Shown here: one piece after another, positions 1-64,000 of the stretch
Layout of the letters: each line of letters begins with the position of its first letter
Position numbering within the stretch: the first letter of the stretch is position 1
NCBI GenBank assembly: GCA_030654225.1
Contig: JAURXY010000003.1
Location: 16,056-80,055 of the forward strand
Direction of reading: 5' to 3'
DNA length: 64,000 nt
Origin: a bacterium
Lineage (GTDB): Bacteria; Patescibacteriota; Minisyncoccia; Moranbacterales; UBA2206
Position numbers and translations under genes: made by a program
The notes under the pieces: generated by a model
Database searches by the model: none
Seen by the model: only the letters and a program-made list of their open reading frames with translations
What the model was told of the DNA's origin: nothing

Positions 1-121
1 ACAATATGTGAAACTTTCCGACACAATAAAAGGCTTCAAAATGATTCTGGATGGACAAATGGATGAAGTGGCGGAACAAGACTTCTATATGAAGGGCAGT
101 ATAACTGAAGTTAAAAAATAA
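1..121 (+). CDS. atpD: F0F1 ATP synthase beta subunit, C-terminal fragment (5' end outside window)
   Basis: Frame ending TAA at 119-121 translates ...[32 protein letters not shown], matching the conserved AtpD C-terminus (..GFKeIleGk.D.lpEqaFYMvGsI.E). atpC follows immediately. Confidence 0.6.
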
Positions 122-135
122 ATTTTTAACTTCAG

Positions 136-163
136 AATTTCTAATTTCTAATTTCTAATTTCT
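136..163. repeat. Tandem heptamer repeat (AATTTCT)x4 in the atpD-atpC spacer
   Basis: Four perfect head-to-tail copies of aatttct read directly from the sequence, immediately before the atpC ATG at 165. Confidence 0.9.
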
Positions 164-164
164 A

Positions 165-605
165 ATGGAGAATTTAAAAATAAAATTCAAAATAGTCACT
201 CCTGAAAAAACTGTTTTCGAAGATGTTGTTGATCAGGCGACTTTGCCGACCACGGATGGGGAAATAACAATCCTGCCAAATCATCGTAGTTATATTTCCA
301 GTTTGAAAGCGGGAGAATTGATGCTTCGAAAAGGCGAGGAAGAAATTTTGCTTTCTATTTCTGGTGGATTTATTGAATTTCACGGCAATGAATTGATTAT
401 TTTGGCCGACACAGCTGAACGAGCGGAAGAAATTGATTTAGTTCGCGCCAAAGAAGGCCGAAAGAAAGCCGAAGAGCTGAAAAACCAAGTTGTTTCAATG
501 GATGAAAATGAATATGCTCGCGTAGCGGCCGCCATCCAAAAAGAATCCGCTCGAATTCGTGTGGCCAGAAAACATCACACAAGAAGAAGTATAAAAACAG
601 ACTAA
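165..605 (+). CDS. atpC: F0F1 ATP synthase epsilon subunit
   Basis: 146 aa. N-terminal beta-sandwich region (KIVTPEKTVFEDVVDQATLPTTDGEITILPNH) and C-terminal helical hairpin typical of AtpC. Directly follows the atpD 3' end. Confidence 0.85.
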   Translation: MENLKIKFKIVTPEKTVFEDVVDQATLPTTDGEITILPNHRSYISSLKAGELMLRKGEEEILLSISGGFIEFHGNELIILADTAERAEEIDLVRAKEGRKKAEELKNQVVSMDENEYARVAAAIQKESARIRVARKHHTRRSIKTD

Positions 606-616
606 TTTTTTATATT

Positions 617-1639
617 ATGAAAAGCAAAATAAATTTACTAATCGAACTTAACAAGAAACATTCCGAATTATTTTGCAGTCAAAAACTGGAGCGTGATTTA
701 TATAGAGCAAAACACCCAACCAATGTAGTGGCTTTTAAATGTATGGATGGACGCATCCATCTTCCGGTTATCACGCAAACTCCATTGGGAATCATCAGTC
801 CTTTTCGCAATATGGGTGGCAGATTTGATTTAGGTTGGCCACTTCTCAATGTTTCTTTTGATGAATCTGTAACTCAGGCGGTTAAAAAAGGATCGCGAAC
901 ATTAGTCCTGGTAACCTATCATTTTTCCAAAGGAGATGTTCACAGAGGCTGTGCCGGTTTCAATTATGATTGTGAAGAATCAAAGAGATCTACAGCAAAT
1001 TTCAGAGATCAGATAAGAAGAATTTATGGGGTGGAAAATCAAGTTGTCTTTCCGGTTTTGATTGGAATTGAAACTGACAAAGATGCTCTGATTTTGCATG
1101 GAGATAATGGAGAGGTTGTTGATGTAAGCACACTAAAAAAGTCAGACGAAGAAAGTTTGCTAACAATTATTCATAGGCTTTTTCCCAATATGCCGGAACG
1201 AATTGTTTTGGATTTCTTGCCAATTATTGCAGGAAATCTAAATCAAATCGGAGAAACAAAAAAACAAAAAATGGAAGCTCAGTTGGCTCATGGTGAATGG
1301 GTTTTGGCAGTGGGAAAAGGTTTTGATTGGCTTCACACTCCGAATATGGCGATGATTGTCGGGCCGTATGATCCTAATATTGGTGAGCCAATTAAGACCG
1401 CGGCGGGTATTATCAAATCCAATTGGGAATCAGGCAGGATTGAAAAAGGGATTGTTATTTTAGCCTCGGCTCTTTATAGTGATGCAGCTGATCGAGCAAG
1501 AACGCAAGAACGAGCGATTTTTATGAAAAAGCTATCGGAAGATATTATGGCTAAAAATTATCCGGAAATGATGAAATATATGAATTCAATAGCGGTGGTG
1601 GTAAACTCAAATACTATGAAAATGGAAGTGATTGAATAA
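617..1639 (+). CDS. Beta-class carbonic anhydrase-like protein (divergent, extended)
   Basis: 340 aa. CMDGR (beta-CA CxDxR zinc motif) then FRNMGGRF (like beta-CA FvxRNxGN), then about 58 residues later HRGC (HxxC zinc motif). Family assignment rests on motifs only. Confidence 0.4.
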   Translation: MKSKINLLIELNKKHSELFCSQKLERDLYRAKHPTNVVAFKCMDGRIHLPVITQTPLGIISPFRNMGGRFDLGWPLLNVSFDESVTQAVKKGSRTLVLVTYHFSKGDVHRGCAGFNYDCEESKRSTANFRDQIRRIYGVENQVVFPVLIGIETDKDALILHGDNGEVVDVSTLKKSDEESLLTIIHRLFPNMPERIVLDFLPIIAGNLNQIGETKKQKMEAQLAHGEWVLAVGKGFDWLHTPNMAMIVGPYDPNIGEPIKTAAGIIKSNWESGRIEKGIVILASALYSDAADRARTQERAIFMKKLSEDIMAKNYPEMMKYMNSIAVVVNSNTMKMEVIE

Positions 1640-1654
1640 TGCAGGTGCGCTCGG

Positions 1655-1685
1655 TTGACAATTTTTTTTAGGGGAGTAATATAAT
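1655..1685 (+). promoter_or_regulatory. Sigma70-like promoter candidate (TTGACA-N17-19-TATAAT) upstream of the NuoB-like operon
   Basis: TTGACA at 1655-1660 followed by aatata/tataat at 1678-1685, in the 120-bp gap before the 1763 CDS. Confidence 0.3.
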
Positions 1686-1762
1686 AGGTGTTTGAGATAA
1701 AATAACTTGGTATATTTTAATTTCGGGTAATTCCGCTTTTTTATTTGTTTTAATTTTCTATT

Positions 1763-2305
1763 ATGAAAGCTTTCAGATTAATAAATATTTTATTGTTTAG
1801 CAAGAAAGTTACTGAGAAAAAGAAAGCTTTTTTTTCGTCCGATAAAGACAAATCTTTTGAAAAAGCAGGGCGGGAGATAAAAGAAATTATTGGGAATCTG
1901 TATGGCGGAAGATCGTTGCGCATTAGAGCGGTGGATGCTGGTTCGACTAATGCCGAAGAAATAGAGCTGACTGCTCTTGGCAACGCCTATTATGATATTG
2001 ACCGATTTGGTTTGAGCTTTGTGGCTTCTCCGCGTCACGCCGATATGTTATTTGTGAGTGGTCCAGTGACGAGAAATCTTGAGAAAGCTTTGCTTACTAC
2101 CTATGAGGCTATGCCAAAGCCTTGCATCGTGGTGGCAATTGGAGACGGTGCTTGTACGGGTGGAATTTGGAAAGATTCTTATGCAGTGGTGGGTCCAGTA
2201 GAAAATGTGATCCCAGTACATTTGAAAATTCCTGGGGATCCGCCTTCGCCAACCGAGATGCTTGTTGGAATACTTCATGCGTTAAAGAATGGAAGCGTCA
2301 ACTAA
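1763..2305 (+). CDS. NuoB/hydrogenase-small-subunit-like protein lacking the N2 Fe-S ligand cysteines
   Basis: DIDRFGL..SPRHADMLFVSGPVTRNLEKAL...PKPCIVVAIGDGACTGGIW...VIPVHLKIPGDPPSP aligns to the NuoB/Ech small-subunit core. The CCxxE motif is replaced by AGSTNAEE and PGCPP by PGDPP. The true start may lie downstream of 1763. Confidence 0.7.
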   Translation: MKAFRLINILLFSKKVTEKKKAFFSSDKDKSFEKAGREIKEIIGNLYGGRSLRIRAVDAGSTNAEEIELTALGNAYYDIDRFGLSFVASPRHADMLFVSGPVTRNLEKALLTTYEAMPKPCIVVAIGDGACTGGIWKDSYAVVGPVENVIPVHLKIPGDPPSPTEMLVGILHALKNGSVN

Positions 2306-4301
2306 ATATATGCTAGAAAATTATATCATTTTTGGAATAGAAATTTATTTTGCCGGTTTGATTTTATCGGCGTTGTTAGCTTTTTTGAATAAATCTTTTA
2401 AGAGCGGAACAAAATTATTTATTTTTTCCAATGGAATTGGTTTTTTGTCAATAATTTTTTATTTTTTATTTTTTTCAAAAGAAACTCTTGTTCTCGCTCA
2501 ATTTAATTGGTTTTTTGAATTTACTCCAAGATTGAATTTTCTTTCCGCGCTTTTCTTTGCAATTATAAGTGGCGTTTCTTGCTTGGTGGGAATTTATAGT
2601 TTGCGATATTTGGAACTTTATAAAAATGATTATAGTCCTCATACAGTTCAATGTTTAATGTCCGGATTTGTTTTAGGAATGCAAGGTGTTCTTTTGTCGA
2701 ATAATGCCTTTGTTTTCTTGCTTTTTTGGGAAGTGATGTCGATCGCTTCATTTTTCTTGGTTTTTTCCGATAAAAAAGAGGAATCAATCAAAGCGGCCTT
2801 CACATACTTCATCATGACTCATTTAGGCGCTTCAGCAATTTTGGGTGGCTTTTTGATTCTAGGTCAAGGCACACTTATTTTTAATTTGGATAATATAACC
2901 ATTGCTTCTCAAAACTTATCGCCGAATTTTTCAAATTTGGCTTTCTTGCTTTTTGTTTTTGGCTTTGGTTCTAAAGCAGGATTGGTGCCTTTCCATGTGT
3001 GGCTTCCCGAAGCTCATCCTCAAGCTCCGAGTAATATTTCAGCGATGATGAGCGGACTGATGCTGAAAGTATCGGTCTATGGATTTATTATGATTATTTT
3101 GAATTTTGTCAATATTCCTGGTTGGGCGGGACTTATTGTTTTATTCCTAGGAATTTTGTCGGGGATGGTAGGGGTTTTATATGCAGTAGTAGAAAGAGAT
3201 ATGAAAAAAGCATTTGCTTATAGCAGTATAGAAAATATGGGCATTATTTTTACAATGCTCGGGCTAGCGATTTATTTATTATCTTTTGGTAACTATCAAA
3301 TAGTGGCTTATTCCATAATCGCTTTTGCTATTTTCCACGCGCTGAATCATGCCCTGTTTAAATCAGCGCTTTTTCTTTCCAGTGGAATAATAATAAACCG
3401 AGTGCATACTAAAAGTTTGGAAATGATGGGTGGGATTGCCAAGTTGATGCCGATTTTCAGCTTGGCTTTTCTTCTCGCTATTTTGGGATCTTTACCGTTG
3501 CCATTATTTGGAACTTTTTATGGAGAATGGGGTCTTATTCGAAACAGCTTAACCTTAATGGGGGAATCAAGTGTTAGCTCGAATACGGTTATTCTATTAC
3601 TAGCTGTTATTTCTTTTGTGGCGATGATCAGCGGGCTGGCGATTTTTGCGATGGTAAAAATTTTTGGTATTTCAATGTTAGGATTACCACATAACCCTCA
3701 TATGGAAAAAAGAAATGAGCGTGCCGATTTTCTTTTGATTGTGCCGGTGCTTTTTTTGGCCGGTGGAGTGATTGTTTTTGGTTTTTTGGCAAAATTTATT
3801 ATTTTTCATATAACAAATTATTTGCAAACAGTTAATTTTTATTCTGCTCATACAATAACTTCTCCGATGGATATTTCTTCATTCTGGATAAGTGGCGCGA
3901 TTATTTTTACTGGCTTGGTAGTATATATTTTCCAAAAAATATTATTAAAAAATAAAAAGGAGCGAAGTTATCACACTTGGGACTGTGGTCAACCAATTGA
4001 TGCAACAATGCAATATAGCGCCACCGCTTTTTCTGCTCCGATAAGATTTTTCTTTCTTTCCTTTATCGGTAGAAAAAAATCAATGCAGTCAACTCCTATA
4101 GTAGAAACAAATCCTTGGATCAGAAAATATAACTTTGAGCTGTCTATTCGTTCGACTTGGAATGATGCGCTGTATGCTCCGATTGCGAAAAGTTTGCATT
4201 TTATGGCTGAGAAAATACGCTTTATTCAAAATGGTCGCATCCAATATTATATTTTGTTTCTCCTCGGCGCTCTAATTATCACTTTAATTTTTGCTTTATG
4301 A
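2289..4301 (+). CDS. NuoL/MrpA/HyfB-like antiporter-type membrane subunit
   Basis: 670 aa polytopic protein with the family signature HVWLPEAHPQAPSNISAMMSGLMLKVSVYG. Overlaps the previous and next genes (operon). Confidence 0.75.
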   Translation: MEASTKYMLENYIIFGIEIYFAGLILSALLAFLNKSFKSGTKLFIFSNGIGFLSIIFYFLFFSKETLVLAQFNWFFEFTPRLNFLSALFFAIISGVSCLVGIYSLRYLELYKNDYSPHTVQCLMSGFVLGMQGVLLSNNAFVFLLFWEVMSIASFFLVFSDKKEESIKAAFTYFIMTHLGASAILGGFLILGQGTLIFNLDNITIASQNLSPNFSNLAFLLFVFGFGSKAGLVPFHVWLPEAHPQAPSNISAMMSGLMLKVSVYGFIMIILNFVNIPGWAGLIVLFLGILSGMVGVLYAVVERDMKKAFAYSSIENMGIIFTMLGLAIYLLSFGNYQIVAYSIIAFAIFHALNHALFKSALFLSSGIIINRVHTKSLEMMGGIAKLMPIFSLAFLLAILGSLPLPLFGTFYGEWGLIRNSLTLMGESSVSSNTVILLLAVISFVAMISGLAIFAMVKIFGISMLGLPHNPHMEKRNERADFLLIVPVLFLAGGVIVFGFLAKFIIFHITNYLQTVNFYSAHTITSPMDISSFWISGAIIFTGLVVYIFQKILLKNKKERSYHTWDCGQPIDATMQYSATAFSAPIRFFFLSFIGRKKSMQSTPIVETNPWIRKYNFELSIRSTWNDALYAPIAKSLHFMAEKIRFIQNGRIQYYILFLLGALIITLIFAL

Positions 4302-5893
4302 GCCAAATAATAATCATATTAATCCAAGTCATTTTTATTTTAGCCGTAGCTCCGCTTGCTTCAGGCTTGGTGCGTTTTTTTAAGGCGCGTCTTCAAGGTA
4401 GAGATGGAGCTTCGCCTTTTTTACCGTACGTTACTTTGGCTACATTATTGCGCAAAGAAATGGTTATATCAGAGACTACCTCTTGGATTTTTAGGATAGT
4501 GCCTTTTGTAGTTTTTGGAAGCGTTCTTTTTCTGTCCGCTTTTATGCCACTTATTTTCAGAGGAATGAGCGTGCCTTTTTTTAGTGATTTTTTGGTTATT
4601 GCTGGAGTATTGGTGATCGGTTCAATTTTTTTAGTGTTGGGAGGCTTGGATGCCGGTAGTGCTTTTGGAGGAATGGGATCTAGTCGGGAAATGACAATTT
4701 CTGCTCTCATCGAACCGGTTATGATTTTAGTTTTTTCCGCCGTTAGTTTTTCAACTAAGGAATTTACAATTGATGGAATGTTGTCTAGCCAGACATTATT
4801 CCAACCATATTTAATATTGACCATAGTAGCTTTGATATTAGTGGCATTAGCAGAAAATGCTCGTTATCCGGTGGATAATCCCGCTACTCATCTTGAGCTC
4901 ACGATGGTGCATGAAGCGATGCTTTTGGAATATTCCGGAAAATATTTAGCCATACTCGAATATGCTTCTGCTATAAAGTTAGTTATTTTTTCTTTACTTA
5001 TCTCAAATTTTGTTTTTCCTTCCTTGCTTGTGGGAGCAGTTTCATGGAGCATAGGTTCTCTGATGACTATTTTATTTTTTAGTCTAATAAAAATCATCAT
5101 AGCTATGTTAGCACTGGCCTTTATTGAATCCGTTCTGGTTAAGATGCGATTTTACAGAATGTCAGAATATTTTTCCGTAGCTTTTGTGGTGGCTTTTCTT
5201 GGCATGGGCGCAACACTTATGTCCAAATTTACTAATATGGTTATAGAATATCATACTATGTTTTCGCTTTTTACGGTGGTGTGTATCGTGATTCTTTTTG
5301 GTCGAGTGCGTTTGAAAGCGATTTTGCGTTACTATGCCTTTTCTTCTTTAGCCATTGCCGGAATTGCTTGGGGACTAATTCCTTTAGTTTCCGAAACGGA
5401 AAAAATTCATCTATGGTTATTTGCAATTTTCACAATTATTACCAAGGCAATAGCAGTGCCGTATGTCATTAACCGTTCCAGCCATGTCAAAAAAAGTTTG
5501 ACAAACCTACCTTCATTTTTGCGTCCGGGAAAGAGCTATTTTTTAGCAGTTATTCTTTTGGTTATAACCTATTTTACTTTGGAAAATGTTTCTATTATAG
5601 GGCTGGCTAAATGGAGTTCATTGCTCTATTGCGCCGTCACTTTGATTGTTTTAGGCATAGCAATGATGATTATCAAGCGAAATATTTTTTCTCAGATTAT
5701 CGGTCTTCTGGTGATTGAAAATGGTATTGCAGTTTTTGTTTTGGCTACTGTTGGATCTCTTCCAATTACGATTGAATTTGGCATTTTTGCAGTAACTGTT
5801 GCTACGGCATATATTTTGGCTATATTAAGTGGGCAAATTAGTGATTTATATGGAAGCACCGACACGGAAGATTTACGAGAACTAGCTGAATAA
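4298..5893 (+). CDS. NuoH/HycD-like membrane subunit with C-terminal extension (possible NuoK/HyfE-like fusion)
   Basis: N-terminus RFFKARLQGRDGASPFLPYVTLATLLRKE and RYPVDNPATHLELTMVHEAMLLEYSGKYLAILEYA match the NuoH/HycD signature (E.EL..G...EYsG). It is about 200 aa longer than NuoH. ATGA overlap with the upstream gene. Confidence 0.6.
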   Translation: MSQIIIILIQVIFILAVAPLASGLVRFFKARLQGRDGASPFLPYVTLATLLRKEMVISETTSWIFRIVPFVVFGSVLFLSAFMPLIFRGMSVPFFSDFLVIAGVLVIGSIFLVLGGLDAGSAFGGMGSSREMTISALIEPVMILVFSAVSFSTKEFTIDGMLSSQTLFQPYLILTIVALILVALAENARYPVDNPATHLELTMVHEAMLLEYSGKYLAILEYASAIKLVIFSLLISNFVFPSLLVGAVSWSIGSLMTILFFSLIKIIIAMLALAFIESVLVKMRFYRMSEYFSVAFVVAFLGMGATLMSKFTNMVIEYHTMFSLFTVVCIVILFGRVRLKAILRYYAFSSLAIAGIAWGLIPLVSETEKIHLWLFAIFTIITKAIAVPYVINRSSHVKKSLTNLPSFLRPGKSYFLAVILLVITYFTLENVSIIGLAKWSSLLYCAVTLIVLGIAMMIIKRNIFSQIIGLLVIENGIAVFVLATVGSLPITIEFGIFAVTVATAYILAILSGQISDLYGSTDTEDLRELAE

Positions 5894-5917
5894 TTTATTT
5901 TTAAGTCTTAAATTTTT

Positions 5918-7399
5918 ATGAATCCAAATATTCTAATCATTCCATTTATACTAGCTTTCATTTTTTCGGTTGTTGCAAAAAATGAAAAAGTAGCGCGACT
6001 AAGCAATCTAGTATTTTCTTTGATTGGAGGATCGGCTTTGATTTTTTATGCAACGTCTTTTCTTATTTTCTCTCAAAATAAATTAATAAGTTCATGGTGG
6101 AGAATGGATGATTTTTCTGCTTTAATGGTAATTCTTATTGCAATTATTTATATCTTTTGCGTGATAATTAGTTTTCGCTATATCGGACATGAGTATGAGG
6201 AAAAAATTATCACCCTGTATCAGTATAAGTTATATTTTGCATTGTTTCAGCTATTTGCATTGTGTATGATTCTGGTTATTTTCACTAATAATTCGTTATT
6301 GCTTTGGTTGGCGCTGGAAGGAACAACTCTTTTCTCCACTTTTTTAGTTGGATTGTATCGTAAAAAAACCAGCATAGAAGCCGCTTGGAAATATATGATT
6401 CTTTGCTCGACTGGCATTAGTTTGGGTTTGGTGGGGATTTTGCTTTTGAGCTATGGCGCTCATGTCGGCGGAGTGGCGGAAGGTAATATTTTTTTATTAA
6501 ATCATCTGGCTGATAATGCCCAACTTATTCCAAAAAATATCATAAAATTAGCTTTCATATTTTTATTCATTGGCTTTGGAACAAAAGTTGGTTTGGCGCC
6601 AATGCATACTTGGCTTCCGGATGCTCACAGCAAGGCGCCATCTCCTATCTCGGCTATTTTTTCAGCAGTTCTTTTGAATGTTGCGCTCTATGCCATCCTA
6701 CGTTTTAAATTTATTACTGATAGTGCTTTTATGGATGCATCTTGGACGAATAATTTATTTTTGATTTTCGGTTTTTGCTCGGTGATTTTAGCGGCATTTA
6801 TGATGCTTATTCAAACAAACTATAAAAGGATGCTGGCCTATTCCAGTATCGAGCATATGGGAATAATTCTTTTTTCTCTGGGGCTTTCTCCGATTGGTGC
6901 GGTGGCTGGCGTGATGCATATGATTGGACACACCTTTGCCAAGTCGGCTTTGTTTTTTGGAGCAGGTGAAATTTTGATTCGATGGAAAACGACAAAAATT
7001 TCCAAGATAAAAAATATGTTCAAATATGCAAGATATACTAGCATTCTTTTTATCCTAGGAATCGTGGCAATTATTGCTATTCCGCCTTCAGCTTTGTTTG
7101 TGAGTGAATATGGTATGTTTGCTCAAGCAATTATTTTCCATCCGGTGGCGTCCCTCTTTTTGTTTATTGCTTTGAGTATTATTGCCTATGCTATGCTGTC
7201 TATTTCGATCAGAATGATTTTTGACACTGAAGAAGAAGTTTCAGAAAATAAGCTGGGAAAAGAAAAATGGAACATCACGCATACGATAATTGTTTTGGAA
7301 ATTTGCGTGTTGATATTTTTAGCCTTTTGGTTTACAACTGGAAACGCAATGGAGATAACTAATAATATAGTAAAAGATTTTTTATTTATTAAACAGTAG
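5918..7399 (+). CDS. NuoM/NuoN/MrpD-like antiporter-type membrane subunit
   Basis: 493 aa membrane protein carrying HTWLPDAHSKAPSPISAIFSAVLLNVALYAILRF, the Mrp/NuoLMN family motif. Confidence 0.75.
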   Translation: MNPNILIIPFILAFIFSVVAKNEKVARLSNLVFSLIGGSALIFYATSFLIFSQNKLISSWWRMDDFSALMVILIAIIYIFCVIISFRYIGHEYEEKIITLYQYKLYFALFQLFALCMILVIFTNNSLLLWLALEGTTLFSTFLVGLYRKKTSIEAAWKYMILCSTGISLGLVGILLLSYGAHVGGVAEGNIFLLNHLADNAQLIPKNIIKLAFIFLFIGFGTKVGLAPMHTWLPDAHSKAPSPISAIFSAVLLNVALYAILRFKFITDSAFMDASWTNNLFLIFGFCSVILAAFMMLIQTNYKRMLAYSSIEHMGIILFSLGLSPIGAVAGVMHMIGHTFAKSALFFGAGEILIRWKTTKISKIKNMFKYARYTSILFILGIVAIIAIPPSALFVSEYGMFAQAIIFHPVASLFLFIALSIIAYAMLSISIRMIFDTEEEVSENKLGKEKWNITHTIIVLEICVLIFLAFWFTTGNAMEITNNIVKDFLFIKQ

Positions 7400-7408
7400 T
7401 TTTATTTT

Positions 7409-8971
7409 ATGAATATTCAAGAAATTATTAAAACTTTTGCAGGAAAAATAACAGATGTAGTCGAAAAGAATGATTTGATATGCGCCAAAGTATCTCGCGA
7501 TGATTTGGCTGATATTTCGACTAAATTATTTCAAGAGTATAAGCTACCGCTATCTCTTCTTTTCGGTACAGATAATCGCAAGAAAAATGGAAATTTTGAA
7601 GTGCATGTTATTTTTAGTTTAGATGACGAACATAAATGGTTGAAAATTTCCGCTGAAGTGCCTGAAAGTGATCTGCAATATCCTTCGTTAACAAAAACGA
7701 TTATGGTGGCGCATTGGTATGAAAGGTATTTACGAGACATGTTTGGCGTTGTTCCTGTTGGACATCCGGACTTGCGAAGATTAGTGCATCATGAAAATAT
7801 TCCAGAAAATACGCATCCTTTACGCAAAGATTTTCAGTGGAATACAAAATTATCCAAAGATAATGTGTCATATCCGATGCATCATGTGACTGGTGAAGGA
7901 ATATTTGAAATTCCGGTTGGACCAATTCATGCGGGTATCATTGAGCCGGGACATTTTCGTTTTAATGTGGCCGGAGAAAGAATTCTAACCCTAGAAGGAA
8001 AATTGTTTTTTACTCATAAAGGAGTGGAGAAATTATTAGAAGGAAAAAATATTGATGAAGCCTTGCCTTTCATTGAAAGAATCTCGGGAGATATGAGTGC
8101 TTCACATTCTTTGGCATATGTGCAGGCGGTGGAAAAAATCAGCGGTTGTGTTGTGTCAAAAAGAGTGCAAATGCTTCGAGCGATTATCACTGAATGTGAG
8201 AGAATCACGATGCATATTCATGATTTGGCCAATATTGGAGGAATGGGAACGGGCTTTAGTTTTATCGCTGCCAATGGATTTCGCATTAAAGAAAGAATGA
8301 TGCGCTTGTCAGCGGATATTTGTGGTAATCGCTTTTGGCGAGGAATGATTGTTCCGGGAGGAATAAAAAGTGATATTAAAAAAGAAAATTTAGAAAAAAT
8401 ATTAGAAATATCACAAGAAGCTTGGAACGAAATAAACAAAATTACTACCGTTGCTTTGGATGACGAAGGCTTTTTGGATCGCTTGCAATATACCGGCGAA
8501 CTTCCCAAAGAAGCAGCCGAGGCTTTTGGCGCAGTCGGTTTTCCGGCACGTGCTTCTGAAATTAATCGAGATGTGCGTCGAGATCATCCATATGCTTCAT
8601 ATGCAGACTTTCCAATCAAGGTTATTACTAAGAAAAGTACTGATGTTTTTGCCCGCTATCGAATAAGGATAAAAGAAATTGAGCAATCAATAATTTTGCT
8701 CAAAACTTTGGTGGAAAAAATAGAGGAAGGAAGTGTTTTTGAAAAATGCGAAGTGAAAGACGGTTTTGCGATTGGCGCTGTTGAATCTTGGAGAGGTGAA
8801 ATTGTTTGCGCTTTGCAAATTAAAAATGGCGTGATTGAAAGATGCTATCCGCGCGACCCGTCTTTTTGTAATTGGGCGCTTTTCGGTATTATGGGTCCTG
8901 GTAATATCGTTCCTGATTTTCCACTCATCAATAAGAGTTTGAATCTGTCGTATTCGGGGAATGATTTGTAA
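7409..8971 (+). CDS. NuoC-NuoD fusion-like / [NiFe]-hydrogenase large-subunit-like protein lacking Ni-Fe ligand cysteines
   Basis: N-terminal NuoC-like region (WYERYLRDMFGV...GHPDLRRLV) and NuoD/HycE-like region (GPIHAGIIEPGHFRF...). The N-terminal RxCGxC and C-terminal DPCxxC Ni-Fe motifs are absent (C-terminus reads RDPSFCNWALF). Confidence 0.75.
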   Translation: MNIQEIIKTFAGKITDVVEKNDLICAKVSRDDLADISTKLFQEYKLPLSLLFGTDNRKKNGNFEVHVIFSLDDEHKWLKISAEVPESDLQYPSLTKTIMVAHWYERYLRDMFGVVPVGHPDLRRLVHHENIPENTHPLRKDFQWNTKLSKDNVSYPMHHVTGEGIFEIPVGPIHAGIIEPGHFRFNVAGERILTLEGKLFFTHKGVEKLLEGKNIDEALPFIERISGDMSASHSLAYVQAVEKISGCVVSKRVQMLRAIITECERITMHIHDLANIGGMGTGFSFIAANGFRIKERMMRLSADICGNRFWRGMIVPGGIKSDIKKENLEKILEISQEAWNEINKITTVALDDEGFLDRLQYTGELPKEAAEAFGAVGFPARASEINRDVRRDHPYASYADFPIKVITKKSTDVFARYRIRIKEIEQSIILLKTLVEKIEEGSVFEKCEVKDGFAIGAVESWRGEIVCALQIKNGVIERCYPRDPSFCNWALFGIMGPGNIVPDFPLINKSLNLSYSGNDL

Positions 8972-8996
8972 TTTTAGTTGACAATCTGAGATTTAA

Positions 8997-9037
8997 AACA
9001 GCGTTTTCTGGTATTATTCGGAAAACGCTGTTTTTTC
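8997..9037 (+). terminator. Rho-independent terminator after the NuoCD-like gene
   Basis: Perfect 12-bp stem aacagcgttttc/gaaaacgctgtt with a 11-nt loop, followed by a T-run. Confidence 0.65.
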
Positions 9038-9091
9038 TTGAAATAAATGAAAAAATGAGATAGAATAGGAAAGTATTAATAAATCTATTTT

Positions 9092-11551
9092 ATGGAAAAA
9101 TATAATCCTGAGATTATTGAGAGAAAATGGCAAAAATATTGGGCTAAAAACCCTGATAATTTTAGCGCTAAAGATGAATCGGGGCAGGAAAAAGCCTTTA
9201 TATTAGACATGTTTCCCTATCCGTCGGGGACAGGGCTTCATGTGGGGCATGTGGAGAGTTATACGGCAACAGACATATATTCAAGGTATCTTCGAATGAA
9301 CGGGAAAAACGTGCTTCATCCACAGGGTTTTGATGCCTTTGGGCTACCGGCGGAAAACTATGCGATAAAGACGGGAATTCATCCAAAAGAGACAATTTCC
9401 AACGCGGTGGAGGTTTTCAAGCGTCAAATTAATTCACTCGGTTTTTCTTATGATTGGTCGCGGGAAGTCAATTCATCAGATCCAAAGTATTATAAATGGA
9501 CACAGTGGTTGTTTTTGTTGTTTTATAAAAATGGTTTGGCGTACAAGAAAAAAGCCAAGGTGAATTGGTGCCCTAAATGTCAAACGGTTCTCGCGAATGA
9601 ACAGGCAGAAAATGGCAAGTGCGAAAGATGCGAATCGGAAGTTATTCAAAAAGATCTTGAGCAATGGTTTTTCAAAATTACCGACTTTGTCGAGGATAAG
9701 GGAAAAACTTCAGGACTACTTTCGGGACTGGAAAAAATTGATTGGCCAAATTCAACAAAATCATTGCAAAAAAATTGGATTGGAAAATCCGTTGGCGCGC
9801 AGTTCAAAATGCAAATTGAAAATACTGATAAGTTTATTGAAGTTTATACTACAAGAATCGATACTGTTTTTGGAATGACTTATGCGGTGGTGGCGCCGGA
9901 ACATGAAATTGTCGCTTCACTCCTCAAAGTCGAAAGTCGAAAGTCAAAAGTGAAAAGGGAAATTCAAAATTTAAAAATAGAAAATTCAGATGAGATAGGG
10001 AAGTATGTGGAAGCTTCAAAGAAAAAAACGGACCTTGATCGAATGGAAGCTAAAGAGAAGACCGGAGTAGAAATTAAGGGGATAAAAGTTATCAACCCAT
10101 TTAATGGTGAGGCGTTGTCACTGTTTGTAGCAGATTATGTTTTGTCGCAATATGGAACAGGAGCGGTGATGGCTGTGCCAGCGCATGACGAACGCGATTT
10201 TGAATTTGCGAAAAAATATAATTTAGAAATTAAAGAAGTTATTTCTGGTGATAAGAAAGACAAAGAAATACTTACTGATGATGGAATTTTGATAAATTCT
10301 ACTGAGTATAATAATTTAGAATCTGGTGAAGCTCGAGAAAAATTGACGGCGTGGCTAGAAGAGAAAAAAATTGGGCAAAGAAAAATAAATTATAAACTTC
10401 GTGATTGGTTGGTAAGTCGTCAAAGGTATTGGGGTGCGCCGATTCCGATAATTTATTGTGAAAAATGCGGTGAAGTGCCGGTGCCGGAAAAAGATTTGCC
10501 GGTTGAACTTCCGGATGATGTGGATTTCAAACCGACTGGAGAGTCTCCGCTAAAATATTCCAAAAAATTTCAAGAAGTTAAATGTCCGAAATGTGGAGGG
10601 GAAGCCAAAAGAGAATCGGATACAATGGATACCTTTGTTTGTTCCAGTTGGTACTATTTGCGCTACGCTGATTCAAAAAATGAAAAAGAATTTGCTTCCA
10701 AAGAAAAATTGGAAAAGTGGCTTCCGGTTGATCTTTATGTTGGCGGAGCGGAACACAGTGTGCTTCATCTTCTCTATGCTAGATTTTTCACCAAGGTTTT
10801 GCATAATTTGGGATACCTAAATTTTGACGAACCATTTTTGAAACTGCGTCACCAAGGAACAATTTTGGCAGAGGATGGAACAAAAATGTCAAAATCAAAA
10901 GGCAATGTAGTCAATCCAGATGATGTAGTGAAAGAATTTGGTGCTGATGCACTGCGAATTTTTGAAATGTTTATGGGACCATTGGAAGATATGAAACCTT
11001 GGCAGACCAAAGGCATTGTGGGCGTGTATAGATTTTTGGAAAAAACATGGAAAATGCAAACAAGAATCAATGATCAAGAAACAGGAGACAGCAAATTAAA
11101 TAATCTAATTCATAAGACTATCAAAAAAGTTGGTAAAGATATTGAAGAAATGAGATTTAATACTGCTATTTCGGCTCTAATGATTCTTGCTAATGAAATG
11201 GAAAAACAAGAAAAAATCCAAATTACTAATTACCAATTACTAATTACACTTTTATCTCCTTTCGCACCTCATCTTGCTGAAGAACTTTGGGAAAAGTTAG
11301 GACACAGTGAATCAATTTTCAAAGAAGAGTGGCCCACATATGATCCGGAAATGATTAAGGACGAAGAAATAGAGCTTATTATTCAAATCAACGGAAAAGT
11401 GCGCGATAAGATAATTGTGAGTGCGGATATTTCAGAAGACGAAGCGAAAACGATTGTGCTTGAAAGAGAAAAAGTTAAAAGTTATATATTGGGAAGGGAA
11501 ATTAGAAAGATCATATTTGTTAAGGGGAGATTAATTAATATTGTTTTTTAG
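9092..11551 (+). CDS. leuS: Leucyl-tRNA synthetase
   Basis: 819 aa with a HIGH-type motif (PYPSGTGLHVGHVESY), KMSKS, and editing and anticodon-binding regions collinear with LeuRS. Confidence 0.95.
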   Translation: MEKYNPEIIERKWQKYWAKNPDNFSAKDESGQEKAFILDMFPYPSGTGLHVGHVESYTATDIYSRYLRMNGKNVLHPQGFDAFGLPAENYAIKTGIHPKETISNAVEVFKRQINSLGFSYDWSREVNSSDPKYYKWTQWLFLLFYKNGLAYKKKAKVNWCPKCQTVLANEQAENGKCERCESEVIQKDLEQWFFKITDFVEDKGKTSGLLSGLEKIDWPNSTKSLQKNWIGKSVGAQFKMQIENTDKFIEVYTTRIDTVFGMTYAVVAPEHEIVASLLKVESRKSKVKREIQNLKIENSDEIGKYVEASKKKTDLDRMEAKEKTGVEIKGIKVINPFNGEALSLFVADYVLSQYGTGAVMAVPAHDERDFEFAKKYNLEIKEVISGDKKDKEILTDDGILINSTEYNNLESGEAREKLTAWLEEKKIGQRKINYKLRDWLVSRQRYWGAPIPIIYCEKCGEVPVPEKDLPVELPDDVDFKPTGESPLKYSKKFQEVKCPKCGGEAKRESDTMDTFVCSSWYYLRYADSKNEKEFASKEKLEKWLPVDLYVGGAEHSVLHLLYARFFTKVLHNLGYLNFDEPFLKLRHQGTILAEDGTKMSKSKGNVVNPDDVVKEFGADALRIFEMFMGPLEDMKPWQTKGIVGVYRFLEKTWKMQTRINDQETGDSKLNNLIHKTIKKVGKDIEEMRFNTAISALMILANEMEKQEKIQITNYQLLITLLSPFAPHLAEELWEKLGHSESIFKEEWPTYDPEMIKDEEIELIIQINGKVRDKIIVSADISEDEAKTIVLEREKVKSYILGREIRKIIFVKGRLINIVF

Positions 11552-11623
11552 CAATGAACAATGAACAATGAACAATGAACAATAAATTCATTGATCTTTG
11601 ATCCTTGATTCTTGATCATTGAT
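11552..11623. repeat. Tandem short repeats (CAATGAA x4, then CTTGAT-type repeats) in the leuS-NTase spacer
   Basis: gcaatgaacaatgaacaatgaacaatgaacaataaattcattgatctttgatccttgattcttgatcattgat, read directly. The halves are partially reverse-complementary. Confidence 0.8.
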
Positions 11624-12304
11624 ATGCAAGCAGTCATACTCGCAGCGGGTCGGGGGAAAAGAATGGGAAATTTGACAATGGCCACAACTAAGCCGATGCT
11701 CAAAATCAAAGGTAAACCGATTTTGGAGCATAAAATAAATGCTTTGCCAAAGAAAATCAAAGAAATTATTTTTATCGTGGGCTATCGAAGTATGGATATA
11801 ATCTCGCATTTCAAAAGATATTATGGTGGTCGCAGAATTATTTATGTTTTTCAAACAAATCTAAATGGGACAGGCGGAGCGATTCATTTGGCTAAGAGTA
11901 TTTTGCGCGATAATTTTTTAGTTATATATGGTGATGATCTTTATAGTAAAAAGGATATTCAAAAAATGCTGAAACATGATTTGGCAGTGCTTGCTAAGGA
12001 AGTGGATGATCCGAGCAAGTTTGGTATTATTAAAAAAAATAAAAAAGGACATATTTTAGATATTATTGAAAAGCCTAAAAAATCAAAAGATAACTTAGCT
12101 GCTACGGGCGTGTTTATGTTAAACCGAAGTTTTTTTGATTACGAGTTAGTTTCTGTCGGCAATGGAGAATTTGGACTGCCGCAAACTATGGCTAAAATGG
12201 CAAAGGACCATAAGATAAAAGTGGAAAAAGCCACATATTGGCACGCCATTGGCAATCCGGAAGATTTAAAAAAAGCAGAAAAAGTTTTGCATAAATTTAT
12301 TTAA
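11624..12304 (+). CDS. Sugar-phosphate nucleotidyltransferase (GlmU N-terminal/RmlA-like NTP-transferase domain)
   Basis: MQAVILAAGRGKRMG...KPML (G-x-G-x-R NTP-transferase signature). The ATG at 11624 is preferred over the TTG at 11612. Sits directly upstream of glmM-glmS. Confidence 0.7.
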   Translation: MQAVILAAGRGKRMGNLTMATTKPMLKIKGKPILEHKINALPKKIKEIIFIVGYRSMDIISHFKRYYGGRRIIYVFQTNLNGTGGAIHLAKSILRDNFLVIYGDDLYSKKDIQKMLKHDLAVLAKEVDDPSKFGIIKKNKKGHILDIIEKPKKSKDNLAATGVFMLNRSFFDYELVSVGNGEFGLPQTMAKMAKDHKIKVEKATYWHAIGNPEDLKKAEKVLHKFI

Positions 12305-12308
12305 TTCT

Positions 12309-13649
12309 ATGAAATTATTTGGCACTGATGGAATTAGAGCTTTGGTAAATGAAGAAATAATGAGTCCAGAAATGGGAGTTAAAATGGGAATAGCTCTTGT
12401 TTTATATTGTCAAAAAAGAAATGCGCCTCTCAAAATTGTCATCGGACGAGACACACGAGAGTCGGGCGTGATGTTGGAAGAAGCGATAATTTGCGGAATA
12501 ATTTCTATGGGCGGGACAGCAGTTTTGGCCGGAATAATTCCAACTCCTGGTGTGGCCTATTCAGTTGGCGAAGAAAAGGCTGGCGCAGGAATAGTAATTT
12601 CTGCTTCGCATAATTCTTTTGAATATAATGGGCTAAAGCCTTTCAATGATGACGGCACAAAACTTACCGATGAAGAAGAATCGGAGTTGCAAAAATATAT
12701 TTTGGAAAGATCGGCAAAAAAAACAGGAACGAATTTTGTTTTGGGTCAAAAAATAATCCTAACTGATGCCAAAGAGAAATATGCAAATTTTCTCCTAAGC
12801 AAAGTTTCTAATTTAGAATTAGGCAATTTGAAAATAGTTTTAGATTGTGCTAATGGGGCGACATATGAAATAGCGTCAAAGGTATTTGGAAAAAAAGCAG
12901 AAGTCACAGAAGTTCTTTTCGCTAGTCCAAACGGAAAAAATATCAATAGTAATTGCGGTTCGCAACACATTGAAACGCTTAGGAAAAAAGTTATTGAAAA
13001 AAAAGCGGATCTTGGTTTGGCTTTTGATGGTGATGGGGACAGACTGATTGTAATTGATGAAAAAGGCAATGCGCTAAATGGCGATCAGATAATTTATCTT
13101 ATTGCTAAGATGATGCAGAAAAAAGGAGAATTGAAAAATGAGGCTGTTGTCACGACAGTTATGAGCAATATCGGATTTATCAGTAGTTTGAAAAAAATTG
13201 GAATTAAACATTTTGTTGCTGGTGTAGGTGATCGACAAGTCTCACAAGAGATGAAAAAAAGAGAAATTATTCTTGGCGGAGAAGAATCTGGCCATATTAT
13301 TATGTCTAATTTTCAACCAACAGGTGATGGAATCGCTTCGGGACTAATGTTGATTTCGGCGATAAATTATTTTAACGAAAAATTATCCAAACTAACTCAA
13401 GAAATAGTTTTATTTCCAAAAATTTTGGTCAATGTTTTGGTGAAAAATAAGCCCGAACTAGAAACTGTTCCTGAGATTATGGAGATTATAAGAAAAATAG
13501 AAAATATTTTAGGAGAGAATGGACGCGTGCTTGTGAGATATTCTGGCACGGAAAATTTGTGTCGAGTTATGATTGAAGGAAGAAACAAGGAAGAAATCAA
13601 AAATTACGCTGATCAAATTGTTAGGGTTATAAATAATCTTTTAAATTAA
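12309..13649 (+). CDS. glmM: Phosphoglucosamine mutase / phosphohexomutase
   Basis: LFGTDGIRA at the N-terminus and an SASHNS active-site serine loop. 446 aa alpha-D-phosphohexomutase architecture. Confidence 0.85.
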   Translation: MKLFGTDGIRALVNEEIMSPEMGVKMGIALVLYCQKRNAPLKIVIGRDTRESGVMLEEAIICGIISMGGTAVLAGIIPTPGVAYSVGEEKAGAGIVISASHNSFEYNGLKPFNDDGTKLTDEEESELQKYILERSAKKTGTNFVLGQKIILTDAKEKYANFLLSKVSNLELGNLKIVLDCANGATYEIASKVFGKKAEVTEVLFASPNGKNINSNCGSQHIETLRKKVIEKKADLGLAFDGDGDRLIVIDEKGNALNGDQIIYLIAKMMQKKGELKNEAVVTTVMSNIGFISSLKKIGIKHFVAGVGDRQVSQEMKKREIILGGEESGHIIMSNFQPTGDGIASGLMLISAINYFNEKLSKLTQEIVLFPKILVNVLVKNKPELETVPEIMEIIRKIENILGENGRVLVRYSGTENLCRVMIEGRNKEEIKNYADQIVRVINNLLN

Positions 13650-13661
13650 AAATAAAATATT

Positions 13662-15542
13662 ATGTGTGGAATTATTGCATATATTGGAAAACAAAAAGCT
13701 GTGCCGATTCTTTTAGAAGGACTCAAACAGCTGGAGTATCGTGGTTATGATAGCGCAGGAATTTCGGTTATTCAAAATGAAAAAATAATTACTTTGAAAG
13801 CAGTGGGGAAAGTAGTGGAATTGCAAAATAAAATTGGAGCACAAGATTTTCTCGGGAAAATTGGTATCGCTCATACTCGCTGGGCGACGCATGGCAAGCC
13901 AAGCGACAGAAATTCTCATCCGCATGGGGATTGCGAGAGTAATATTTTCTTGGTGCATAATGGAATAATTGAAAACTATCAAGATCTCAAAAAAATACTT
14001 CAAAAGAAAAAACATAAATTTGTTTCTGAAACTGATTCAGAAGTTTTGGCCCATCTCATTGAGGAATTTAACAAAAAACCCGCCTCGACTCGCGGGGACG
14101 CTTCGTCGACGCGAGGCGGGCTAGATTTCAAAAAATCAGTGCTGGAAGCTTTGAAACTTGTTCGGGGAACTTATGGCTTGGCGATTATAAATAAAAATGA
14201 GCCGGACAAGATAATCATTGCCAGAAATGGTTCTCCATTGATTTTGGGAATTGGCAAAGATGAATTTATCGTGGCGTCGGATGCTAGCGCTATTGTGCGC
14301 CACACCGACAAGGTGATTTATTTAGATGATGGAGAGATGGCTCAGATTAGTGCGGATGGTTTTGAAATTAGCAATATTAAAAACAAAATTGTTAGCAAAG
14401 AAATTTCCAAATTAAATTGGACACTGGAAGAATCAAAAAAGGGAGGATTTCCACATTTTATGCTCAAGGAAATTTTTGAGCAACCGGAAGTAATTGCCAA
14501 TGGTCTTCGTGGCAGAGTGGAACATTTTTTGTCGGAGGATAATTTTCCAATTCTTGGCGGGCTTCGTCCAATTGAAAAGAAATTGCGACGGATTAAAAAA
14601 ATTATCATTGTGGCTTGTGGCACTTCCTATTATTCCGGATTGGTGGGGGAATATATGCTCGAAGAATATGCTGGCATTCCAACGGAAGTGGAATACGCCA
14701 GCGAGTTTCGTTATCGAAAACCAATTCTAGATTCTTCGACAGCTGTAGTGGCTATTTCTCAATCAGGTGAAACAGCGGACACATTGGCGGCCATTCGTGA
14801 AGCTAAAAACAAGGGAGCGCTGACACTGGGAATTGTGAATGTGGTTGGTTCAACAATTGCGCGCGAAACTGATGCAGGAACGCATACACTATCTGGCCCT
14901 GAAATTGGAGTGGCTTCGACCAAAGCTTTCACTACACAGCTTGTAGTTTTGGTGCTGTGGACTTTGATGCTCGGACGACAAAGGGATATGTCGAGTGTAA
15001 TGAGCAAGAGAATTGCGCAGGAGCTAAAAAATATGCCAAAACTCATTGAGGGAATTTTGAAAAAATCAAAAGAAATAAAAAAGATTGCCAAGAAATATTC
15101 ATATGCCAAAGATTTTTTGTATCTTGGTAGGAAATATAACTTTCCAATTGCGTTGGAAGGAGCTTTGAAAATAAAAGAAATTTCCTATGTGCACGCAGAA
15201 GGATATGCGACAGGGGAGATGAAGCACGGACCGATTGCTCTCATTGAAGAAAATTTTCCTTCAATTTTCATTTGCCCGAAAGACAGTGTCTATGAAAAAA
15301 ATATTTCTGGTATGCAAGAAATAAAAGCGCGCGGTGGAAAAATAATTGCCATTGCCACGACGGGCGACAAAGAAATTGCGCGTATTGCCGATGACGTAAT
15401 TTATATTCCAAAAACTTTGGAAATGCTCACACCATTTATCTCGGTTATTCCTTTGCAACTTTTCGCCTATTATTTTGGTGTGGCCAAAGGATATGATGTG
15501 GACAAGCCAAGGAATCTTGCTAAATCAGTGACGGTGGAATAA
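13662..15542 (+). CDS. glmS: Glutamine--fructose-6-phosphate aminotransferase
   Basis: MCGIIAYIG (N-terminal Cys nucleophile) followed by two SIS domains, ending ..KSVTVE. Contains an in-frame GC-rich palindromic insertion encoding KKPASTRGDASSTRGGLD. Confidence 0.95.
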   Translation: MCGIIAYIGKQKAVPILLEGLKQLEYRGYDSAGISVIQNEKIITLKAVGKVVELQNKIGAQDFLGKIGIAHTRWATHGKPSDRNSHPHGDCESNIFLVHNGIIENYQDLKKILQKKKHKFVSETDSEVLAHLIEEFNKKPASTRGDASSTRGGLDFKKSVLEALKLVRGTYGLAIINKNEPDKIIIARNGSPLILGIGKDEFIVASDASAIVRHTDKVIYLDDGEMAQISADGFEISNIKNKIVSKEISKLNWTLEESKKGGFPHFMLKEIFEQPEVIANGLRGRVEHFLSEDNFPILGGLRPIEKKLRRIKKIIIVACGTSYYSGLVGEYMLEEYAGIPTEVEYASEFRYRKPILDSSTAVVAISQSGETADTLAAIREAKNKGALTLGIVNVVGSTIARETDAGTHTLSGPEIGVASTKAFTTQLVVLVLWTLMLGRQRDMSSVMSKRIAQELKNMPKLIEGILKKSKEIKKIAKKYSYAKDFLYLGRKYNFPIALEGALKIKEISYVHAEGYATGEMKHGPIALIEENFPSIFICPKDSVYEKNISGMQEIKARGGKIIAIATTGDKEIARIADDVIYIPKTLEMLTPFISVIPLQLFAYYFGVAKGYDVDKPRNLAKSVTVE

Positions 15543-15544
15543 TT

Positions 15545-15907
15545 ATGGATATTAGCTCAATCAAAAACACCCGAGAATTTTTTTGGACCAATCATTCTAA
15601 ATATAAACTTCTTCAATATGGCTTGAGTCCGACGGCAGTCAAGAGTGTTATCAGGCGACCTGATCGAACTGAAACCGGCATCGCGCCCAAAACTACGGCG
15701 GTGATGAAAAGGAAAGACACGAAAAAAACTAAAAAAGAGGTTTGGGTGATGATACAGAAACAAGGAACAAGAAACAAGGAACAAGAAACAAAAGAAAAAA
15801 ATACATCAAAAACAAAAATAATCTCGGCGTGGATTTATCCGGGGGTGAGTCCGAAAGGCAAGGATATTTATGTGCCGGAGGATGCGTGGGAGGCGCTCGA
15901 GATATAA
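15545..15907 (+). CDS. Hypothetical protein with low-complexity K/E/Q-rich insert
   Basis: 120 aa ORF translationally coupled to glmS. The insert QKQGTRNKEQETKEKNTSKTK is encoded by the acaaggaacaagaaacaag repeat. Confidence 0.4.
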   Translation: MDISSIKNTREFFWTNHSKYKLLQYGLSPTAVKSVIRRPDRTETGIAPKTTAVMKRKDTKKTKKEVWVMIQKQGTRNKEQETKEKNTSKTKIISAWIYPGVSPKGKDIYVPEDAWEALEI

Positions 15908-15928
15908 TTTTTTGTTTTTAATTAACTC

Positions 15929-16002
15929 GAATGCGCATTTTTTATCTAAAATTTTTCTAAGTTAATGGCTGATACGAAAAATTTTAGAAAAAATCCGCAT
16001 TC
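15929..16002. repeat. Long imperfect inverted repeat (~26-bp arms, 20-nt loop) in the intergenic region
   Basis: Left arm gaatgcgcattttttatctaaaattttt; right arm aaaaattttagaaaaaatccgcattc (its reverse complement with 3 mismatches). Confidence 0.7.
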
Positions 16003-16155
16003 TCAAACAGGAATTAAAAACAAAAAATTATCCCCCTCGCTTATATAGATAGGAAATGTTCAAGATTAACTCTTAAAATAGAGTTGAATTTTTTTGAAAA
16101 AATTGAAATTTCAAATTATGGCTTTATTTAAGGTAAAAAACTATATAGAATACTT

Positions 16156-17235
16156 ATGAATATCCAAAAAATCGAACAAATTCTAAAAGATCAGAAACAA
16201 CCAAAATTTCGGTTGGGGCAGATAAAAAAGGCCGTCTATCAAGATGGGATTTCGAGTTTTTCGGAAATTTCGACGATTCCGAAAGAGTTGAGAAGCGTTT
16301 TGGAAAAAGAGAAAATACTTTCATTTGAGGTGGAAAAGGTCTTGGTTTCCAAAGATGGTAATTCGGCTAAGGCACTCGTGAAATTGTCCGATGGCAACAA
16401 AATTGAAACAGTTTTGATTTCTCCAAAAGTTGATATTTGGTCAGTCTGCATTTCTTGCCAAGTTGGTTGTCCAATGAGTTGCGCTTTTTGTGCGACAGGG
16501 CAAGCGGGATTCAAAAGAAATTTGACGGCCGAAGAAATTGTTGATCAGGTTTTGTTTTGGAAACAATATTTGAAAAATGATTCAGCCCGCCCCCTCTCCT
16601 GTCGCGAGTACGCGACATCCTCTCCCAAAGGGAGAGGAGGCATATTGAATAATGTCGTCTATATGGGGATGGGGGAACCGTTTTTGAATTGGGAAGAGGT
16701 TTTAGAAAGTTTGAAAATATTATCTGATCCAAAAGGTATGGCTTTTGGTTCGCGTTCAATTTCAATTTCGACAGTGGGAATCCCTGGCGGGATAGAAAAA
16801 TTAACCGAAGATTTCCCACAAGTGAATCTGGCAGTGTCATTGCATTTTTCCCAAGATGAAAAAAGAGATGAGTTTATGCCGGCGAATAAAAATCTAAGTT
16901 TGGAAAAATTGAAAATTGAGTTGGAAAAATATTTCCAGATATCTAATCGAAAAGTTTTTTTGGAATATATTCTGTTTTCCAAAATTAATGATAGTGAGAA
17001 AGATGCTAAAAATTTATTAAAATATATTAACTCTTTCAAAAAATCGCAACTTTTGCATGTAAATTTGATTCGATACAATTCAACAGATAGTAAAGATAAG
17101 TTCATTTCTTCTAGCGCGGAACAAACCGTGAAATTTAGAAATTATCTACTTGAGAATAAAATTAACTGCACAATCAGAAGAAGCCTTGGTGCAGACATCG
17201 AAGGGGCTTGTGGGCAATTAGCAGGAAAAAAATAA
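16156..17235 (+). CDS. rlmN: 23S rRNA (adenine2503-C2)-methyltransferase, radical SAM
   Basis: CISCQVGCPMSCAFCATGQAGFKRNLTAEEI (CxxxCxxC radical-SAM motif plus the RlmN context) and C-terminal ..GACGQL. Contains an in-frame GC-rich palindromic insertion encoding SARPLSCREYATSSPKGRGG. Confidence 0.9.
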   Translation: MNIQKIEQILKDQKQPKFRLGQIKKAVYQDGISSFSEISTIPKELRSVLEKEKILSFEVEKVLVSKDGNSAKALVKLSDGNKIETVLISPKVDIWSVCISCQVGCPMSCAFCATGQAGFKRNLTAEEIVDQVLFWKQYLKNDSARPLSCREYATSSPKGRGGILNNVVYMGMGEPFLNWEEVLESLKILSDPKGMAFGSRSISISTVGIPGGIEKLTEDFPQVNLAVSLHFSQDEKRDEFMPANKNLSLEKLKIELEKYFQISNRKVFLEYILFSKINDSEKDAKNLLKYINSFKKSQLLHVNLIRYNSTDSKDKFISSSAEQTVKFRNYLLENKINCTIRRSLGADIEGACGQLAGKK

Positions 17236-17337
17236 AATCATTATATCACTTTTGTATTTTCTGTAATAAATTATGATGAACAATATTTTGCGGTCGCAAG
17301 AAATTGTTAATCACTATTTAAAGGGCAATGGCAAAAC

Positions 17338-17399
17338 AGAAGCTAAGCTTCGGGCTAACCCGAAGATTAGCTTCTGGAAGTTGATTGATTTCCTTTTTT
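17338..17399 (+). other. Nested perfect hairpin followed (after a gap) by a T-run. Terminator or structured leader between rlmN and dxs
   Basis: agaagctaa-gcttcggg-ctaa-cccgaag-a-ttagcttct (9-bp outer and 7-bp inner stems). ttcctttttt lies 18 nt downstream. Confidence 0.35.
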
Positions 17400-17414
17400 A
17401 GCGTAGAATAAAGA

Positions 17415-19283
17415 TTGCAAAATATGGAAGAAAAAAAGGCTAAAAAAATATTAGATGATATTAACTTTCCGGCGGATTTGAAAAAAACTCCGCCAGAAAA
17501 ATTGCCGGAACTTTGCGAAGAAGTCCGCAATTTTTTGATTGAGAGCGTTTCGCAATCTGGCGGACATTTTGGTTCAAATCTTGGAGTGGTGGAGCTCACA
17601 GTGGCTCTGCATTATACTTTTGATACCCCAAAAGACATTTTGATTTGGGATGTGGGTCATCAAGCTTATCCGCATAAAATGCTTACGGGGAGAAAAGATA
17701 AACTACATACTATTAGAAAATATGGCGGATTAGCCCCTTTTCCCAAAAAAACCGAAAGTGAATACGATGCGTGTAGTGTCGGTCACACTAGCACCTCAAT
17801 TAGTTCTGCTTGCGGTATGGCGCTTGCCAATAGAAACAAAAAAAATGCCCCACAAATTGTGGCAGTGATTGGAGATGGCGCACTGGCTGGAGGGATGGCG
17901 TTTGAAGCATTGAATCACGCGGGGGATGTTGGTGTCGATATGCTAGTGGTGCTCAACGACAATAAAATGTCGATTTCGCCCAATGTGGGTGGTTTGGAAA
18001 AATATCTGACAAAAATAATTTCATCATCTTCTTTTGTGAGCGTGCGCGAAAAAGGGCGGAAATTTTTCGGTCGGGTTCCAATTCTGGAAAAATTTTTGCG
18101 TCGAGCAGAAAAACAAGCCAAGGGAATGTTGGTGCCTTCCACGCTTTTTGAACAACTAGGTTTTGAATATTATGGGCCAATTGATGGGCATGATGTGAAA
18201 AATTTGGTGGAAGTTCTATCCAATCTAAAAAAGATTAGGGGTCCAAAATTTTTGCATGTAGTGACGACAAAGGGTAAGGGGTATGCGCAGGCCGAAAAGG
18301 ATGAATTTTCTTTGCACGCGGTGGCGCCTTTTGACTTGGAGACTGGCAAAAAAAATGGCAGTAGTACCAAAAAAATAACTTTCTCAGATGTTTTTTCTGA
18401 TTGGATTTGTGAAAAAGCGAGAAAAGATGAAAAGCTTCAGGCGATTACACCGGCAATGTGCGAGGGTTCAGGCCTTTCACAGTTTCGCAAAATTTTCCCT
18501 GAGCGTTTTCACGATGTAGGAATCGCTGAACAACACGCCGTCACTTTTTCGGCGGGTCTTTCTGCGCAAGGAGCCAAGCCGGTCGTTTCAATTTATTCTT
18601 CTTTTCTGCAAAGAGCCTATGATCAAATTATTCATGACGTGGCTTTGGAAAATATGGATGTGCTTTTTGCAATTGACAGAGCGGGCGTTGTGGGGCCGGA
18701 TGGTGCGACTCATAATGGCAGTTTTGATCTTTCATTTCTTCGGGCGGTCCCAAATTTAGTCATTATGGCGCCATCCTGCGAAAATGAATGCTTTGCTATG
18801 CTCAGTGCCGGATATAAGCATAAAGGGCCGGCGGTGGTGCGTTATCCTCGAGGAGGCGGAAGCGGAAAATATAATCAAGAGAAATATAATTCTCTCGAAA
18901 TTGGCAAAGCGAAAATTATTAGAGAAGGAAAAAAGGTGGCGATTTTGTCTTTTGGCACGATGCTAGAAAATTGCAAAAAAAACGCGGAAGAACTGGACGC
19001 GACCTTGGTGGACATGCGATTTGTCAAACCACTGGATGAAGAAATGCTGAAAAATTTAGCCGAGACGCATAAATATTTTGTCACCATCGAAGACAATACA
19101 ATTGCTGGCGGAGCAGGTAGTGCGGTTAACGAATTTTTAGCCAAAGAAAATTTGAAAGTGAAAGTTAAAAATCTTGGTCTTCCCGATAAATTTCTCGAAC
19201 ACGGAACCCGCGAAGAACTTCTCAAAGAAATTGGACTCGACGAAGAGGGGATTTTGAGAGTGGTTAAGAGTTTTATTTTATAA
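17415..19283 (+). CDS. dxs: 1-deoxy-D-xylulose-5-phosphate synthase
   Basis: 622 aa. GGHFGSNLGVVELTVALHYTFDTPKDILIWDVGHQAYPHK is the DXS TPP-binding N-terminal signature, followed by transketolase-like pyrimidine and C-terminal domains. Confidence 0.95.
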   Translation: MQNMEEKKAKKILDDINFPADLKKTPPEKLPELCEEVRNFLIESVSQSGGHFGSNLGVVELTVALHYTFDTPKDILIWDVGHQAYPHKMLTGRKDKLHTIRKYGGLAPFPKKTESEYDACSVGHTSTSISSACGMALANRNKKNAPQIVAVIGDGALAGGMAFEALNHAGDVGVDMLVVLNDNKMSISPNVGGLEKYLTKIISSSSFVSVREKGRKFFGRVPILEKFLRRAEKQAKGMLVPSTLFEQLGFEYYGPIDGHDVKNLVEVLSNLKKIRGPKFLHVVTTKGKGYAQAEKDEFSLHAVAPFDLETGKKNGSSTKKITFSDVFSDWICEKARKDEKLQAITPAMCEGSGLSQFRKIFPERFHDVGIAEQHAVTFSAGLSAQGAKPVVSIYSSFLQRAYDQIIHDVALENMDVLFAIDRAGVVGPDGATHNGSFDLSFLRAVPNLVIMAPSCENECFAMLSAGYKHKGPAVVRYPRGGGSGKYNQEKYNSLEIGKAKIIREGKKVAILSFGTMLENCKKNAEELDATLVDMRFVKPLDEEMLKNLAETHKYFVTIEDNTIAGGAGSAVNEFLAKENLKVKVKNLGLPDKFLEHGTREELLKEIGLDEEGILRVVKSFIL

Positions 19284-19665
19284 ACCCAAAATGTTTAAGT
19301 GTTGGTAGGATGTTTGGGGCAAGATCTTCTGGGAGATTATTGATATTTAGCCAGTCCCATTTTCGAATATCTTCTCCCGGAATTATTTCGCCAATTCTTT
19401 TGGCTAAAAAGTGAACCAAGATAACATCGAAATTCCCCTCGGGGGTTTCTTTTTTTGTGTGAAGTAGGAATGGTTTTTCGTCTAAAATTTCAATTTCAAT
19501 TCCTAATTCTTCTTTAGATCTTCTTTTTGCAGTTTCAATCAAGCTTTCATTTTCTTGAATTTTTCCACCACAAAATTTCCAAATATCTTCTTTATAATCT
19601 TTATCTAATAAGACTTTATTATTTTCCACGATCACTGGACCAGACGCGATGATTATTTTTGGCAT
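19273..19665 (-). CDS. NUDIX hydrolase
   Basis: 130 aa with a Nudix box (GGKIQENESLIETAKRRSKEELGIE). Confidence 0.8.
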   Translation of the reverse strand: MPKIIIASGPVIVENNKVLLDKDYKEDIWKFCGGKIQENESLIETAKRRSKEELGIEIEILDEKPFLLHTKKETPEGNFDVILVHFLAKRIGEIIPGEDIRKWDWLNINNLPEDLAPNILPTLKHFGFIK

Positions 19666-19701
19666 ATTTTTTATGAAATTAAAAATTATTTAGGTTTTAA
19701 T

Positions 19702-20736
19702 TTAAAATTTACCAATAGCATTGAAAAAAATAATAGATGCCCATAATAAAACAATAAAAACAAAAAATATTTTGTTGGATATACTCATCTTCTCTGATGC
19801 CTTAAAAATATCAATAAAGTATTTAATAGAAAATACAAAAAATACAAAAAACATTAATGGAATAGAGAGATAAAATATATTTGCTTCGCTGGGGCAGGTT
19901 TCCATTAAGCGACAGGACCCTATATTTTTTAGATAAATTAATGCAATTAAAGAATATATAACAAATATACCACTTATTAACACTAAATTACGCACATTTT
20001 TCTTGAGGGATATATTTGCACCAATAATTTTTTGTTGAGATGTTTGAGGTATAAAATAGGTCAATAGTGAAAAAATAATAATAACTAAGATAATGGAATA
20101 TAAATTTTGCTGGCTTTTTCCTGAAAAAAAGTATGAACCACATGATTTTATAGTATTATTAGATTTCTTGCATGCGTTGCTGTTTCTTGCTGTAATGGAA
20201 CAATTATCAAGGCAACTATCTTTATGAAGGCGACCAAATGAGGAAGTTTTCAAATTATCACAAAAATCACAATTGTTTTTTATTTTTGCTAATCTTATGC
20301 TCGTTCCTTCAATACAGTGTTCTACTGCAGCTTGTTTATCAAAAGCAGTGCTTTCTTTTGTTGGTTCGCCATATAGATTGATTGTGAATGTTGCGGGAAA
20401 AGCATTGATTGTTTGATTGCAAAAAGAGATATCATTTTTCTGGGTGGCAAAGTACGCATAACAATTCCCAACTGTTTCATAGGAAGATCGATTATGGCTA
20501 CGGTTATAGGCTAAAGTATCTTCAGATATATTGCAATCAAGAATGTTGGAAAATTCTTTGCTTACTTTATATCTATCTGAGCCGTAGTCGGATATGTTAT
20601 TATTATTTTTTTTGGAATTTATAAAAAAAGCTATCAATAAGCTTATAATAAAAATTGAAGAAACGAAAACAATCTTTATTAGCTGTTCCTTCTTGTTATT
20701 TGGGGAATAATTAAAATTTTGATTTATTTGTTCCAT
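19702..20736 (-). CDS. Hypothetical Cys-rich membrane protein
   Basis: 344 aa. N-terminal TM helix, a Cys-rich presumed extracytoplasmic region, and several C-terminal TM helices. No recognisable catalytic motif. Confidence 0.45.
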   Translation of the reverse strand: MEQINQNFNYSPNNKKEQLIKIVFVSSIFIISLLIAFFINSKKNNNNISDYGSDRYKVSKEFSNILDCNISEDTLAYNRSHNRSSYETVGNCYAYFATQKNDISFCNQTINAFPATFTINLYGEPTKESTAFDKQAAVEHCIEGTSIRLAKIKNNCDFCDNLKTSSFGRLHKDSCLDNCSITARNSNACKKSNNTIKSCGSYFFSGKSQQNLYSIILVIIIFSLLTYFIPQTSQQKIIGANISLKKNVRNLVLISGIFVIYSLIALIYLKNIGSCRLMETCPSEANIFYLSIPLMFFVFFVFSIKYFIDIFKASEKMSISNKIFFVFIVLLWASIIFFNAIGKF

Positions 20737-20766
20737 AATTTTGAAATTAAAAATAAATTTTTACAG

Positions 20767-21396
20767 TTATTTTTTAAAACTTAATTCACTAACGGATTCT
20801 TCAATTGCTTTTCTAATTATTTTTTCTAATTTTGAATAATTATGATCATCTGCAAGTTGCAAAGCTTTGATATAATTATTTCTTCCTGAAATTGTTTCGA
20901 CTTTTAGTTCGATTGGTGGCAAGTTTAAATTAAGTAGAATAATATTATTTAACAATCTGCCGATTCTCCCATTATAATCTTGAAACGGATGAATCCAAGA
21001 AAATCTATGATGTGCCCAAGCGATTAAAAAAATCAATTCATCGAGAAATTTACTGTCATCAATTTTTGGCAAATGGTGCGTTCTTATTTGCAAGTCTTGA
21101 GTAAATTCAAGCATAAGTTGCGGTACCAAATAAAATTTCGGTGGGATATGCTTTGAAACCTTAACTTCAATGTTTCGATATTGGCCACCCATTTTTGGAA
21201 AAATCCAATTAAAGCCAATTTTGTGAATTTGCTTTATGAATTCTGGCGTGAGAGGCAAATTGCCTTTTTCGTTTTCTTGCAAAATAAAATCCCATGCCTT
21301 CTTTATTCCTTCAATTTCTAAAGGAATTAATTTGGAGCGTGGGATAATACCGAAAGACGTTTCTTTGTAGCTGGTTTCGCCTTTTCTTTTTTTCAT
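20767..21396 (-). CDS. Fic/DOC family protein
   Basis: HPFQDYNGRIGR matches the FIC motif HPFx[DE]GNGRxxR (G to Y at position 6). Confidence 0.8.
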   Translation of the reverse strand: MKKRKGETSYKETSFGIIPRSKLIPLEIEGIKKAWDFILQENEKGNLPLTPEFIKQIHKIGFNWIFPKMGGQYRNIEVKVSKHIPPKFYLVPQLMLEFTQDLQIRTHHLPKIDDSKFLDELIFLIAWAHHRFSWIHPFQDYNGRIGRLLNNIILLNLNLPPIELKVETISGRNNYIKALQLADDHNYSKLEKIIRKAIEESVSELSFKK

Positions 21397-21406
21397 CGTA
21401 TTGAAA

Positions 21407-21583
21407 TTAAGCTTTTTGCAAAACTTTTTTTACCATTTTTTGCGTTACTTCAGAATTTTCACTTTTAGTCGTTCGATAAACCATTTTATTTATAAACATA
21501 CCAAAATAATCCTGACGCATTTTGCTTTTTGCTGGGGATTTTTGAAAACTTTTTAAAATTTGAATCATTTGTTGTTTTGACAT
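21407..21583 (-). CDS. Small ORF (58 aa) upstream of fic. Candidate FicA/VbhA-like antitoxin
   Basis: The minus-strand ORF MSKQQMIQILKSFQKSPAKSKMRQDYFGMFINKMVYRTTKSENSEV... contains TTKSEN, matching the [ST]xxxE[GN] inhibitory motif of class I Fic antitoxins. It lies 10 bp upstream of the fic gene on the same strand and is absent from the ORF track because it is under 60 aa. Confidence 0.4.
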   Translation of the reverse strand: MSKQQMIQILKSFQKSPAKSKMRQDYFGMFINKMVYRTTKSENSEVTQKMVKKVLQKA

Positions 21584-21631
21584 ATCTTAAGATTAGCATA
21601 ATTAGCTTGCCTTGTCCATTTTTTTAGGAGG

Positions 21632-23254
21632 CTATATTTTCTTCACCATATAACTATCTTTCAATTTATACCCCAATTTTCGATAATATCCACGCACGCC
21701 GACGCCGGAAATTACTACAATTCTATCAAGCCCAAATTCTTTTTTGGTGATTTTTTCGGCCTCGAGGATTAGTTTTTTTCCAAGACCGATGTGTTGAGGA
21801 GAAATATTATCTTTTTGGTTGATCTGATTCATTTTACCATAAGTATGCACTTCTCTTATTATAGCAGAATTTTTTAGAACATTCGGGGCTATGCTTTTTT
21901 CGTTATTTATTCTTAGGCGTAAAAGTGCGAAAAGCTTAGACCTCACCCCAGCCCTCTCCTTATCAAGGAGAGGGAGCGTTGAATATTCTAAAAATATTTC
22001 TTGGCCGTCGCTGGAGGGATAGTCAATGCGATGCAAAATTATTTTTTCTTTGAGACTATAATCGGATCGCACTTCACGACAACGAATGCAAGGGCAGGTG
22101 GAATTTTTGGCGATTAGTTGGCGGAGATTGGAAACTTTTGGTCCGGCGATAATGGAACTTTCGGGTACATCACGCACCAGGCGAGAGATGCGAATATAAG
22201 GTGGAATAATTTCATTTTTAACGCGCAGGATAAATTTTTCAAAACTTTTGTCGGTGAGTGCTTTATATTTCCCGGCTTTCCATATTTTATACAGTGGACT
22301 TTGGCGAATAACGACAGTCGGATAAATCTTGAGCATATCAGGTTGGAAATTATGATCAGAAAAAAGTTTTTCAAACATTTGAAAATCTTTTTTGATGCTG
22401 GAGCCGAGAAGCCCTGGCATAATATGATAGTTGATTTTGAAACCAAAATCTTTGAGCAGTTTTGTAGCTTCGATAGTTCTTTGGACATTGTGTCCGCGTT
22501 TATTTTTTTCTAATACATCGTCAAAAATACTTTGCACCCCGAGTTCCACTCGAGTGCATCCAAGATTTCTAAAATTAATCAATTCTTCTGCGTCGATATA
22601 ATCCGGTCGTGTTTCCAGTGTCAGTCCGATTATTCTATGTTTAGCCGTCTCGTTTTTCTTCTGTTCCGTTTTTAATTTTATTTCAATATTGTTTCTTGTT
22701 TCTTGATTCTTGTTTCTTGATTTCGGATAATCATTACAAGCCCGAAAACACTCCAAAACAAATTTATTTTGATAACTTTTTGGCAGATAGGAAAAAGTTC
22801 CGCCCATCACGATAATCTCTATTTTGTCAGTTTTGTGGCCGTTGAGTTCTAGGGCGTGAATTCTTCTTTGCACTTGAAGATAAGGATTAAATTTAGCGGA
22901 AATGGCGCGCATCACAGCTGGTTCATTTGAGAGATAGCTTTTGGGCATTTCCACTTCATCGGGGCAATAAATGCATTTGCCTGGACAAGGATAACTTTTA
23001 GTAAGCACTGCCACCACAGCCACGCCAGAATCGGTGCGAATTTTTTTGCTAAAAAGGCAATTTTCTAAATCCGGATTGCGTTTGATTTTTTTTTGAGTAA
23101 TCATTTTTTCATAAAGTTCGCGAATGTCAGCGTTGGTTGGGAGTGGCAGTCCCAAATTTTTGCAAATTTCTTTTTTGCGTTTCAAAAAGAGCTCAGGATT
23201 TGAAATCTTGGTTTGGGTTGCTAGTTTTATGAAATTGTCATAGGATTTAAGCAT
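21632..23254 (-). CDS. elp3: Elp3-like tRNA uridine(34) modification enzyme (radical SAM + GNAT acetyltransferase)
   Basis: 540 aa. Radical-SAM core (CPGKCIYCPDE) and C-terminal GNAT (HIGLGKKLILEAEKITKKEFGLDRIVVISGVGVRGYYRKLGY). Contains two in-frame repeat or palindrome insertions. Confidence 0.85.
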   Translation of the reverse strand: MLKSYDNFIKLATQTKISNPELFLKRKKEICKNLGLPLPTNADIRELYEKMITQKKIKRNPDLENCLFSKKIRTDSGVAVVAVLTKSYPCPGKCIYCPDEVEMPKSYLSNEPAVMRAISAKFNPYLQVQRRIHALELNGHKTDKIEIIVMGGTFSYLPKSYQNKFVLECFRACNDYPKSRNKNQETRNNIEIKLKTEQKKNETAKHRIIGLTLETRPDYIDAEELINFRNLGCTRVELGVQSIFDDVLEKNKRGHNVQRTIEATKLLKDFGFKINYHIMPGLLGSSIKKDFQMFEKLFSDHNFQPDMLKIYPTVVIRQSPLYKIWKAGKYKALTDKSFEKFILRVKNEIIPPYIRISRLVRDVPESSIIAGPKVSNLRQLIAKNSTCPCIRCREVRSDYSLKEKIILHRIDYPSSDGQEIFLEYSTLPLLDKERAGVRSKLFALLRLRINNEKSIAPNVLKNSAIIREVHTYGKMNQINQKDNISPQHIGLGKKLILEAEKITKKEFGLDRIVVISGVGVRGYYRKLGYKLKDSYMVKKI

Positions 23255-23427
23255 GGGGGGAGTTGGGGAATTGAATAATTAAAATTTTCTCTAAATTAAA
23301 CTCGAGTCCTAGAAATTCTTGCCAAAATTTTTCTGACAACCAACGGCGGAAACAGAAAAATTTTGGATAATTTCTGGACTCTCAAGCAGTAATTTATCGA
23401 AAATTTTAATCATTCAATTTATTTATT

Positions 23428-24093
23428 ATGGAGATGGAGGATAAAATTTTAAGAGACATTGAAAACGGTTATGATTTGATGGTGGAGAAATTTTCCAATA
23501 CTCGAAAATATTTTTGGAGGGATTTTGAATTTATTCGAGGATACATTCCTGATGATGGGAAAATTTTGGATTTTGGTTGTGGCAACGGGCGTTTTTTGGA
23601 AATGCTGAAAGACAGAAGGCAAGAATATTTTGGCGTGGATGTTTCACAAAAACTAATTGATATCGCCAAGGAGAAATATGCAAAAGAGGGGGTCAATTTT
23701 CAAAAAATATCCAGTTCGGACATTCTACCATTTCCTGACAATTTTTTCAACAGTGTCGTGTCCATTTCAGTTTTTCATCATTTTCCTTCTGGTCACGCGC
23801 AAAGGATGGCCAAAGAAATTTATCGCGTGACAAAGCCTGGCGGGATGGTCATAATCAGCGTTTGGAATTTATGGCAGAAGAGATATTGGAAATATTGGCT
23901 AAATCCAAAAAATCTTTGGGAAAAAAATATTAACATACCTTTCAAAAACAATCAAGAAGAAATCTTCAATCGCTTTCATCATATGTTTAGAAAAAAAGAA
24001 TTGGAAAAGCTTTTCTGGCAGGCTGGCTTCCAAATTGAAAAATCTCTTGTGCTTAACAAGAAAAATATTATTATAATAGGTAAGAAAATATAA
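23428..24093 (+). CDS. Class I SAM-dependent methyltransferase
   Basis: ILDFGCGNGRFLEML (motif I GxGxG) and the downstream Rossmann-fold pattern. Substrate unknown. Confidence 0.75.
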   Translation: MEMEDKILRDIENGYDLMVEKFSNTRKYFWRDFEFIRGYIPDDGKILDFGCGNGRFLEMLKDRRQEYFGVDVSQKLIDIAKEKYAKEGVNFQKISSSDILPFPDNFFNSVVSISVFHHFPSGHAQRMAKEIYRVTKPGGMVIISVWNLWQKRYWKYWLNPKNLWEKNINIPFKNNQEEIFNRFHHMFRKKELEKLFWQAGFQIEKSLVLNKKNIIIIGKKI

Positions 24094-24099
24094 CTTTTG

Positions 24100-24183
24100 T
24101 GCCCAAGGAGAGACTCGAACTCTCAAGAGATTACTCCCACGCGATTTTGAGTCGCGCGCGTATACCAATTCCGCCACTTGGGC
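24100..24183 (-). tRNA. tRNA-Leu (anticodon CAA)
   Basis: The reverse complement folds as GCCCAAG acceptor / GCG..CGC D-arm / CGCGA-CTCAAAA-TCGCG anticodon arm (CAA) / 15-nt variable arm / GAGAG-TTCGAGT-CTCTC T-arm / CTTGGGC-A. CCA is not encoded. Confidence 0.85.
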
Positions 24184-24238
24184 ATATTTATATTATTTTG
24201 TCATAAGATACATTTGTAGTATAATAGACTTATAGATT

Positions 24239-25030
24239 ATGGCAAAGATTATTTCATTAGTCAATCAAAAGGGCGGAGTGGGCAAAACTACCTCAGCCAT
24301 TAACCTAGCAACCTATTTGGCGGAGCTGGGCAAGTTTGTTTTGCTTGTGGACCTTGACCCACAAGGCAATGCTTCTTCTGGACTGGGACTAAATGTCAGA
24401 GAAATTGAAAAAAGTCTCTATCACTCAATGATACTCGGAGAACATCCGTCGAAAATCATTATGCGTACAGAAACTTTCGGCCATGATTTGATTCCTGCTT
24501 CGCAGGATTTGGCCGGAGCGGGGATTGAGCTTGTGCATATGGATAATCGTGAGTTTCGACTGTACAATGTTCTACGAGAAATTAGAACTAACTACGACTA
24601 CATTATAATTGATTCTCCACCAAGTCTCGGACTCCTCACAATTAATGGTCTGGTAGCGAGCGATGAAATTATTATTCCCGTGCAAACAGAATACTTTGCT
24701 TTGGAGGGTCTTAGTCAACTTCTAAATACTATTAATCTTATCAAAGAAAATCTTCAGCCTGAACTTAAGGTTATGGGCGCACTTCTCACGATGTATGACA
24801 AGCGAAATCGTTTGGCGCGTCAAGTAGTCAAAGAAGTGCAGGATCATTTTCCGGGGCATGTTTTTGAGAGTGTTATCCCTCGTTCAATTCGTTTGGCGGA
24901 AGCCCCAGGATTTGGCAAATCAATTTTGAGTTTTGATTCGCTTTCCAAAGGCGCGAGAGCTTACAAAAATCTAGCCAAAGAAATTATCGAACTAGATAAA
25001 AATAATAATAAAAAGGATTTTTCAGTTTAA
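24239..25030 (+). CDS. parA: Chromosome partitioning ATPase ParA/Soj
   Basis: Deviant Walker A NQKGGVGKTT, 263 aa, followed by parB. Confidence 0.9.
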   Translation: MAKIISLVNQKGGVGKTTSAINLATYLAELGKFVLLVDLDPQGNASSGLGLNVREIEKSLYHSMILGEHPSKIIMRTETFGHDLIPASQDLAGAGIELVHMDNREFRLYNVLREIRTNYDYIIIDSPPSLGLLTINGLVASDEIIIPVQTEYFALEGLSQLLNTINLIKENLQPELKVMGALLTMYDKRNRLARQVVKEVQDHFPGHVFESVIPRSIRLAEAPGFGKSILSFDSLSKGARAYKNLAKEIIELDKNNNKKDFSV

Positions 25031-25049
25031 AAAAATAAAAAATAAATTT

Positions 25050-25955
25050 ATGGCTCAGAATTATGGACTTGGTCGAGGACTGTCATCACTCATTCCTCAG
25101 AAATCAAAAAAAATTGATAAGCCAGCAGAAGATTTCAACTATTTTGGTGCTTCTGGAAAACCAATCGCGAACGTTTCTGAAGAGAAAAATGGCATAGAAG
25201 AAATTGAAATTTCAAAAATTGTGCCTAATCCCTATCAGCCACGAACGGTTTTTGATGAAGTAAAACTTCAAGAGTTGGCTGATTCTATAAAAGAACATGG
25301 AATAATTCAGCCGATCACAGTGAGTAAATCTGGTGGGCAATATGAAATTATTGCTGGTGAACGGCGTTTTCAGGCAGCTAAAATTGCCGGCCTCGCTGTT
25401 GTGCCGGTGATTATGCGAGAAACAACAACTGATCAACAAAAACTAGAATTGGCGATTATTGAAAATATTCAACGCCAAGATTTAAATCCAATTGAAGAGG
25501 CTAAATCATATTTGAAACTTACCAATGAATTCGCTCTTACACAAGAAGAGGTTGCAAAAAAATTAGGAAAAAATCGAAGTTCAGTAGCCAACAAAGTTCG
25601 ACTTTTGAATTTACCAATTGAAATTCAAAAAGCTCTAGTGGAAGGAAAAATTACGGAAGGACATTGTAAGTTGCTTTTGGCTATTCCTAACCCAGAAAAA
25701 CAAAGAGCTTTCTATGAACTGATAATCAAAAATGGTTTGACTGTGCGTCAAACGGAAGACAAAACCAAGGAAGTGACTGTCCACTCTCATAAAAGAAACA
25801 TTGTCGTTGACCCGGAAACCAAAAGCTTGGAAGACGAACTAATCGGCATCCTTGGCACCAAAGTCAAAATAAAAAAATCAGGTGGTGGTGGGCAGATTGT
25901 GATCGAATATTATTCCAAAGAAGAATTGAATAATATTTTGGGGAAGATAAAATAA
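25050..25955 (+). CDS. parB: Chromosome partitioning protein ParB/Spo0J
   Basis: ParB box GIIQPITV...YEIIAGERRFQAAKIAG plus an HTH. The final 90 bp are duplicated at 28756-28845. Confidence 0.9.
   Translation: MAQNYGLGRGLSSLIPQKSKKIDKPAEDFNYFGASGKPIANVSEEKNGIEEIEISKIVPNPYQPRTVFDEVKLQELADSIKEHGIIQPITVSKSGGQYEIIAGERRFQAAKIAGLAVVPVIMRETTTDQQKLELAIIENIQRQDLNPIEEAKSYLKLTNEFALTQEEVAKKLGKNRSSVANKVRLLNLPIEIQKALVEGKITEGHCKLLLAIPNPEKQRAFYELIIKNGLTVRQTEDKTKEVTVHSHKRNIVVDPETKSLEDELIGILGTKVKIKKSGGGGQIVIEYYSKEELNNILGKIK
25866..25955 (+). repeat. Direct repeat copy A (3' end of parB)
   Basis: 90 bp matching 28756-28845 with 4 mismatches. Confidence 0.9.
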
Positions 25956-25988
25956 ATTTATAAATAATTATTTTTAATAAACAAAACT

Positions 25989-26552
25989 ATGAAAAAAACA
26001 TTGCTAATTTTGGGGGTAGTCGTAGTTATTGTTGGTGGTTATATTTGGCTAACGTATAATAAACTCATAACTGCCAATGAAAACATTGACAATCAATGGG
26101 CGCAAGTGGAAACGCAATATCAAAGACGAATAGATTTAATTCCAAATCTTGTTGAGTCCGTTAAGGGCGTGATGAATCAAGAACAAAAAATATTTGGTGA
26201 TTTAGCTGAGGCTAGAACTCGCTATGCAGGCGCAACAAATGCTAATCAGAAAGTTGAAGCTGCTACTCAAGTGGATAGCGCTTTTGCTAGACTTTTAGCA
26301 GTAATGGAAAATTATCCACAATTAAAATCATCCGATAATGTACAAACACTCATGGCGCAATTAGAAGGAACAGAGAATAGAATTAGCGTTGAAAGAAAAA
26401 GATATAATGATTCAGTCAAAGATTTCAATGTTATGATCAAAAGAATTCCAGACAAATGGATTGCAAATTCTTTAGGATTTTCAGAAAAAAATTATTTTGA
26501 AGCTACGAAGGGATCTGAAAATGCTCCAAAGGTTGATTTAAAAAACAACTAA
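25989..26552 (+). CDS. lemA: LemA family protein
   Basis: N-terminal TM helix then NENIDNQWAQVETQYQRRIDLIPNLVESVKG, characteristic of the LemA family. Confidence 0.85.
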   Translation: MKKTLLILGVVVVIVGGYIWLTYNKLITANENIDNQWAQVETQYQRRIDLIPNLVESVKGVMNQEQKIFGDLAEARTRYAGATNANQKVEAATQVDSAFARLLAVMENYPQLKSSDNVQTLMAQLEGTENRISVERKRYNDSVKDFNVMIKRIPDKWIANSLGFSEKNYFEATKGSENAPKVDLKNN

Positions 26553-26555
26553 AAA

Positions 26556-27575
26556 ATGATTTCTAGAATCATAAAATTTTCGCTACTTCTTTTTATATTT
26601 TTTGCTTTTCCAGTAAAAGCTTATTATAATCCGGGAACTCCAACCGGATTTGTTAATGATTATGCAGGAATATTAAGCGCAGAACAAAAACAAACGCTGG
26701 AAAGCAAGCTTTCACAATTTGAAAAAAACTCAAGCAATGAAATTTCTGTGGTGACTGTCCCAAGCTTGAAGGATGATACAGTTGAAAATTTTGCAGTTGA
26801 ACTTTTCAAGGACTGGGGCATTGGCAAAAAAGATAAAGATAATGGCGTGTTGGTTTTGGTCGCACTTTCTGACAAGAAAATGAGAATTGAGGTTGGCTAT
26901 GGTCTAGAAGGCACGCTTACGGATGCACAGGCTAGCTGGATAATTAGCGATATAATGAGACCAGCTTTTCAAAAAAGTGATTATTATTCTGGAATAAATG
27001 GAGCAGTGGATAAAATTGTTGCTTCAATTAACGGAGAAAATATTATTCTTCAAGATGCTAAGCAAAAAGTAAAAATTCAAGAGATAGAAAAAAAATTAAG
27101 AGAGTCGCAACCGATTGTTGATTCTGTATATTCAATAAAACATCCCATTGGAATCCTAGGTGTTCTGCAATTTATTATTGGGATTCTTTTGTTAACACTT
27201 CTTTTGATAACTGTTTATTCTGGATTTTATATTCCTTATATATTAGTAAGGTTAATTCTTGGTGTATTAGGTAAAAATAAAAGCTGGGTAGCAGGTGGGA
27301 TATTCGGAGGAATGATTGGAACTTCAATTGGAATTTTAAAAGAAAGTTTGTATAATGGATTACTTTGGTCTTTTATTCTTATACCAATTAGCCTTCTGCT
27401 TGATTTTTATCTTTCGAAATATAATACATTTTGGAAAAAAGATCTTAAGAGCTTATTAAAAACAAAAGGTGGTAAAAAAGGTGGATTTTGGTCAGGAGGG
27501 TCCTCCGGTGGTGGAGGTTTTGGTGGATTTGGTGGCGGGAGTTCCGGAGGCGGAGGCGCTAGCGGAGGTTGGTAA
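26556..27575 (+). CDS. TPM-domain protein with C-terminal TM segments and Gly-rich tail
   Basis: Signal/TM then YAGILSAEQKQTLESKL...SVVTV...GVLVLVALSDKKMRIEVGYGLEG (TPM fold signature). The C-terminus reads GGSSGGGGFGGFGGGSSGGGGASGGW. LemA-TPM pairs are a common gene neighbourhood. Confidence 0.8.
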   Translation: MISRIIKFSLLLFIFFAFPVKAYYNPGTPTGFVNDYAGILSAEQKQTLESKLSQFEKNSSNEISVVTVPSLKDDTVENFAVELFKDWGIGKKDKDNGVLVLVALSDKKMRIEVGYGLEGTLTDAQASWIISDIMRPAFQKSDYYSGINGAVDKIVASINGENIILQDAKQKVKIQEIEKKLRESQPIVDSVYSIKHPIGILGVLQFIIGILLLTLLLITVYSGFYIPYILVRLILGVLGKNKSWVAGGIFGGMIGTSIGILKESLYNGLLWSFILIPISLLLDFYLSKYNTFWKKDLKSLLKTKGGKKGGFWSGGSSGGGGFGGFGGGSSGGGGASGGW

Positions 27576-27634
27576 ATATGATATACTAAATTTAGAAGGA
27601 AGGTAGTATTTAATTAAAATAATTTAATAAAAAA

Positions 27635-28192
27635 ATGAAGATCTCAATGAGCAAAACGAGGGAACAGTTCCCCCTGAGTACGAAAAAAGTTCTCAAGAAA
27701 ACCGTAGCAGGAACATTAATTTGGTCAATATTATTATTTATAATCTGGCTTTTTGTCACTGTTGCTGTTGTTGTAAATAATAAAAGCTCTGCGGGGATAG
27801 CAGGAATAATAACATTGGCAATCTTTGGATTAATGGCCTTAATTATATTCGGGACATATTTTTATCAAAAGTGGTATTATTCGGTGTATTTTTATGATCT
27901 TACGGATGATTTTATTATCATTAAAAAAGGACCAATCACACCAAGCGAAATTACAATTCCATACGAAAGAGTGCAGGATGTTTATGTCGATCAGGATTTA
28001 CTGGATAGATTATTTGGAATTTATGATGTTCATTTGTCTAGTGCGACGATTTCCTCTGGCATGGAAGCTCATATAGATGGTGTAGAAAAAGTGGCGGCCG
28101 ATGGTTTGCGTGGATTTTTATTACAAACTGTTCAACAAAAAATTGGTAGAAAAAATAATCAAAATTTAAACAATAATCAACCTAATCAATAA
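27635..28192 (+). CDS. Membrane protein with bacterial PH (bPH_2/YdbT-like) domain
   Basis: Two TM helices then ITIPYERVQDVYVDQDLLDRLFGIYDVHLSSA, typical of bPH_2/DUF304. Confidence 0.6.
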   Translation: MKISMSKTREQFPLSTKKVLKKTVAGTLIWSILLFIIWLFVTVAVVVNNKSSAGIAGIITLAIFGLMALIIFGTYFYQKWYYSVYFYDLTDDFIIIKKGPITPSEITIPYERVQDVYVDQDLLDRLFGIYDVHLSSATISSGMEAHIDGVEKVAADGLRGFLLQTVQQKIGRKNNQNLNNNQPNQ

Positions 28193-28196
28193 AAAT

Positions 28197-28748
28197 ATGG
28201 AAAATATTTCACAAGTAATAACAGAAAAAAATTATCCCATCACAAAGCTTTGGATTTTTAAAGCCCCTATCATTATCATTTTATTAAATGTGGTTGCTTT
28301 ATTTTTTGGTTATTATTTTCCTTATCTTGTTTTAGCTATACCTATTATGTTAATTGTTAATCCTCTAATTAGAGCAAATTTTCATTATTCACTGGATGAT
28401 AAATTTTTCGATATAAAACAAGGAGTTATATCAAAAAAGCGAAGAAGCTTGCCTTATGGAGTTATTCAGAATGTTTTTGTTAAACAAGATTTATTTGATA
28501 GAATTTTTGGATTGGCTACTTTGAGAGTTGAAAACGCTTCGCAGGCAGGTGGTGGCAGTGGTGAACGCTGGTGGAACAAGAGCTATGGTTCAAAAGCTAC
28601 TGCTTATGGACAAAATGAGGGCGTTGGTTCTTCTGGGAATAAAGTGAATATCCCAGGACTTAAGAAACAAAACGCAGAAGACTTAAAAAGTTATATTCTT
28701 CAAAAGATAAAAGAAAATCCAATTGAAGATAGCCAATCAGGATTATAA
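28197..28748 (+). CDS. Membrane protein with bacterial PH (bPH_2/YdbT-like) domain, paralog
   Basis: Two TM helices then LPYGVIQNVFVKQDLFDRIFGLATLRVENA. Paralogous to the preceding gene. Confidence 0.6.
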   Translation: MENISQVITEKNYPITKLWIFKAPIIIILLNVVALFFGYYFPYLVLAIPIMLIVNPLIRANFHYSLDDKFFDIKQGVISKKRRSLPYGVIQNVFVKQDLFDRIFGLATLRVENASQAGGGSGERWWNKSYGSKATAYGQNEGVGSSGNKVNIPGLKKQNAEDLKSYILQKIKENPIEDSQSGL

Positions 28749-28755
28749 TATTATA

Positions 28756-28845
28756 AAAATAAAAAAATCAGGTGGTGGTGGGCAAATTGTGATTGAATAT
28801 TATTCCAAAGAAGAACTGAATAATATTTTAGGGAAGATAAAATAA
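28756..28845 (+). repeat. Direct repeat copy B (non-coding duplicate of the parB 3' end)
   Basis: aaaataaaaaaatcaggtggtggtgggcaaattgtgattgaatattattccaaagaagaactgaataatattttagggaagataaaataa is 86/90 identical to 25866-25955. Lies outside any annotated gene. Confidence 0.9.
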
Positions 28846-29038
28846 TTAGATGTTAGAAAAAATTATTCAAGTAGCTGTTGAATTTTATAAAAAAATTATT
28901 GGCGTATATTGGCCGACTTATTTTTCGTGGCTCACAGAAAAACTAAGTGGAACGGAACCATTTGCAACGCTTTTAATTTCAATCTTTCTAATTTTCGCAC
29001 TTATAATTTATATTTGGTTTCGTAACCGCAACGACTAA

Positions 29039-30517
29039 CTAAATCATCCCTTCTTTCTTCATAAACTTTTTGATATGTGATTTGGCGGCGGAGGTTTTGA
29101 CGAAGCGAAGCCAGTCTCGGCTGGGGTTTTTGTGATCTTTAGTGGTGAGTATTTCAAGTACGTCCCCATTTCTTACTTTATAGTCCAGTGGCACCATCTT
29201 ACCATTTGCTTTGGCGCTCATAGCGCGGTCACCAATTTCACTGTGCACCCTATAGGCAAAATCAATAGGGGCGGCTTCTTCGGGCAGATCAATAACATCA
29301 CCTTTCGGAGTAAAAGCAAAAATGTGATTTTTGAAAAAATCAATCTTGAGACTTTCTATAAATTCTTTGTCATCCTTGCCAAGTTCATTTTGCCATTCGC
29401 GCAGTTGTTTTACCCAAGCAATTTCTTTCTCCGGAACCTTGGCTTTTTCGCGAAAGAAGAAATTTTTGAAAGTTTTTTTCTTTTCAGAATATATCCAATG
29501 GGCGGCAATTCCAAATTCTGCTTCATCATCCATTTGTTTGGTGCGAATTTGAATTTCCAAAAAATTTCCGGCTGGTCCAAAAATTGTAGTGTGAATGGAT
29601 TGATAGCCATTAGGTTTTGGCAAGGAAATGTAGTCCTTAATGCGTCCAACTAGCGGTCTATATTTTTTGTGTACAATGCCCAGTGTTTCATAGCAATTGA
29701 CAATTTCTGGTACGATGATTCGAATGCCAGCTAAATCATAAATTTTTCCAATGTCCATATCATGTTTTTTGAGTTTTTGGAAAAGACTGTACAGTCGTTT
29801 GGATCGGCCAAAAATTTCGAGGACTTGAATTTTTTCTTGAGACAATTCTTTTTTTAGCTCTGCTACCATAACATCAATGTATTTTTTCATAGCTTCTTTT
29901 TGTTCGGCGGATATTTTGGCAGTATACTGATAGTTTTCTTTATCCAAAAATTTGAAAGCCAAATCTTCTAGGTTGCCTTTCATCTCTCCAATTCCCAGTC
30001 GATTGGCAATGGGCGCAAAAACATCCAGCGTTTCTCTGGCAATTCGCTCTTGTTTTTCTGGTGGCAAACTTTCGAGCGTTTCCATGTTATGCAACCGATC
30101 AGCTAGTTTGATTATCACCACGCGAATATCTTCAGCCATAGCCAAAAACATTTTGCGAAGATTTTCCAAATAATTTTCTTCTTTTGCTCCGCGCAATTTT
30201 ATTTTTCCAAGCTTTGTTACCCCATCAACCATTTTGGCAATTTCCGGTCCGAAATTTTTTTCTATTTCTTCCAATGTGACTTGGGTGTCTTCTGGAACAT
30301 CATGCAAGAGTCCCGCGGAAATTGTTTTTGAGCCCATTCCCATATGGGCTAGATTTAAGGCGGTATGTAATGAGTGCTGAATATAGTCTTCGCCCGATTT
30401 TCTTTTTTGACCAATATGTGCATTAAGAGCTGTCTGATAAGCACTTCTAATCAAAGCTTCTCGACGAGAATCCATAGTAAGTTTGGAATTTTTTATTACA
30501 TCTTCAATAGTTATCAT
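29039..30517 (-). CDS. rel: Bifunctional (p)ppGpp synthetase/hydrolase, short RelA/SpoT homolog
   Basis: HD hydrolase (HSLHTALNLA...LLHDVPEDT), synthetase (YDLAGIRIIVPEIVNCYETLGIVHKKYRP...YQSIHTTIFGP) and TGS regions. 492 aa. Confidence 0.9.
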   Translation of the reverse strand: MITIEDVIKNSKLTMDSRREALIRSAYQTALNAHIGQKRKSGEDYIQHSLHTALNLAHMGMGSKTISAGLLHDVPEDTQVTLEEIEKNFGPEIAKMVDGVTKLGKIKLRGAKEENYLENLRKMFLAMAEDIRVVIIKLADRLHNMETLESLPPEKQERIARETLDVFAPIANRLGIGEMKGNLEDLAFKFLDKENYQYTAKISAEQKEAMKKYIDVMVAELKKELSQEKIQVLEIFGRSKRLYSLFQKLKKHDMDIGKIYDLAGIRIIVPEIVNCYETLGIVHKKYRPLVGRIKDYISLPKPNGYQSIHTTIFGPAGNFLEIQIRTKQMDDEAEFGIAAHWIYSEKKKTFKNFFFREKAKVPEKEIAWVKQLREWQNELGKDDKEFIESLKIDFFKNHIFAFTPKGDVIDLPEEAAPIDFAYRVHSEIGDRAMSAKANGKMVPLDYKVRNGDVLEILTTKDHKNPSRDWLRFVKTSAAKSHIKKFMKKEGMI

Positions 30518-30532
30518 AAGAAGTAGTACATT

Positions 30533-32782
30533 CTAGTCTTGATTTTCTTTTTCAAAATCACATTCCTTAGCGGAACATTTGATTTTATTTTTCGCCGCAA
30601 AAACCAGAAGGCCTTTGCATTTAGGGCAAATTTCTCCATTGGGTTTGTTCCAAATAGCAAAATCACATTTAGGATAAGTATTGCAACCATAGAAACTGCG
30701 CCCGCGCTTAGATTTTCGTTCAACGATTTCTCCCACGCCACACTTAGGACAATTTACGCCAGTTTTATTTTCGATTTTTTTGATATTTTTGCAATTAGGA
30801 TAGGCGCTGCAACCCAGAAACATTCCAAATTTACCTCTTTTTATTGCCATTGGTGCGCCACAAAGTTCACAAGCTTCTTTGCCATTTTCTTTTTCAATGC
30901 CTTCTTCAATCTTTTTTTCATCTTCTGTTTTTTCAGTATGCTTGCAATTTGGATAATTGGAACAAGCCACAAATTTTCCAAAGCGACCAAATTTCACAAT
31001 CAAATCCCCGCCACATTCTGGACAACTTGTCCCAAGTTTTTCTTGAAAACTTTCCTTGGTCACTTCTTTGGTTTTTTCTTTGAGATTTTTGTGAAATGGT
31101 ACATAAAAATCTTTGATCACCGGCACCCATTCTTTTTTACCTTCAGCAATTTCATCTAAGTCTTCTTCCATTTTTGCGGTAAATTTATAATCAACAATTT
31201 GGGAAAAATGCTCTGCCAAAAGATCACTAACAACAAAACCTATTTCCAGTGGAAAGAGTTTTCTATTTTCATCTTTCTCTACATATTTTCTGTCGATGAT
31301 AGTGGAAATGGTTGGCGCATAAGTGGATGGTCGGCCAATGCCAAATTCTTCCATAGTTTTAATAAGGGCAGCTTCGCTGTAGCGGGCGGGCGGGGTGGTA
31401 AATTTTTGCTCAGGCTTAATTTCAACTAAATCAACCTTTTCTTTTTCTTCTAGTTCCGGCAAAATATTTTCGGTAACAGGCATTTTGTCTCCATAAATTT
31501 TTAGATAGCCATCAAATCTAATGGTGGAGCCATTGGCACGCAAAGTATAAATATCCGGGGAATTTTTTTGAAAAGCTCTGATATCTACTGCGACACTGTC
31601 TAAGATCGCACTAGCCATTTGAGAAGCTATCATTCTTTGCCAAATTAATTTATATAGTCGGTATTGTTTTGAATCTAGATATTCTTTTATCGACTCTGGA
31701 TCATGTTCGGGAAAAGTTGGACGGATAGCCTCATGAGCTTCCTGCGCACCCTTGGATTTATTTTTGAAAAAACGCGGACTAGCTAGGGCATATTCTTTTC
31801 CAAAAAGAGTTTCAATTTTTTTCGTAGCAGAAATCAAGGATTCCATAGAAAGATTCAAACTGTCAGTTCGCATATAGGTAATTAGTCCAACAGAACCAGC
31901 GGAACCGATATTTATTCCTTCGTATAATTTTTGGGCAATAGCCATAGTTTGTTTGGCGCTGTAGCCAAGGCGACTATTAGCGTCTTGTTGCAAGGTGGAA
32001 GTAGTGTAGGGAGGAAGGGGATTTTTTTGAACTTCTTTTTTAGAAACATTTTCTATTTCAAAGTCAGCTTTTTCTAGAAAACTTTTCATCGCTCCGGCTT
32101 GTTTTTTATCCTTTATTCCCATCTTGCCAAAAGCTTTGCCATTTTCTTTGGAAAGTTTGGCTTCGAAAATTTCATCAGCGCCAGATTTTTGTTTTTTCAA
32201 ATTAGCTATTATGGTCCAATATTCTTCTGGTTTGAAAGCCTTAATTTCTTTTTCGCGTTCAACGATAAGACGCAGTGCCACAGATTGAACACGGCCAGCT
32301 GAGAGTCCGCGTCTAATTTTTTTCCATAAAAATGGAGAAAGCTCATAACCAACTAAGCGATCTAAAACTCTCCTTGCTTGTTGTGCATCAACTAAATTTA
32401 AATCTATTGAACGAGGATTGGCCAGCGCTTTTTCAATGGCAGTTTTGGTTATCTCATGAAAAACTATGCGCTGAGTATTTTTTTCGGATAACCCTAAGGC
32501 TTCTTGCAGATGCCAAGAAATGGCTTCTCCTTCACGGTCTTCGTCAGTTGCGAGAATTACTTCATTAGCTTTCTTGGCTAATTTTTGAAGTTCGGAAACT
32601 CTAGGTAAAGCTTTGGAAGGAATGGTATATTCTGGGGTAAAATTGTTCTTGATATCAATGCCCATTTCTTTTTGAGGCAAATCGCGAACATGTCCATAGG
32701 ATGATTTCACGATAAAACTTTTTCCTAGGAATTTAGAAATAGTTTTGGCTTTAGTTGGAGACTCTACGATAACTAGCTTCAT
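30533..32782 (-). CDS. topA: DNA topoisomerase I
   Basis: TOPRIM N-terminus MKLVIVESPTKAKTISKFLG...GHVRDLP, a type IA core, and C-terminal C4 zinc ribbons. 749 aa. Confidence 0.95.
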   Translation of the reverse strand: MKLVIVESPTKAKTISKFLGKSFIVKSSYGHVRDLPQKEMGIDIKNNFTPEYTIPSKALPRVSELQKLAKKANEVILATDEDREGEAISWHLQEALGLSEKNTQRIVFHEITKTAIEKALANPRSIDLNLVDAQQARRVLDRLVGYELSPFLWKKIRRGLSAGRVQSVALRLIVEREKEIKAFKPEEYWTIIANLKKQKSGADEIFEAKLSKENGKAFGKMGIKDKKQAGAMKSFLEKADFEIENVSKKEVQKNPLPPYTTSTLQQDANSRLGYSAKQTMAIAQKLYEGINIGSAGSVGLITYMRTDSLNLSMESLISATKKIETLFGKEYALASPRFFKNKSKGAQEAHEAIRPTFPEHDPESIKEYLDSKQYRLYKLIWQRMIASQMASAILDSVAVDIRAFQKNSPDIYTLRANGSTIRFDGYLKIYGDKMPVTENILPELEEKEKVDLVEIKPEQKFTTPPARYSEAALIKTMEEFGIGRPSTYAPTISTIIDRKYVEKDENRKLFPLEIGFVVSDLLAEHFSQIVDYKFTAKMEEDLDEIAEGKKEWVPVIKDFYVPFHKNLKEKTKEVTKESFQEKLGTSCPECGGDLIVKFGRFGKFVACSNYPNCKHTEKTEDEKKIEEGIEKENGKEACELCGAPMAIKRGKFGMFLGCSAYPNCKNIKKIENKTGVNCPKCGVGEIVERKSKRGRSFYGCNTYPKCDFAIWNKPNGEICPKCKGLLVFAAKNKIKCSAKECDFEKENQD

Positions 32783-32811
32783 AAATTTTTATTATTAGAG
32801 ATTGGAAATTA

Positions 32812-32960
32812 TATAGGACTTACGCACTTCTCTTCAAATCTATTGTTCGCTGAAATTACAAAAAAATAAACTAAGATTATAGATAGTAATTATAGATTTC
32901 AATCCTGCCATTGTACTGGCTACATAAATAGATTTTCAGAAAAATGCGTAAGTCCTATTA
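32812..32960. repeat. ~150-bp intergenic element bounded by 15-17-bp inverted repeats (TATAGGACTTACGCA ... TGCGTAAGTCCTATTA)
   Basis: Left IR at 32812-32826 and right IR at 32945-32960 are reverse complements. The right IR overlaps the dprA stop codon, and the element sits upstream of the topA start. Confidence 0.6.
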
Positions 32961-34076
32961 TAGTTGAATATAATTTTGTCCGCCAATGTTTTTTACCCAG
33001 CCTTTAATTTCCATCATTGAAAGTGTGCCGGAACACATTGCTGTTTGCAGTTTAGCTAGTTTAGCAATATTGTCAATGTGAAGCGGATCAGTGGAAAGGA
33101 TTTTTAGCAGTATTTTTTCTTCAGCAGTCGTTGGATTTTTTGGAGATAATTCTTTTCTCACAGTTTCTTTGTTTAAATCTAATTCTTCCAGGATATCTTT
33201 TATCCCCGTAACAACGCGGGCACCAGATTTTATGAGATTATTGGTGCCGAAAGATAGTGGGGAAAAGATTGAACCCGGCACAGAAAAAATTTCTCGATTA
33301 TATTCCAGGGCCATATTAGCTGTTATAAGTGAACCGCTTTTTTCTCCCGCTTCAATTACGATTGTTCCAAGTGTAAGCCCAGCGATAATTCTGTTTCTAG
33401 CAGGAAAAGTCATTGGTCCGGCAGGCATTTCCAACGGATATTCGCTAACAAGGGCTCCACTTCTCATTATTTCACGAGATAAATTGAAATTATTTCTTGG
33501 ATAAATATTTATATCATCTAAACTGTTGCCAAGAACAGCAATAGTTTGCCCGGCATTGTCCAGTGCACCTCGGTGAGCGAAGGTGTCAATGCCAAGCGCC
33601 ATTCCACTCACAACTACAACGCCAGCGCTAGCTAAATCTTTGGCGAGGCTAGTGGCAATTTGCGAACCATAAGCAGTGTATCTTCTTGAGCCAACAATGG
33701 AAATCATCGGAGAGGCATTTATATTAAATTCTCCTTTTGTATAAATAATATATGGAGGGTTGTTAATTTCTTTGAGAAGGGCAGGGTAGAGCGAATCGGG
33801 AAGGGTAATCATCTGGATATTTTCTTTTTGCATTTTTTCCCATTCAAAATCAGGGTTAATATTGGCTTTTTCCAAGAATATTTTTTCGGCTAATTTTTCT
33901 CCAACAGCACTATTTTTAAGATCTTCTAGGCTGGCGTGCCAAATATTTTCACCAGTTTCGAAAAAATTCAAAAGCATCTGCATTTTTTTTGCTCCAACTC
34001 CAGCGATTTTGTTTAGCGCGTTCAAATATTTCATAAGTTCTCTTTCAATGTAGCACAAAAGTGAAAAACTTGACAA
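32958..34076 (-). CDS. dprA: DNA processing protein DprA/Smf
   Basis: ISIVGSRRYTAYGSQIATSLAKDLASAGVVVVSGMALGIDTFAHRGAL is the DprA Rossmann-like core. Confidence 0.9.
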   Translation of the reverse strand: MSSFSLLCYIERELMKYLNALNKIAGVGAKKMQMLLNFFETGENIWHASLEDLKNSAVGEKLAEKIFLEKANINPDFEWEKMQKENIQMITLPDSLYPALLKEINNPPYIIYTKGEFNINASPMISIVGSRRYTAYGSQIATSLAKDLASAGVVVVSGMALGIDTFAHRGALDNAGQTIAVLGNSLDDINIYPRNNFNLSREIMRSGALVSEYPLEMPAGPMTFPARNRIIAGLTLGTIVIEAGEKSGSLITANMALEYNREIFSVPGSIFSPLSFGTNNLIKSGARVVTGIKDILEELDLNKETVRKELSPKNPTTAEEKILLKILSTDPLHIDNIAKLAKLQTAMCSGTLSMMEIKGWVKNIGGQNYIQL

Positions 34077-34111
34077 ATATTCAATCTATGCTAGAATAGT
34101 CTACTAATATG

Positions 34112-34149
34112 CGATGCGAATCTACGAATGACATGCGAATCTACGAATA
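34112..34149 (+). promoter_or_regulatory. Dispersed element: tandem ATGCGAATCTACGAAT dimer
   Basis: gatgcgaatctacgaatgacatgcgaatctacgaataaa. The same 38-bp dimer recurs at 36516-36553 and 50651-50688, with variants at 43207-43245, 50046-50084 and 50205-50243. Confidence 0.6.
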
Positions 34150-35222
34150 AATTCAAAGGAATGATTAAAAATAAACTAAAAAATTCAGAAATTGTGAGCA
34201 GAAGCGACAAAAAATCGCTATTTTTAGGTTTATCAAACGATTTGCTTTCTGGGTTGAATCAACGATCTCGAGAAATAGTGCAGAAAAGATTTGGTCTTTT
34301 GAATGGAAACCGAGAAACACTGGATAAAATTGGGCGTCACTATGGGATAACAAGAGAAAGAGTGCGACAGATAATTTTTGAAGCGCTTCGAAATATCTCC
34401 GCCAAAACGGAACATGAAAGCTTTGTGAGCGCCGAAGAAAAAATAATTTTTACAATTAACCAAAACGATGGTATAATAAAAGTAAGTGAAATTATTGAAA
34501 AATTTAATTCCACTGGACAAGCGGAAGCGAACGCTATAAAGTTTTTTGCTCTTTGTTCTAAGAGAATTTTAGAAGCTGAAGAAAAAAATGTTTTTGAAAA
34601 GATTTGGACAGTTTCTGAAGATATACTTTCTGAGGTGAAGAAAACTTTAACTGAAGCTGAAAAAATTGTCAAAGAAGAAAAGAGGTTGTTTAGTGACGAG
34701 GAAATTATCGAGAAACTTTTTTCTGCTTTGCCACATTTGCCAAAAGGAAAAATTCTAAACTTTCTCAAAACCTCAGCTAACATCAAGAAAAATAAGTTTG
34801 GCAAGAGAGGCATGAAAAATTGGGCGGAAGTTTCCCCAAAAGGAACGCGAGAAAGGGTACATCTAGTTCTCAAGGAACACAAAAAACCCTTGCATTTTGT
34901 GGAAATCGCCAGTCTTATTGACAAATTTGAATTAGGCAAGAGAAAAGCTCATCCGCAAACTGTGCACAATGAATTAATCAAGGATGAAAGATTCGTTTTG
35001 ATTGGAAGAGGAATCTATGCACTCCGCGAATGGGGATATTCTGAAGGGACAATTCAGGAAGTGATCAAGAGTATTTTGAAGGAAAAGAAAAAACCTCTGA
35101 AAAAAGAAGAGATAATTGAAGAAGTTTTGAGAATTCGAAAAGTAAAAAAAACTACGATTAGTATCAATTTGAATAATGCTAAAATTTTTGAGAGAAAAAA
35201 CGAGACTTATACTATAAAATAA
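34128..35222 (+). CDS. Sigma-70 region-4 (HTH) domain protein with uncharacterised C-terminal domain
   Basis: LSGLNQRSREIVQKRFGLLNGNRETLDKIGRHYGITRERVRQIIFEALRNI matches sigma-70 region 4.2. The start is probably the MIKNK ATG at 34161. About 250 further aa have no recognisable motif. Confidence 0.55.
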   Translation: MTCESTNKFKGMIKNKLKNSEIVSRSDKKSLFLGLSNDLLSGLNQRSREIVQKRFGLLNGNRETLDKIGRHYGITRERVRQIIFEALRNISAKTEHESFVSAEEKIIFTINQNDGIIKVSEIIEKFNSTGQAEANAIKFFALCSKRILEAEEKNVFEKIWTVSEDILSEVKKTLTEAEKIVKEEKRLFSDEEIIEKLFSALPHLPKGKILNFLKTSANIKKNKFGKRGMKNWAEVSPKGTRERVHLVLKEHKKPLHFVEIASLIDKFELGKRKAHPQTVHNELIKDERFVLIGRGIYALREWGYSEGTIQEVIKSILKEKKKPLKKEEIIEEVLRIRKVKKTTISINLNNAKIFERKNETYTIK

Positions 35223-35240
35223 AAATTTCATTTTAATGTC

Positions 35241-36512
35241 ATGAACAACGCTTCGGACATCTTCGCAATATTTGTAGCCTTGTGGCAAGCCATCAGTTTT
35301 TTTTGGTGGATTATATTGCCGATAATGTTTTGGTATATTTTCAAAATTATTTGGAAAGACTTCACTCTTGTCAAATCTGTTATTTCTTGGCGAAGGCTTC
35401 AGCAGTGGACATTTGTGGAGATAATTCCTCCACGAGAGATTGAAAAAGGTCCCAAAATGATGGAAACTATTTTTTCCAGTATGGCTGGAGTCTTGTCGAC
35501 ATACAACACTTTTGATGAATATTTAAAAGGAGCTTGGGAACACGACCGTTTTAGTTTGGAAATTGTGGGAGAAGAAGGAAAGCTCCATTTCTATATCCGC
35601 ACGCAAAAAAGATTTTTGGGACTTGTGGAAGCTAATATCTATGCACAATATCCAGACGCAGAAGTTTTGGAGGTGCCCGACTATACGGCAAATTTTCCGA
35701 AAATTATTCCCAACAAAGATTGGGATCTTTGGGGGACTGATTTTGAATTTGTAGCCAAAGGTCCGATTCCAATTAAGACTTATGACAGATTTGAAGAAAC
35801 TGTTTCAGGAGAAATGAATGATCCAATGTCGGCTATTGCGGAAATAATCGGATCGCTTGGTCCTGGGCAGCACATTTGGCTTCAATACGTTTTGCAACCC
35901 TTGCCAGAGCCAGAAGCAAAAAAGAAAGAGCATATGGATGTGTTAAAAAAACTCAAAGGAGAAAAAGTGGTTGAGGTAATGGGACTTGGCGGACATCTGA
36001 TAGACGTTTTTTCTAATTTAACCAAGGGCTTGTCGGCTCCCGTAGAATTTGCAGCAGCAAAAAAAGAAGAATTGGGGCCATTGGAATTTCGACTTTCTCC
36101 GGGGGAAAAAGATCTTTTGAAAGCTACTGAAGAAAATCTAGGGAGAAATCTTTTCAAAACAAAAATGCGCTATATTTATTTGGCAAAAAAAGATAGTTGG
36201 GATGGATCATATAAAACTTCTTTTATCGGGGCATTGAAACAATTTAATGATTTGAATTTTAATCAGTTTAAGCCGGAAGATATTTCTAAAACTTATGGAA
36301 AAATATTTTTTACTGAGCCAAGAGCTAATATAAGGAAAAGAAAACTTCTGAATCGCTATAGATTTCGTAATATGGATGGAGTGAATATGATTTTTTCTAC
36401 CAAAGAATTGGCGACAGTGTTTCATTTCCCTGATATGGGAGTAAAATCACCTGCGGTACAAAGAACTGCGGGAAGATTGGGTAGTGCGCCGGCTAATTTA
36501 CCAATAGAATAA
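35241..36512 (+). CDS. Hypothetical membrane-anchored protein (2 N-terminal TM helices)
   Basis: 423 aa, N-terminal FAIFVALWQAISFFWWIILPIMFWYIF then a soluble domain. No recognised motif. Located immediately upstream of the VirD4-like ATPase. Confidence 0.45.
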   Translation: MNNASDIFAIFVALWQAISFFWWIILPIMFWYIFKIIWKDFTLVKSVISWRRLQQWTFVEIIPPREIEKGPKMMETIFSSMAGVLSTYNTFDEYLKGAWEHDRFSLEIVGEEGKLHFYIRTQKRFLGLVEANIYAQYPDAEVLEVPDYTANFPKIIPNKDWDLWGTDFEFVAKGPIPIKTYDRFEETVSGEMNDPMSAIAEIIGSLGPGQHIWLQYVLQPLPEPEAKKKEHMDVLKKLKGEKVVEVMGLGGHLIDVFSNLTKGLSAPVEFAAAKKEELGPLEFRLSPGEKDLLKATEENLGRNLFKTKMRYIYLAKKDSWDGSYKTSFIGALKQFNDLNFNQFKPEDISKTYGKIFFTEPRANIRKRKLLNRYRFRNMDGVNMIFSTKELATVFHFPDMGVKSPAVQRTAGRLGSAPANLPIE

Positions 36513-36515
36513 ACC

Positions 36516-36553
36516 GATGCGAATCTACGAATTTAATGCGAATCTACGAACAA
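36516..36553 (+). promoter_or_regulatory. Dispersed element: tandem ATGCGAATCTACGAA dimer
   Basis: gatgcgaatctacgaatttaatgcgaatctacgaacaa, 35 nt upstream of the ATPase start codon. Confidence 0.6.
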
Positions 36554-36587
36554 AATACGAAAAATTTTATTAATTACAAAAATTACA

Positions 36588-38450
36588 ATGGGTGATATTA
36601 ACTTATTTGCTAAAACTAATTTTAGGAATCAAGAAAGAAGTTTTGGGATAAAAACAGATGACCGTAGGCGTCATATGTATGTGATTGGAAAGACTGGAAT
36701 GGGAAAATCTAACATGTTGGAAAACATGGCGATTCAAGATATTCAAGCTGGCCGGGGAATGTGCTATGTTGATCCGCACGGTGAAGGCGCAGAAAAAATG
36801 CTTCGAGCTATTCCGGCTAATCGCATAAATGATGTGGTCTATTTCAATCCGGCGGACAAAGAATTTCCAATTGCTTTTAACATTCTGGAATCAGTCGAGG
36901 AGGACAAAAAACATTTGGTGGCTTCTGGCATGATGGGAGTTTTCAAAAAAATCTGGCCAGATGTTTGGAGTCCAAGAATGGAATATATTTTGAACAATAC
37001 GATTTTGGCACTACTAGATTATCCTGGTTCGACAATGCTTGGAGTGAATCGAATGATGAGTGACAAAGATTATAGAAAAAGAGTTTATCCAAAGATAAAA
37101 GATCCGGTGGTGAAATCTTTTTGGCTGAATGAATTTGATAAATGGGAAGATAAATTCAGAAAAGAAGCCGTAGCGGCTATTCAAAACAAAGTGGGACAAT
37201 TTTTGTCATCTTTTGTCATTCGTCATATCGTAGGGCAACCAAAATCTTCCATTGATATGCGAGATATTATGGATAATGAGAAAATTTTAATTGTTAATCT
37301 TTCTAAGGGGAGAATTGGAGAGGATGCCATGAGACTTTTGGGCGGAATGATTGTGACTAAAATTCAGTTGGCGGCAATGGGACGAGTAGAAATTCCAGAA
37401 AATGAAAGAAAAGATTTTTTTCTTTATGTGGATGAATTTCAAAATTTCGCCACTGAATCTTTTGCTAATATTTTGTCCGAAGCTAGAAAATATCGTTTAG
37501 CTTTAATTTTAGCGCATCAATATGTCAATCAGTTGATTTTTGATGGCAATACCACAGTGCGAGATGCCATTTTTGGCAACGTTGGAACAATCGTTTCTTT
37601 TCGCGTTGGAGCGGAAGATGCTGAGGCTTTGGAAAAAGAATTCGATCCTGTTTTTTTAATGAACGATATTGTGAATCTTTCCAAATATCAAATGTATTTG
37701 AAGCTCATGATCGATGGTATTGCCGGAGATGCTTTCAGCGCTACTTCTCTTCCGCCGATAAGTCTAGCTGATACTGAAAATAATGAAGGAAAGGCAATAG
37801 CTGTTTCGCGTGAACGCTATGGAAAATCCAGAAAAGAAGTGGAAGAAAAAATTGCGCGTTGGAGCGGAATGTTTGATTTTGAAGAATTTGAAAATGAAGG
37901 AGGCGGAGAAAAGGTTGACACGGAAAAGCCTAAAGAAAAAAATATTATTATTCCTAATCCACAAGCGAAAAAATCAAGATTAAATAACGTAGAAAGAGAT
38001 AGTAATAGTATAAAAAATGAGGCAGTGATTAAGGCTGTAATTCCAGTTGAAAAAATTATTAACACTGAAATTAAGGAAGAGAAAAAAATGTACGACGCCG
38101 TTTGTAGTAATTGTGATGAAAAAATTCAAGTGCCATTTGCGCCTGATCCGAAACGACCAACTTTTTGCAAGGAATGTCTCAAGGAATATCAAAGAGCCAG
38201 AGCGGTAAATCAAAAAGAAAAAGAAGAAAAGCAAAGTTATGTAGCGAAAAGAGAGATTACTCCGAAATATTCGCGAGATGAAGAGAGACAGCAAAATTCA
38301 AAACCGGATGTGATTGTTTCCTGCGACAAGCCGATGAGTCTTTCTCAAATGTCGCATATTGCACCCAAAAAATTCAAGTCTCTTCGAAAAAAATCGGAAG
38401 TTAATTTAGCTGACGTGAGAAATTTGATAAACCAAACAAAAAATAATTAA
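36588..38450 (+). CDS. AAA-like ATPase of the TraD/TraG/VirD4 (type IV coupling protein, DUF87-like) family with C-terminal zinc ribbon
   Basis: Walker A HMYVIGKTGMGKSN, Walker B FFLYVDEFQNF, and the RLALILAHQ motif characteristic of the TraG/VirD4 C-terminal domain. C-terminal CSNCDEKIQ...CKEC zinc ribbon. No N-terminal TM region. Confidence 0.6.
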   Translation: MGDINLFAKTNFRNQERSFGIKTDDRRRHMYVIGKTGMGKSNMLENMAIQDIQAGRGMCYVDPHGEGAEKMLRAIPANRINDVVYFNPADKEFPIAFNILESVEEDKKHLVASGMMGVFKKIWPDVWSPRMEYILNNTILALLDYPGSTMLGVNRMMSDKDYRKRVYPKIKDPVVKSFWLNEFDKWEDKFRKEAVAAIQNKVGQFLSSFVIRHIVGQPKSSIDMRDIMDNEKILIVNLSKGRIGEDAMRLLGGMIVTKIQLAAMGRVEIPENERKDFFLYVDEFQNFATESFANILSEARKYRLALILAHQYVNQLIFDGNTTVRDAIFGNVGTIVSFRVGAEDAEALEKEFDPVFLMNDIVNLSKYQMYLKLMIDGIAGDAFSATSLPPISLADTENNEGKAIAVSRERYGKSRKEVEEKIARWSGMFDFEEFENEGGGEKVDTEKPKEKNIIIPNPQAKKSRLNNVERDSNSIKNEAVIKAVIPVEKIINTEIKEEKKMYDAVCSNCDEKIQVPFAPDPKRPTFCKECLKEYQRARAVNQKEKEEKQSYVAKREITPKYSRDEERQQNSKPDVIVSCDKPMSLSQMSHIAPKKFKSLRKKSEVNLADVRNLINQTKNN

Positions 38451-38456
38451 GGAAAA

Positions 38457-39530
38457 ATGATAAAAAATGGAAAAAAAGTATTGTTAGGCATGTCAGGCGG
38501 TGTCGATTCCTGTGTGTCAGCAGCCCTGCTTAAAAAGCAGGGTTTTGATGTTAGGGGAATATATTTACAAATGTGGAAAGTTGATGGAGAAAAGAGTAAT
38601 GCAAAAGCAATTAAGGATGCGCAAAAAATTGCCAAAATTTTGGATATCCCGTTGGAAATTATGGATGTACGAAAAAAATTCAAAAAAGAAGTGGCAGGAT
38701 ATTTTTTGAAAGAATATTTGGCGGGACGCACGCCTAATCCGTGTATTTTTTGCAATGAAAATTTGAAATTTAAAACGTTGTTTGAAATGGCGAATAAACT
38801 AAAAATTGACTACATTGCCACTGGCCATTATGCAAGAATCATGAAGCATGAAACATGTAGCATGAAGCAGAAGAAATATAAATTATTAGAAGCGAAAGAT
38901 AGAAATAAGGATCAGTCATATTTTCTATATCGTCTGAAACAAAAGCAGTTGGCCAGAATTATTTTTCCTCTGGGAGAAATAGAAAAAACTGAAACGAGAA
39001 AATTGGCCAAGAAGTTTGGTCTGCCGGTTTTTGACAAAGCGGAATCGCAAGACATTTGTTTTTTGGCAAATATGTCAGTCGAGGAATTTTTGACGAAAAA
39101 TATGAAATTGAAAAAAGGGAAAATAATTGATACGAGCAGGCAAGTTATCGGAGAGCATCTGGGACTTCCTCTCTACACACTTGGTCAACGCAAGGGAATA
39201 AATATCGGTGGAACAGGGCCGTATTATGTGACAAAAAAAGATGTTAAAAAAAATTGTATAATTGTGACTAACAAAAAAGAGGATTTGTCTTTATTCTCTA
39301 AATTTGTTAATCTAGAGGAGTTAAATTGGATTTTGGCTGTGCCTAAATTTCCGGCCAAAGTTTTAGCGAGAATTAGATATCGAAGTTCTCTAATTCCAGC
39401 GGTGATAAAAAAACAAAAAAATGGATGCCGGGTTGTTTTTGATGAGATTCAGCGCGCAGTGACGCCTGGGCAATCAATTGTGTTTTATAATAAAAAATCA
39501 GAAATTTTAGGTGGGGGAATAATAAAATAA
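38457..39530 (+). CDS. mnmA: tRNA-specific 2-thiouridylase
   Basis: PP-loop VLLGMSGGVDSCVSAALL...IYLQMW and conserved catalytic Cys residues. 357 aa. Confidence 0.9.
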   Translation: MIKNGKKVLLGMSGGVDSCVSAALLKKQGFDVRGIYLQMWKVDGEKSNAKAIKDAQKIAKILDIPLEIMDVRKKFKKEVAGYFLKEYLAGRTPNPCIFCNENLKFKTLFEMANKLKIDYIATGHYARIMKHETCSMKQKKYKLLEAKDRNKDQSYFLYRLKQKQLARIIFPLGEIEKTETRKLAKKFGLPVFDKAESQDICFLANMSVEEFLTKNMKLKKGKIIDTSRQVIGEHLGLPLYTLGQRKGINIGGTGPYYVTKKDVKKNCIIVTNKKEDLSLFSKFVNLEELNWILAVPKFPAKVLARIRYRSSLIPAVIKKQKNGCRVVFDEIQRAVTPGQSIVFYNKKSEILGGGIIK

Positions 39531-39539
39531 TAAAAATTT

Positions 39540-39809
39540 ATGTACGGAAATAATGATTTGAGCGATGAAGATAAAAAAAGGCAACTAAATGCTTTAAATA
39601 TGCAACTGAGCATGCTTGACAGTGATCAGAAGAAATTTTCCAATGAAAAAAATATTTTGGAAGCGGAAATTAGAAAAATCAAGATGAATGGTGAAAGACT
39701 GCGCATTGATTTAAGTGAAAAACAAAAAAGATTTGAAACGGTGAATTTTCAATTTTCGCAAAATGAAGATGAGATAAAGAGACTAAAAAGAAAATTAACC
39801 TCATTATAA
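39540..39809 (+). CDS. Hypothetical coiled-coil protein
   Basis: 89 aa, highly charged heptad-like sequence. No motif. Confidence 0.3.
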   Translation: MYGNNDLSDEDKKRQLNALNMQLSMLDSDQKKFSNEKNILEAEIRKIKMNGERLRIDLSEKQKRFETVNFQFSQNEDEIKRLKRKLTSL

Positions 39810-39890
39810 TTTTTAATTCACCCTGTTAAGTAATTTTTTATTAAAAAATTAATTTTGCAAAGCAAAATTTACTAAACAGGGTAAAAAAAT

Positions 39891-40145
39891 ATGATATCAA
39901 ATTTAACGAACATCGTGATCTCATCTATTAGTAATCAAAAAGAAGAAATTGCTGAAAAATTTAACAATTATGAAAGTAAAGTGAAGGATATTGAAAGAGA
40001 AATAAACAACGAAAAAGTAGATGTTTCTAACAGAGAAGAAATACTTGCAAAAGCTATGGGTATGCTGGAAGAATTGTTTGGCTCTTATGTAACGAATGAT
40101 AATTACAGAAAAATAAAAACAGAACTTGGTTATAAGATAAGGTAA
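39891..40145 (+). CDS. Hypothetical coiled-coil protein
   Basis: 84 aa, charged. No motif. Confidence 0.3.
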   Translation: MISNLTNIVISSISNQKEEIAEKFNNYESKVKDIEREINNEKVDVSNREEILAKAMGMLEELFGSYVTNDNYRKIKTELGYKIR

Positions 40146-40150
40146 TCTTT

Positions 40151-42118
40151 ATGACAGCCAACGAATTACGAACAAAATATTTGGAATTTTTCAAACAACG
40201 GGGACATCAGATTGTGCCAAGTGGTTCTTTGATTCCGGAAAATGATCCTACGACGCTTTTTACGGGTTCGGGAATGCAACCGATGATTCCCTATCTTATG
40301 GGAGAAAAGCATCCTTTGGGAGGTAGAATTGCTGATTCACAAAAAAGTTTTCGTTCGGGAGACATCGAAGAAGTGGGCGACAATCGTCATACTACTTTTT
40401 TCGAAATGTTGGGGAATTGGTCGTTGGGAGATTATTTCAAAAAAGAACAAATTGGTTGGATGTTTGAATTTTTGACTAAAGAAATTGGCCTAGATCCGGA
40501 AAAAATTTATGTGACAGTTTTTCGTGGGGATGAAAGCTTGAAAATTCCTCGCGATGACGAATCGGTGGTTTATTGGCAAGAATTGTTCAAAAGCATAAAT
40601 ATCGAAGCTTTGGCAGTGGACAATGCGGAGATTGGCGGAATGCAAAATGGGCGAATTTTCTATTATCCAGTGGAAAAAAATTGGTGGAGTCGCGCCGGCG
40701 TGCCGAACAATATGCCACTTGGAGAACCAGGAGGACCGGATAGCGAAATGTTTTGGGATTTTGGAGCGGAACTGAAAATTCACGAAAATTCGCAATGGAG
40801 AAATCAACAATGTCATGTTAATTGTGATTGTGGGAGATTTTTGGAAATCGGAAATAATGTTTTTATGCAATATATCAAAACTCAAACTGGTTTCGAACTT
40901 TTGAAACAACAAAATGTTGATTTTGGCGGAGGACTAGAAAGAATTTTGGCGGCGACAAATGGCAATCCAGATATATTCCTCACGGATATTTTTGCAAAAG
41001 CTAAAGCGGAAATTGAAAAATTATCTGGGAAAAAATATGAAGATAACAGGGAAGCTTTTCGGGTGATTTTGGATCATCTTCGCGCGGCGACATTCTTGAT
41101 TGCTGATGGCGCCTATCCTAGCAACAAAGATCAAGGATATTTTGTGCGACGGCTAATTCGCCGAGCAGTGCGATTTGCGCATAAATTAGGAATAGAAAAA
41201 AACTTTTGTTCTGATATCGCTAAAATTTATATCCAATATTATCAAGGTGCCTATCCTGATTTATTAGAGAAATCAGAAAAGATTTTAGAAGAGTTGGAAA
41301 AAGAGGAGGATAAATTTAGGAGGACTTTTGCTAAAGGAGAGAAAATTCAGGACAAAGAAACTCAGCAACTTTATTATGATCTTATTCTTAAGGAAAAAGC
41401 TTTGCATGCAGGATTATCTGATGAAGAGGTGATTAATTTATTGAAAGATAAGGGCATACCAACTAGCGCTATTAATTTATCTGCTGAAATAGCATTTAAT
41501 TTGGAGACGACACATGGTTATTTTCATGATTTATTCTTTGATAATTTGAAAGAGGAAATACCAGGTGCAAACAAAAAAATTAACAATATAAATAAAAAAT
41601 TTGAAGAAAAACTTGAAAAACATCAAGAACTTTCTCGTACTGCTTCAGCTGGGAAATTCAAGGGTGGATTAGCTGATCACAGTGAAAAAATAACGGCGCT
41701 TCACACGGCGACGCATTTGATGCTGGCGGGACTACGAAAAGTTCTCGGGGAAAATGTTCATCAAAAAGGATCAAACATCACAGAGGAACGAATTCGTTTT
41801 GATTTTTCGCATTCCGACAAAATGACGGATGAGCAAAAAAAAGCCGTCGAGGATTATGTGAACGAAGCGATTAATTCTAAGACTGATGTCGTGATGGAAG
41901 AAATGACGCTTTCCGAAGCGAGAGAGAAGGGCGCCGAAGGGGCATTTGAAAATAAATATGGTGAGCGAGTGAAAGTATATTCAATCTTTGGATTTTCCAA
42001 TGAGATTTGTGGCGGTCCGCATGTCCGAAACACCGGCGATATCGAAGGCGTTTTCAAAATCACAAAAGAAGAAAGTTCTTCTACTGGAGTGCGCAGAATC
42101 AAAGCAATTATCTCCTAA
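40151..42118 (+). CDS. alaS: Alanyl-tRNA synthetase (short form lacking the C-terminal C-Ala/DHHA1 region)
   Basis: Class II catalytic core (FFKQRGHQIVPSGSLIPENDPTTLFTGSGMQ), editing domain HxxxH (HTATHLM) and CGGPHV. Only 655 aa, versus about 870 for canonical AlaRS. Confidence 0.9.
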   Translation: MTANELRTKYLEFFKQRGHQIVPSGSLIPENDPTTLFTGSGMQPMIPYLMGEKHPLGGRIADSQKSFRSGDIEEVGDNRHTTFFEMLGNWSLGDYFKKEQIGWMFEFLTKEIGLDPEKIYVTVFRGDESLKIPRDDESVVYWQELFKSINIEALAVDNAEIGGMQNGRIFYYPVEKNWWSRAGVPNNMPLGEPGGPDSEMFWDFGAELKIHENSQWRNQQCHVNCDCGRFLEIGNNVFMQYIKTQTGFELLKQQNVDFGGGLERILAATNGNPDIFLTDIFAKAKAEIEKLSGKKYEDNREAFRVILDHLRAATFLIADGAYPSNKDQGYFVRRLIRRAVRFAHKLGIEKNFCSDIAKIYIQYYQGAYPDLLEKSEKILEELEKEEDKFRRTFAKGEKIQDKETQQLYYDLILKEKALHAGLSDEEVINLLKDKGIPTSAINLSAEIAFNLETTHGYFHDLFFDNLKEEIPGANKKINNINKKFEEKLEKHQELSRTASAGKFKGGLADHSEKITALHTATHLMLAGLRKVLGENVHQKGSNITEERIRFDFSHSDKMTDEQKKAVEDYVNEAINSKTDVVMEEMTLSEAREKGAEGAFENKYGERVKVYSIFGFSNEICGGPHVRNTGDIEGVFKITKEESSSTGVRRIKAIIS

Positions 42119-42185
42119 AGCGAAGCTTTAGGAAAAAGGCTTAAAATAGGGCAAAATCGGCTCTATTTTTTTGTGTGGGCAAAAA

Positions 42186-42214
42186 GATTGACAAAAGGCT
42201 AATTCTATGCTACA
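42186..42214 (+). promoter_or_regulatory. Sigma70-like promoter TTGACA-N17-TACAAT
   Basis: TTGACA at 42186-42191, 17-nt spacer, TACAAT at 42209-42214, upstream of the 42378 gene. Confidence 0.45.
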
Positions 42215-42377
42215 ATTTATAGTTAAAAATCGTACATTAAAAATCCAACCAAAACTCGATTGCCCGGTTTTTGCCTTTAGTTAGTGATCTAATTTGAGGC
42301 AGAAATCGGGGAATTGAAAAACTGAAATGGCCATTTCGGCCGAATTTTAATTTAATGTTATTTTGAGGAGATGAAAA

Positions 42378-43100
42378 ATGAAGAAAATGACGATGATCGT
42401 GTTGGCAATGGTGGTTTTTTTTGGTTTTAATATTTGCGTTACTCAGGCGGAGCAACAACGAATGTATTTTCAATTAGAATCAGGGCAGGAAGTACAAAAA
42501 TTTGTTAATTTTTCCTTCAATGCGTCTTGGGGTTGCCAAACTTACCGATTCATTTCGGGCGATCCAAATTTTGGAAATAAGCCTTATTGGGAAGAAATCC
42601 CCCCCGGTTCATATTCGGGTCCTGGCATGGGTCTTTACCGTTTTATTGCGGAAGGATCAAAGGGAGAGGTAAATATTTCTGGTGAAACAACTATGTTGTC
42701 TGGCTACCAAGACATTAGAGATTTACAAGACATAAGTCTCTTCGTAAAGGATTCTTGGGTGCCATTTAATCTGGGATTTCTTCCGATGTGTAAGGATGGT
42801 GCTTTATTATACACCTATAGCTGGGTAAACCCAGGATGGGGCACTTCAATTTGTCATAAGCAAGCAGATGAGTATACGACTATTTTCAAGAAATTAGTTG
42901 GTGTTGTTATTTTCAGCAGCGCCGGATTTTTGGAAAAAGTTGTTCTGGCTAATTCCAATACAATAAATGACATGTGGATAAATACTGGTGAAATTGCCTT
43001 ATTGATCCACTATGAAGGCAACAACTGGCCAGCCGAAAATAAGATTTTTTCGATGGCCGTAAAGAATATTAATCAAAACATCAAAAATTCATCGAACTGA
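42378..43100 (+). CDS. Hypothetical secreted protein
   Basis: Signal peptide MKKMTMIVLAMVVFFGFNICVTQA. 240 aa, no motif recognised. Confidence 0.5.
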   Translation: MKKMTMIVLAMVVFFGFNICVTQAEQQRMYFQLESGQEVQKFVNFSFNASWGCQTYRFISGDPNFGNKPYWEEIPPGSYSGPGMGLYRFIAEGSKGEVNISGETTMLSGYQDIRDLQDISLFVKDSWVPFNLGFLPMCKDGALLYTYSWVNPGWGTSICHKQADEYTTIFKKLVGVVIFSSAGFLEKVVLANSNTINDMWINTGEIALLIHYEGNNWPAENKIFSMAVKNINQNIKNSSN

Positions 43101-43110
43101 GGATTCGATT

Positions 43111-43150
43111 AAGAGGGCTCGCGTTGTAGTATCGCGCGAGCCCTCTTTTT
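43111..43150 (+). terminator. Rho-independent terminator
   Basis: GC-rich 13-bp stem aagagggctcgcg/cgcgagccctctt followed by a T-run. Confidence 0.7.
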
Positions 43151-43206
43151 GCGTCTCAATTCTTGCAAACAACTAATAATAATGCTAAATTTAGGATAAT
43201 AGTAGT

Positions 43207-43245
43207 GATGCGCTTGCCTGCCGGTAGGCAGGAATCTACGAATAT
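43207..43245 (+). promoter_or_regulatory. Dispersed ATGCG/AATCTACGAAT element interrupted by a 20-bp perfect hairpin
   Basis: gatgcg-[cttgcctgccggtaggcagg]-aatctacgaatat. The hairpin cctgcc/ggcagg is inserted between the motif halves. Located 20 nt upstream of the 43266 gene. Confidence 0.5.
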
Positions 43246-43265
43246 AATTCTAAGAACTAAAAAAT

Positions 43266-43607
43266 ATGAAAATAGTTGAAGAAAAAATAACTTTGGAAGA
43301 GCTGAAGGAGATGTCTGGAAAAATGTTTGGAAATTTGGTGAAAGCGGTGGTGGATATTGAAAAAGAAATTATGGTTGTGGATGCTGGTTTGCATGCTGAT
43401 GAAGAGGCATTACTTTTGGAAAATGGTTCCGAGCAGAAAAACCTTTGGGGAATAAATCTTTATCCAGAAATGACGGGAGAGGACTTTGTGGAATTTGATT
43501 CAATGATAAACTTGCGTCCATCACAAAATAATCGCAGTCGGGGAGTTGATGACACAGAAATTCAAAAGAAAATAATACAAATAGTTGATAAATTAGTAAA
43601 AAAATAA
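43266..43607 (+). CDS. Hypothetical protein
   Basis: 113 aa acidic protein. No motif. Confidence 0.45.
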   Translation: MKIVEEKITLEELKEMSGKMFGNLVKAVVDIEKEIMVVDAGLHADEEALLLENGSEQKNLWGINLYPEMTGEDFVEFDSMINLRPSQNNRSRGVDDTEIQKKIIQIVDKLVKK

Positions 43608-43613
43608 ATTAGC

Positions 43614-43940
43614 ATGCAACATACTGACCTAACAAACAATAGATGGCAAGAATTTTCATTTTTTGAACAAATGGCGAACGTCGGCAGTGAAGTTGAACGG
43701 GCGATAAAATGGAAAAACAAGGAAAATTTGGAATATAGCCGAATGGCTTTGGAACGAGCTTTGGAACTGCTTGATCTTACAATTTCTGATCCAAAAAATA
43801 AAAAAGGATTGAAAGAAATATTGCGCGTGCGAGAAGCTTTGGCGGATTATTTCGCGTTTAGCAACGAGTATAAATCAACGGATAAAAGTTGGCAAAATTA
43901 TTTCTACTCTTTTAATTTTGCAGCACGCTTAGGAATTTAA
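43614..43940 (+). CDS. Hypothetical protein
   Basis: 108 aa. No motif. Confidence 0.4.
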   Translation: MQHTDLTNNRWQEFSFFEQMANVGSEVERAIKWKNKENLEYSRMALERALELLDLTISDPKNKKGLKEILRVREALADYFAFSNEYKSTDKSWQNYFYSFNFAARLGI

Positions 43941-43960
43941 TAAAAATAAGATAAAATTTT

Positions 43961-45178
43961 ATGACAAAAGTTATTACTGATGAAAAAATGATTGACGAGG
44001 TTTTGGAAAGAGGGGTGGAGCAAATTTTTCCGGATAAAAAAACACTCAAAGAAAAATTGATGAGCGGAGAAAGAATCCGGCTGTATTGTGGCTATGATCC
44101 GACGGCGCCATCACTTCACATTGGAAACGCGGTGACAATCAACAAGCTTTCTCAATTCCAAAAACTTGGTCATGAAATTATTTTTCTCATAGGTGATTTT
44201 ACTTGCATGATTGGAGATCCGACGGATAAATTAGCTACGCGAAAAAAAATGACGCGCGAAGAAATTTTGGAAAATGCTAAAGGATATCAAAAACAAGCGA
44301 GCGGATATTTGAAGTTTGATGGAGAAAATCCAGCGCAGATTATGTATAACAGCGAATGGAATGACAAATTAACTTTCAAAGAACTAATTGAACTTTCTTC
44401 TAACTTTACGGTTCAGCAAATGATTCAGCGTGATATGTTTCAAAAAAGAATGGCAGAGGAAAAACCAATTTATTTGCATGAATTTCTCTATCCTTTGACG
44501 CAAGGTTATGATAGCGTGGTGATGAATGTGGATTTGGAAATTGGCGGGAACGATCAAATGTTTAATATGTTGGCTGGCAGAACTTTGCAAAAAAATATTA
44601 ATAACAAGGAAAAATTTGTTGTGACGCTAAAACTCTTGGCGGATGAGACTGGCAAGAAAATGGGCAAAAGTGAAGGCAACGCAGTTTTTTTGGATCAAGC
44701 TCCGCAGGATATGTATGGCGCAGTGATGAGTTGGACAGATGGAACAATCGCTGTGGGTTTTGAAATGGCGACCAATGTTTCAATGCAAGAAGTAAAAGAA
44801 GTTGAGGAAGCTTTGAAAGATGAAAAAAATAATCCGCGAGACTACAAAATGAAATTGGCTTATGAAATGGTGAAAATAAATTATGGTGAAGAAGCAGCCG
44901 ATAAAGCGCAGGAAAATTTTGTCAGGACTGTGCAGAAAAAAGAAGTGCCAGATGTTGTAGTGGAAGAAAATGGAAATAATGGAGAAAAGCTGATTGATTT
45001 TATAGTGCGAGCAAAATTAGCTTCAAGTAATGGTGATGCCAAAAGAAAAATTGAACAAGGTGGAGTTTCGATTGATGGGGAAATCGTGAAAGACATTCAA
45101 ATAAAAATTTCGAAAGATATGAATGGAAAAATTTTGAAAGTTGGCAAGAGAGAATTTCGAAAGATAATCGTGAAATAA
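43961..45178 (+). CDS. tyrS: Tyrosyl-tRNA synthetase
   Basis: HIGN (class I HIGH), KMGKS (KMSKS), and a C-terminal S4-like domain. 405 aa. Confidence 0.92.
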   Translation: MTKVITDEKMIDEVLERGVEQIFPDKKTLKEKLMSGERIRLYCGYDPTAPSLHIGNAVTINKLSQFQKLGHEIIFLIGDFTCMIGDPTDKLATRKKMTREEILENAKGYQKQASGYLKFDGENPAQIMYNSEWNDKLTFKELIELSSNFTVQQMIQRDMFQKRMAEEKPIYLHEFLYPLTQGYDSVVMNVDLEIGGNDQMFNMLAGRTLQKNINNKEKFVVTLKLLADETGKKMGKSEGNAVFLDQAPQDMYGAVMSWTDGTIAVGFEMATNVSMQEVKEVEEALKDEKNNPRDYKMKLAYEMVKINYGEEAADKAQENFVRTVQKKEVPDVVVEENGNNGEKLIDFIVRAKLASSNGDAKRKIEQGGVSIDGEIVKDIQIKISKDMNGKILKVGKREFRKIIVK

Positions 45179-45469
45179 TTGTATAATAGACAAGAAACCC
45201 CGCACCAATTTCGATAAGATTTTATTTTAAGAAATAGTCTTAATTGCGAATACGCCTACGGCTTGGATTTTAATAAAAAAATTGTTTGATATTAGAATTG
45301 GTGAGGGGTAAAGTTATCCACAGGTCTTGCATTATTTTCAAAAAACTGTAGAATTATTTTATTAATTAAATTAAATAAAAAGCTGGGCAGTATTTTTAGG
45401 TTTTTTTCGCTTCGCATTAGAATTGTTATGAATGTGAGGTTTACTGTCGGGCTAAATAAAAGGTAAGAG

Positions 45470-45913
45470 ATGGCAGAGAAAAAAAAATCAGTCGGCAAGA
45501 AAAGTGCCAAGACAATTAATTTTGGATTGCACCTCACTCTTGACGGCTACGGTGGAAATCCGGATAAGCTAAATGACGGGAATTTAGTGAAAAAAATTCT
45601 AGACGAGCTCCCGGGAAAAGTAGGCATGCATAAAATTTATGGACCAGTGACGATGGATTGTCCCGAATTCAACGAAAAGGATTCTGGGGGGCATAGTGGT
45701 TTTGTGATGATCGCAGAGAGTCACATTAGTTGCCACACTTTTCCGTGGCGGAAATTTGTGAGTATCGATGTGTACACTTGCGGAAGTTCAATGGACAAGA
45801 AGTTTATCGTGAACTATTTCAAAAAAGCGTTTGAACTCAAAAAAGTGGAATTGAACTTCATAAAACGCGGAACAAAATTTCCAGCCAAGGATTTGGTAGC
45901 GAAAGAAAAATAA
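45470..45913 (+). CDS. speH: S-adenosylmethionine decarboxylase proenzyme-like (SpeH/class 1B type)
   Basis: GHSGFVMIAESHISCHTFPWRKFVSIDVYTCG matches the AdoMetDC core (sG...laESHisiHTwPE...DiftCG, with the autoprocessing ES site). Confidence 0.7.
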   Translation: MAEKKKSVGKKSAKTINFGLHLTLDGYGGNPDKLNDGNLVKKILDELPGKVGMHKIYGPVTMDCPEFNEKDSGGHSGFVMIAESHISCHTFPWRKFVSIDVYTCGSSMDKKFIVNYFKKAFELKKVELNFIKRGTKFPAKDLVAKEK

Positions 45914-45929
45914 TCTTGAATATATAAAA

Positions 45930-45969
45930 AAGGCGAGGTCTTACTCAATGGAGTAGCCTCGCTTTTTTT
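45930..45969 (+). terminator. Rho-independent terminator after speH
   Basis: Stem ggcgagg...cctcgc followed by 7 T. Confidence 0.6.
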
Positions 45970-45995
45970 GTATGATGATACAGTTTTTTGAAATT

Positions 45996-46307
45996 TTAAA
46001 ATGGTAGCTCGACTAAACTCCCTTGCTCTTTCGCCCATTTGGCCATATATTCAAATTTCTTCTCCGATGTAGGTCCCAATGGGGTTGTTCTGGGTAAATT
46101 CATAGCCTCAGTTGGATTTTCTGAATACCCTATTTTTTGTTCGCGCAAAATCTCACGAAACACCCAACCCCACTTGTAATCGATTGAGTCCTGAGGAATT
46201 ACCCCTTCCATCTCCAGTTGATGAGTAAAATCGCTTAAATGACGCAATGCATACTTTTTCATGGTTGCCTCCTTATTGCAAATAATATAGGTTAATTTCC
46301 AGACCAC
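45996..46307 (-). CDS. Hypothetical protein
   Basis: 103 aa ORF. The likely start is the internal MKKYALRH (about 88 aa). No motif. Confidence 0.4.
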   Translation of the reverse strand: MVWKLTYIICNKEATMKKYALRHLSDFTHQLEMEGVIPQDSIDYKWGWVFREILREQKIGYSENPTEAMNLPRTTPLGPTSEKKFEYMAKWAKEQGSLVELPF

Positions 46308-46485
46308 ATTCCCTAAGAAAATTTATATAAATTGTTTCAACAATTATTTGTTAAGGAATAAACTACATTATCATAGATTTATTGTTCTGTCAAAACAAAT
46401 TTCGGGTATGGGAATATCGCTTTTTGATTTCTAAGATCTGTGGTATAATTATGGTAGTTAATAAAAACAAAATTATTTTTTTTCA

Positions 46486-47754
46486 ATGTCTATTTTTTCT
46501 AAAATTGCAGGATTAGGAAAGCCTTCTTCGGAATTTATCGTATCCTTGGATATTGGTACGGAAGTGGTCAAAGTTTTGGTTTTCAAAATTGATCCGGAAA
46601 CGGGAGCGGGAATAGTTCGTGGTGTGGGCAGATCGCGCCAAGGCTTGAAAGACATGCACAGCGGAGCCGTCTCTGATATTTCTGGCGTGATTGTCAATTG
46701 TCGAGAAGCCATTGCAATGGCGCAAAATATGGCCGGCGCGAAAAAAGTTGAAAAAGCGATTATCGGCATTGCGGGGGAATTGGTCAAAGGCACCACAACC
46801 ACAGTGCATTATGAAAGAATTAATCCGGAAATCAGAATTGATTTGCCAGAACTAAAAAACATCATTCAAAAAGTTCAAAGAAAAGCTTTTGATAGGATCA
46901 GAAGTCAGTTGTCTTGGGAAACAGGACACAGTGAAATAGAAATTGAGCTAATTAATGCGGTGATTGTGGATGTTAGAATTGATGGATACAAAGTTTCTAA
47001 TCCAGTCGGATTTCAAGGACGCGATGTTTCAATGTCTATTTTCAATGCTTATGCGCCAATGATGCATCTCGGAGCGCTCACTAAAATCGCAGAAGAACTT
47101 GATCTTAATCTTTTGAATATCGCAGCTGAGCCATATGCCGTAGCTCGCTCAATGGGCGTGGAAGATTCTTTGGATTTTAGTGCAATTTTCATCGACATTG
47201 GTGGCGGAACAACAGATGTTGCTGTGGTGCGAAATGGCGGACTAGAAGGCACGAAAATGTTTGGCTTGGGTGGACGAGCTTTCACTAAAAGATTAGCGCA
47301 AGAACTCAATATTGGTTTTGAAGAAGCAGAAATGCTCAAAATTAAATATGCCGAAGGAAAATTAGGGAGGGATGTGAGTGTGAAAATTGAAAAAATTCTT
47401 TCGGATGATTGCGATGTGTGGCTTCGCGGAATTGAATTAACCTTGTCGGAATTTTCTGAATCAGACATTTTGCCACATCGTTTTTTTCTGTGCGGAGGAG
47501 GTTCTGGACTGCCTGGGATAAAGAAATCTCTGATGAGTACGCACTGGAGAAAAAATTTGCCTTTTGCAAAATCAATTGAAGTTGGATATCTGCAACCAAA
47601 AGATGTGGTAAATATTATTGATGAAACAGGACAGCTCAAAGATCCACAAGACATCACACCAATGGGGCTAGCTAATTTGGCGTTAGATTTAGCCGGAGAA
47701 GAAAAAGTAATTGCCGGAATACTTCGGCGAACAGTGAAAATGATGCAGAAGTAA
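46486..47754 (+). CDS. Actin-fold ATPase, FtsA/PilM-like
   Basis: SLDIGTEVVKVLVF (phosphate-1) and FIDIGGGTTDVAVV (phosphate-2/adenosine motif), 422 aa. ftsA versus pilM was not resolved, and no ftsZ follows. Confidence 0.6.
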   Translation: MSIFSKIAGLGKPSSEFIVSLDIGTEVVKVLVFKIDPETGAGIVRGVGRSRQGLKDMHSGAVSDISGVIVNCREAIAMAQNMAGAKKVEKAIIGIAGELVKGTTTTVHYERINPEIRIDLPELKNIIQKVQRKAFDRIRSQLSWETGHSEIEIELINAVIVDVRIDGYKVSNPVGFQGRDVSMSIFNAYAPMMHLGALTKIAEELDLNLLNIAAEPYAVARSMGVEDSLDFSAIFIDIGGGTTDVAVVRNGGLEGTKMFGLGGRAFTKRLAQELNIGFEEAEMLKIKYAEGKLGRDVSVKIEKILSDDCDVWLRGIELTLSEFSESDILPHRFFLCGGGSGLPGIKKSLMSTHWRKNLPFAKSIEVGYLQPKDVVNIIDETGQLKDPQDITPMGLANLALDLAGEEKVIAGILRRTVKMMQK

Positions 47755-47775
47755 ATTTAAATAATATAAAAAATT

Positions 47776-49668
47776 ATGCACCAGACATTTTATATCGATA
47801 TTGATGAAGAAATAACTTCTATCGTAGAGAGACTCAAGAAAGCCCGAGCGAGTGAAATTATTATAGTCGCACCTAAAAGAGCGTTGCTTATTCAAAGCAT
47901 CGTGAATTTGCGCATTCTCAAAAAAGAAGCGGATGAAAATGATATTCAACTAATGATGGTGACTCAAGATAAGCTTGGGAAAATTCTCATCGAGAAAGCT
48001 GGAATTTTTGTTCAACAAAAAATGGATAATATTTCTGATGAGGAAATCAATCTTAATGAAGAAGATATGGCAGGCGCTCAGAATTATTCCAACGAAAATG
48101 AGATGAATGGAATACGGGAAAGTCAAAATCGACTAAGCAAGATTGGCTCAGAAAATTATTTTAGCGAAGAGGAAAAGGCGCAGTATTTGCAGGCTAATTT
48201 GGAAAAAAACAGAAAAATTAAGGTGATCAAGAAAGATGAACCAATACAAGAAAAATTAATTAACAAAGAGTTGGTATCTGGAGTGGGAAAGATTTCCGGA
48301 AAAAAAGGGATAAGAGTGAGTCTGGATATTTCTACTCGATCAAGTGTTGCTGAAGAGCCAGAAATTATTGAAAAAAGCAGTACGAAAGAAAATGATGGAA
48401 TACAGGAGAAAAAAATAGAGAATTTTTTCTTTCAAAAGAATGATTTTGAAAATAATTCAAGAAAGTCACATGCTGAAGAATTTGGAAATTATGATTTATC
48501 CAAAAAAGATCATAGGGGTTTTTTGATTTTTGGATTAATTTCATCTTTGGCAGTGCTGGCTATCATCGCTTATTTATTTTTGCCAAAAGCTACTTTGAAA
48601 ATTACTGCCAAAGTGAAAACTCAATCAGTTGATTCTAATATAACCGGTAGCATAACGGCCGTTTCTTCTGATTTTGAAAAAGAAATTATTCCAGCCAAGA
48701 TAGTTTCAGCTGAAAGTTCTATTACTGAAAATTTCAAGGCTTCTGGGGATAAATCAGTTTCTAACCAAAAATCGCGAGGTAAAATTACAATTTACAATGA
48801 ATATAACGCTAGTCCACAACCTCTCGTGGCAACAACTAGATTTCTAAGTAGCAACGGAAAAATTTTTAGATTAGTAACGGGAGTGACAATTCCTGGAATG
48901 GAAACGGTTAGGGGAGAAACAAAGCCAGGAACAGTGGAGGCAACCGTGGTTGCAGATACGGCAGGAGAAAGTTTCAATATCGGTCCAGATAAATTTTCAA
49001 TTCCCGGCTTTGAAGGTAGCGGAGCAGAGAAATATACTAAATTTTATGCTAAATCAGATACGGCAATGTCAGGCGGAGGAAGTGGAAATCAAACAGCTAA
49101 TTATATAACCGATAGTGATGTGACTTCCGCCAAAGCCAAGTCTCTCACAAAATTGAATGAAGAAATTAAAAATAAATTAAAAGAATCCGCGGGAGAAGAT
49201 GTGGTTATCTTGGACGACGCGACGCAAGGCGACGAACCAATCTATAAGTTGTCTAATTCAAGTGGAGACGTGGTGGATACGTTTCAAATTACTATGCAAA
49301 CAAAAGTTAAGGCGATTGTGGTCAGCAAAAAAGATCTAAATGAAATGGTGGCGAAAATGATTTCCAAGGCAGGCGATGGTAAGGCAGGTATAGATAGCGC
49401 TTCTATGAAGTTAGATTTTGGAAAATCCAGTGTTGATTTTTCGGCTGGAACCATTGATATAAAATTTCATGCCGTTGGCGAAATTATTCCAAATCTCAAT
49501 TTAGAAGCTATGAAAAAAGAGATTTTAGGAAAAAATAACGAGGATTTAACGGCTTATCTAAGTACATTTTCCGATATCAAGGATGCCAATGTGGAATATC
49601 GGCCGTCATTTATAAATAGTCGCATTCCGCAAATAGAAAGTCGAGTAGAGATAATACTTGACAAATAA
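47776..49668 (+). CDS. Hypothetical bitopic membrane protein (cytoplasmic N-domain, single TM, ~370-aa exported domain)
   Basis: 630 aa with a TM helix at FLIFGLISSLAVLAIIAYLFL. No motif. Directly downstream of the FtsA/PilM-like gene. Confidence 0.45.
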   Translation: MHQTFYIDIDEEITSIVERLKKARASEIIIVAPKRALLIQSIVNLRILKKEADENDIQLMMVTQDKLGKILIEKAGIFVQQKMDNISDEEINLNEEDMAGAQNYSNENEMNGIRESQNRLSKIGSENYFSEEEKAQYLQANLEKNRKIKVIKKDEPIQEKLINKELVSGVGKISGKKGIRVSLDISTRSSVAEEPEIIEKSSTKENDGIQEKKIENFFFQKNDFENNSRKSHAEEFGNYDLSKKDHRGFLIFGLISSLAVLAIIAYLFLPKATLKITAKVKTQSVDSNITGSITAVSSDFEKEIIPAKIVSAESSITENFKASGDKSVSNQKSRGKITIYNEYNASPQPLVATTRFLSSNGKIFRLVTGVTIPGMETVRGETKPGTVEATVVADTAGESFNIGPDKFSIPGFEGSGAEKYTKFYAKSDTAMSGGGSGNQTANYITDSDVTSAKAKSLTKLNEEIKNKLKESAGEDVVILDDATQGDEPIYKLSNSSGDVVDTFQITMQTKVKAIVVSKKDLNEMVAKMISKAGDGKAGIDSASMKLDFGKSSVDFSAGTIDIKFHAVGEIIPNLNLEAMKKEILGKNNEDLTAYLSTFSDIKDANVEYRPSFINSRIPQIESRVEIILDK

Positions 49669-49827
49669 TTGGGGAAGCGATATTATGGTAGGGAAGTTAA
49701 AAATAAAGTTTCAATATATAGAGGGAATTTTTCGGTTTTCAGGAATTTGGATTGATAGTTTAGTCCCAAGACACAAGTGAAATTTTTTCACTGGTCTTGC
49801 GAAATTCCGTCTATTTTTTGTTTTATA

Positions 49828-50046
49828 ATGAATAATAAAGAATTAGTTAAATTAGAAGGAGAAGTTGTGGAAAATTTGCCTAGCACAACGTTCAAGGTAA
49901 AATTGGATAATGGCCATGAAATCTTGGCTCATATTTCTGGAAGAATGCGAGTGAACTATATTCGTCTTATTCCAGGAGATAGAGTTATTGTTGAAATGAG
50001 TCCATACGACCTAACCAAAGGTAGAATTACTCAAAGATTAAAATAG
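49828..50046 (+). CDS. infA: Translation initiation factor IF-1
   Basis: [72 protein letters not shown] is the S1-like IF-1 fold. The start is the internal ATG of the 49777 ORF. Confidence 0.9.
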
Positions 50047-50084
50047 CATGCGAATAGCGCGCTACGAATGCGCCCATGCGAATG
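50046..50084 (+). promoter_or_regulatory. Dispersed-element variant ATGCGAAT-[AGCGCGCTACGAATGCGCCC]-ATGCGAAT (infA-rpmJ spacer)
   Basis: Read directly. Ends 8 nt before the rpmJ ATG. Confidence 0.5.
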
Positions 50085-50091
50085 AAATAAT

Positions 50092-50205
50092 ATGAAAGTA
50101 AGAGCATCAGTAAAAAAAATTTGTGATAAATGTAAAATTGTTAAAAGAAACAAAAAGATTTTTGTTATTTGTTCTAATCCAAAGCATAAACAACGTCAAG
50201 GATAG
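50092..50205 (+). CDS. rpmJ: 50S ribosomal protein L36
   Basis: Translates to [37 protein letters not shown] (37 aa, C-x2-C...C-x4-H zinc ribbon). Missing from the ORF track because it is under 60 aa. Confidence 0.85.
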
Positions 50206-50243
50206 CATGCGAATAGCGCACTACAAATGCGCCCATGCGAATT
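50205..50243 (+). promoter_or_regulatory. Dispersed-element variant ATGCGAAT-[AGCGCACTACAAATGCGCCC]-ATGCGAAT (rpmJ-rpsM spacer)
   Basis: Near-identical copy of 50046-50084. Confidence 0.5.
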
Positions 50244-50256
50244 TATAAAAACAATT

Positions 50257-50643
50257 ATGTTACGAATTTCCGGAGTTAATATTCCAGATGAAAAAAGAAT
50301 AGTGATTTCTCTAACCTATATATATGGGATAGGTAATGCTGTGGCAGCTAAAATTTTGAAAGAGCTTGGCATTTCTCCAGATAAAAGAACCAAAGATTTG
50401 AATGACGAAGAGCAAAATGCTATTCGAACTTACATTGAGAAAAAAATAAAATCTGAAGGAGAGCTTAAGCATGAAGTACGAAACAATATCAAGAGACTCA
50501 AGGAAATTGGTTGTTATCGCGGAACTCGTCATCAAAAAGGTTTGCCAACCAGAGGACAAAGAACTAAAACGAACAATCGAACTGTACGAGGCAATGTGAG
50601 ACGAACAATGGGATCTGGCCGAGTAAAGACTGAAAAGACTTAA
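50257..50643 (+). CDS. rpsM: 30S ribosomal protein S13
   Basis: [26 protein letters not shown]...[21 protein letters not shown]. The start is the internal ATG of the 50227 ORF. Confidence 0.92.
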
Positions 50644-50650
50644 AAAAGCG

Positions 50651-50688
50651 ATGCGAATCTACGAATGACATGCGAATCTACGAATTAT
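50651..50688 (+). promoter_or_regulatory. Dispersed element: tandem ATGCGAATCTACGAAT dimer (rpsM-rpsK spacer)
   Basis: atgcgaatctacgaatgacatgcgaatctacgaattat, identical to the copy at 34113-34149. Confidence 0.6.
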
Positions 50689-50716
50689 TTTTTTAAAAAA
50701 GTTGATAATTTAAATT

Positions 50717-51187
50717 ATGGCTGAAGAAAAAAAATTAAAAACTGAAGAGAAAAAAGAATCAGAAACAAAAACTGAAGTTTTGGAAGTGGAAAAAAACGAA
50801 GAAGAAGTAGCTAAGAAAAAAATCAAGAAAGCTAAACGACAAATTTCTAAGGGCCGAGCGACAGTTAAGTGTTCATATAACAACACCATGGTGAGTGTGG
50901 CTGACTTGACCGGTTGCGTTTTAGGTTGGGCAAGTTCAGGAATGCTTGGTTTTAAAGGAGCAAAAAAGGCCACTCCATATGCTGCTACTCAAGTGGTGGC
51001 TAATGTAAGTGAAAAAGTAAAAAAATACGGACTAACAGAATTGGAAGTTTTTGTCAAAGGTGTGGGAAGTGGTAGAGAAGCTTCTATCCGCGCGCTGGCT
51101 AATAATGGATTTGATTTAACATTAATCAAGGATGTGACCCCGATTCCACACAATGGATGTCGGGCGAAAAAACCTAGACGAATATAA
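50717..51187 (+). CDS. rpsK: 30S ribosomal protein S11 (with K/E-rich N-terminal extension)
   Basis: Core ..ATVKCSYNNTMVSVADLTGCVLGWASSGMLGFKGAKKATPYAA..PHNGCRAKKPRR. Confidence 0.92.
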   Translation: MAEEKKLKTEEKKESETKTEVLEVEKNEEEVAKKKIKKAKRQISKGRATVKCSYNNTMVSVADLTGCVLGWASSGMLGFKGAKKATPYAATQVVANVSEKVKKYGLTELEVFVKGVGSGREASIRALANNGFDLTLIKDVTPIPHNGCRAKKPRRI

Positions 51188-51192
51188 AGTTT

Positions 51193-51825
51193 ATGGCACG
51201 AGATATACAAGCAAAATGTAGAAAATGCAGAAGGGCTGGAGAAAAGCTTTTTATTAAAGGTGACAGGTGTAACGGACCTAAATGCGCTATGGTAAAACGG
51301 GCTTATGCACCGGGAGTTCATGGCAAAAAAATAAAACGCGGACTTAGCGAATACGGAATGCAACTTGCAACAAAACAGAAGATAAAAAGAATGTATGGTG
51401 TTCTAGAAAAACAATTCAGAAAACATTTTGAAGAGGTAAAAGGAAAAAAAGGAATCACGGGAGATTTGCTGTTGGCTCGCTTGGAAATGCGCCTAGACAA
51501 TGTGGTATATCGAATGGGCTTGGCTAGTTCTAGATCCGGGGCTCGTCAATTAGTTAATCACGGGCTAATTAGCGTGGAAGGAAAAAAAGTGACTATTCCG
51601 TCATATGAAACTAAAATCGGGCAAACTATTGGACTAAATAAGGCTAAAACAGAACGAAATTATTTCAAAAATATAGATCAAGCTTTGAAAAATAAAAAAG
51701 ATTTTCCAGCTTGGATAAGTTTTGACGCGGATAAAAAAGAAGGAAAAGTCACGGGGCAACCACAAAGAATGGATATTGGGGTAAATGTTGACGCCCAAAT
51801 TATAGTGGAATATTATTCTCGATAA
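51193..51825 (+). CDS. rpsD: 30S ribosomal protein S4
   Basis: MARDIQAKCRKCRRAGEKLFIKGDRC (zinc-ribbon-type N-terminus) and an S4 RNA-binding domain. Confidence 0.92.
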   Translation: MARDIQAKCRKCRRAGEKLFIKGDRCNGPKCAMVKRAYAPGVHGKKIKRGLSEYGMQLATKQKIKRMYGVLEKQFRKHFEEVKGKKGITGDLLLARLEMRLDNVVYRMGLASSRSGARQLVNHGLISVEGKKVTIPSYETKIGQTIGLNKAKTERNYFKNIDQALKNKKDFPAWISFDADKKEGKVTGQPQRMDIGVNVDAQIIVEYYSR

Positions 51826-51839
51826 ATTAAAATAACAGA

Positions 51840-51915
51840 AAAATACAGAATACAACAGAATAACACAGAAAAAATTCTGTGTCGTTCTGAAAAATTCTGT
51901 GTCGTTCTGAAAATT
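51840..51915 (+). repeat. Intercistronic repeats before rpoA: 8-bp hairpin plus a 20-bp direct repeat x2
   Basis: acacagaa-aaaa-ttctgtgt hairpin, then (aaaaattctgtgtcgttctga)x2. Confidence 0.7.
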
Positions 51916-51917
51916 AT

Positions 51918-52883
51918 ATGCAAATATCACTTCCTCAAAAACCTAAATATGTTTCTTCGGATAAGAAAACAGCTACTTTCGAAATTGAAGGTTGCTATCC
52001 GGGATATGGAACAACATTAGGCAACGCTCTTCGCAGAGTACTTTTGTCTTCTCTTTCTGGGGCGGCTATCGTTTCTGTTAAGATAAAAAATGTTAAACAT
52101 GAATTTTCCACTATCCCAAATGTAGCGGAAGATATTATTCAGATTATCTTGAACTTGAAGCAAGTGAGATTCAAGCTTTTCGGGGAAGAAAGCGTGAAAG
52201 TTAATTTGAAAGTTAAGGGTGAAAAGAAAATAACTGCTGATATGATAGAATGTCCTTCCAATGTGGAAGTGGTTAATGGCGATGCTTTCATTGCTTCTAT
52301 CACTAGTCCAAAAGGTGAAGTTGAAATAGAAATGGAAATTTCTAGTGGAATTGGTTATATCCCAGTGGAGCAACAAGATCGCGAGAAAAAAGAAGTGGGT
52401 GTGATTGCGGTGGACGCAATTTATACTCCGATTCGAAGAGTTAATTATACTATTTCTAATATGCGCGTGGGAAAAAGAACTGATTTTGAAAAAATAAGTT
52501 TGGAAATTGCAACTGACGGAAGCATTGATCCGCAAGAAGCTTTTTTGAAATCAGTAGAAATTCTCGTGGAACAATTCTCAATCCTTAAGGATTTGGAAAA
52601 AGCTGGTAAGGAAAAAGAAGCGGTTATCGAAGAAAAAAAGGAAGTTGAAGTAGAGGTGAAAAAAGTAGAAAAAGATCCAAATATAGTTGAAATTGCTGAC
52701 CTAAAGAGTCTTTCCACTAGAACTCTAAATGTTTTAGAAAAAGCAAAAATCAAAAATGTTGGTGATATTGTAAAATTAAACGAGGACGAAATTACTAATT
52801 TGGATGGCATGGGAGCAAAAGGCATCAAAGAAATCAAAAAAGCCGTAGGTGATTTCGGGCTAAATTTAAAGAAAGTAGAGTAG
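51918..52883 (+). CDS. rpoA: DNA-directed RNA polymerase alpha subunit
   Basis: N-terminal domain GNALRRVLLSSLSGAAIV... and a C-terminal alphaCTD helix-hairpin-helix. 321 aa. Confidence 0.92.
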   Translation: MQISLPQKPKYVSSDKKTATFEIEGCYPGYGTTLGNALRRVLLSSLSGAAIVSVKIKNVKHEFSTIPNVAEDIIQIILNLKQVRFKLFGEESVKVNLKVKGEKKITADMIECPSNVEVVNGDAFIASITSPKGEVEIEMEISSGIGYIPVEQQDREKKEVGVIAVDAIYTPIRRVNYTISNMRVGKRTDFEKISLEIATDGSIDPQEAFLKSVEILVEQFSILKDLEKAGKEKEAVIEEKKEVEVEVKKVEKDPNIVEIADLKSLSTRTLNVLEKAKIKNVGDIVKLNEDEITNLDGMGAKGIKEIKKAVGDFGLNLKKVE

Positions 52884-52905
52884 ACTAACTAGATTTTTTA
52901 CGATT

Positions 52906-53268
52906 ATGCAACACAAGAATAAAACAAAGGAATTTGGCAGAACAACAAGTCAAAGAAAGGCAATGTATAAAACAATGCTAGGGAGTTTGATTATGCGAGA
53001 GAAAATTCAAACAACTGAGGCAAAAGCTAAAGAGCTCAAAGCCAGAATTGACAAGGTGATCAACAAAGCTAAAATTGGCAATGATGAAAAGAAAAAGCTT
53101 AGCATCCGAAGAGATTTGGTCAAATATATTCCAGAAATTGCTATCAAAAAGATCACCGGAGAATTTTTGAAAAAATTTGAAAAGAAAAATTGTGGCTATA
53201 CAAGAGTGATAAAATTAGCTCCAAGAAAAAGTGATGGAGCCAGAGTTGCAGTAATTGAATTTATATAA
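52906..53268 (+). CDS. rplQ: 50S ribosomal protein L17
   Basis: GRTTSQRKAMYKTMLGSLIMREKIQTTEAKAKELK. Confidence 0.9.
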   Translation: MQHKNKTKEFGRTTSQRKAMYKTMLGSLIMREKIQTTEAKAKELKARIDKVINKAKIGNDEKKKLSIRRDLVKYIPEIAIKKITGEFLKKFEKKNCGYTRVIKLAPRKSDGARVAVIEFI

Positions 53269-53270
53269 TT

Positions 53271-53657
53271 ATGAAAACAATCAACAGAAAATATCATTTA
53301 TTTGATGCGAAAAAAGAAAATCTTGGAAGAATGGCAACAAAAATTGCGACAATTCTTCGTGGTAAAAACAAAGTTGATTTCACTCCAAATATCGACGGTG
53401 GTGATTTTGTGGTGGTTATAAATTCTGACAATCTGCAAGTGACTGGCAATAAACTAGATGGAAAGTTGTACCATCATTATAGCGGATATCCTGGAGGAAT
53501 TAGAAGCGTAAAACTCAAAGATCAAATTGAAAAAGATTCTCGAGAAGTCATCAAAATGGCAGTTTATGGAATGTTGTCAAAAAATAAATTGAGAGATTTG
53601 ATGATAAAGAGACTTTTGATATACAAAGATGATAAGCATGAGCACAAGATTTCCTAA
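53271..53657 (+). CDS. rplM: 50S ribosomal protein L13
   Basis: GRMATKIATILRGKNKVDFTPNIDGGDFVVVIN...HYSGYPGG. Confidence 0.9.
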   Translation: MKTINRKYHLFDAKKENLGRMATKIATILRGKNKVDFTPNIDGGDFVVVINSDNLQVTGNKLDGKLYHHYSGYPGGIRSVKLKDQIEKDSREVIKMAVYGMLSKNKLRDLMIKRLLIYKDDKHEHKIS

Positions 53658-53680
53658 TTATATTAGTAGAGAAAAAAATT

Positions 53681-54142
53681 ATGCCAACAAAGAAAATTGT
53701 AAAAAAAGAAGATAAGATAGTTGAAAAAAAAGAAGTTGCCAAGAAAGGAACTTATTTTTATGCAGTCGGCAGAAGAAAAACTGCTATAGCTAGAGTCAAG
53801 ATTTTTCCATCTGACATTGCTCAAAATACACTCGTGATAAATGAAAAGAAATTCGAAGAATATTTTCCAGTGAGTCGCTGGCGAGATTTGGCGAAAGCCC
53901 CCTTAGCTTTAGCAGGTGAAGGTGCAAAATTTAGCGTAGAAGCAAAGGTTTATGGTGGCGGAATAAGTGCACAGGCTGACGCAGTAAAACTTGGAATTGC
54001 TAGAGCGCTTGTGCTTTTTGACAAAGAATTGAAAAAAGCTTTGAAGGGAGAAAAATATCTAACCCGTGATCCGCGAGAAGTGGAACGCAAGAAATTCGGC
54101 CTCAAAAAAGCTAGAAAAGCCCCTCAATGGGCGAAACGATAG
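53681..54142 (+). CDS. rpsI: 30S ribosomal protein S9
   Basis: YFYAVGRRKTAIARVKIFP...GGGISAQADAVKLGIARAL...KKARKAPQWAKR. Confidence 0.9.
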   Translation: MPTKKIVKKEDKIVEKKEVAKKGTYFYAVGRRKTAIARVKIFPSDIAQNTLVINEKKFEEYFPVSRWRDLAKAPLALAGEGAKFSVEAKVYGGGISAQADAVKLGIARALVLFDKELKKALKGEKYLTRDPREVERKKFGLKKARKAPQWAKR

Positions 54143-54166
54143 GAAATTTTATTTATGTATTTCTCA

Positions 54167-54200
54167 AAATACCCCCGACAAAGTCGGGGGTATTTTTTTG
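54167..54200 (+). terminator. Rho-independent terminator after the ribosomal operon
   Basis: Stem acccccgac/gtcgggggt with a 4-nt loop, followed by an 8-T run. Confidence 0.8.
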
Positions 54201-54416
54201 CTATAAAATTGATTTTAGAGTAAAATAAGAGATAGAAAATAAAAAAAGGCTCCTTAGGTACTAACACCTTTCGGATCCTTTTCGTCTTTATGCATAAAAT
54301 ATACACCCAAATCAGCGAAATGTCAACAGTATCAACTAAACCTATTCATAATACACTTATTTAGACTAAATATTCCACAAAATTTGCGAACACATCCTTT
54401 GGCTTATTAGGAAAAA

Positions 54417-54444
54417 GGGGGTAGAATGGAAGTGTTAAGTAATC
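54417..54444 (+). promoter_or_regulatory. Conserved ~28-bp element GGGGGTAGAATGGAAGTGTTAAGTAATC (copy 1)
   Basis: Nearly identical to 56000-56027. The GTTAAGTAA core also occurs at 56050-56060, 61331-61340 and 61343-61354. Confidence 0.6.
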
Positions 54445-54776
54445 TGATGAATTGCGTAATATAAATAATTCGGGGTGGTGGTGAATCAAAATTGAAAAAC
54501 ATTCTCAAAACCGTGAAAATGCACTAATTTTAACCACATTTTCACGATTATGTTGACAAAAACGTGAAATCTCTAGAAAAAGGCGTTTGGAAGATTGGGG
54601 TTGAAAATTAGAAAAAATCATAAAAAAGAAATTGAATTACAAGAAAAATTACCAGTTTTTGTGAAAAACTAAGCATAAATAAGCCATCTTAGCGGATAGT
54701 TTAAGCTACTTGACTAGTGTAAACAAAAATGATATATTAGTTTATGCTAGTATATTAGAGTAAACTAAATAACTTT

Positions 54777-55922
54777 ATGAAAAATATAATTGGAATAAAG
54801 AAAAAACACATAAAGGGATATAACTATCTTTCCCTTTTTTCTTTTCCTTCAAATGAGATAAGAAATGCTATTCCGAATTCGCTGATTCAAAAATCAAATC
54901 ATGCGCAATTTCTTTTAGGAAAACTTTCTGGAATTACAATATTACTCCCGGATGTCAATTATTTTATAAGCTCGTATGTCATGAAAGATGCGGCGTCTTC
55001 TTCTCAAATCGAAGGAACAAAAGCGACTATGATTGATGCTTTGGAATATGTTGCTGATTCGATGAGCGAAAGCGACACGGACGCAGACGATATTGCTCAT
55101 TATATACAGGCTTTAAATTATGGCCTAGACAGATTAAAGCAAGAAAATTTTCCTTTCACCCTTCGTTTTATAAGAGAGTTGCATGGCAAATTGATGCAAA
55201 AAGCGCGATCAACTCATTTTGCTGATCCTGGTGAATTTCGCAAGTCTCAAAATTGGATTGGCGGAACAAGACCTGATAATGCAAGTTTTGTGCCACCTGC
55301 TCCAGAAGAAATTGCCAGTGCACTTGGTGATCTTGAAAAGTTTATCCATTCTTCATTTGCCCATCCGGTCGTGGACGCTGGTTTATTGCATGCGCAATTT
55401 GAAACTATCCATCCATTTTTGGACGGCAATGGTCGCACAGGAAGGCTTTTGATTACTTTTTATCTAATTCATCATAAATATCTTGAGTTGCCGGCATTAT
55501 TTTTGTCGTCTTATTTTAAAAAATATCAAAAAGTTTATTATCAGAGACTTGGTAAATATCATAATGGCAATATTTTGCCATGGCTTGAATTTTTTACGGA
55601 TGCGGTAATTGAAACGGCAAATGAGGCAATAGAAATATCAAAAAAGGTGACGAAATTACGCGATCGAGATTTGATTATTATTTCAAGATTTAGCAAAAAA
55701 ACTTCAGATATTGCTGTAAAGGTTGTGCAGAGGTTATATAAAGATCCAATAGTTTCATCTACTACTATCCAAGAGTGGATTGGTCAAACAAAACCGGGTG
55801 CGCTTAAATTTATTGATAAACTTATTGAGTCGGATATTTTAGTGCTTCATCGCAAAGGAGAAGGAACACGTCCATCATTATATGCACATAAAGAATATCT
55901 AAAAATTTTTGCTGAAAAATAA
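54777..55922 (+). CDS. Fic/DOC family protein (long form with C-terminal wHTH-like region)
   Basis: Canonical FIC motif HPFLDGNGRTGRLL. 381 aa. Confidence 0.8.
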   Translation: MKNIIGIKKKHIKGYNYLSLFSFPSNEIRNAIPNSLIQKSNHAQFLLGKLSGITILLPDVNYFISSYVMKDAASSSQIEGTKATMIDALEYVADSMSESDTDADDIAHYIQALNYGLDRLKQENFPFTLRFIRELHGKLMQKARSTHFADPGEFRKSQNWIGGTRPDNASFVPPAPEEIASALGDLEKFIHSSFAHPVVDAGLLHAQFETIHPFLDGNGRTGRLLITFYLIHHKYLELPALFLSSYFKKYQKVYYQRLGKYHNGNILPWLEFFTDAVIETANEAIEISKKVTKLRDRDLIIISRFSKKTSDIAVKVVQRLYKDPIVSSTTIQEWIGQTKPGALKFIDKLIESDILVLHRKGEGTRPSLYAHKEYLKIFAEK

Positions 55923-55999
55923 TTGGATTTTAAAATTAGAAAATATCACAAAAAAAGAAAAAGCCCATCACGGGCTTTTTCTTTACGAAAGGGGGGATT

Positions 56000-56060
56000 G
56001 GGGGTAAGATATAAGTGTTAAGTAACCCGCCTCATCGGCGGACAAGCATGTTAAGTAACA
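56000..56060 (+). promoter_or_regulatory. Conserved element GGGGGTAAGATATAAGTGTTAAGTAACC (copy 2) plus a second GTTAAGTAACA
   Basis: Read directly. Lies upstream of the AbrB-like/MTase operon. Confidence 0.6.
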
Positions 56061-56078
56061 AAACTAAAAACAAATAAT

Positions 56079-56261
56079 ATGCCTACGCGAAAAATTGAGG
56101 AGAAAAATGTGAGGAAATTAACCCGCATGGGGAGAGCGGGAAGTAGTCTCGGGATGACCATCCCGAAAGAAATTGTCCAGGAACTTGGTTGGCGAGAACG
56201 TCAGAAAGTGGTTGTGAAAAAGTTGGGGAATAAATTAATCATTGAGGATTGGAAGAAATAA
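56079..56261 (+). CDS. AbrB/MazE/SpoVT-type swapped-hairpin DNA-binding protein (antitoxin/controller-like)
   Basis: 60 aa: RKLTRMGRAGSSLGMTIPKEIVQELGWRERQKVVVKKLGNKLIIE is the typical SpoVT-AbrB fold pattern. Directly upstream of the MTase. Confidence 0.55.
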   Translation: MPTRKIEEKNVRKLTRMGRAGSSLGMTIPKEIVQELGWRERQKVVVKKLGNKLIIEDWKK

Positions 56262-56270
56262 ATAAGAATT

Positions 56271-57494
56271 ATGGCGAACAGCAATCTTACAAACGCAAAA
56301 AAAGCCAAGAATGATGAGTTCTATACTCAATTTGGAGATATTCAAAAAGAGATTGAGGCATATTTGGAATATGACAAAAATGTATTCCGAAATAAAGTAG
56401 TATATTGCAACTGCGATGATCCGTTTGAAAGCAATTTCTTTCGCTATTTCGTGCTTAATTTCAACAAACTTGGATTGAAACAGCTTATCACAACTAGTTA
56501 TAAACCCTCGCCAGTAGCCAACACGCAACTAGCGCTATTTGGCGATGATAAAACTCTCACAAAATTAAAAGGCCGTCCAAAAATAAATGCTAACAAATTT
56601 ATTATCAACGAAGTGCACGACATAGATGGTGATGGAGAATTTAATTTGAAGGATATCGCTCAACAACTAAAAGATAACAAAAACAATGAATGGGAGCCAC
56701 TCATCGGCGACGGTGATTTTCGTAGCGATGAATGCTTGGATTTACTTAAAGCGTCAGACATTGTAGTAACGAATCCGCCCTTTAGTTTGTTTCGCGAATA
56801 CGTTAATCAACTTTTTGAGCACAACAAAAAACTTGTCATTATTGGAAATATGAATGCGATTACATATAAGGAAATTTTCCCCCTGATTAAAGCAAATAGA
56901 TTGTGGCTTGGAGCAACTGGAAATGGAAGTGATATGGTTTTTGCCGTACCAAGCGGTATTGAGATTGCAGAGAGTGACAGACAAAAGGCAGCTCGACTAG
57001 GTTATGTAGGTGATTATACAAGACTTGGAAACTCTTGCTGGTTTACAAATCTTGATCATGGTAGGCGTCATAGACCACTACCACTAATGACGGGGGCAGA
57101 TATTATAAAGTTCAGTGCAAAAAAACCGTTTGAAAAATACGACAATTATAATGCAATAGAAATTTCTTTTGTTAAAAATATCCCTAGTGATTATGATGGA
57201 GTGATGGGTGTGCCGATTAGTTTTCTTGATAAATATAATCCCGACCAGTTTGAAATTTTAGGAGCTACTCAAAGAGGTTGTCATAATGAGGTTCCTGACA
57301 CAAAAAAATATGATGATTACTGGGAAGTAAGACAGAGTGGCAAGAAAACAGGATCTTCTGGTGGGAAAACAAATGAAAATGCTAATTTAGTTGGGAATGA
57401 TGGGAAGAAGAATTATTTTATAAATAACGAAGGCCGAATAATTCAATCCGCTTATCAAAGAATTTTTATTAAACATAAGAAAGTCAAAAAATAA
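56271..57494 (+). CDS. N6-adenine (or N4-cytosine) DNA methyltransferase, gamma-class motif order
   Basis: EFYTQ (motif X-like), ...CDDPFESNFF (motif I-like), VVTNPPFSLF (motif IV, NPPF). Confidence 0.75.
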   Translation: MANSNLTNAKKAKNDEFYTQFGDIQKEIEAYLEYDKNVFRNKVVYCNCDDPFESNFFRYFVLNFNKLGLKQLITTSYKPSPVANTQLALFGDDKTLTKLKGRPKINANKFIINEVHDIDGDGEFNLKDIAQQLKDNKNNEWEPLIGDGDFRSDECLDLLKASDIVVTNPPFSLFREYVNQLFEHNKKLVIIGNMNAITYKEIFPLIKANRLWLGATGNGSDMVFAVPSGIEIAESDRQKAARLGYVGDYTRLGNSCWFTNLDHGRRHRPLPLMTGADIIKFSAKKPFEKYDNYNAIEISFVKNIPSDYDGVMGVPISFLDKYNPDQFEILGATQRGCHNEVPDTKKYDDYWEVRQSGKKTGSSGGKTNENANLVGNDGKKNYFINNEGRIIQSAYQRIFIKHKKVKK

Positions 57495-57496
57495 CT

Positions 57497-58363
57497 ATGA
57501 AAGAATTTTTTAAGAGTAGTTTGTTTTGGTTGTTGCCGTTGATTCTTTTTTTAATGGCATTATACAGAGAATGGGAAAATGATAACAACCTTGGAAAAGA
57601 AATTAGAAAAATTTTTTGTAACAAAAAGTTTAAAGGAAAAAAGGTTTCGATAAGACAGCCAGATATATTTCTTTATTATATCCTTCAACGTTCTTTAAAT
57701 TATTTATTCAGGGGAATTGTCCTTAGGCATATTTTAAATTATTATCTAGTGTTCCCTCTTACAATAATTTTTTCACTATTTTTATATTATCGATATGAAG
57801 TTGACGATCAGAGTTTGATATTGTTTATAACATTCATGTCTATACTTTGGTATTCCAAAGAAACTTTTGATTCCAGGCAAGAACAAAAAAATGCAAATAG
57901 AATTGCGAAAAAAGCAAATGAAATTGCAATTGGAAGACCCGTTCTATCAATTATAAAAAATTATGGTGATACGATTGAACTTAGAAATGATGGAACTAAT
58001 ATAGCTTACAATATTTGGATTAAATTTTATTATAAGGAAAGAGAAAATATTAAAAATGACAAGATTAAATTTCCAATTTTAGGTAGGGGACTATTTTACC
58101 GGATTGACATTAACAACGGAGCGTTTAATATTCTGTTGAGCGAAAATTCAAAAAAATTAATTGATTTAATAGATGGAGAAAAGAAAAATGAAAATGATCA
58201 GCTGATTCCAGATGAAAATTTAGGAGTGATTATTGAATATAGCGATTCCTCAAGTAAAGAAGGGAGACAGTATTTTGATTATTGGAAAGTAGATAAGGAT
58301 ATCTTATTGAGTCATAATGAAGGAAGATTTAGATTAGAGAAAATGAATATTGTAAATAAATAA
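57497..58363 (+). CDS. Hypothetical membrane protein, translationally coupled to the MTase
   Basis: 288 aa with 3-4 predicted TM helices in the N-terminal half. No motif. The start lies 3 bp after the MTase stop. Confidence 0.45.
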   Translation: MKEFFKSSLFWLLPLILFLMALYREWENDNNLGKEIRKIFCNKKFKGKKVSIRQPDIFLYYILQRSLNYLFRGIVLRHILNYYLVFPLTIIFSLFLYYRYEVDDQSLILFITFMSILWYSKETFDSRQEQKNANRIAKKANEIAIGRPVLSIIKNYGDTIELRNDGTNIAYNIWIKFYYKERENIKNDKIKFPILGRGLFYRIDINNGAFNILLSENSKKLIDLIDGEKKNENDQLIPDENLGVIIEYSDSSSKEGRQYFDYWKVDKDILLSHNEGRFRLEKMNIVNK

Positions 58364-58575
58364 AACCATGCGAAGTAAGTCTGAGATCTTGAACTAATTT
58401 ATTTTATGAATAAACAAGACAAAAACAACCATCTCAAACGGTGAGACTAAGATCGAAGTGCATGTTGAGTGTGAGACGATGTGGCAACTGTTCGGAAATT
58501 CCGAACAACTTAGCATAAAAAGATTTCTTACATACTGCCTAATATTCTAAAAATTATAAACTAACTAAAAAAAAT

Positions 58576-59745
58576 ATGAAAACAATTTTAAAAACCGACA
58601 TTACTGTCAAAGATATTTGCGAAGGATTTGTTTATAACGAACTTGAGGGCAAAGGACTTTTTGGTTTGTCTGGCAAATTAACCATTCAACCGGAATATCA
58701 GCGTAATTATATTTATGCCTCCGATGGTGGGAAAAGAGAAATTGCTGTTATCGAATCAATACTTAAGGGTTATCCAATAGGTTTGATTTATTTTAATGTG
58801 GTTTCTGAAAGTGGTCTGGAAGTTTTGGACGGGCAACAGCGCATCACTAGTCTCGGACGATTTTTGACTGATAAATTTGCAATCAAAGATGAAAATGGCA
58901 TGGAACAATATTTTTCAGGTCTTGCAAAAGATAAACAATCCAAAATATTAAAGACAACACTAACTATTTATGAATGTAAAGGCGAAGAAAGTGAGATAAA
59001 AGAATGGTTTCGAACGATTAATATTGCCGGTGTTCCGCTTAATAATCAAGAACTTCTCAATGCAGTTTATTCTGGTCCGTTTGTTACGCTTGGCAAAGAA
59101 GAATTTTCAAACAGCCAAAACGCCAATATTCAAAAATGGAGCGCTTATGTATCGGGTAGCGCCAACCGACAAGAATTTTTGGAATGCGCATTGGACTGGG
59201 TTAGTAAATGCAATATCGGCGATTATATGAGCAGTCATCGCAATGATAAAAATATTACTGAATTAAAAACCTATTTTAACAGTGTGATTGATTGGGTATC
59301 TAATGTATTTACTGATATTGAGAGCGAGATGAAAGGTATTGAATGGGGACGATTGTATGAGCAGTATCACAAGAAAGCTTATGATCCTGTTAAAGTGTCG
59401 GCAGAAGTGAAAAAACTTTACGGTGATCCGTATATCAAAAATCGAAAAGGTATTTTTGAATATATTCTCGGTGGATCCGTCAACACAAAATTACTTGAGG
59501 TTAGAATTTTTGATGAAGCAATTAAAAAAGCAGTTTATGTAACACAAACTACTAAAGCAGAGAAAAAAGGCAAATCAAATTGCTCGCATTGTGCTATTGG
59601 ACACGATGCTAACAAAAGCAAGATTTGGAAGCTAGATGAAATGGACGCCGATCATGTGGCGGCATGGAGCAAGGGTGGTGCGACTTCAATAAAAAACTGT
59701 GAAATGTTGTGTAAGACGCATAATAGAGCAAAGGGGAATCGGTAA
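58576..59745 (+). CDS. GmrSD-like type IV restriction endonuclease (DUF262 ParB-like NTPase + C-terminal HNH/DUF1524 nuclease)
   Basis: DGQQRITSL (DUF262 hallmark) and a C-terminal H-N-H pattern: [51 protein letters not shown]. Confidence 0.8.
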
Positions 59746-59776
59746 AAAACTAAAAGCGTAATTAATAAGCTTTGGA

Positions 59777-60286
59777 ATGAATAAAAATATGATAGATGAT
59801 AATCTAAAGCTAATAATAGAGAGTGTTTCTGATGAAAAGTTCAACGAAACTATATCTAAAGGAGCTTTAAAATTAAATGATAATCAAATTCAAACAGTGT
59901 CTTTTATTTTTTGGCTTTGTTATATGGCTGAAAATGATTTGAATGATGTGTTAAAACAGGCGTGGCAATTATCAACTGAAATAACGAATCCAGAAATTAG
60001 CGAGTCTGATCAAAAAATATTATTGAAAACATTTTCAAAAAAAGATAACTTTGACATTAATAATTTAGAATATTTTGCAGACAAAATAAAAATACACGAA
60101 GCAATGTGTGACGATAATCTTACAAAATTATTATGGAAATTAAATGAGCTAAGAAATGATATAAGTCATAATCGCATTAATAAGTTGGGATATAACGGCC
60201 AGAGCTTATTTTTAAGAGAAATAAAAGAAAAAATATTATTTGACTATTTTGAATTGTTTGAACATTATAAACCAATAAAATTATGA
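59777..60286 (+). CDS. HEPN-domain protein (Abi/Swt1-like, Rx4-6H)
   Basis: 169 aa all-alpha. LRNDISHNR matches the HEPN Rx4H motif near the C-terminal helix. Confidence 0.45.
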   Translation: MNKNMIDDNLKLIIESVSDEKFNETISKGALKLNDNQIQTVSFIFWLCYMAENDLNDVLKQAWQLSTEITNPEISESDQKILLKTFSKKDNFDINNLEYFADKIKIHEAMCDDNLTKLLWKLNELRNDISHNRINKLGYNGQSLFLREIKEKILFDYFELFEHYKPIKL

Positions 60287-60343
60287 TTTCACTGCTTCCT
60301 TCATATCTTTCGCTTCGATATGAAAGCGAAGTAAGAAAATAAC

Positions 60344-61201
60344 ATGAAAAATTATCGTCTTGCCATTGATGGTGATCGTTATGAGCAATACTATTGGAGT
60401 TTATTTATTCAAAACAATTTTCAAAGCTATGAGGATTTTTGGATAGAGAATATTGTTCTGCTAACCAATCGACCGCAAGATATTCATTTCAAAACTGATC
60501 AGGAATTAGCAAAAATTGGAAAAACAGACAACGATATTTGCATTGCTCAACTTCATTATTCAATTTTGAGGCATTTGGCTCGAGCGTTTGATATTTGGAA
60601 CAAGGACCGTGTTGATCTTGACGATTTGACTGACGGGATGACTCGATTGTGTGGTGCACTTGATGTCACGTTTGAATTATTGGAAAGATTTGAAAACCCT
60701 TCTAATTATGATTCTTGGCTTGCAAGAAAAAATAATGGCAATCTAGGTGGTGAAGATGCTCGAAAGAATTGGAAAGAAAAATATCCTGAAAATATAAAAT
60801 TAATTAGATATTATAGAAATCATCTTGTTCACGGGAGGATGACGCCTGGAATAATAGAACATATTTTTTATTTTCCAAAAATAAGTATGGAAGAGAAATA
60901 TTTTGATTGGAGAGAAATAACTTTCAAAAATGAAATGGAAAAAAATAAAAATAATTTTATGTCGGCAAAAGAAATTTTGGAATTGGCGTGGCATGAAGTG
61001 GTTGACTATCTTGATAACCAATGGAGAATTCACTTGTTAAAACAGGAAAATCCTGATAAGGATATAGACAAATCAAATCTTATTTCAAAGAAGACTGCTA
61101 GTGGCGTATGGTCTAAAGGCACAAAAGTTTTCAATACATCTGCAACGCAACTTAGTGGCTCAGTGTATGAAACAGGCAAGGACGAAAAAATAATTTTTTA
61201 A
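60344..61201 (+). CDS. Hypothetical protein, possible second HEPN-like protein
   Basis: 285 aa. YYRNHLVHGR contains an Rx4H pattern. No other motif. Confidence 0.35.
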   Translation: MKNYRLAIDGDRYEQYYWSLFIQNNFQSYEDFWIENIVLLTNRPQDIHFKTDQELAKIGKTDNDICIAQLHYSILRHLARAFDIWNKDRVDLDDLTDGMTRLCGALDVTFELLERFENPSNYDSWLARKNNGNLGGEDARKNWKEKYPENIKLIRYYRNHLVHGRMTPGIIEHIFYFPKISMEEKYFDWREITFKNEMEKNKNNFMSAKEILELAWHEVVDYLDNQWRIHLLKQENPDKDIDKSNLISKKTASGVWSKGTKVFNTSATQLSGSVYETGKDEKIIF

Positions 61202-61534
61202 TCGCTTTATTACATCTTTGGTTTGAGAGTGATTTGTTTTCGGGGTATAATAGAAAAAAGAGGTCAACTACATTTTTGAATAAATGGGGTCAGGTACCTT
61301 TTTCAGAAATAAATTTAAGAAATAATTTTTGTTAAGTAATATGTTAAGTAACACTTTTTTCAAAGGAATCTTAATAAAACTAAAAACTAAAGAAATAAAA
61401 ACGATCTATAGTCAAAAATTGGTGGACTTGGAGGAACTCAAAAAATCAGCACCTAGGAAGGTTTTTTCGGGGGAGCTATAAAACGCTTTATATCAAGCAC
61501 TATTTTGACAGTGTGCACAGGCAGTGTGCAGATA

Positions 61535-61564
61535 TTGACAACTATGCACAAAAAATGGTAAAAT
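61535..61564 (+). promoter_or_regulatory. Promoter-like TTGACA-N18-TGgTAAAAT with flanking TGTGCA(C/T)A repeats
   Basis: TTGACA at 61535-61540, extended -10 tggtaaaat at 61556-61564. Four TGTGCANA-type repeats lie between 61513 and 61575. Confidence 0.35.
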
Positions 61565-61602
61565 TTGTGCATAATAAAAAATATCTACACAATAAGACGA
61601 TA

Positions 61603-61636
61603 TTTCAGAAACAAAAAAAGACGGAAATTAATCCGT
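61603..61636. terminator. Bidirectional intrinsic terminator (serves rpmE on the minus strand)
   Basis: Stem agacgga/tccgtct with an A-run upstream and a T-run downstream. rpmE ends at 61660. Confidence 0.65.
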
Positions 61637-61659
61637 CTTTTTTGCTATAAAAAGCTATA

Positions 61660-61953
61660 TTATTTTTTCTTTTTAGAAAATACTTTCTTGATTTCGGCCT
61701 TGGTTTTGACAACTTTTTCTTTCTTTGGTTTTTTGGCTACTTTTTTGGCGGCGGCTTTTTCAGCTAATTTTTTGAAGCGATCAACTCGGCCCGTAGCGCC
61801 CATTTCTTTCTTTTTGCCAGTGTATAGCGGGTGGCAAGCTCCACAAATTTCAATTTTCATTTCTGGCACTGTTGAACCGGTTTCAATCACGCTACCGCAA
61901 GAACAGGTTATTTTTGCGTCAGAATAGTACTTAGGATGAATGTTTTTCTTCAT
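61660..61953 (-). CDS. rpmE: 50S ribosomal protein L31
   Basis: MKKNIHPKYYSDAKITCSCGSVIETGSTVPEMKIEICGACHPLYTGKK (C4 zinc motif), with a K/A-rich C-terminal tail. Confidence 0.9.
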   Translation of the reverse strand: MKKNIHPKYYSDAKITCSCGSVIETGSTVPEMKIEICGACHPLYTGKKKEMGATGRVDRFKKLAEKAAAKKVAKKPKKEKVVKTKAEIKKVFSKKKK

Positions 61954-62183
61954 AAGGTTAGGTAAGTTTTAGTTGTTTATACTAAGGTAATTTAGCATAG
62001 CCTTTGAGAATTGACAAGGGGCGCCGTGGATGATATATTAGATAAGTCGTTTTATTTCAAATAAGACGGCTAAAACACATACTTTCTCTGGATTCCGTCC
62101 TGATCCCCAAAAAGGGATTTTAGGAGTCCAGCTTTTTAGTAAGCCAAGAGAGAGTAGCGGGATAATTAATTAAGGAAAAAACA

Positions 62184-62999
62184 ATGGAAGAAAATAAGAA
62201 AGAATCGACCGTAATGGTTGATCAAAACGCTCCAGCTAAACAGCCGGTAGTTGATTGTTTCTCTGATTTAGATTTTTCTAAATTGGAAGTGACGCTCGAA
62301 GAAATGTTTAAGAACGGTGTTCATTTCGGACATCACAAATCAAGGAAGAGTCCAAAGATGAATAAATTTATCTTTGCAACCAAAGATAATATTAATATTT
62401 TGAATTTGGAAAAAACCAAAGAGAGACTTGAAGAGGCCATGAAATTTATTTCTAAGATAATTTCCGAAAATCAAGAAATACTTTTCGTTGGAACAAAAAA
62501 ACAAGCCAAAAAAATAGTAGAATCAGCTGCCAAGAAATGTGGTATGCCAAGCGTCACAGAAAGATGGTTGGGTGGAACTTTCACTAATTTTTCAGTAATT
62601 TCTGGTCGCACTAGATATCTTCGCGAAGGATCAGAAAAACAACAAAAAGGTGAGTTTGCTAAATACACCAAATTTGAACAAATGAAAAAAGCGGAAGAAC
62701 TGGAAAGATTGGAAAACAAGATGGGAGGAATAAGAGAAATGATGAAACTACCAGGGGCTATTTTTATCGCTTCAGTAATGGAAGATAACATTGCCTTGAA
62801 AGAAGCGAAGAACAAGGGCATTCCAGTTATCGCTTTGGTGGACACTAATATTGATCCAACGGATGTGGATTATCCAATTCCAGCTAATGAAGACGCCGTT
62901 TCATCTTTGAAATTGATGTTAGCTTATATCACAAAAGCAGTTTTGGATGGCAAGGAAAGAAAAGAAAAATCAATCATTGAAGAAAAAGTAATTAGTTAA
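62184..62999 (+). CDS. rpsB: 30S ribosomal protein S2
   Basis: GVHFGHHKSRKSPKMNKFIFATKDNINILNLEKT... and the conserved C-terminal flavodoxin-like region. N-terminal extension. Confidence 0.92.
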   Translation: MEENKKESTVMVDQNAPAKQPVVDCFSDLDFSKLEVTLEEMFKNGVHFGHHKSRKSPKMNKFIFATKDNINILNLEKTKERLEEAMKFISKIISENQEILFVGTKKQAKKIVESAAKKCGMPSVTERWLGGTFTNFSVISGRTRYLREGSEKQQKGEFAKYTKFEQMKKAEELERLENKMGGIREMMKLPGAIFIASVMEDNIALKEAKNKGIPVIALVDTNIDPTDVDYPIPANEDAVSSLKLMLAYITKAVLDGKERKEKSIIEEKVIS

Positions 63000-63008
63000 A
63001 AAAAGAGC

Positions 63009-63587
63009 ATGTTAGATAAAATAAAAAAATTAAGAGAACAAACGGGAGCAGGAATGGTTGACATCAAAAAGGCTTTGGAAGAAGCAAGTGGCGATGAGGC
63101 AAAAGCTATTGAAATACTTCGTAAGCGCGGAAAAGAAAAAGCCTTGAAAAAATCCGAACGAACTACCCAAGAAGGAGTTGTGGTAAGCTACATCCATTCA
63201 AATAAAAAAGTAGGCGCTATAATCAAACTTCTTTGTGAAACTGATTTCGTGGCTAAGAATGAAGAATTTGGAAAATTAGCACAGGACATTGCTATGCATA
63301 TCACAGCCATGAATCCAAAATACATAAAACCAGAAGATGTTCCTGCGGAAATTGTGGATAAGGAAAAAGAAATTTGGATCGAACAATTGAAAAATGAAGG
63401 CAAGAGCGAAAACTTGATGCCAAATATTTTGGCCGGAAAAGAAAAGAAATTCCGCGAGGAACTATCGCTTATGACACAACCATTTGTCAAAAATCCAGAT
63501 CAAACTATTGGTGATTTAGTGAAAGAAAAAATTGGAAAAATTGGAGAAAATATTCAGGTGGGAAAGTTTTATCGAATAGAACTATAA
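63009..63587 (+). CDS. tsf: Elongation factor Ts (short form)
   Basis: MLDKIKKLREQTGAGMVDIKKALEEASGDEAKAIEILRKRG is the UBA-like N-terminus and TS signature. 192 aa. Follows rpsB as in most bacteria. Confidence 0.9.
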   Translation: MLDKIKKLREQTGAGMVDIKKALEEASGDEAKAIEILRKRGKEKALKKSERTTQEGVVVSYIHSNKKVGAIIKLLCETDFVAKNEEFGKLAQDIAMHITAMNPKYIKPEDVPAEIVDKEKEIWIEQLKNEGKSENLMPNILAGKEKKFREELSLMTQPFVKNPDQTIGDLVKEKIGKIGENIQVGKFYRIEL

Positions 63588-63594
63588 AAACTAT

Positions 63595-64000
63595 ATGGCT
63601 AATGTTTTAGTTTCTATATATTCTTGGGAAAATCCTAAGATTTATAGAAGCAATATTGAACTGAAAAAAGATGACAAGGTTATTGTTCCAATGGAAAATG
63701 GGAATGAACTTGGAATAGTTTTGGAAATTGATGTTAAAACTAAGGATGATTTGAAAGAAGAAGTGGTGAGAAAAGCAACTAAAAGAGACGCGGAAACTTA
63801 TGAAAAATATGAAAAAGAAAAAGATACTTTGCTGGATAGATGTCGAAAAGAGATAAAAGAAAGTCAACTGCCAATGAAGGTAATTGATGTTAGAATAAGT
63901 TTGGATGGTAAGCAGGCTACTTTTGTTTTTACGGCTGATGGCCGAGTGGATTTTCGAGAATTAGTCAAGGTTCTTTCCAAGGATTTCAAAAAATCGATTA
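63595..64000 (+). CDS. PSP1/RicT (YaaT)-like domain protein, 5' portion (runs off the window)
   Basis: Translation MANVLVSIYSWENPKIYRSNIELKKDDKVIVPMENGNELGIVLEI...RVDFRELVKVLSKDFKKSI matches the PSP1 C-terminal domain pattern (GD.VIVe.erG.e.G.V ... DyRVDFRELVK.L...f...I). Not in the ORF track because there is no stop within the window. Confidence 0.55.
   Translation, partial: MANVLVSIYSWENPKIYRSNIELKKDDKVIVPMENGNELGIVLEIDVKTKDDLKEEVVRKATKRDAETYEKYEKEKDTLLDRCRKEIKESQLPMKVIDVRISLDGKQATFVFTADGRVDFRELVKVLSKDFKKSI

Follow-up and report, generated by a model that had tools for sequence, protein, structure and literature searches.

The seven genes between rpsI and rpmE in the window (the whole stretch of DNA analysed, 64,000 nucleotides) raise the question of whether they form an anti-phage island and, above all, whether the methyltransferase (MTase) encoded there has a restriction partner. 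The original prediction described a defence-type accessory island with an MTase lacking a recognisable cognate endonuclease, a GmrSD-like type IV enzyme, a membrane protein of unknown function and a pair of HEPN proteins. Its seven plus-strand ORFs were all confirmed, with domains, at the positions predicted (Table 1), and the defence-type character of the region was supported; the island includes restriction-modification (R-M) genes. No striking difference in GC content was noted between the island and its flanks. The exact look-up of RpsI and RpmE for synteny in close relatives found neither sequence on record. The R-M family of the island recurs downstream of rpsI.

Table 1. Features of the island and of its boundaries, numbered from the first nucleotide of the window.
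Feature	Position	Strand	Remarks
rpsI intrinsic terminator	54166..54196	+	14-bp GC-rich stem then T run; left boundary of the island
Non-coding leader	54197..54776	+	no plus-strand ORF of at least 60 aa
SoFic-like class II Fic AMP-transferase	54777..55922	+	Pfam Fic and Fic_N
Bidirectional hairpin terminator 3' of fic	55954..55984		14-pair stem, A run and T run on either side
TGTTAAGTAA(C), two copies 33 bp apart	56016..56058	+	directly 5' of the AbrB gene
60-aa AbrB/SpoVT/MazE-fold DNA-binding protein	56079..56261	+	PF04014, 5e-08
MTase (M subunit)	56271..57494	+	gamma-class N6-adenine DNA methyltransferase, EcoRI family
288-aa membrane protein	57497..58363	+	between M and R; about 3 TM helices
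Perfect 9+1+9 palindrome TGTTCGGAA-A-TTCCGAACA	58489..58507		in the 212-nt spacer 5' of the nuclease gene
DUF262+HNH nuclease (inferred R subunit)	58576..59745	+	Pfam GmrSD_N and HNH
169-aa solo HEPN-like protein	59777..60286	+	RNDISH 126-131; putative RNase
285-aa solo protein, putative HEPN fold	60344..61201	+	RNHLVH 158-163; disordered C-terminal tail; putative RNase
Right-hand non-coding region	61202..61643		3' of the 285-aa HEPN-like gene, to the rpmE terminator
rpmE terminator	61614-61643	-	right boundary of the island

The MTase matched the EcoRI_methylase profile (PF13651) over its full length (1.9e-124) and the PADLOC MTase_II model (1.5e-104), with its NPPF motif at residues 168-171. 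The nuclease joins an N-terminal GmrSD_N domain (DUF262; 1.6e-20), a ParB-like NTPase with LDGQQR at residues 84-89 (DGQQR at 85-89), to a classic HNH C-terminus (PF01844), and a search of the protein for the DUF1524 domain and the EHxxP motif found neither. The PADLOC profile REase_II (PDLC03418) was matched at 2e-79 over positions 4-371 of 372. Searches of the PDB for relatives of the nuclease, and of the literature for any DUF262-HNH type II enzyme that has been characterised, returned none.

Of 80 genome loci outside the window that encode relatives of this nuclease, 72 have a co-oriented EcoRI-family MTase gene directly before the nuclease gene, often with a gap between M and R of 0-12 nt. 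Most of the eight exceptions have less than 1.5 kb of upstream sequence; the nuclease stands without an adjacent MTase in two loci, L009 and L026, the latter with 4.4 kb of upstream sequence. The MTase is likewise upstream in 30 of the 33 viral contigs (IMG/VR), and the linkage extends to plasmids of Enterococcus faecium, Moraxella osloensis and Arthrobacter, a plasmid neighbour of the nuclease being annotated as 'adenine-specific methyltransferase EcoRI family'. Candidate division Kazan has a minimal M-R pair with the genes 4 bp apart. At least 590 species representatives carry this R-M family, which ranges from Patescibacteria to Proteobacteria, Bacteroidota, Chloroflexota and plasmids of Firmicutes. 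Across phyla, the nuclease shows strong conservation (80-94%).

Given this linkage, the full-length REase_II match and the absence of DUF1524, the island contains a type II-like R-M operon. The view that the MTase has no cognate endonuclease must accordingly be given up: downstream of EcoRI-family MTases, the DUF262-HNH protein is the conserved partner and, we infer, the cognate restriction endonuclease. If it were instead a GmrSD-like type IV nuclease, as was first proposed, the MTase would be an orphan or would form with the membrane protein a new methylation-linked module. Such an enzyme would account for the GmrSD_N match and the DGQQR motif, but GmrSD-type type IV enzymes are defined by DUF262 with (I/V)DGQQR plus a C-terminal DUF1524 with EHxxP (PMC11322646, PMC12707154), and although the island nuclease shares with GmrSD, BrxU and SspE the N-terminal DUF262 and a C-terminal His-Me finger nuclease, the latter is here of the PF01844 type. 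Characterised DUF262 nucleases such as GmrSD, BrxU, SspE and EF_B0059 are modification-dependent or stand-alone, and the two loci without an adjacent MTase would fit that pattern; against this stand the REase_II match and an MTase linkage that is near-obligate and often translationally coupled across phyla, viral contigs and plasmids, and a modification-dependent nuclease produced with an active coupled MTase would be self-toxic unless another modification were its target. For the island enzyme, the prediction is that modification blocks cleavage and is not required for it. A type IV identity for the DUF262+HNH protein is very unlikely from these sequence comparisons, and an orphan MTase or methylation-linked module built upon it is highly improbable. 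Since the nuclease is MTase-linked and without DUF1524, the supposedly unusual pairing of a modification-dependent enzyme with an MTase falls away as well.

The type II-like operon resembles classical type II systems having an EcoRI-family PF13651 MTase and a controller in the full-length fit of its MTase and in its co-oriented regulator, M and R genes headed by a small DNA-binding protein. It differs from them in that cargo splits M from R and in that a DUF262 ParB-like NTPase with HNH takes the place of the PD-(D/E)XK domain of R.EcoRI, an architecture from which it follows that the nuclease may require NTP. The palindrome in the spacer 5' of the nuclease gene may be a regulatory site. Palindrome avoidance, computed over the window and 858 kb of pooled host loci as a guide to the recognition site, gave no clear adenine-containing candidate, ACGT and GGCC having the lowest observed/expected values.

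The abrB gene ends 9 nt before the MTase gene, and in L001 an AbrB homologue (51% identical) precedes the MTase by 30 nt. HTH_3 proteins hold the position of AbrB in L010, L012, L030, L062, L073 and L085. The motif TGTTAAGTAA, in which GTTA-AG-TAAC forms a small palindrome, has six copies in the window where chance would give 0.15, and non-coding DNA of the island holds five of them: besides the pair directly 5' of abrB, one is located in the leader (54433-54442) and two stand in tandem in the right-hand non-coding region (61330-61351). The pair is a candidate operator of the AbrB-fold protein, itself a putative R-M operon controller. With a small putative DNA-binding regulator at the operon head and two GTTAAGTAAC copies upstream, this arrangement may be akin to that of C-protein-controlled R-M operons; the putative regulator has an AbrB fold, unlike the canonical Xre-type HTH of those operons and of classical type II systems. 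A role of AbrB as antitoxin of the Fic protein was rejected: fic and abrB have a terminator between them, the toxin gene comes first, AbrB and M occur without Fic in L001 and Fic has its own inhibitory helix.

The long non-coding stretch predicted after the rpsI terminator was also found, and no match was obtained in a tRNA and Rfam search of this leader. It has promoter-like sites at 54399-54427 and 54710-54738, and two of its segments are repeated in the fic-abrB spacer (54417-54442 as 56000-56025, and 54594-54627 as 55922-55955). A strong promoter-like site is present at 61223-61251 in the right-hand non-coding region.

The fic gene seems to be transcribed as a separate unit. Its product has the inhibitory motif SSQIEG at residues 75-80, which fits (S/T)xxxE(G/N), and the active site HPFLDGNGRTGR at residues 212-223, which fits HxFx(D/E)GNGRxxR. 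It matched the PADLOC SoFic model over nearly its full length (1.5e-99, 331.8 bits), and its best PDB match was SoFic (7e-24). SoFic of Shewanella oneidensis, a single-gene entry of PADLOC and DefenseFinder, is likewise a class II protein that has an inhibitory helix at its N-terminus and whose Fic motif is intact; however, the score of the island protein against the NCBIfam equivalog NF046030 was 125.8 bits, short of the 550-bit cut-off, and it is therefore a homologue and not an orthologue of SoFic. In L055 and L066, Fic homologues with 49% identity occupy the gap between M and R.

At the other end of the island, the Rx4-6H motif of the HEPN superfamily is conserved in both the 169-aa and the 285-aa proteins, for which all scores in support of a HEPN assignment are below curated thresholds. 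In the family of the 169-aa protein (77 representative homologues), E52, R126 and H131 are invariant among 58 sequences, and weak matches were obtained to HEPN_Apea (14/58), RiboL-PSP and Abi_2 as well as to the HEPN models of Csx1, Csm6 and Cas13. In that of the 285-aa protein, Y157, R158 and H163 are invariant (120 sequences). The closest homologue of the latter ends another R-M operon, and an MTase is recognisable in 6 of 80 loci of the family, most of them short, so that its link with R-M is occasional and not obligate. Of the HEPN pair originally proposed, the Rx4H motif in both proteins stood and the pairing did not: paralogy was rejected as hhalign aligned only the Rx4H helix, with 10% probability, and a conserved two-gene module was rejected as the two do not occur together in 80 further contexts of 285-aa family members.

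The gap between M and R, filled by the membrane protein gene in the island, holds diverse cargo in sister loci: RhuM (8 loci), Fic (3), Bro-N (3), MUG113, an OLD-like ATPase-TOPRIM protein, PIN_8, an AbiU2-like HEPN protein, SMODS with Cap15 (CBASS), AntA and extra MTases. The gap is a general landing site, or hotspot, for self-contained defence or toxin genes in this R-M family.

The membrane protein, proposed at the outset as the candidate for a new effector, is the only island component without known relatives, and it resembles no known defence family. The overlap of its gene with the MTase gene that had been described was not confirmed: a 2-nt spacer separates the MTase stop from the ATG of the membrane gene. 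Hydrophobic peaks and charge distribution fit three TM segments, which are followed by a long helix and, at the C-terminus, by a beta-sandwich with a predicted cytoplasmic location; the structure displays a generic Ig-like domain only, giving no functional clue. The family counts 12 members in seven independent contexts, six of them inside R-M operons of type II (the window, L001 and L012), type III (Mod-TM-...-Res in L002-4 and L013) or type I (hsdM-DUF3800-TM-hsdS in L015), the remaining one, L014, being away from any R-M locus. Immediately downstream of the MTase gene is where the membrane gene is found in five of the seven contexts, a DUF3800 gene intervening in L015. Small AbrB/MazE-like genes, in no fixed position relative to the membrane gene, occur in 4 of the 7 contexts versus about 1 of 85 R-M loci without the family. 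A viral origin was rejected, no relative having been found in IMG/VR. Homology to a 153-aa TM protein in the M-R gap of L094, which shares an 'RNxGxxIA' motif, was also rejected, as only the motif aligns (1.4% probability). The candidacy of the protein as a new effector is strengthened because its homologues occupy R-M operons of three types, and an R-M-embedded effector is plausible on this sequence evidence.

Most likely, the protein is an autonomous effector, of the abortive-infection or toxin kind, that acts on the membrane and is expressed together with the R-M system. Cap15 of CBASS, itself in the M-R slot of L084, has the same order of N-terminal TM helices and C-terminal beta-rich soluble domain, but no sequence or specific structural similarity to it was detected and no signal-generating partner is encoded near the membrane gene. 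The position after the MTase gene, the spread over type I, II and III operons and the 2-nt spacer would also suit a guard in the style of PrrC, for which there is precedent with EcoprrI (PMC3710099): the protein would be kept inactive by contact with the MTase or R-M complex, possibly through its beta-sandwich, and once freed by phage anti-restriction would permeabilise the membrane and abort infection. This is unlikely, as the partner MTases are of unrelated families (EcoRI-like, type III Mod and HsdM) that can hardly offer a common contact surface, the slot is otherwise filled by autonomous systems (CBASS, OLD, PIN), and the L014 member is outside R-M in what is a small sample. The protein resembles a PrrC-type module in being embedded in an R-M operon; TM helices and a beta-sandwich replace the ABC-ATPase and HEPN anticodon-nuclease domains. 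It is equally doubtful that the protein is no defence effector and serves as a tether or modulator of R-M (for example at DNA entry sites), as a selfish post-segregational toxin or as a mere hitch-hiker. The generic Ig-like domain and the lack of similarity to defence families would allow it, and the excess of AbrB/MazE-like genes hints at a toxin-antitoxin-like or regulatory link, but these genes have no fixed position, the slot otherwise holds mostly defence or toxin genes and the family is absent from IMG/VR contigs. There is a slim chance that the 288-aa protein founds a family of portable guards, membrane effectors that would monitor the adjacent MTase or R-M system of any type and kill or arrest the cell when phage anti-restriction disables restriction; independently of this, the DUF262-HNH protein would be an NTP-dependent type II nuclease under unusually strong constraint.

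Taken together, the island is quite probably a composite defence locus that has a type II-like R-M operon (regulator, M, cargo, R) at its core, with Fic upstream, two HEPN-type proteins downstream and the membrane protein most likely as an autonomous effector. The AbrB-fold regulator, product of the first gene of the operon, would probably autoregulate via the repeated GTTAAGTAAC sites; the EcoRI-family m6A MTase would mark host DNA and the DUF262 (ParB-like NTPase)-HNH nuclease would cut incoming unmethylated DNA. To this DNA layer the separately transcribed SoFic-like protein upstream would add a protein layer and the two unrelated solo HEPN-type putative RNases downstream an RNA layer. The combination of R-M with Fic/Doc and HEPN is already in Anantharaman et al. 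2013 (PMC3710099), and as in the EcoprrI-PrrC and 'R-M + HEPN + Fic/Doc/RhuM' neighbourhoods (PMC3710099), accessory toxin-type genes (Fic and HEPN, with RhuM in sister loci) are in or beside the R-M operon. Unlike these, the host system is of type II and not type Ic, and the embedded gene encodes a membrane protein without ABC-ATPase or HEPN.

Because layered R-M neighbourhoods are already known, current concepts are unchanged: the anti-phage island is real but fairly ordinary, the rare membrane protein being its one new element. For annotation, DUF262-HNH proteins of the 389-aa type should not be classed by default as type IV (GmrSD or McrA-like), contrary to several source annotations, since these proteins seem to provide the restriction subunit in an R-M family of very wide distribution. 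The membrane protein gene is rare and is found in R-M operons of each of the three classes, ATP-independent and ATP-dependent; its product may represent a new accessory effector. The M-R gap, where known and unknown defence genes accumulate, is a compact and easily searched place for new ones.

The island was upheld as real and defence-related, together with the ORF map of the original prediction (seven genes, all on the + strand) and its domain calls, which were recovered in Pfam, PADLOC, NCBIfam and PHROGs scans. The overlap claimed between the genes of the methyltransferase (MTase) and the 288-aa membrane protein is false, the latter starting 2 nt past the MTase stop codon. The base composition of the island region is not clearly foreign, and a scan of this region found no tRNA or Rfam element.

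Genes and non-coding elements of the island (window positions)
Feature	Position	Strand	Remark
rpsI terminator	54166-54196		left boundary of the island genes
Promoter-like site	54710-54738		Fic unit
Fic	54777-55922	+	
Bidirectional hairpin	55954-55984		Fic unit
60-aa AbrB/MazE-fold protein	56079-56261	+	
MTase	56271-57494	+	
288-aa membrane protein	57497-58363	+	
Perfect 9+1+9 palindrome TGTTCGGAA-A-TTCCGAACA	58489-58507		in the 212-nt spacer between membrane-protein and nuclease genes
DUF262-HNH protein	58576-59745	+	
169-aa Rx4H protein	59777-60286	+	
285-aa Rx4H protein	60344-61201	+	
Terminator of minus-strand rpmE	61614-61643	-	right boundary
TGTTAAGTAA copies	54433, 56016, 56049, 61330, 61342, 39824	+	five in the island's non-coding DNA
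Repeat pair	54417-54442 / 56000-56025		fic leader and fic-abrB spacer
Repeat pair	54594-54627 / 55922-55955		fic leader and fic-abrB spacer

The MTase belongs to the EcoRI family and is full-length (PF13651, 1.9e-124; NPPF at 168-171), and the whole length of the DUF262-HNH protein is matched by the PADLOC profile 'REase_II' (PDLC03418, 2e-79). Scanning one genome per species gave at least 590 relatives of this nuclease, and in 72 of the best 80 of these loci an EcoRI-family MTase stands upstream on the same strand, often at a distance of 0-12 nt; most of the eight exceptions are simply without upstream sequence. Candidate division Kazan has the MTase gene 4 bp from that of a 389-aa nuclease homologue. 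The same pair was recovered on 30 of 33 IMG/VR contigs. Plasmids of cultured bacteria carry it too, namely those of Enterococcus faecium, of Moraxella osloensis (9 kb) and of Arthrobacter, the plasmid neighbour of the nuclease being annotated 'adenine-specific methyltransferase EcoRI family protein'; carriers of this kind include E. faecium pBN83-1 (WP_214330490 and WP_214330488), pSKB0120-6 of M. osloensis NBRC 115781, and Arthrobacter/Pseudarthrobacter plasmids. Given this conserved linkage in genomes, viral contigs and plasmids, the claim that the MTase has no cognate restriction endonuclease does not hold. Serine recombinases adjoin the pair in two loci (L005, L012; L numbers denote loci of homologues in other genomes or contigs). 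Two nuclease homologues (L009:7001-8170 and L026:4454-5620, 84-92% identical) show no EcoRI-family MTase in the available upstream sequence, an AAA_21 ATPase and a 190-aa ORF standing ahead of the one in L009; their MTase may lie elsewhere in the genome, or they may be solitary nucleases.

The nuclease had been taken for a GmrSD-like type IV enzyme. What defines GmrSD enzymes is DUF262 combined with a DUF1524 carrying an EHxxP motif (PMC11322646, PMC12707154); the C-terminus of the window protein, on the other hand, is a classic HNH domain (PF01844) without EHxxP and therefore fails a defining GmrSD feature. The supposed pairing of a modification-dependent endonuclease with an MTase is lost as well, a type IV enzyme being very unlikely here. 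We infer that the DUF262-HNH protein serves as restriction subunit in a type II-like restriction-modification (R-M) system; its DGQQR motif suggests that it may depend on NTP. No paper on a characterised member of the DUF262-HNH family was found, and no solved structure.

The nuclease is highly conserved (window and loci L016-L095, L176-L208), the best 120 protein clusters being 84-94% identical to it over all 389 residues, and the best 80 species loci of the at least 590 being 80-94% identical across Patescibacteria, Omnitrophota, Proteobacteria, Bacteroidota, Chloroflexota, Planctomycetota and Firmicutes. The four-fold degenerate sites of its gene are just 0.30-0.55 identical, with the exception of one close relative (L016). 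Median Nei-Gojobori values over 30 loci were dN 0.11 and dS 2.0 for the nuclease (R) and dN 0.25 and dS 1.9 for the partner MTase (M; 42-88% identity), dS being saturated in both cases. In 96 of 99 loci the conservation of R exceeded that of M, a comparison biased by the choice of loci according to R similarity. More divergent versions of R occur in L001 and L012 (36-38% identity) and on plasmids (61-69%). Despite both caveats, such strong purifying selection on a restriction nuclease, above that on its MTase, is uncommon.

The interval between the M and R genes (the M-R gap) holds extra genes in about 22 loci of this R-M family (L001, L010, L016, L019, L027-29, L034, L039, L041, L043, L053, L055, L066, L067, L070, L071, L084, L086, L091, L093 and L094). 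Their Pfam assignments comprise RhuM (8 loci), Fic (L055 and L066, 49% identical to the window Fic, and L084), Bro-N (3 loci), MUG113/T5orf172, an OLD-like ATPase-TOPRIM, PIN_8, an AbiU2-like HEPN, a SMODS-Cap15 CBASS pair, AntA, a ParB-like protein plus D12 MTase and a C5 MTase plus GHKL ATPase, and the ORFs without a family include those of 386 aa (L010), 202 aa (L034), 201 aa (L055), 189 aa (L039) and 331 aa (L091). The M-R position of this family is a cargo hotspot. The idea that R-M operons harbour Fic/Doc, RhuM and HEPN genes as a multilayer defence has already been published (Anantharaman et al. 2013, PMC3710099). The supposedly odd features of the island fall away: the MTase has a partner, this partner is very unlikely to be a type IV enzyme, and the layout follows a known theme.

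The 288-aa membrane protein, encoded in this gap, has no match in any family library or among PDB sequences. A search of 5.8 billion proteins gave only 12 homologues, each of them on a Patescibacteria-type or unnamed metagenomic contig, and IMG/VR gave none. Its gene (TM) lies within R-M operons in 6 of 7 independent contexts, covering three R-M types: type II in the window (AbrB-M-TM-R), L001 (M-TM-RhuM-R) and L012 (HTH-252aa-M-TM-R), type III in L002-L004 (Mod-TM-152aa-199aa-Res) and L013 (Mod-TM-OLD-175aa-Res), and type I in L015 (hsdM-DUF3800-TM-hsdS). It directly follows the MTase gene in five of these six; in the seventh context (L014) it is next to a serine hydrolase gene, with no R-M system. 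Small AbrB/MazE-like ORFs accompany the family in 4 of 7 contexts, compared with about 1 of 85 R-M loci without the membrane gene, and their position relative to it is not fixed. Those of L001, L002/L003 and L014, and also of L009, are 51-59% identical to that of the window.

Many M-R gap genes encode autonomous defence or toxin functions. On the simplest reading, the membrane protein comes from one more self-contained cargo gene in this slot and most likely acts at the membrane as an abortive-infection or toxin effector. A PrrC-like role, in which it would act as a guard, is possible; the partner MTases, however, belong to unrelated families, which makes a guard less likely than cargo. A 153-aa cargo ORF in another M-R gap (L094:4684-5145) has one N-terminal TM helix and a 'FYIRNVGTDIALG' strand motif resembling 'IELRNDGTNIAYN' of the window membrane protein; homology between the two was rejected, as the hhalign result was not significant (1.4%).

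Downstream of the nuclease, the 285-aa protein has 144 homologues, typically of about 234 aa and belonging to no Pfam family, with Y157, R158 and H163 invariant, and its structural model is confident (pLDDT 86, pTM 0.81). The 169-aa protein has 77 representative homologues with E52, R126 and H131 invariant, and its family gives repeated sub-threshold matches to HEPN_Apea, RiboL-PSP, Abi_2, Csx1/Csm6 and Cas13 HEPN models. Both are plausibly HEPN RNases. They do not form the HEPN pair that had been proposed: profile comparison aligns just the Rx4H helix, and none of 80 other contexts has a 169-aa-family relative adjoining a 285-aa-family gene. In another R-M operon, genes for a D12 MTase, RE_AlwI and PDDEXK_5 are followed by the last gene, which encodes the nearest relative of the 285-aa protein (73% identity). 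The R-M link of this family is occasional, since an MTase is recognisable in just 6 of 80 other contexts, most of them short.

Fic, flanked by a promoter-like site and a bidirectional hairpin, appears to be a separate transcription unit. It belongs to class II, its inhibitory motif reading SSQIEG and its HPFLDGNGRTGR active site being intact, and SoFic is both its PADLOC assignment (1.5e-99) and its best PDB match, whereas its NCBIfam equivalog score is far below the cut-off (125.8 vs 550 bits); it is SoFic-like, and orthology is not claimed.

Between the end of the AbrB-fold gene and the start of the MTase gene lie 9 nt. Since an AbrB homologue (51% identical) lies 30 nt upstream of the MTase in L001 and Xre-type HTH proteins hold this position in other loci, the AbrB protein is read as the putative controller of the operon. 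The window has 6 copies of the 10-mer TGTTAAGTAA where 0.15 would be expected, all of them on the + strand and in non-coding DNA; two, spaced 33 bp apart, immediately precede the AbrB gene, and two stand in tandem at 61330-61351. Its core, GTTA-AG-TAAC, is a small palindrome, which makes it a candidate operator. Several copies coincide with mini-ORF starts M-L-S-N (e.g. 56014-56076, 61329-61481). The palindrome ahead of the nuclease gene is followed by no T run, which suggests a site for protein binding more than a terminator. The fic leader and the fic-abrB spacer share repeats of 26-34 nt at 85% identity in swapped order, which may be a trace of fic insertion or duplicated promoter/leader DNA. 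Among 4-mer palindromes, the strongest under-representation over the whole window is that of ACGT (observed/expected 0.42) and GGCC (0.60), and these two are also the lowest in the pooled 858 kb of host loci; this scarcity may reflect other R-M systems in these genomes.

Exact RpsI and RpmE look-ups found no related contigs. In two distant Patescibacteria loci (RpsI 48-54% identical), members of the same R-M family closely follow rplM-rpsI, with differing companions, namely RadC, NYN, M, PIN_8, R and a Schlafen-like protein in L029:253-7170, and Fic, a ThiF-like protein, M and R in L079:214-7164, where rpsI is again directly followed by Fic. Both loci speak for a recurrent variable hotspot where the ribosomal-protein/rpoA cluster ends, behind rpsI, and against a conserved core block.

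Taken together, what remains of interest is the DUF262-HNH restriction family, widespread and biochemically unstudied, its M-R cargo slot, and the rare, uncharacterised membrane-protein family tied to three R-M types.
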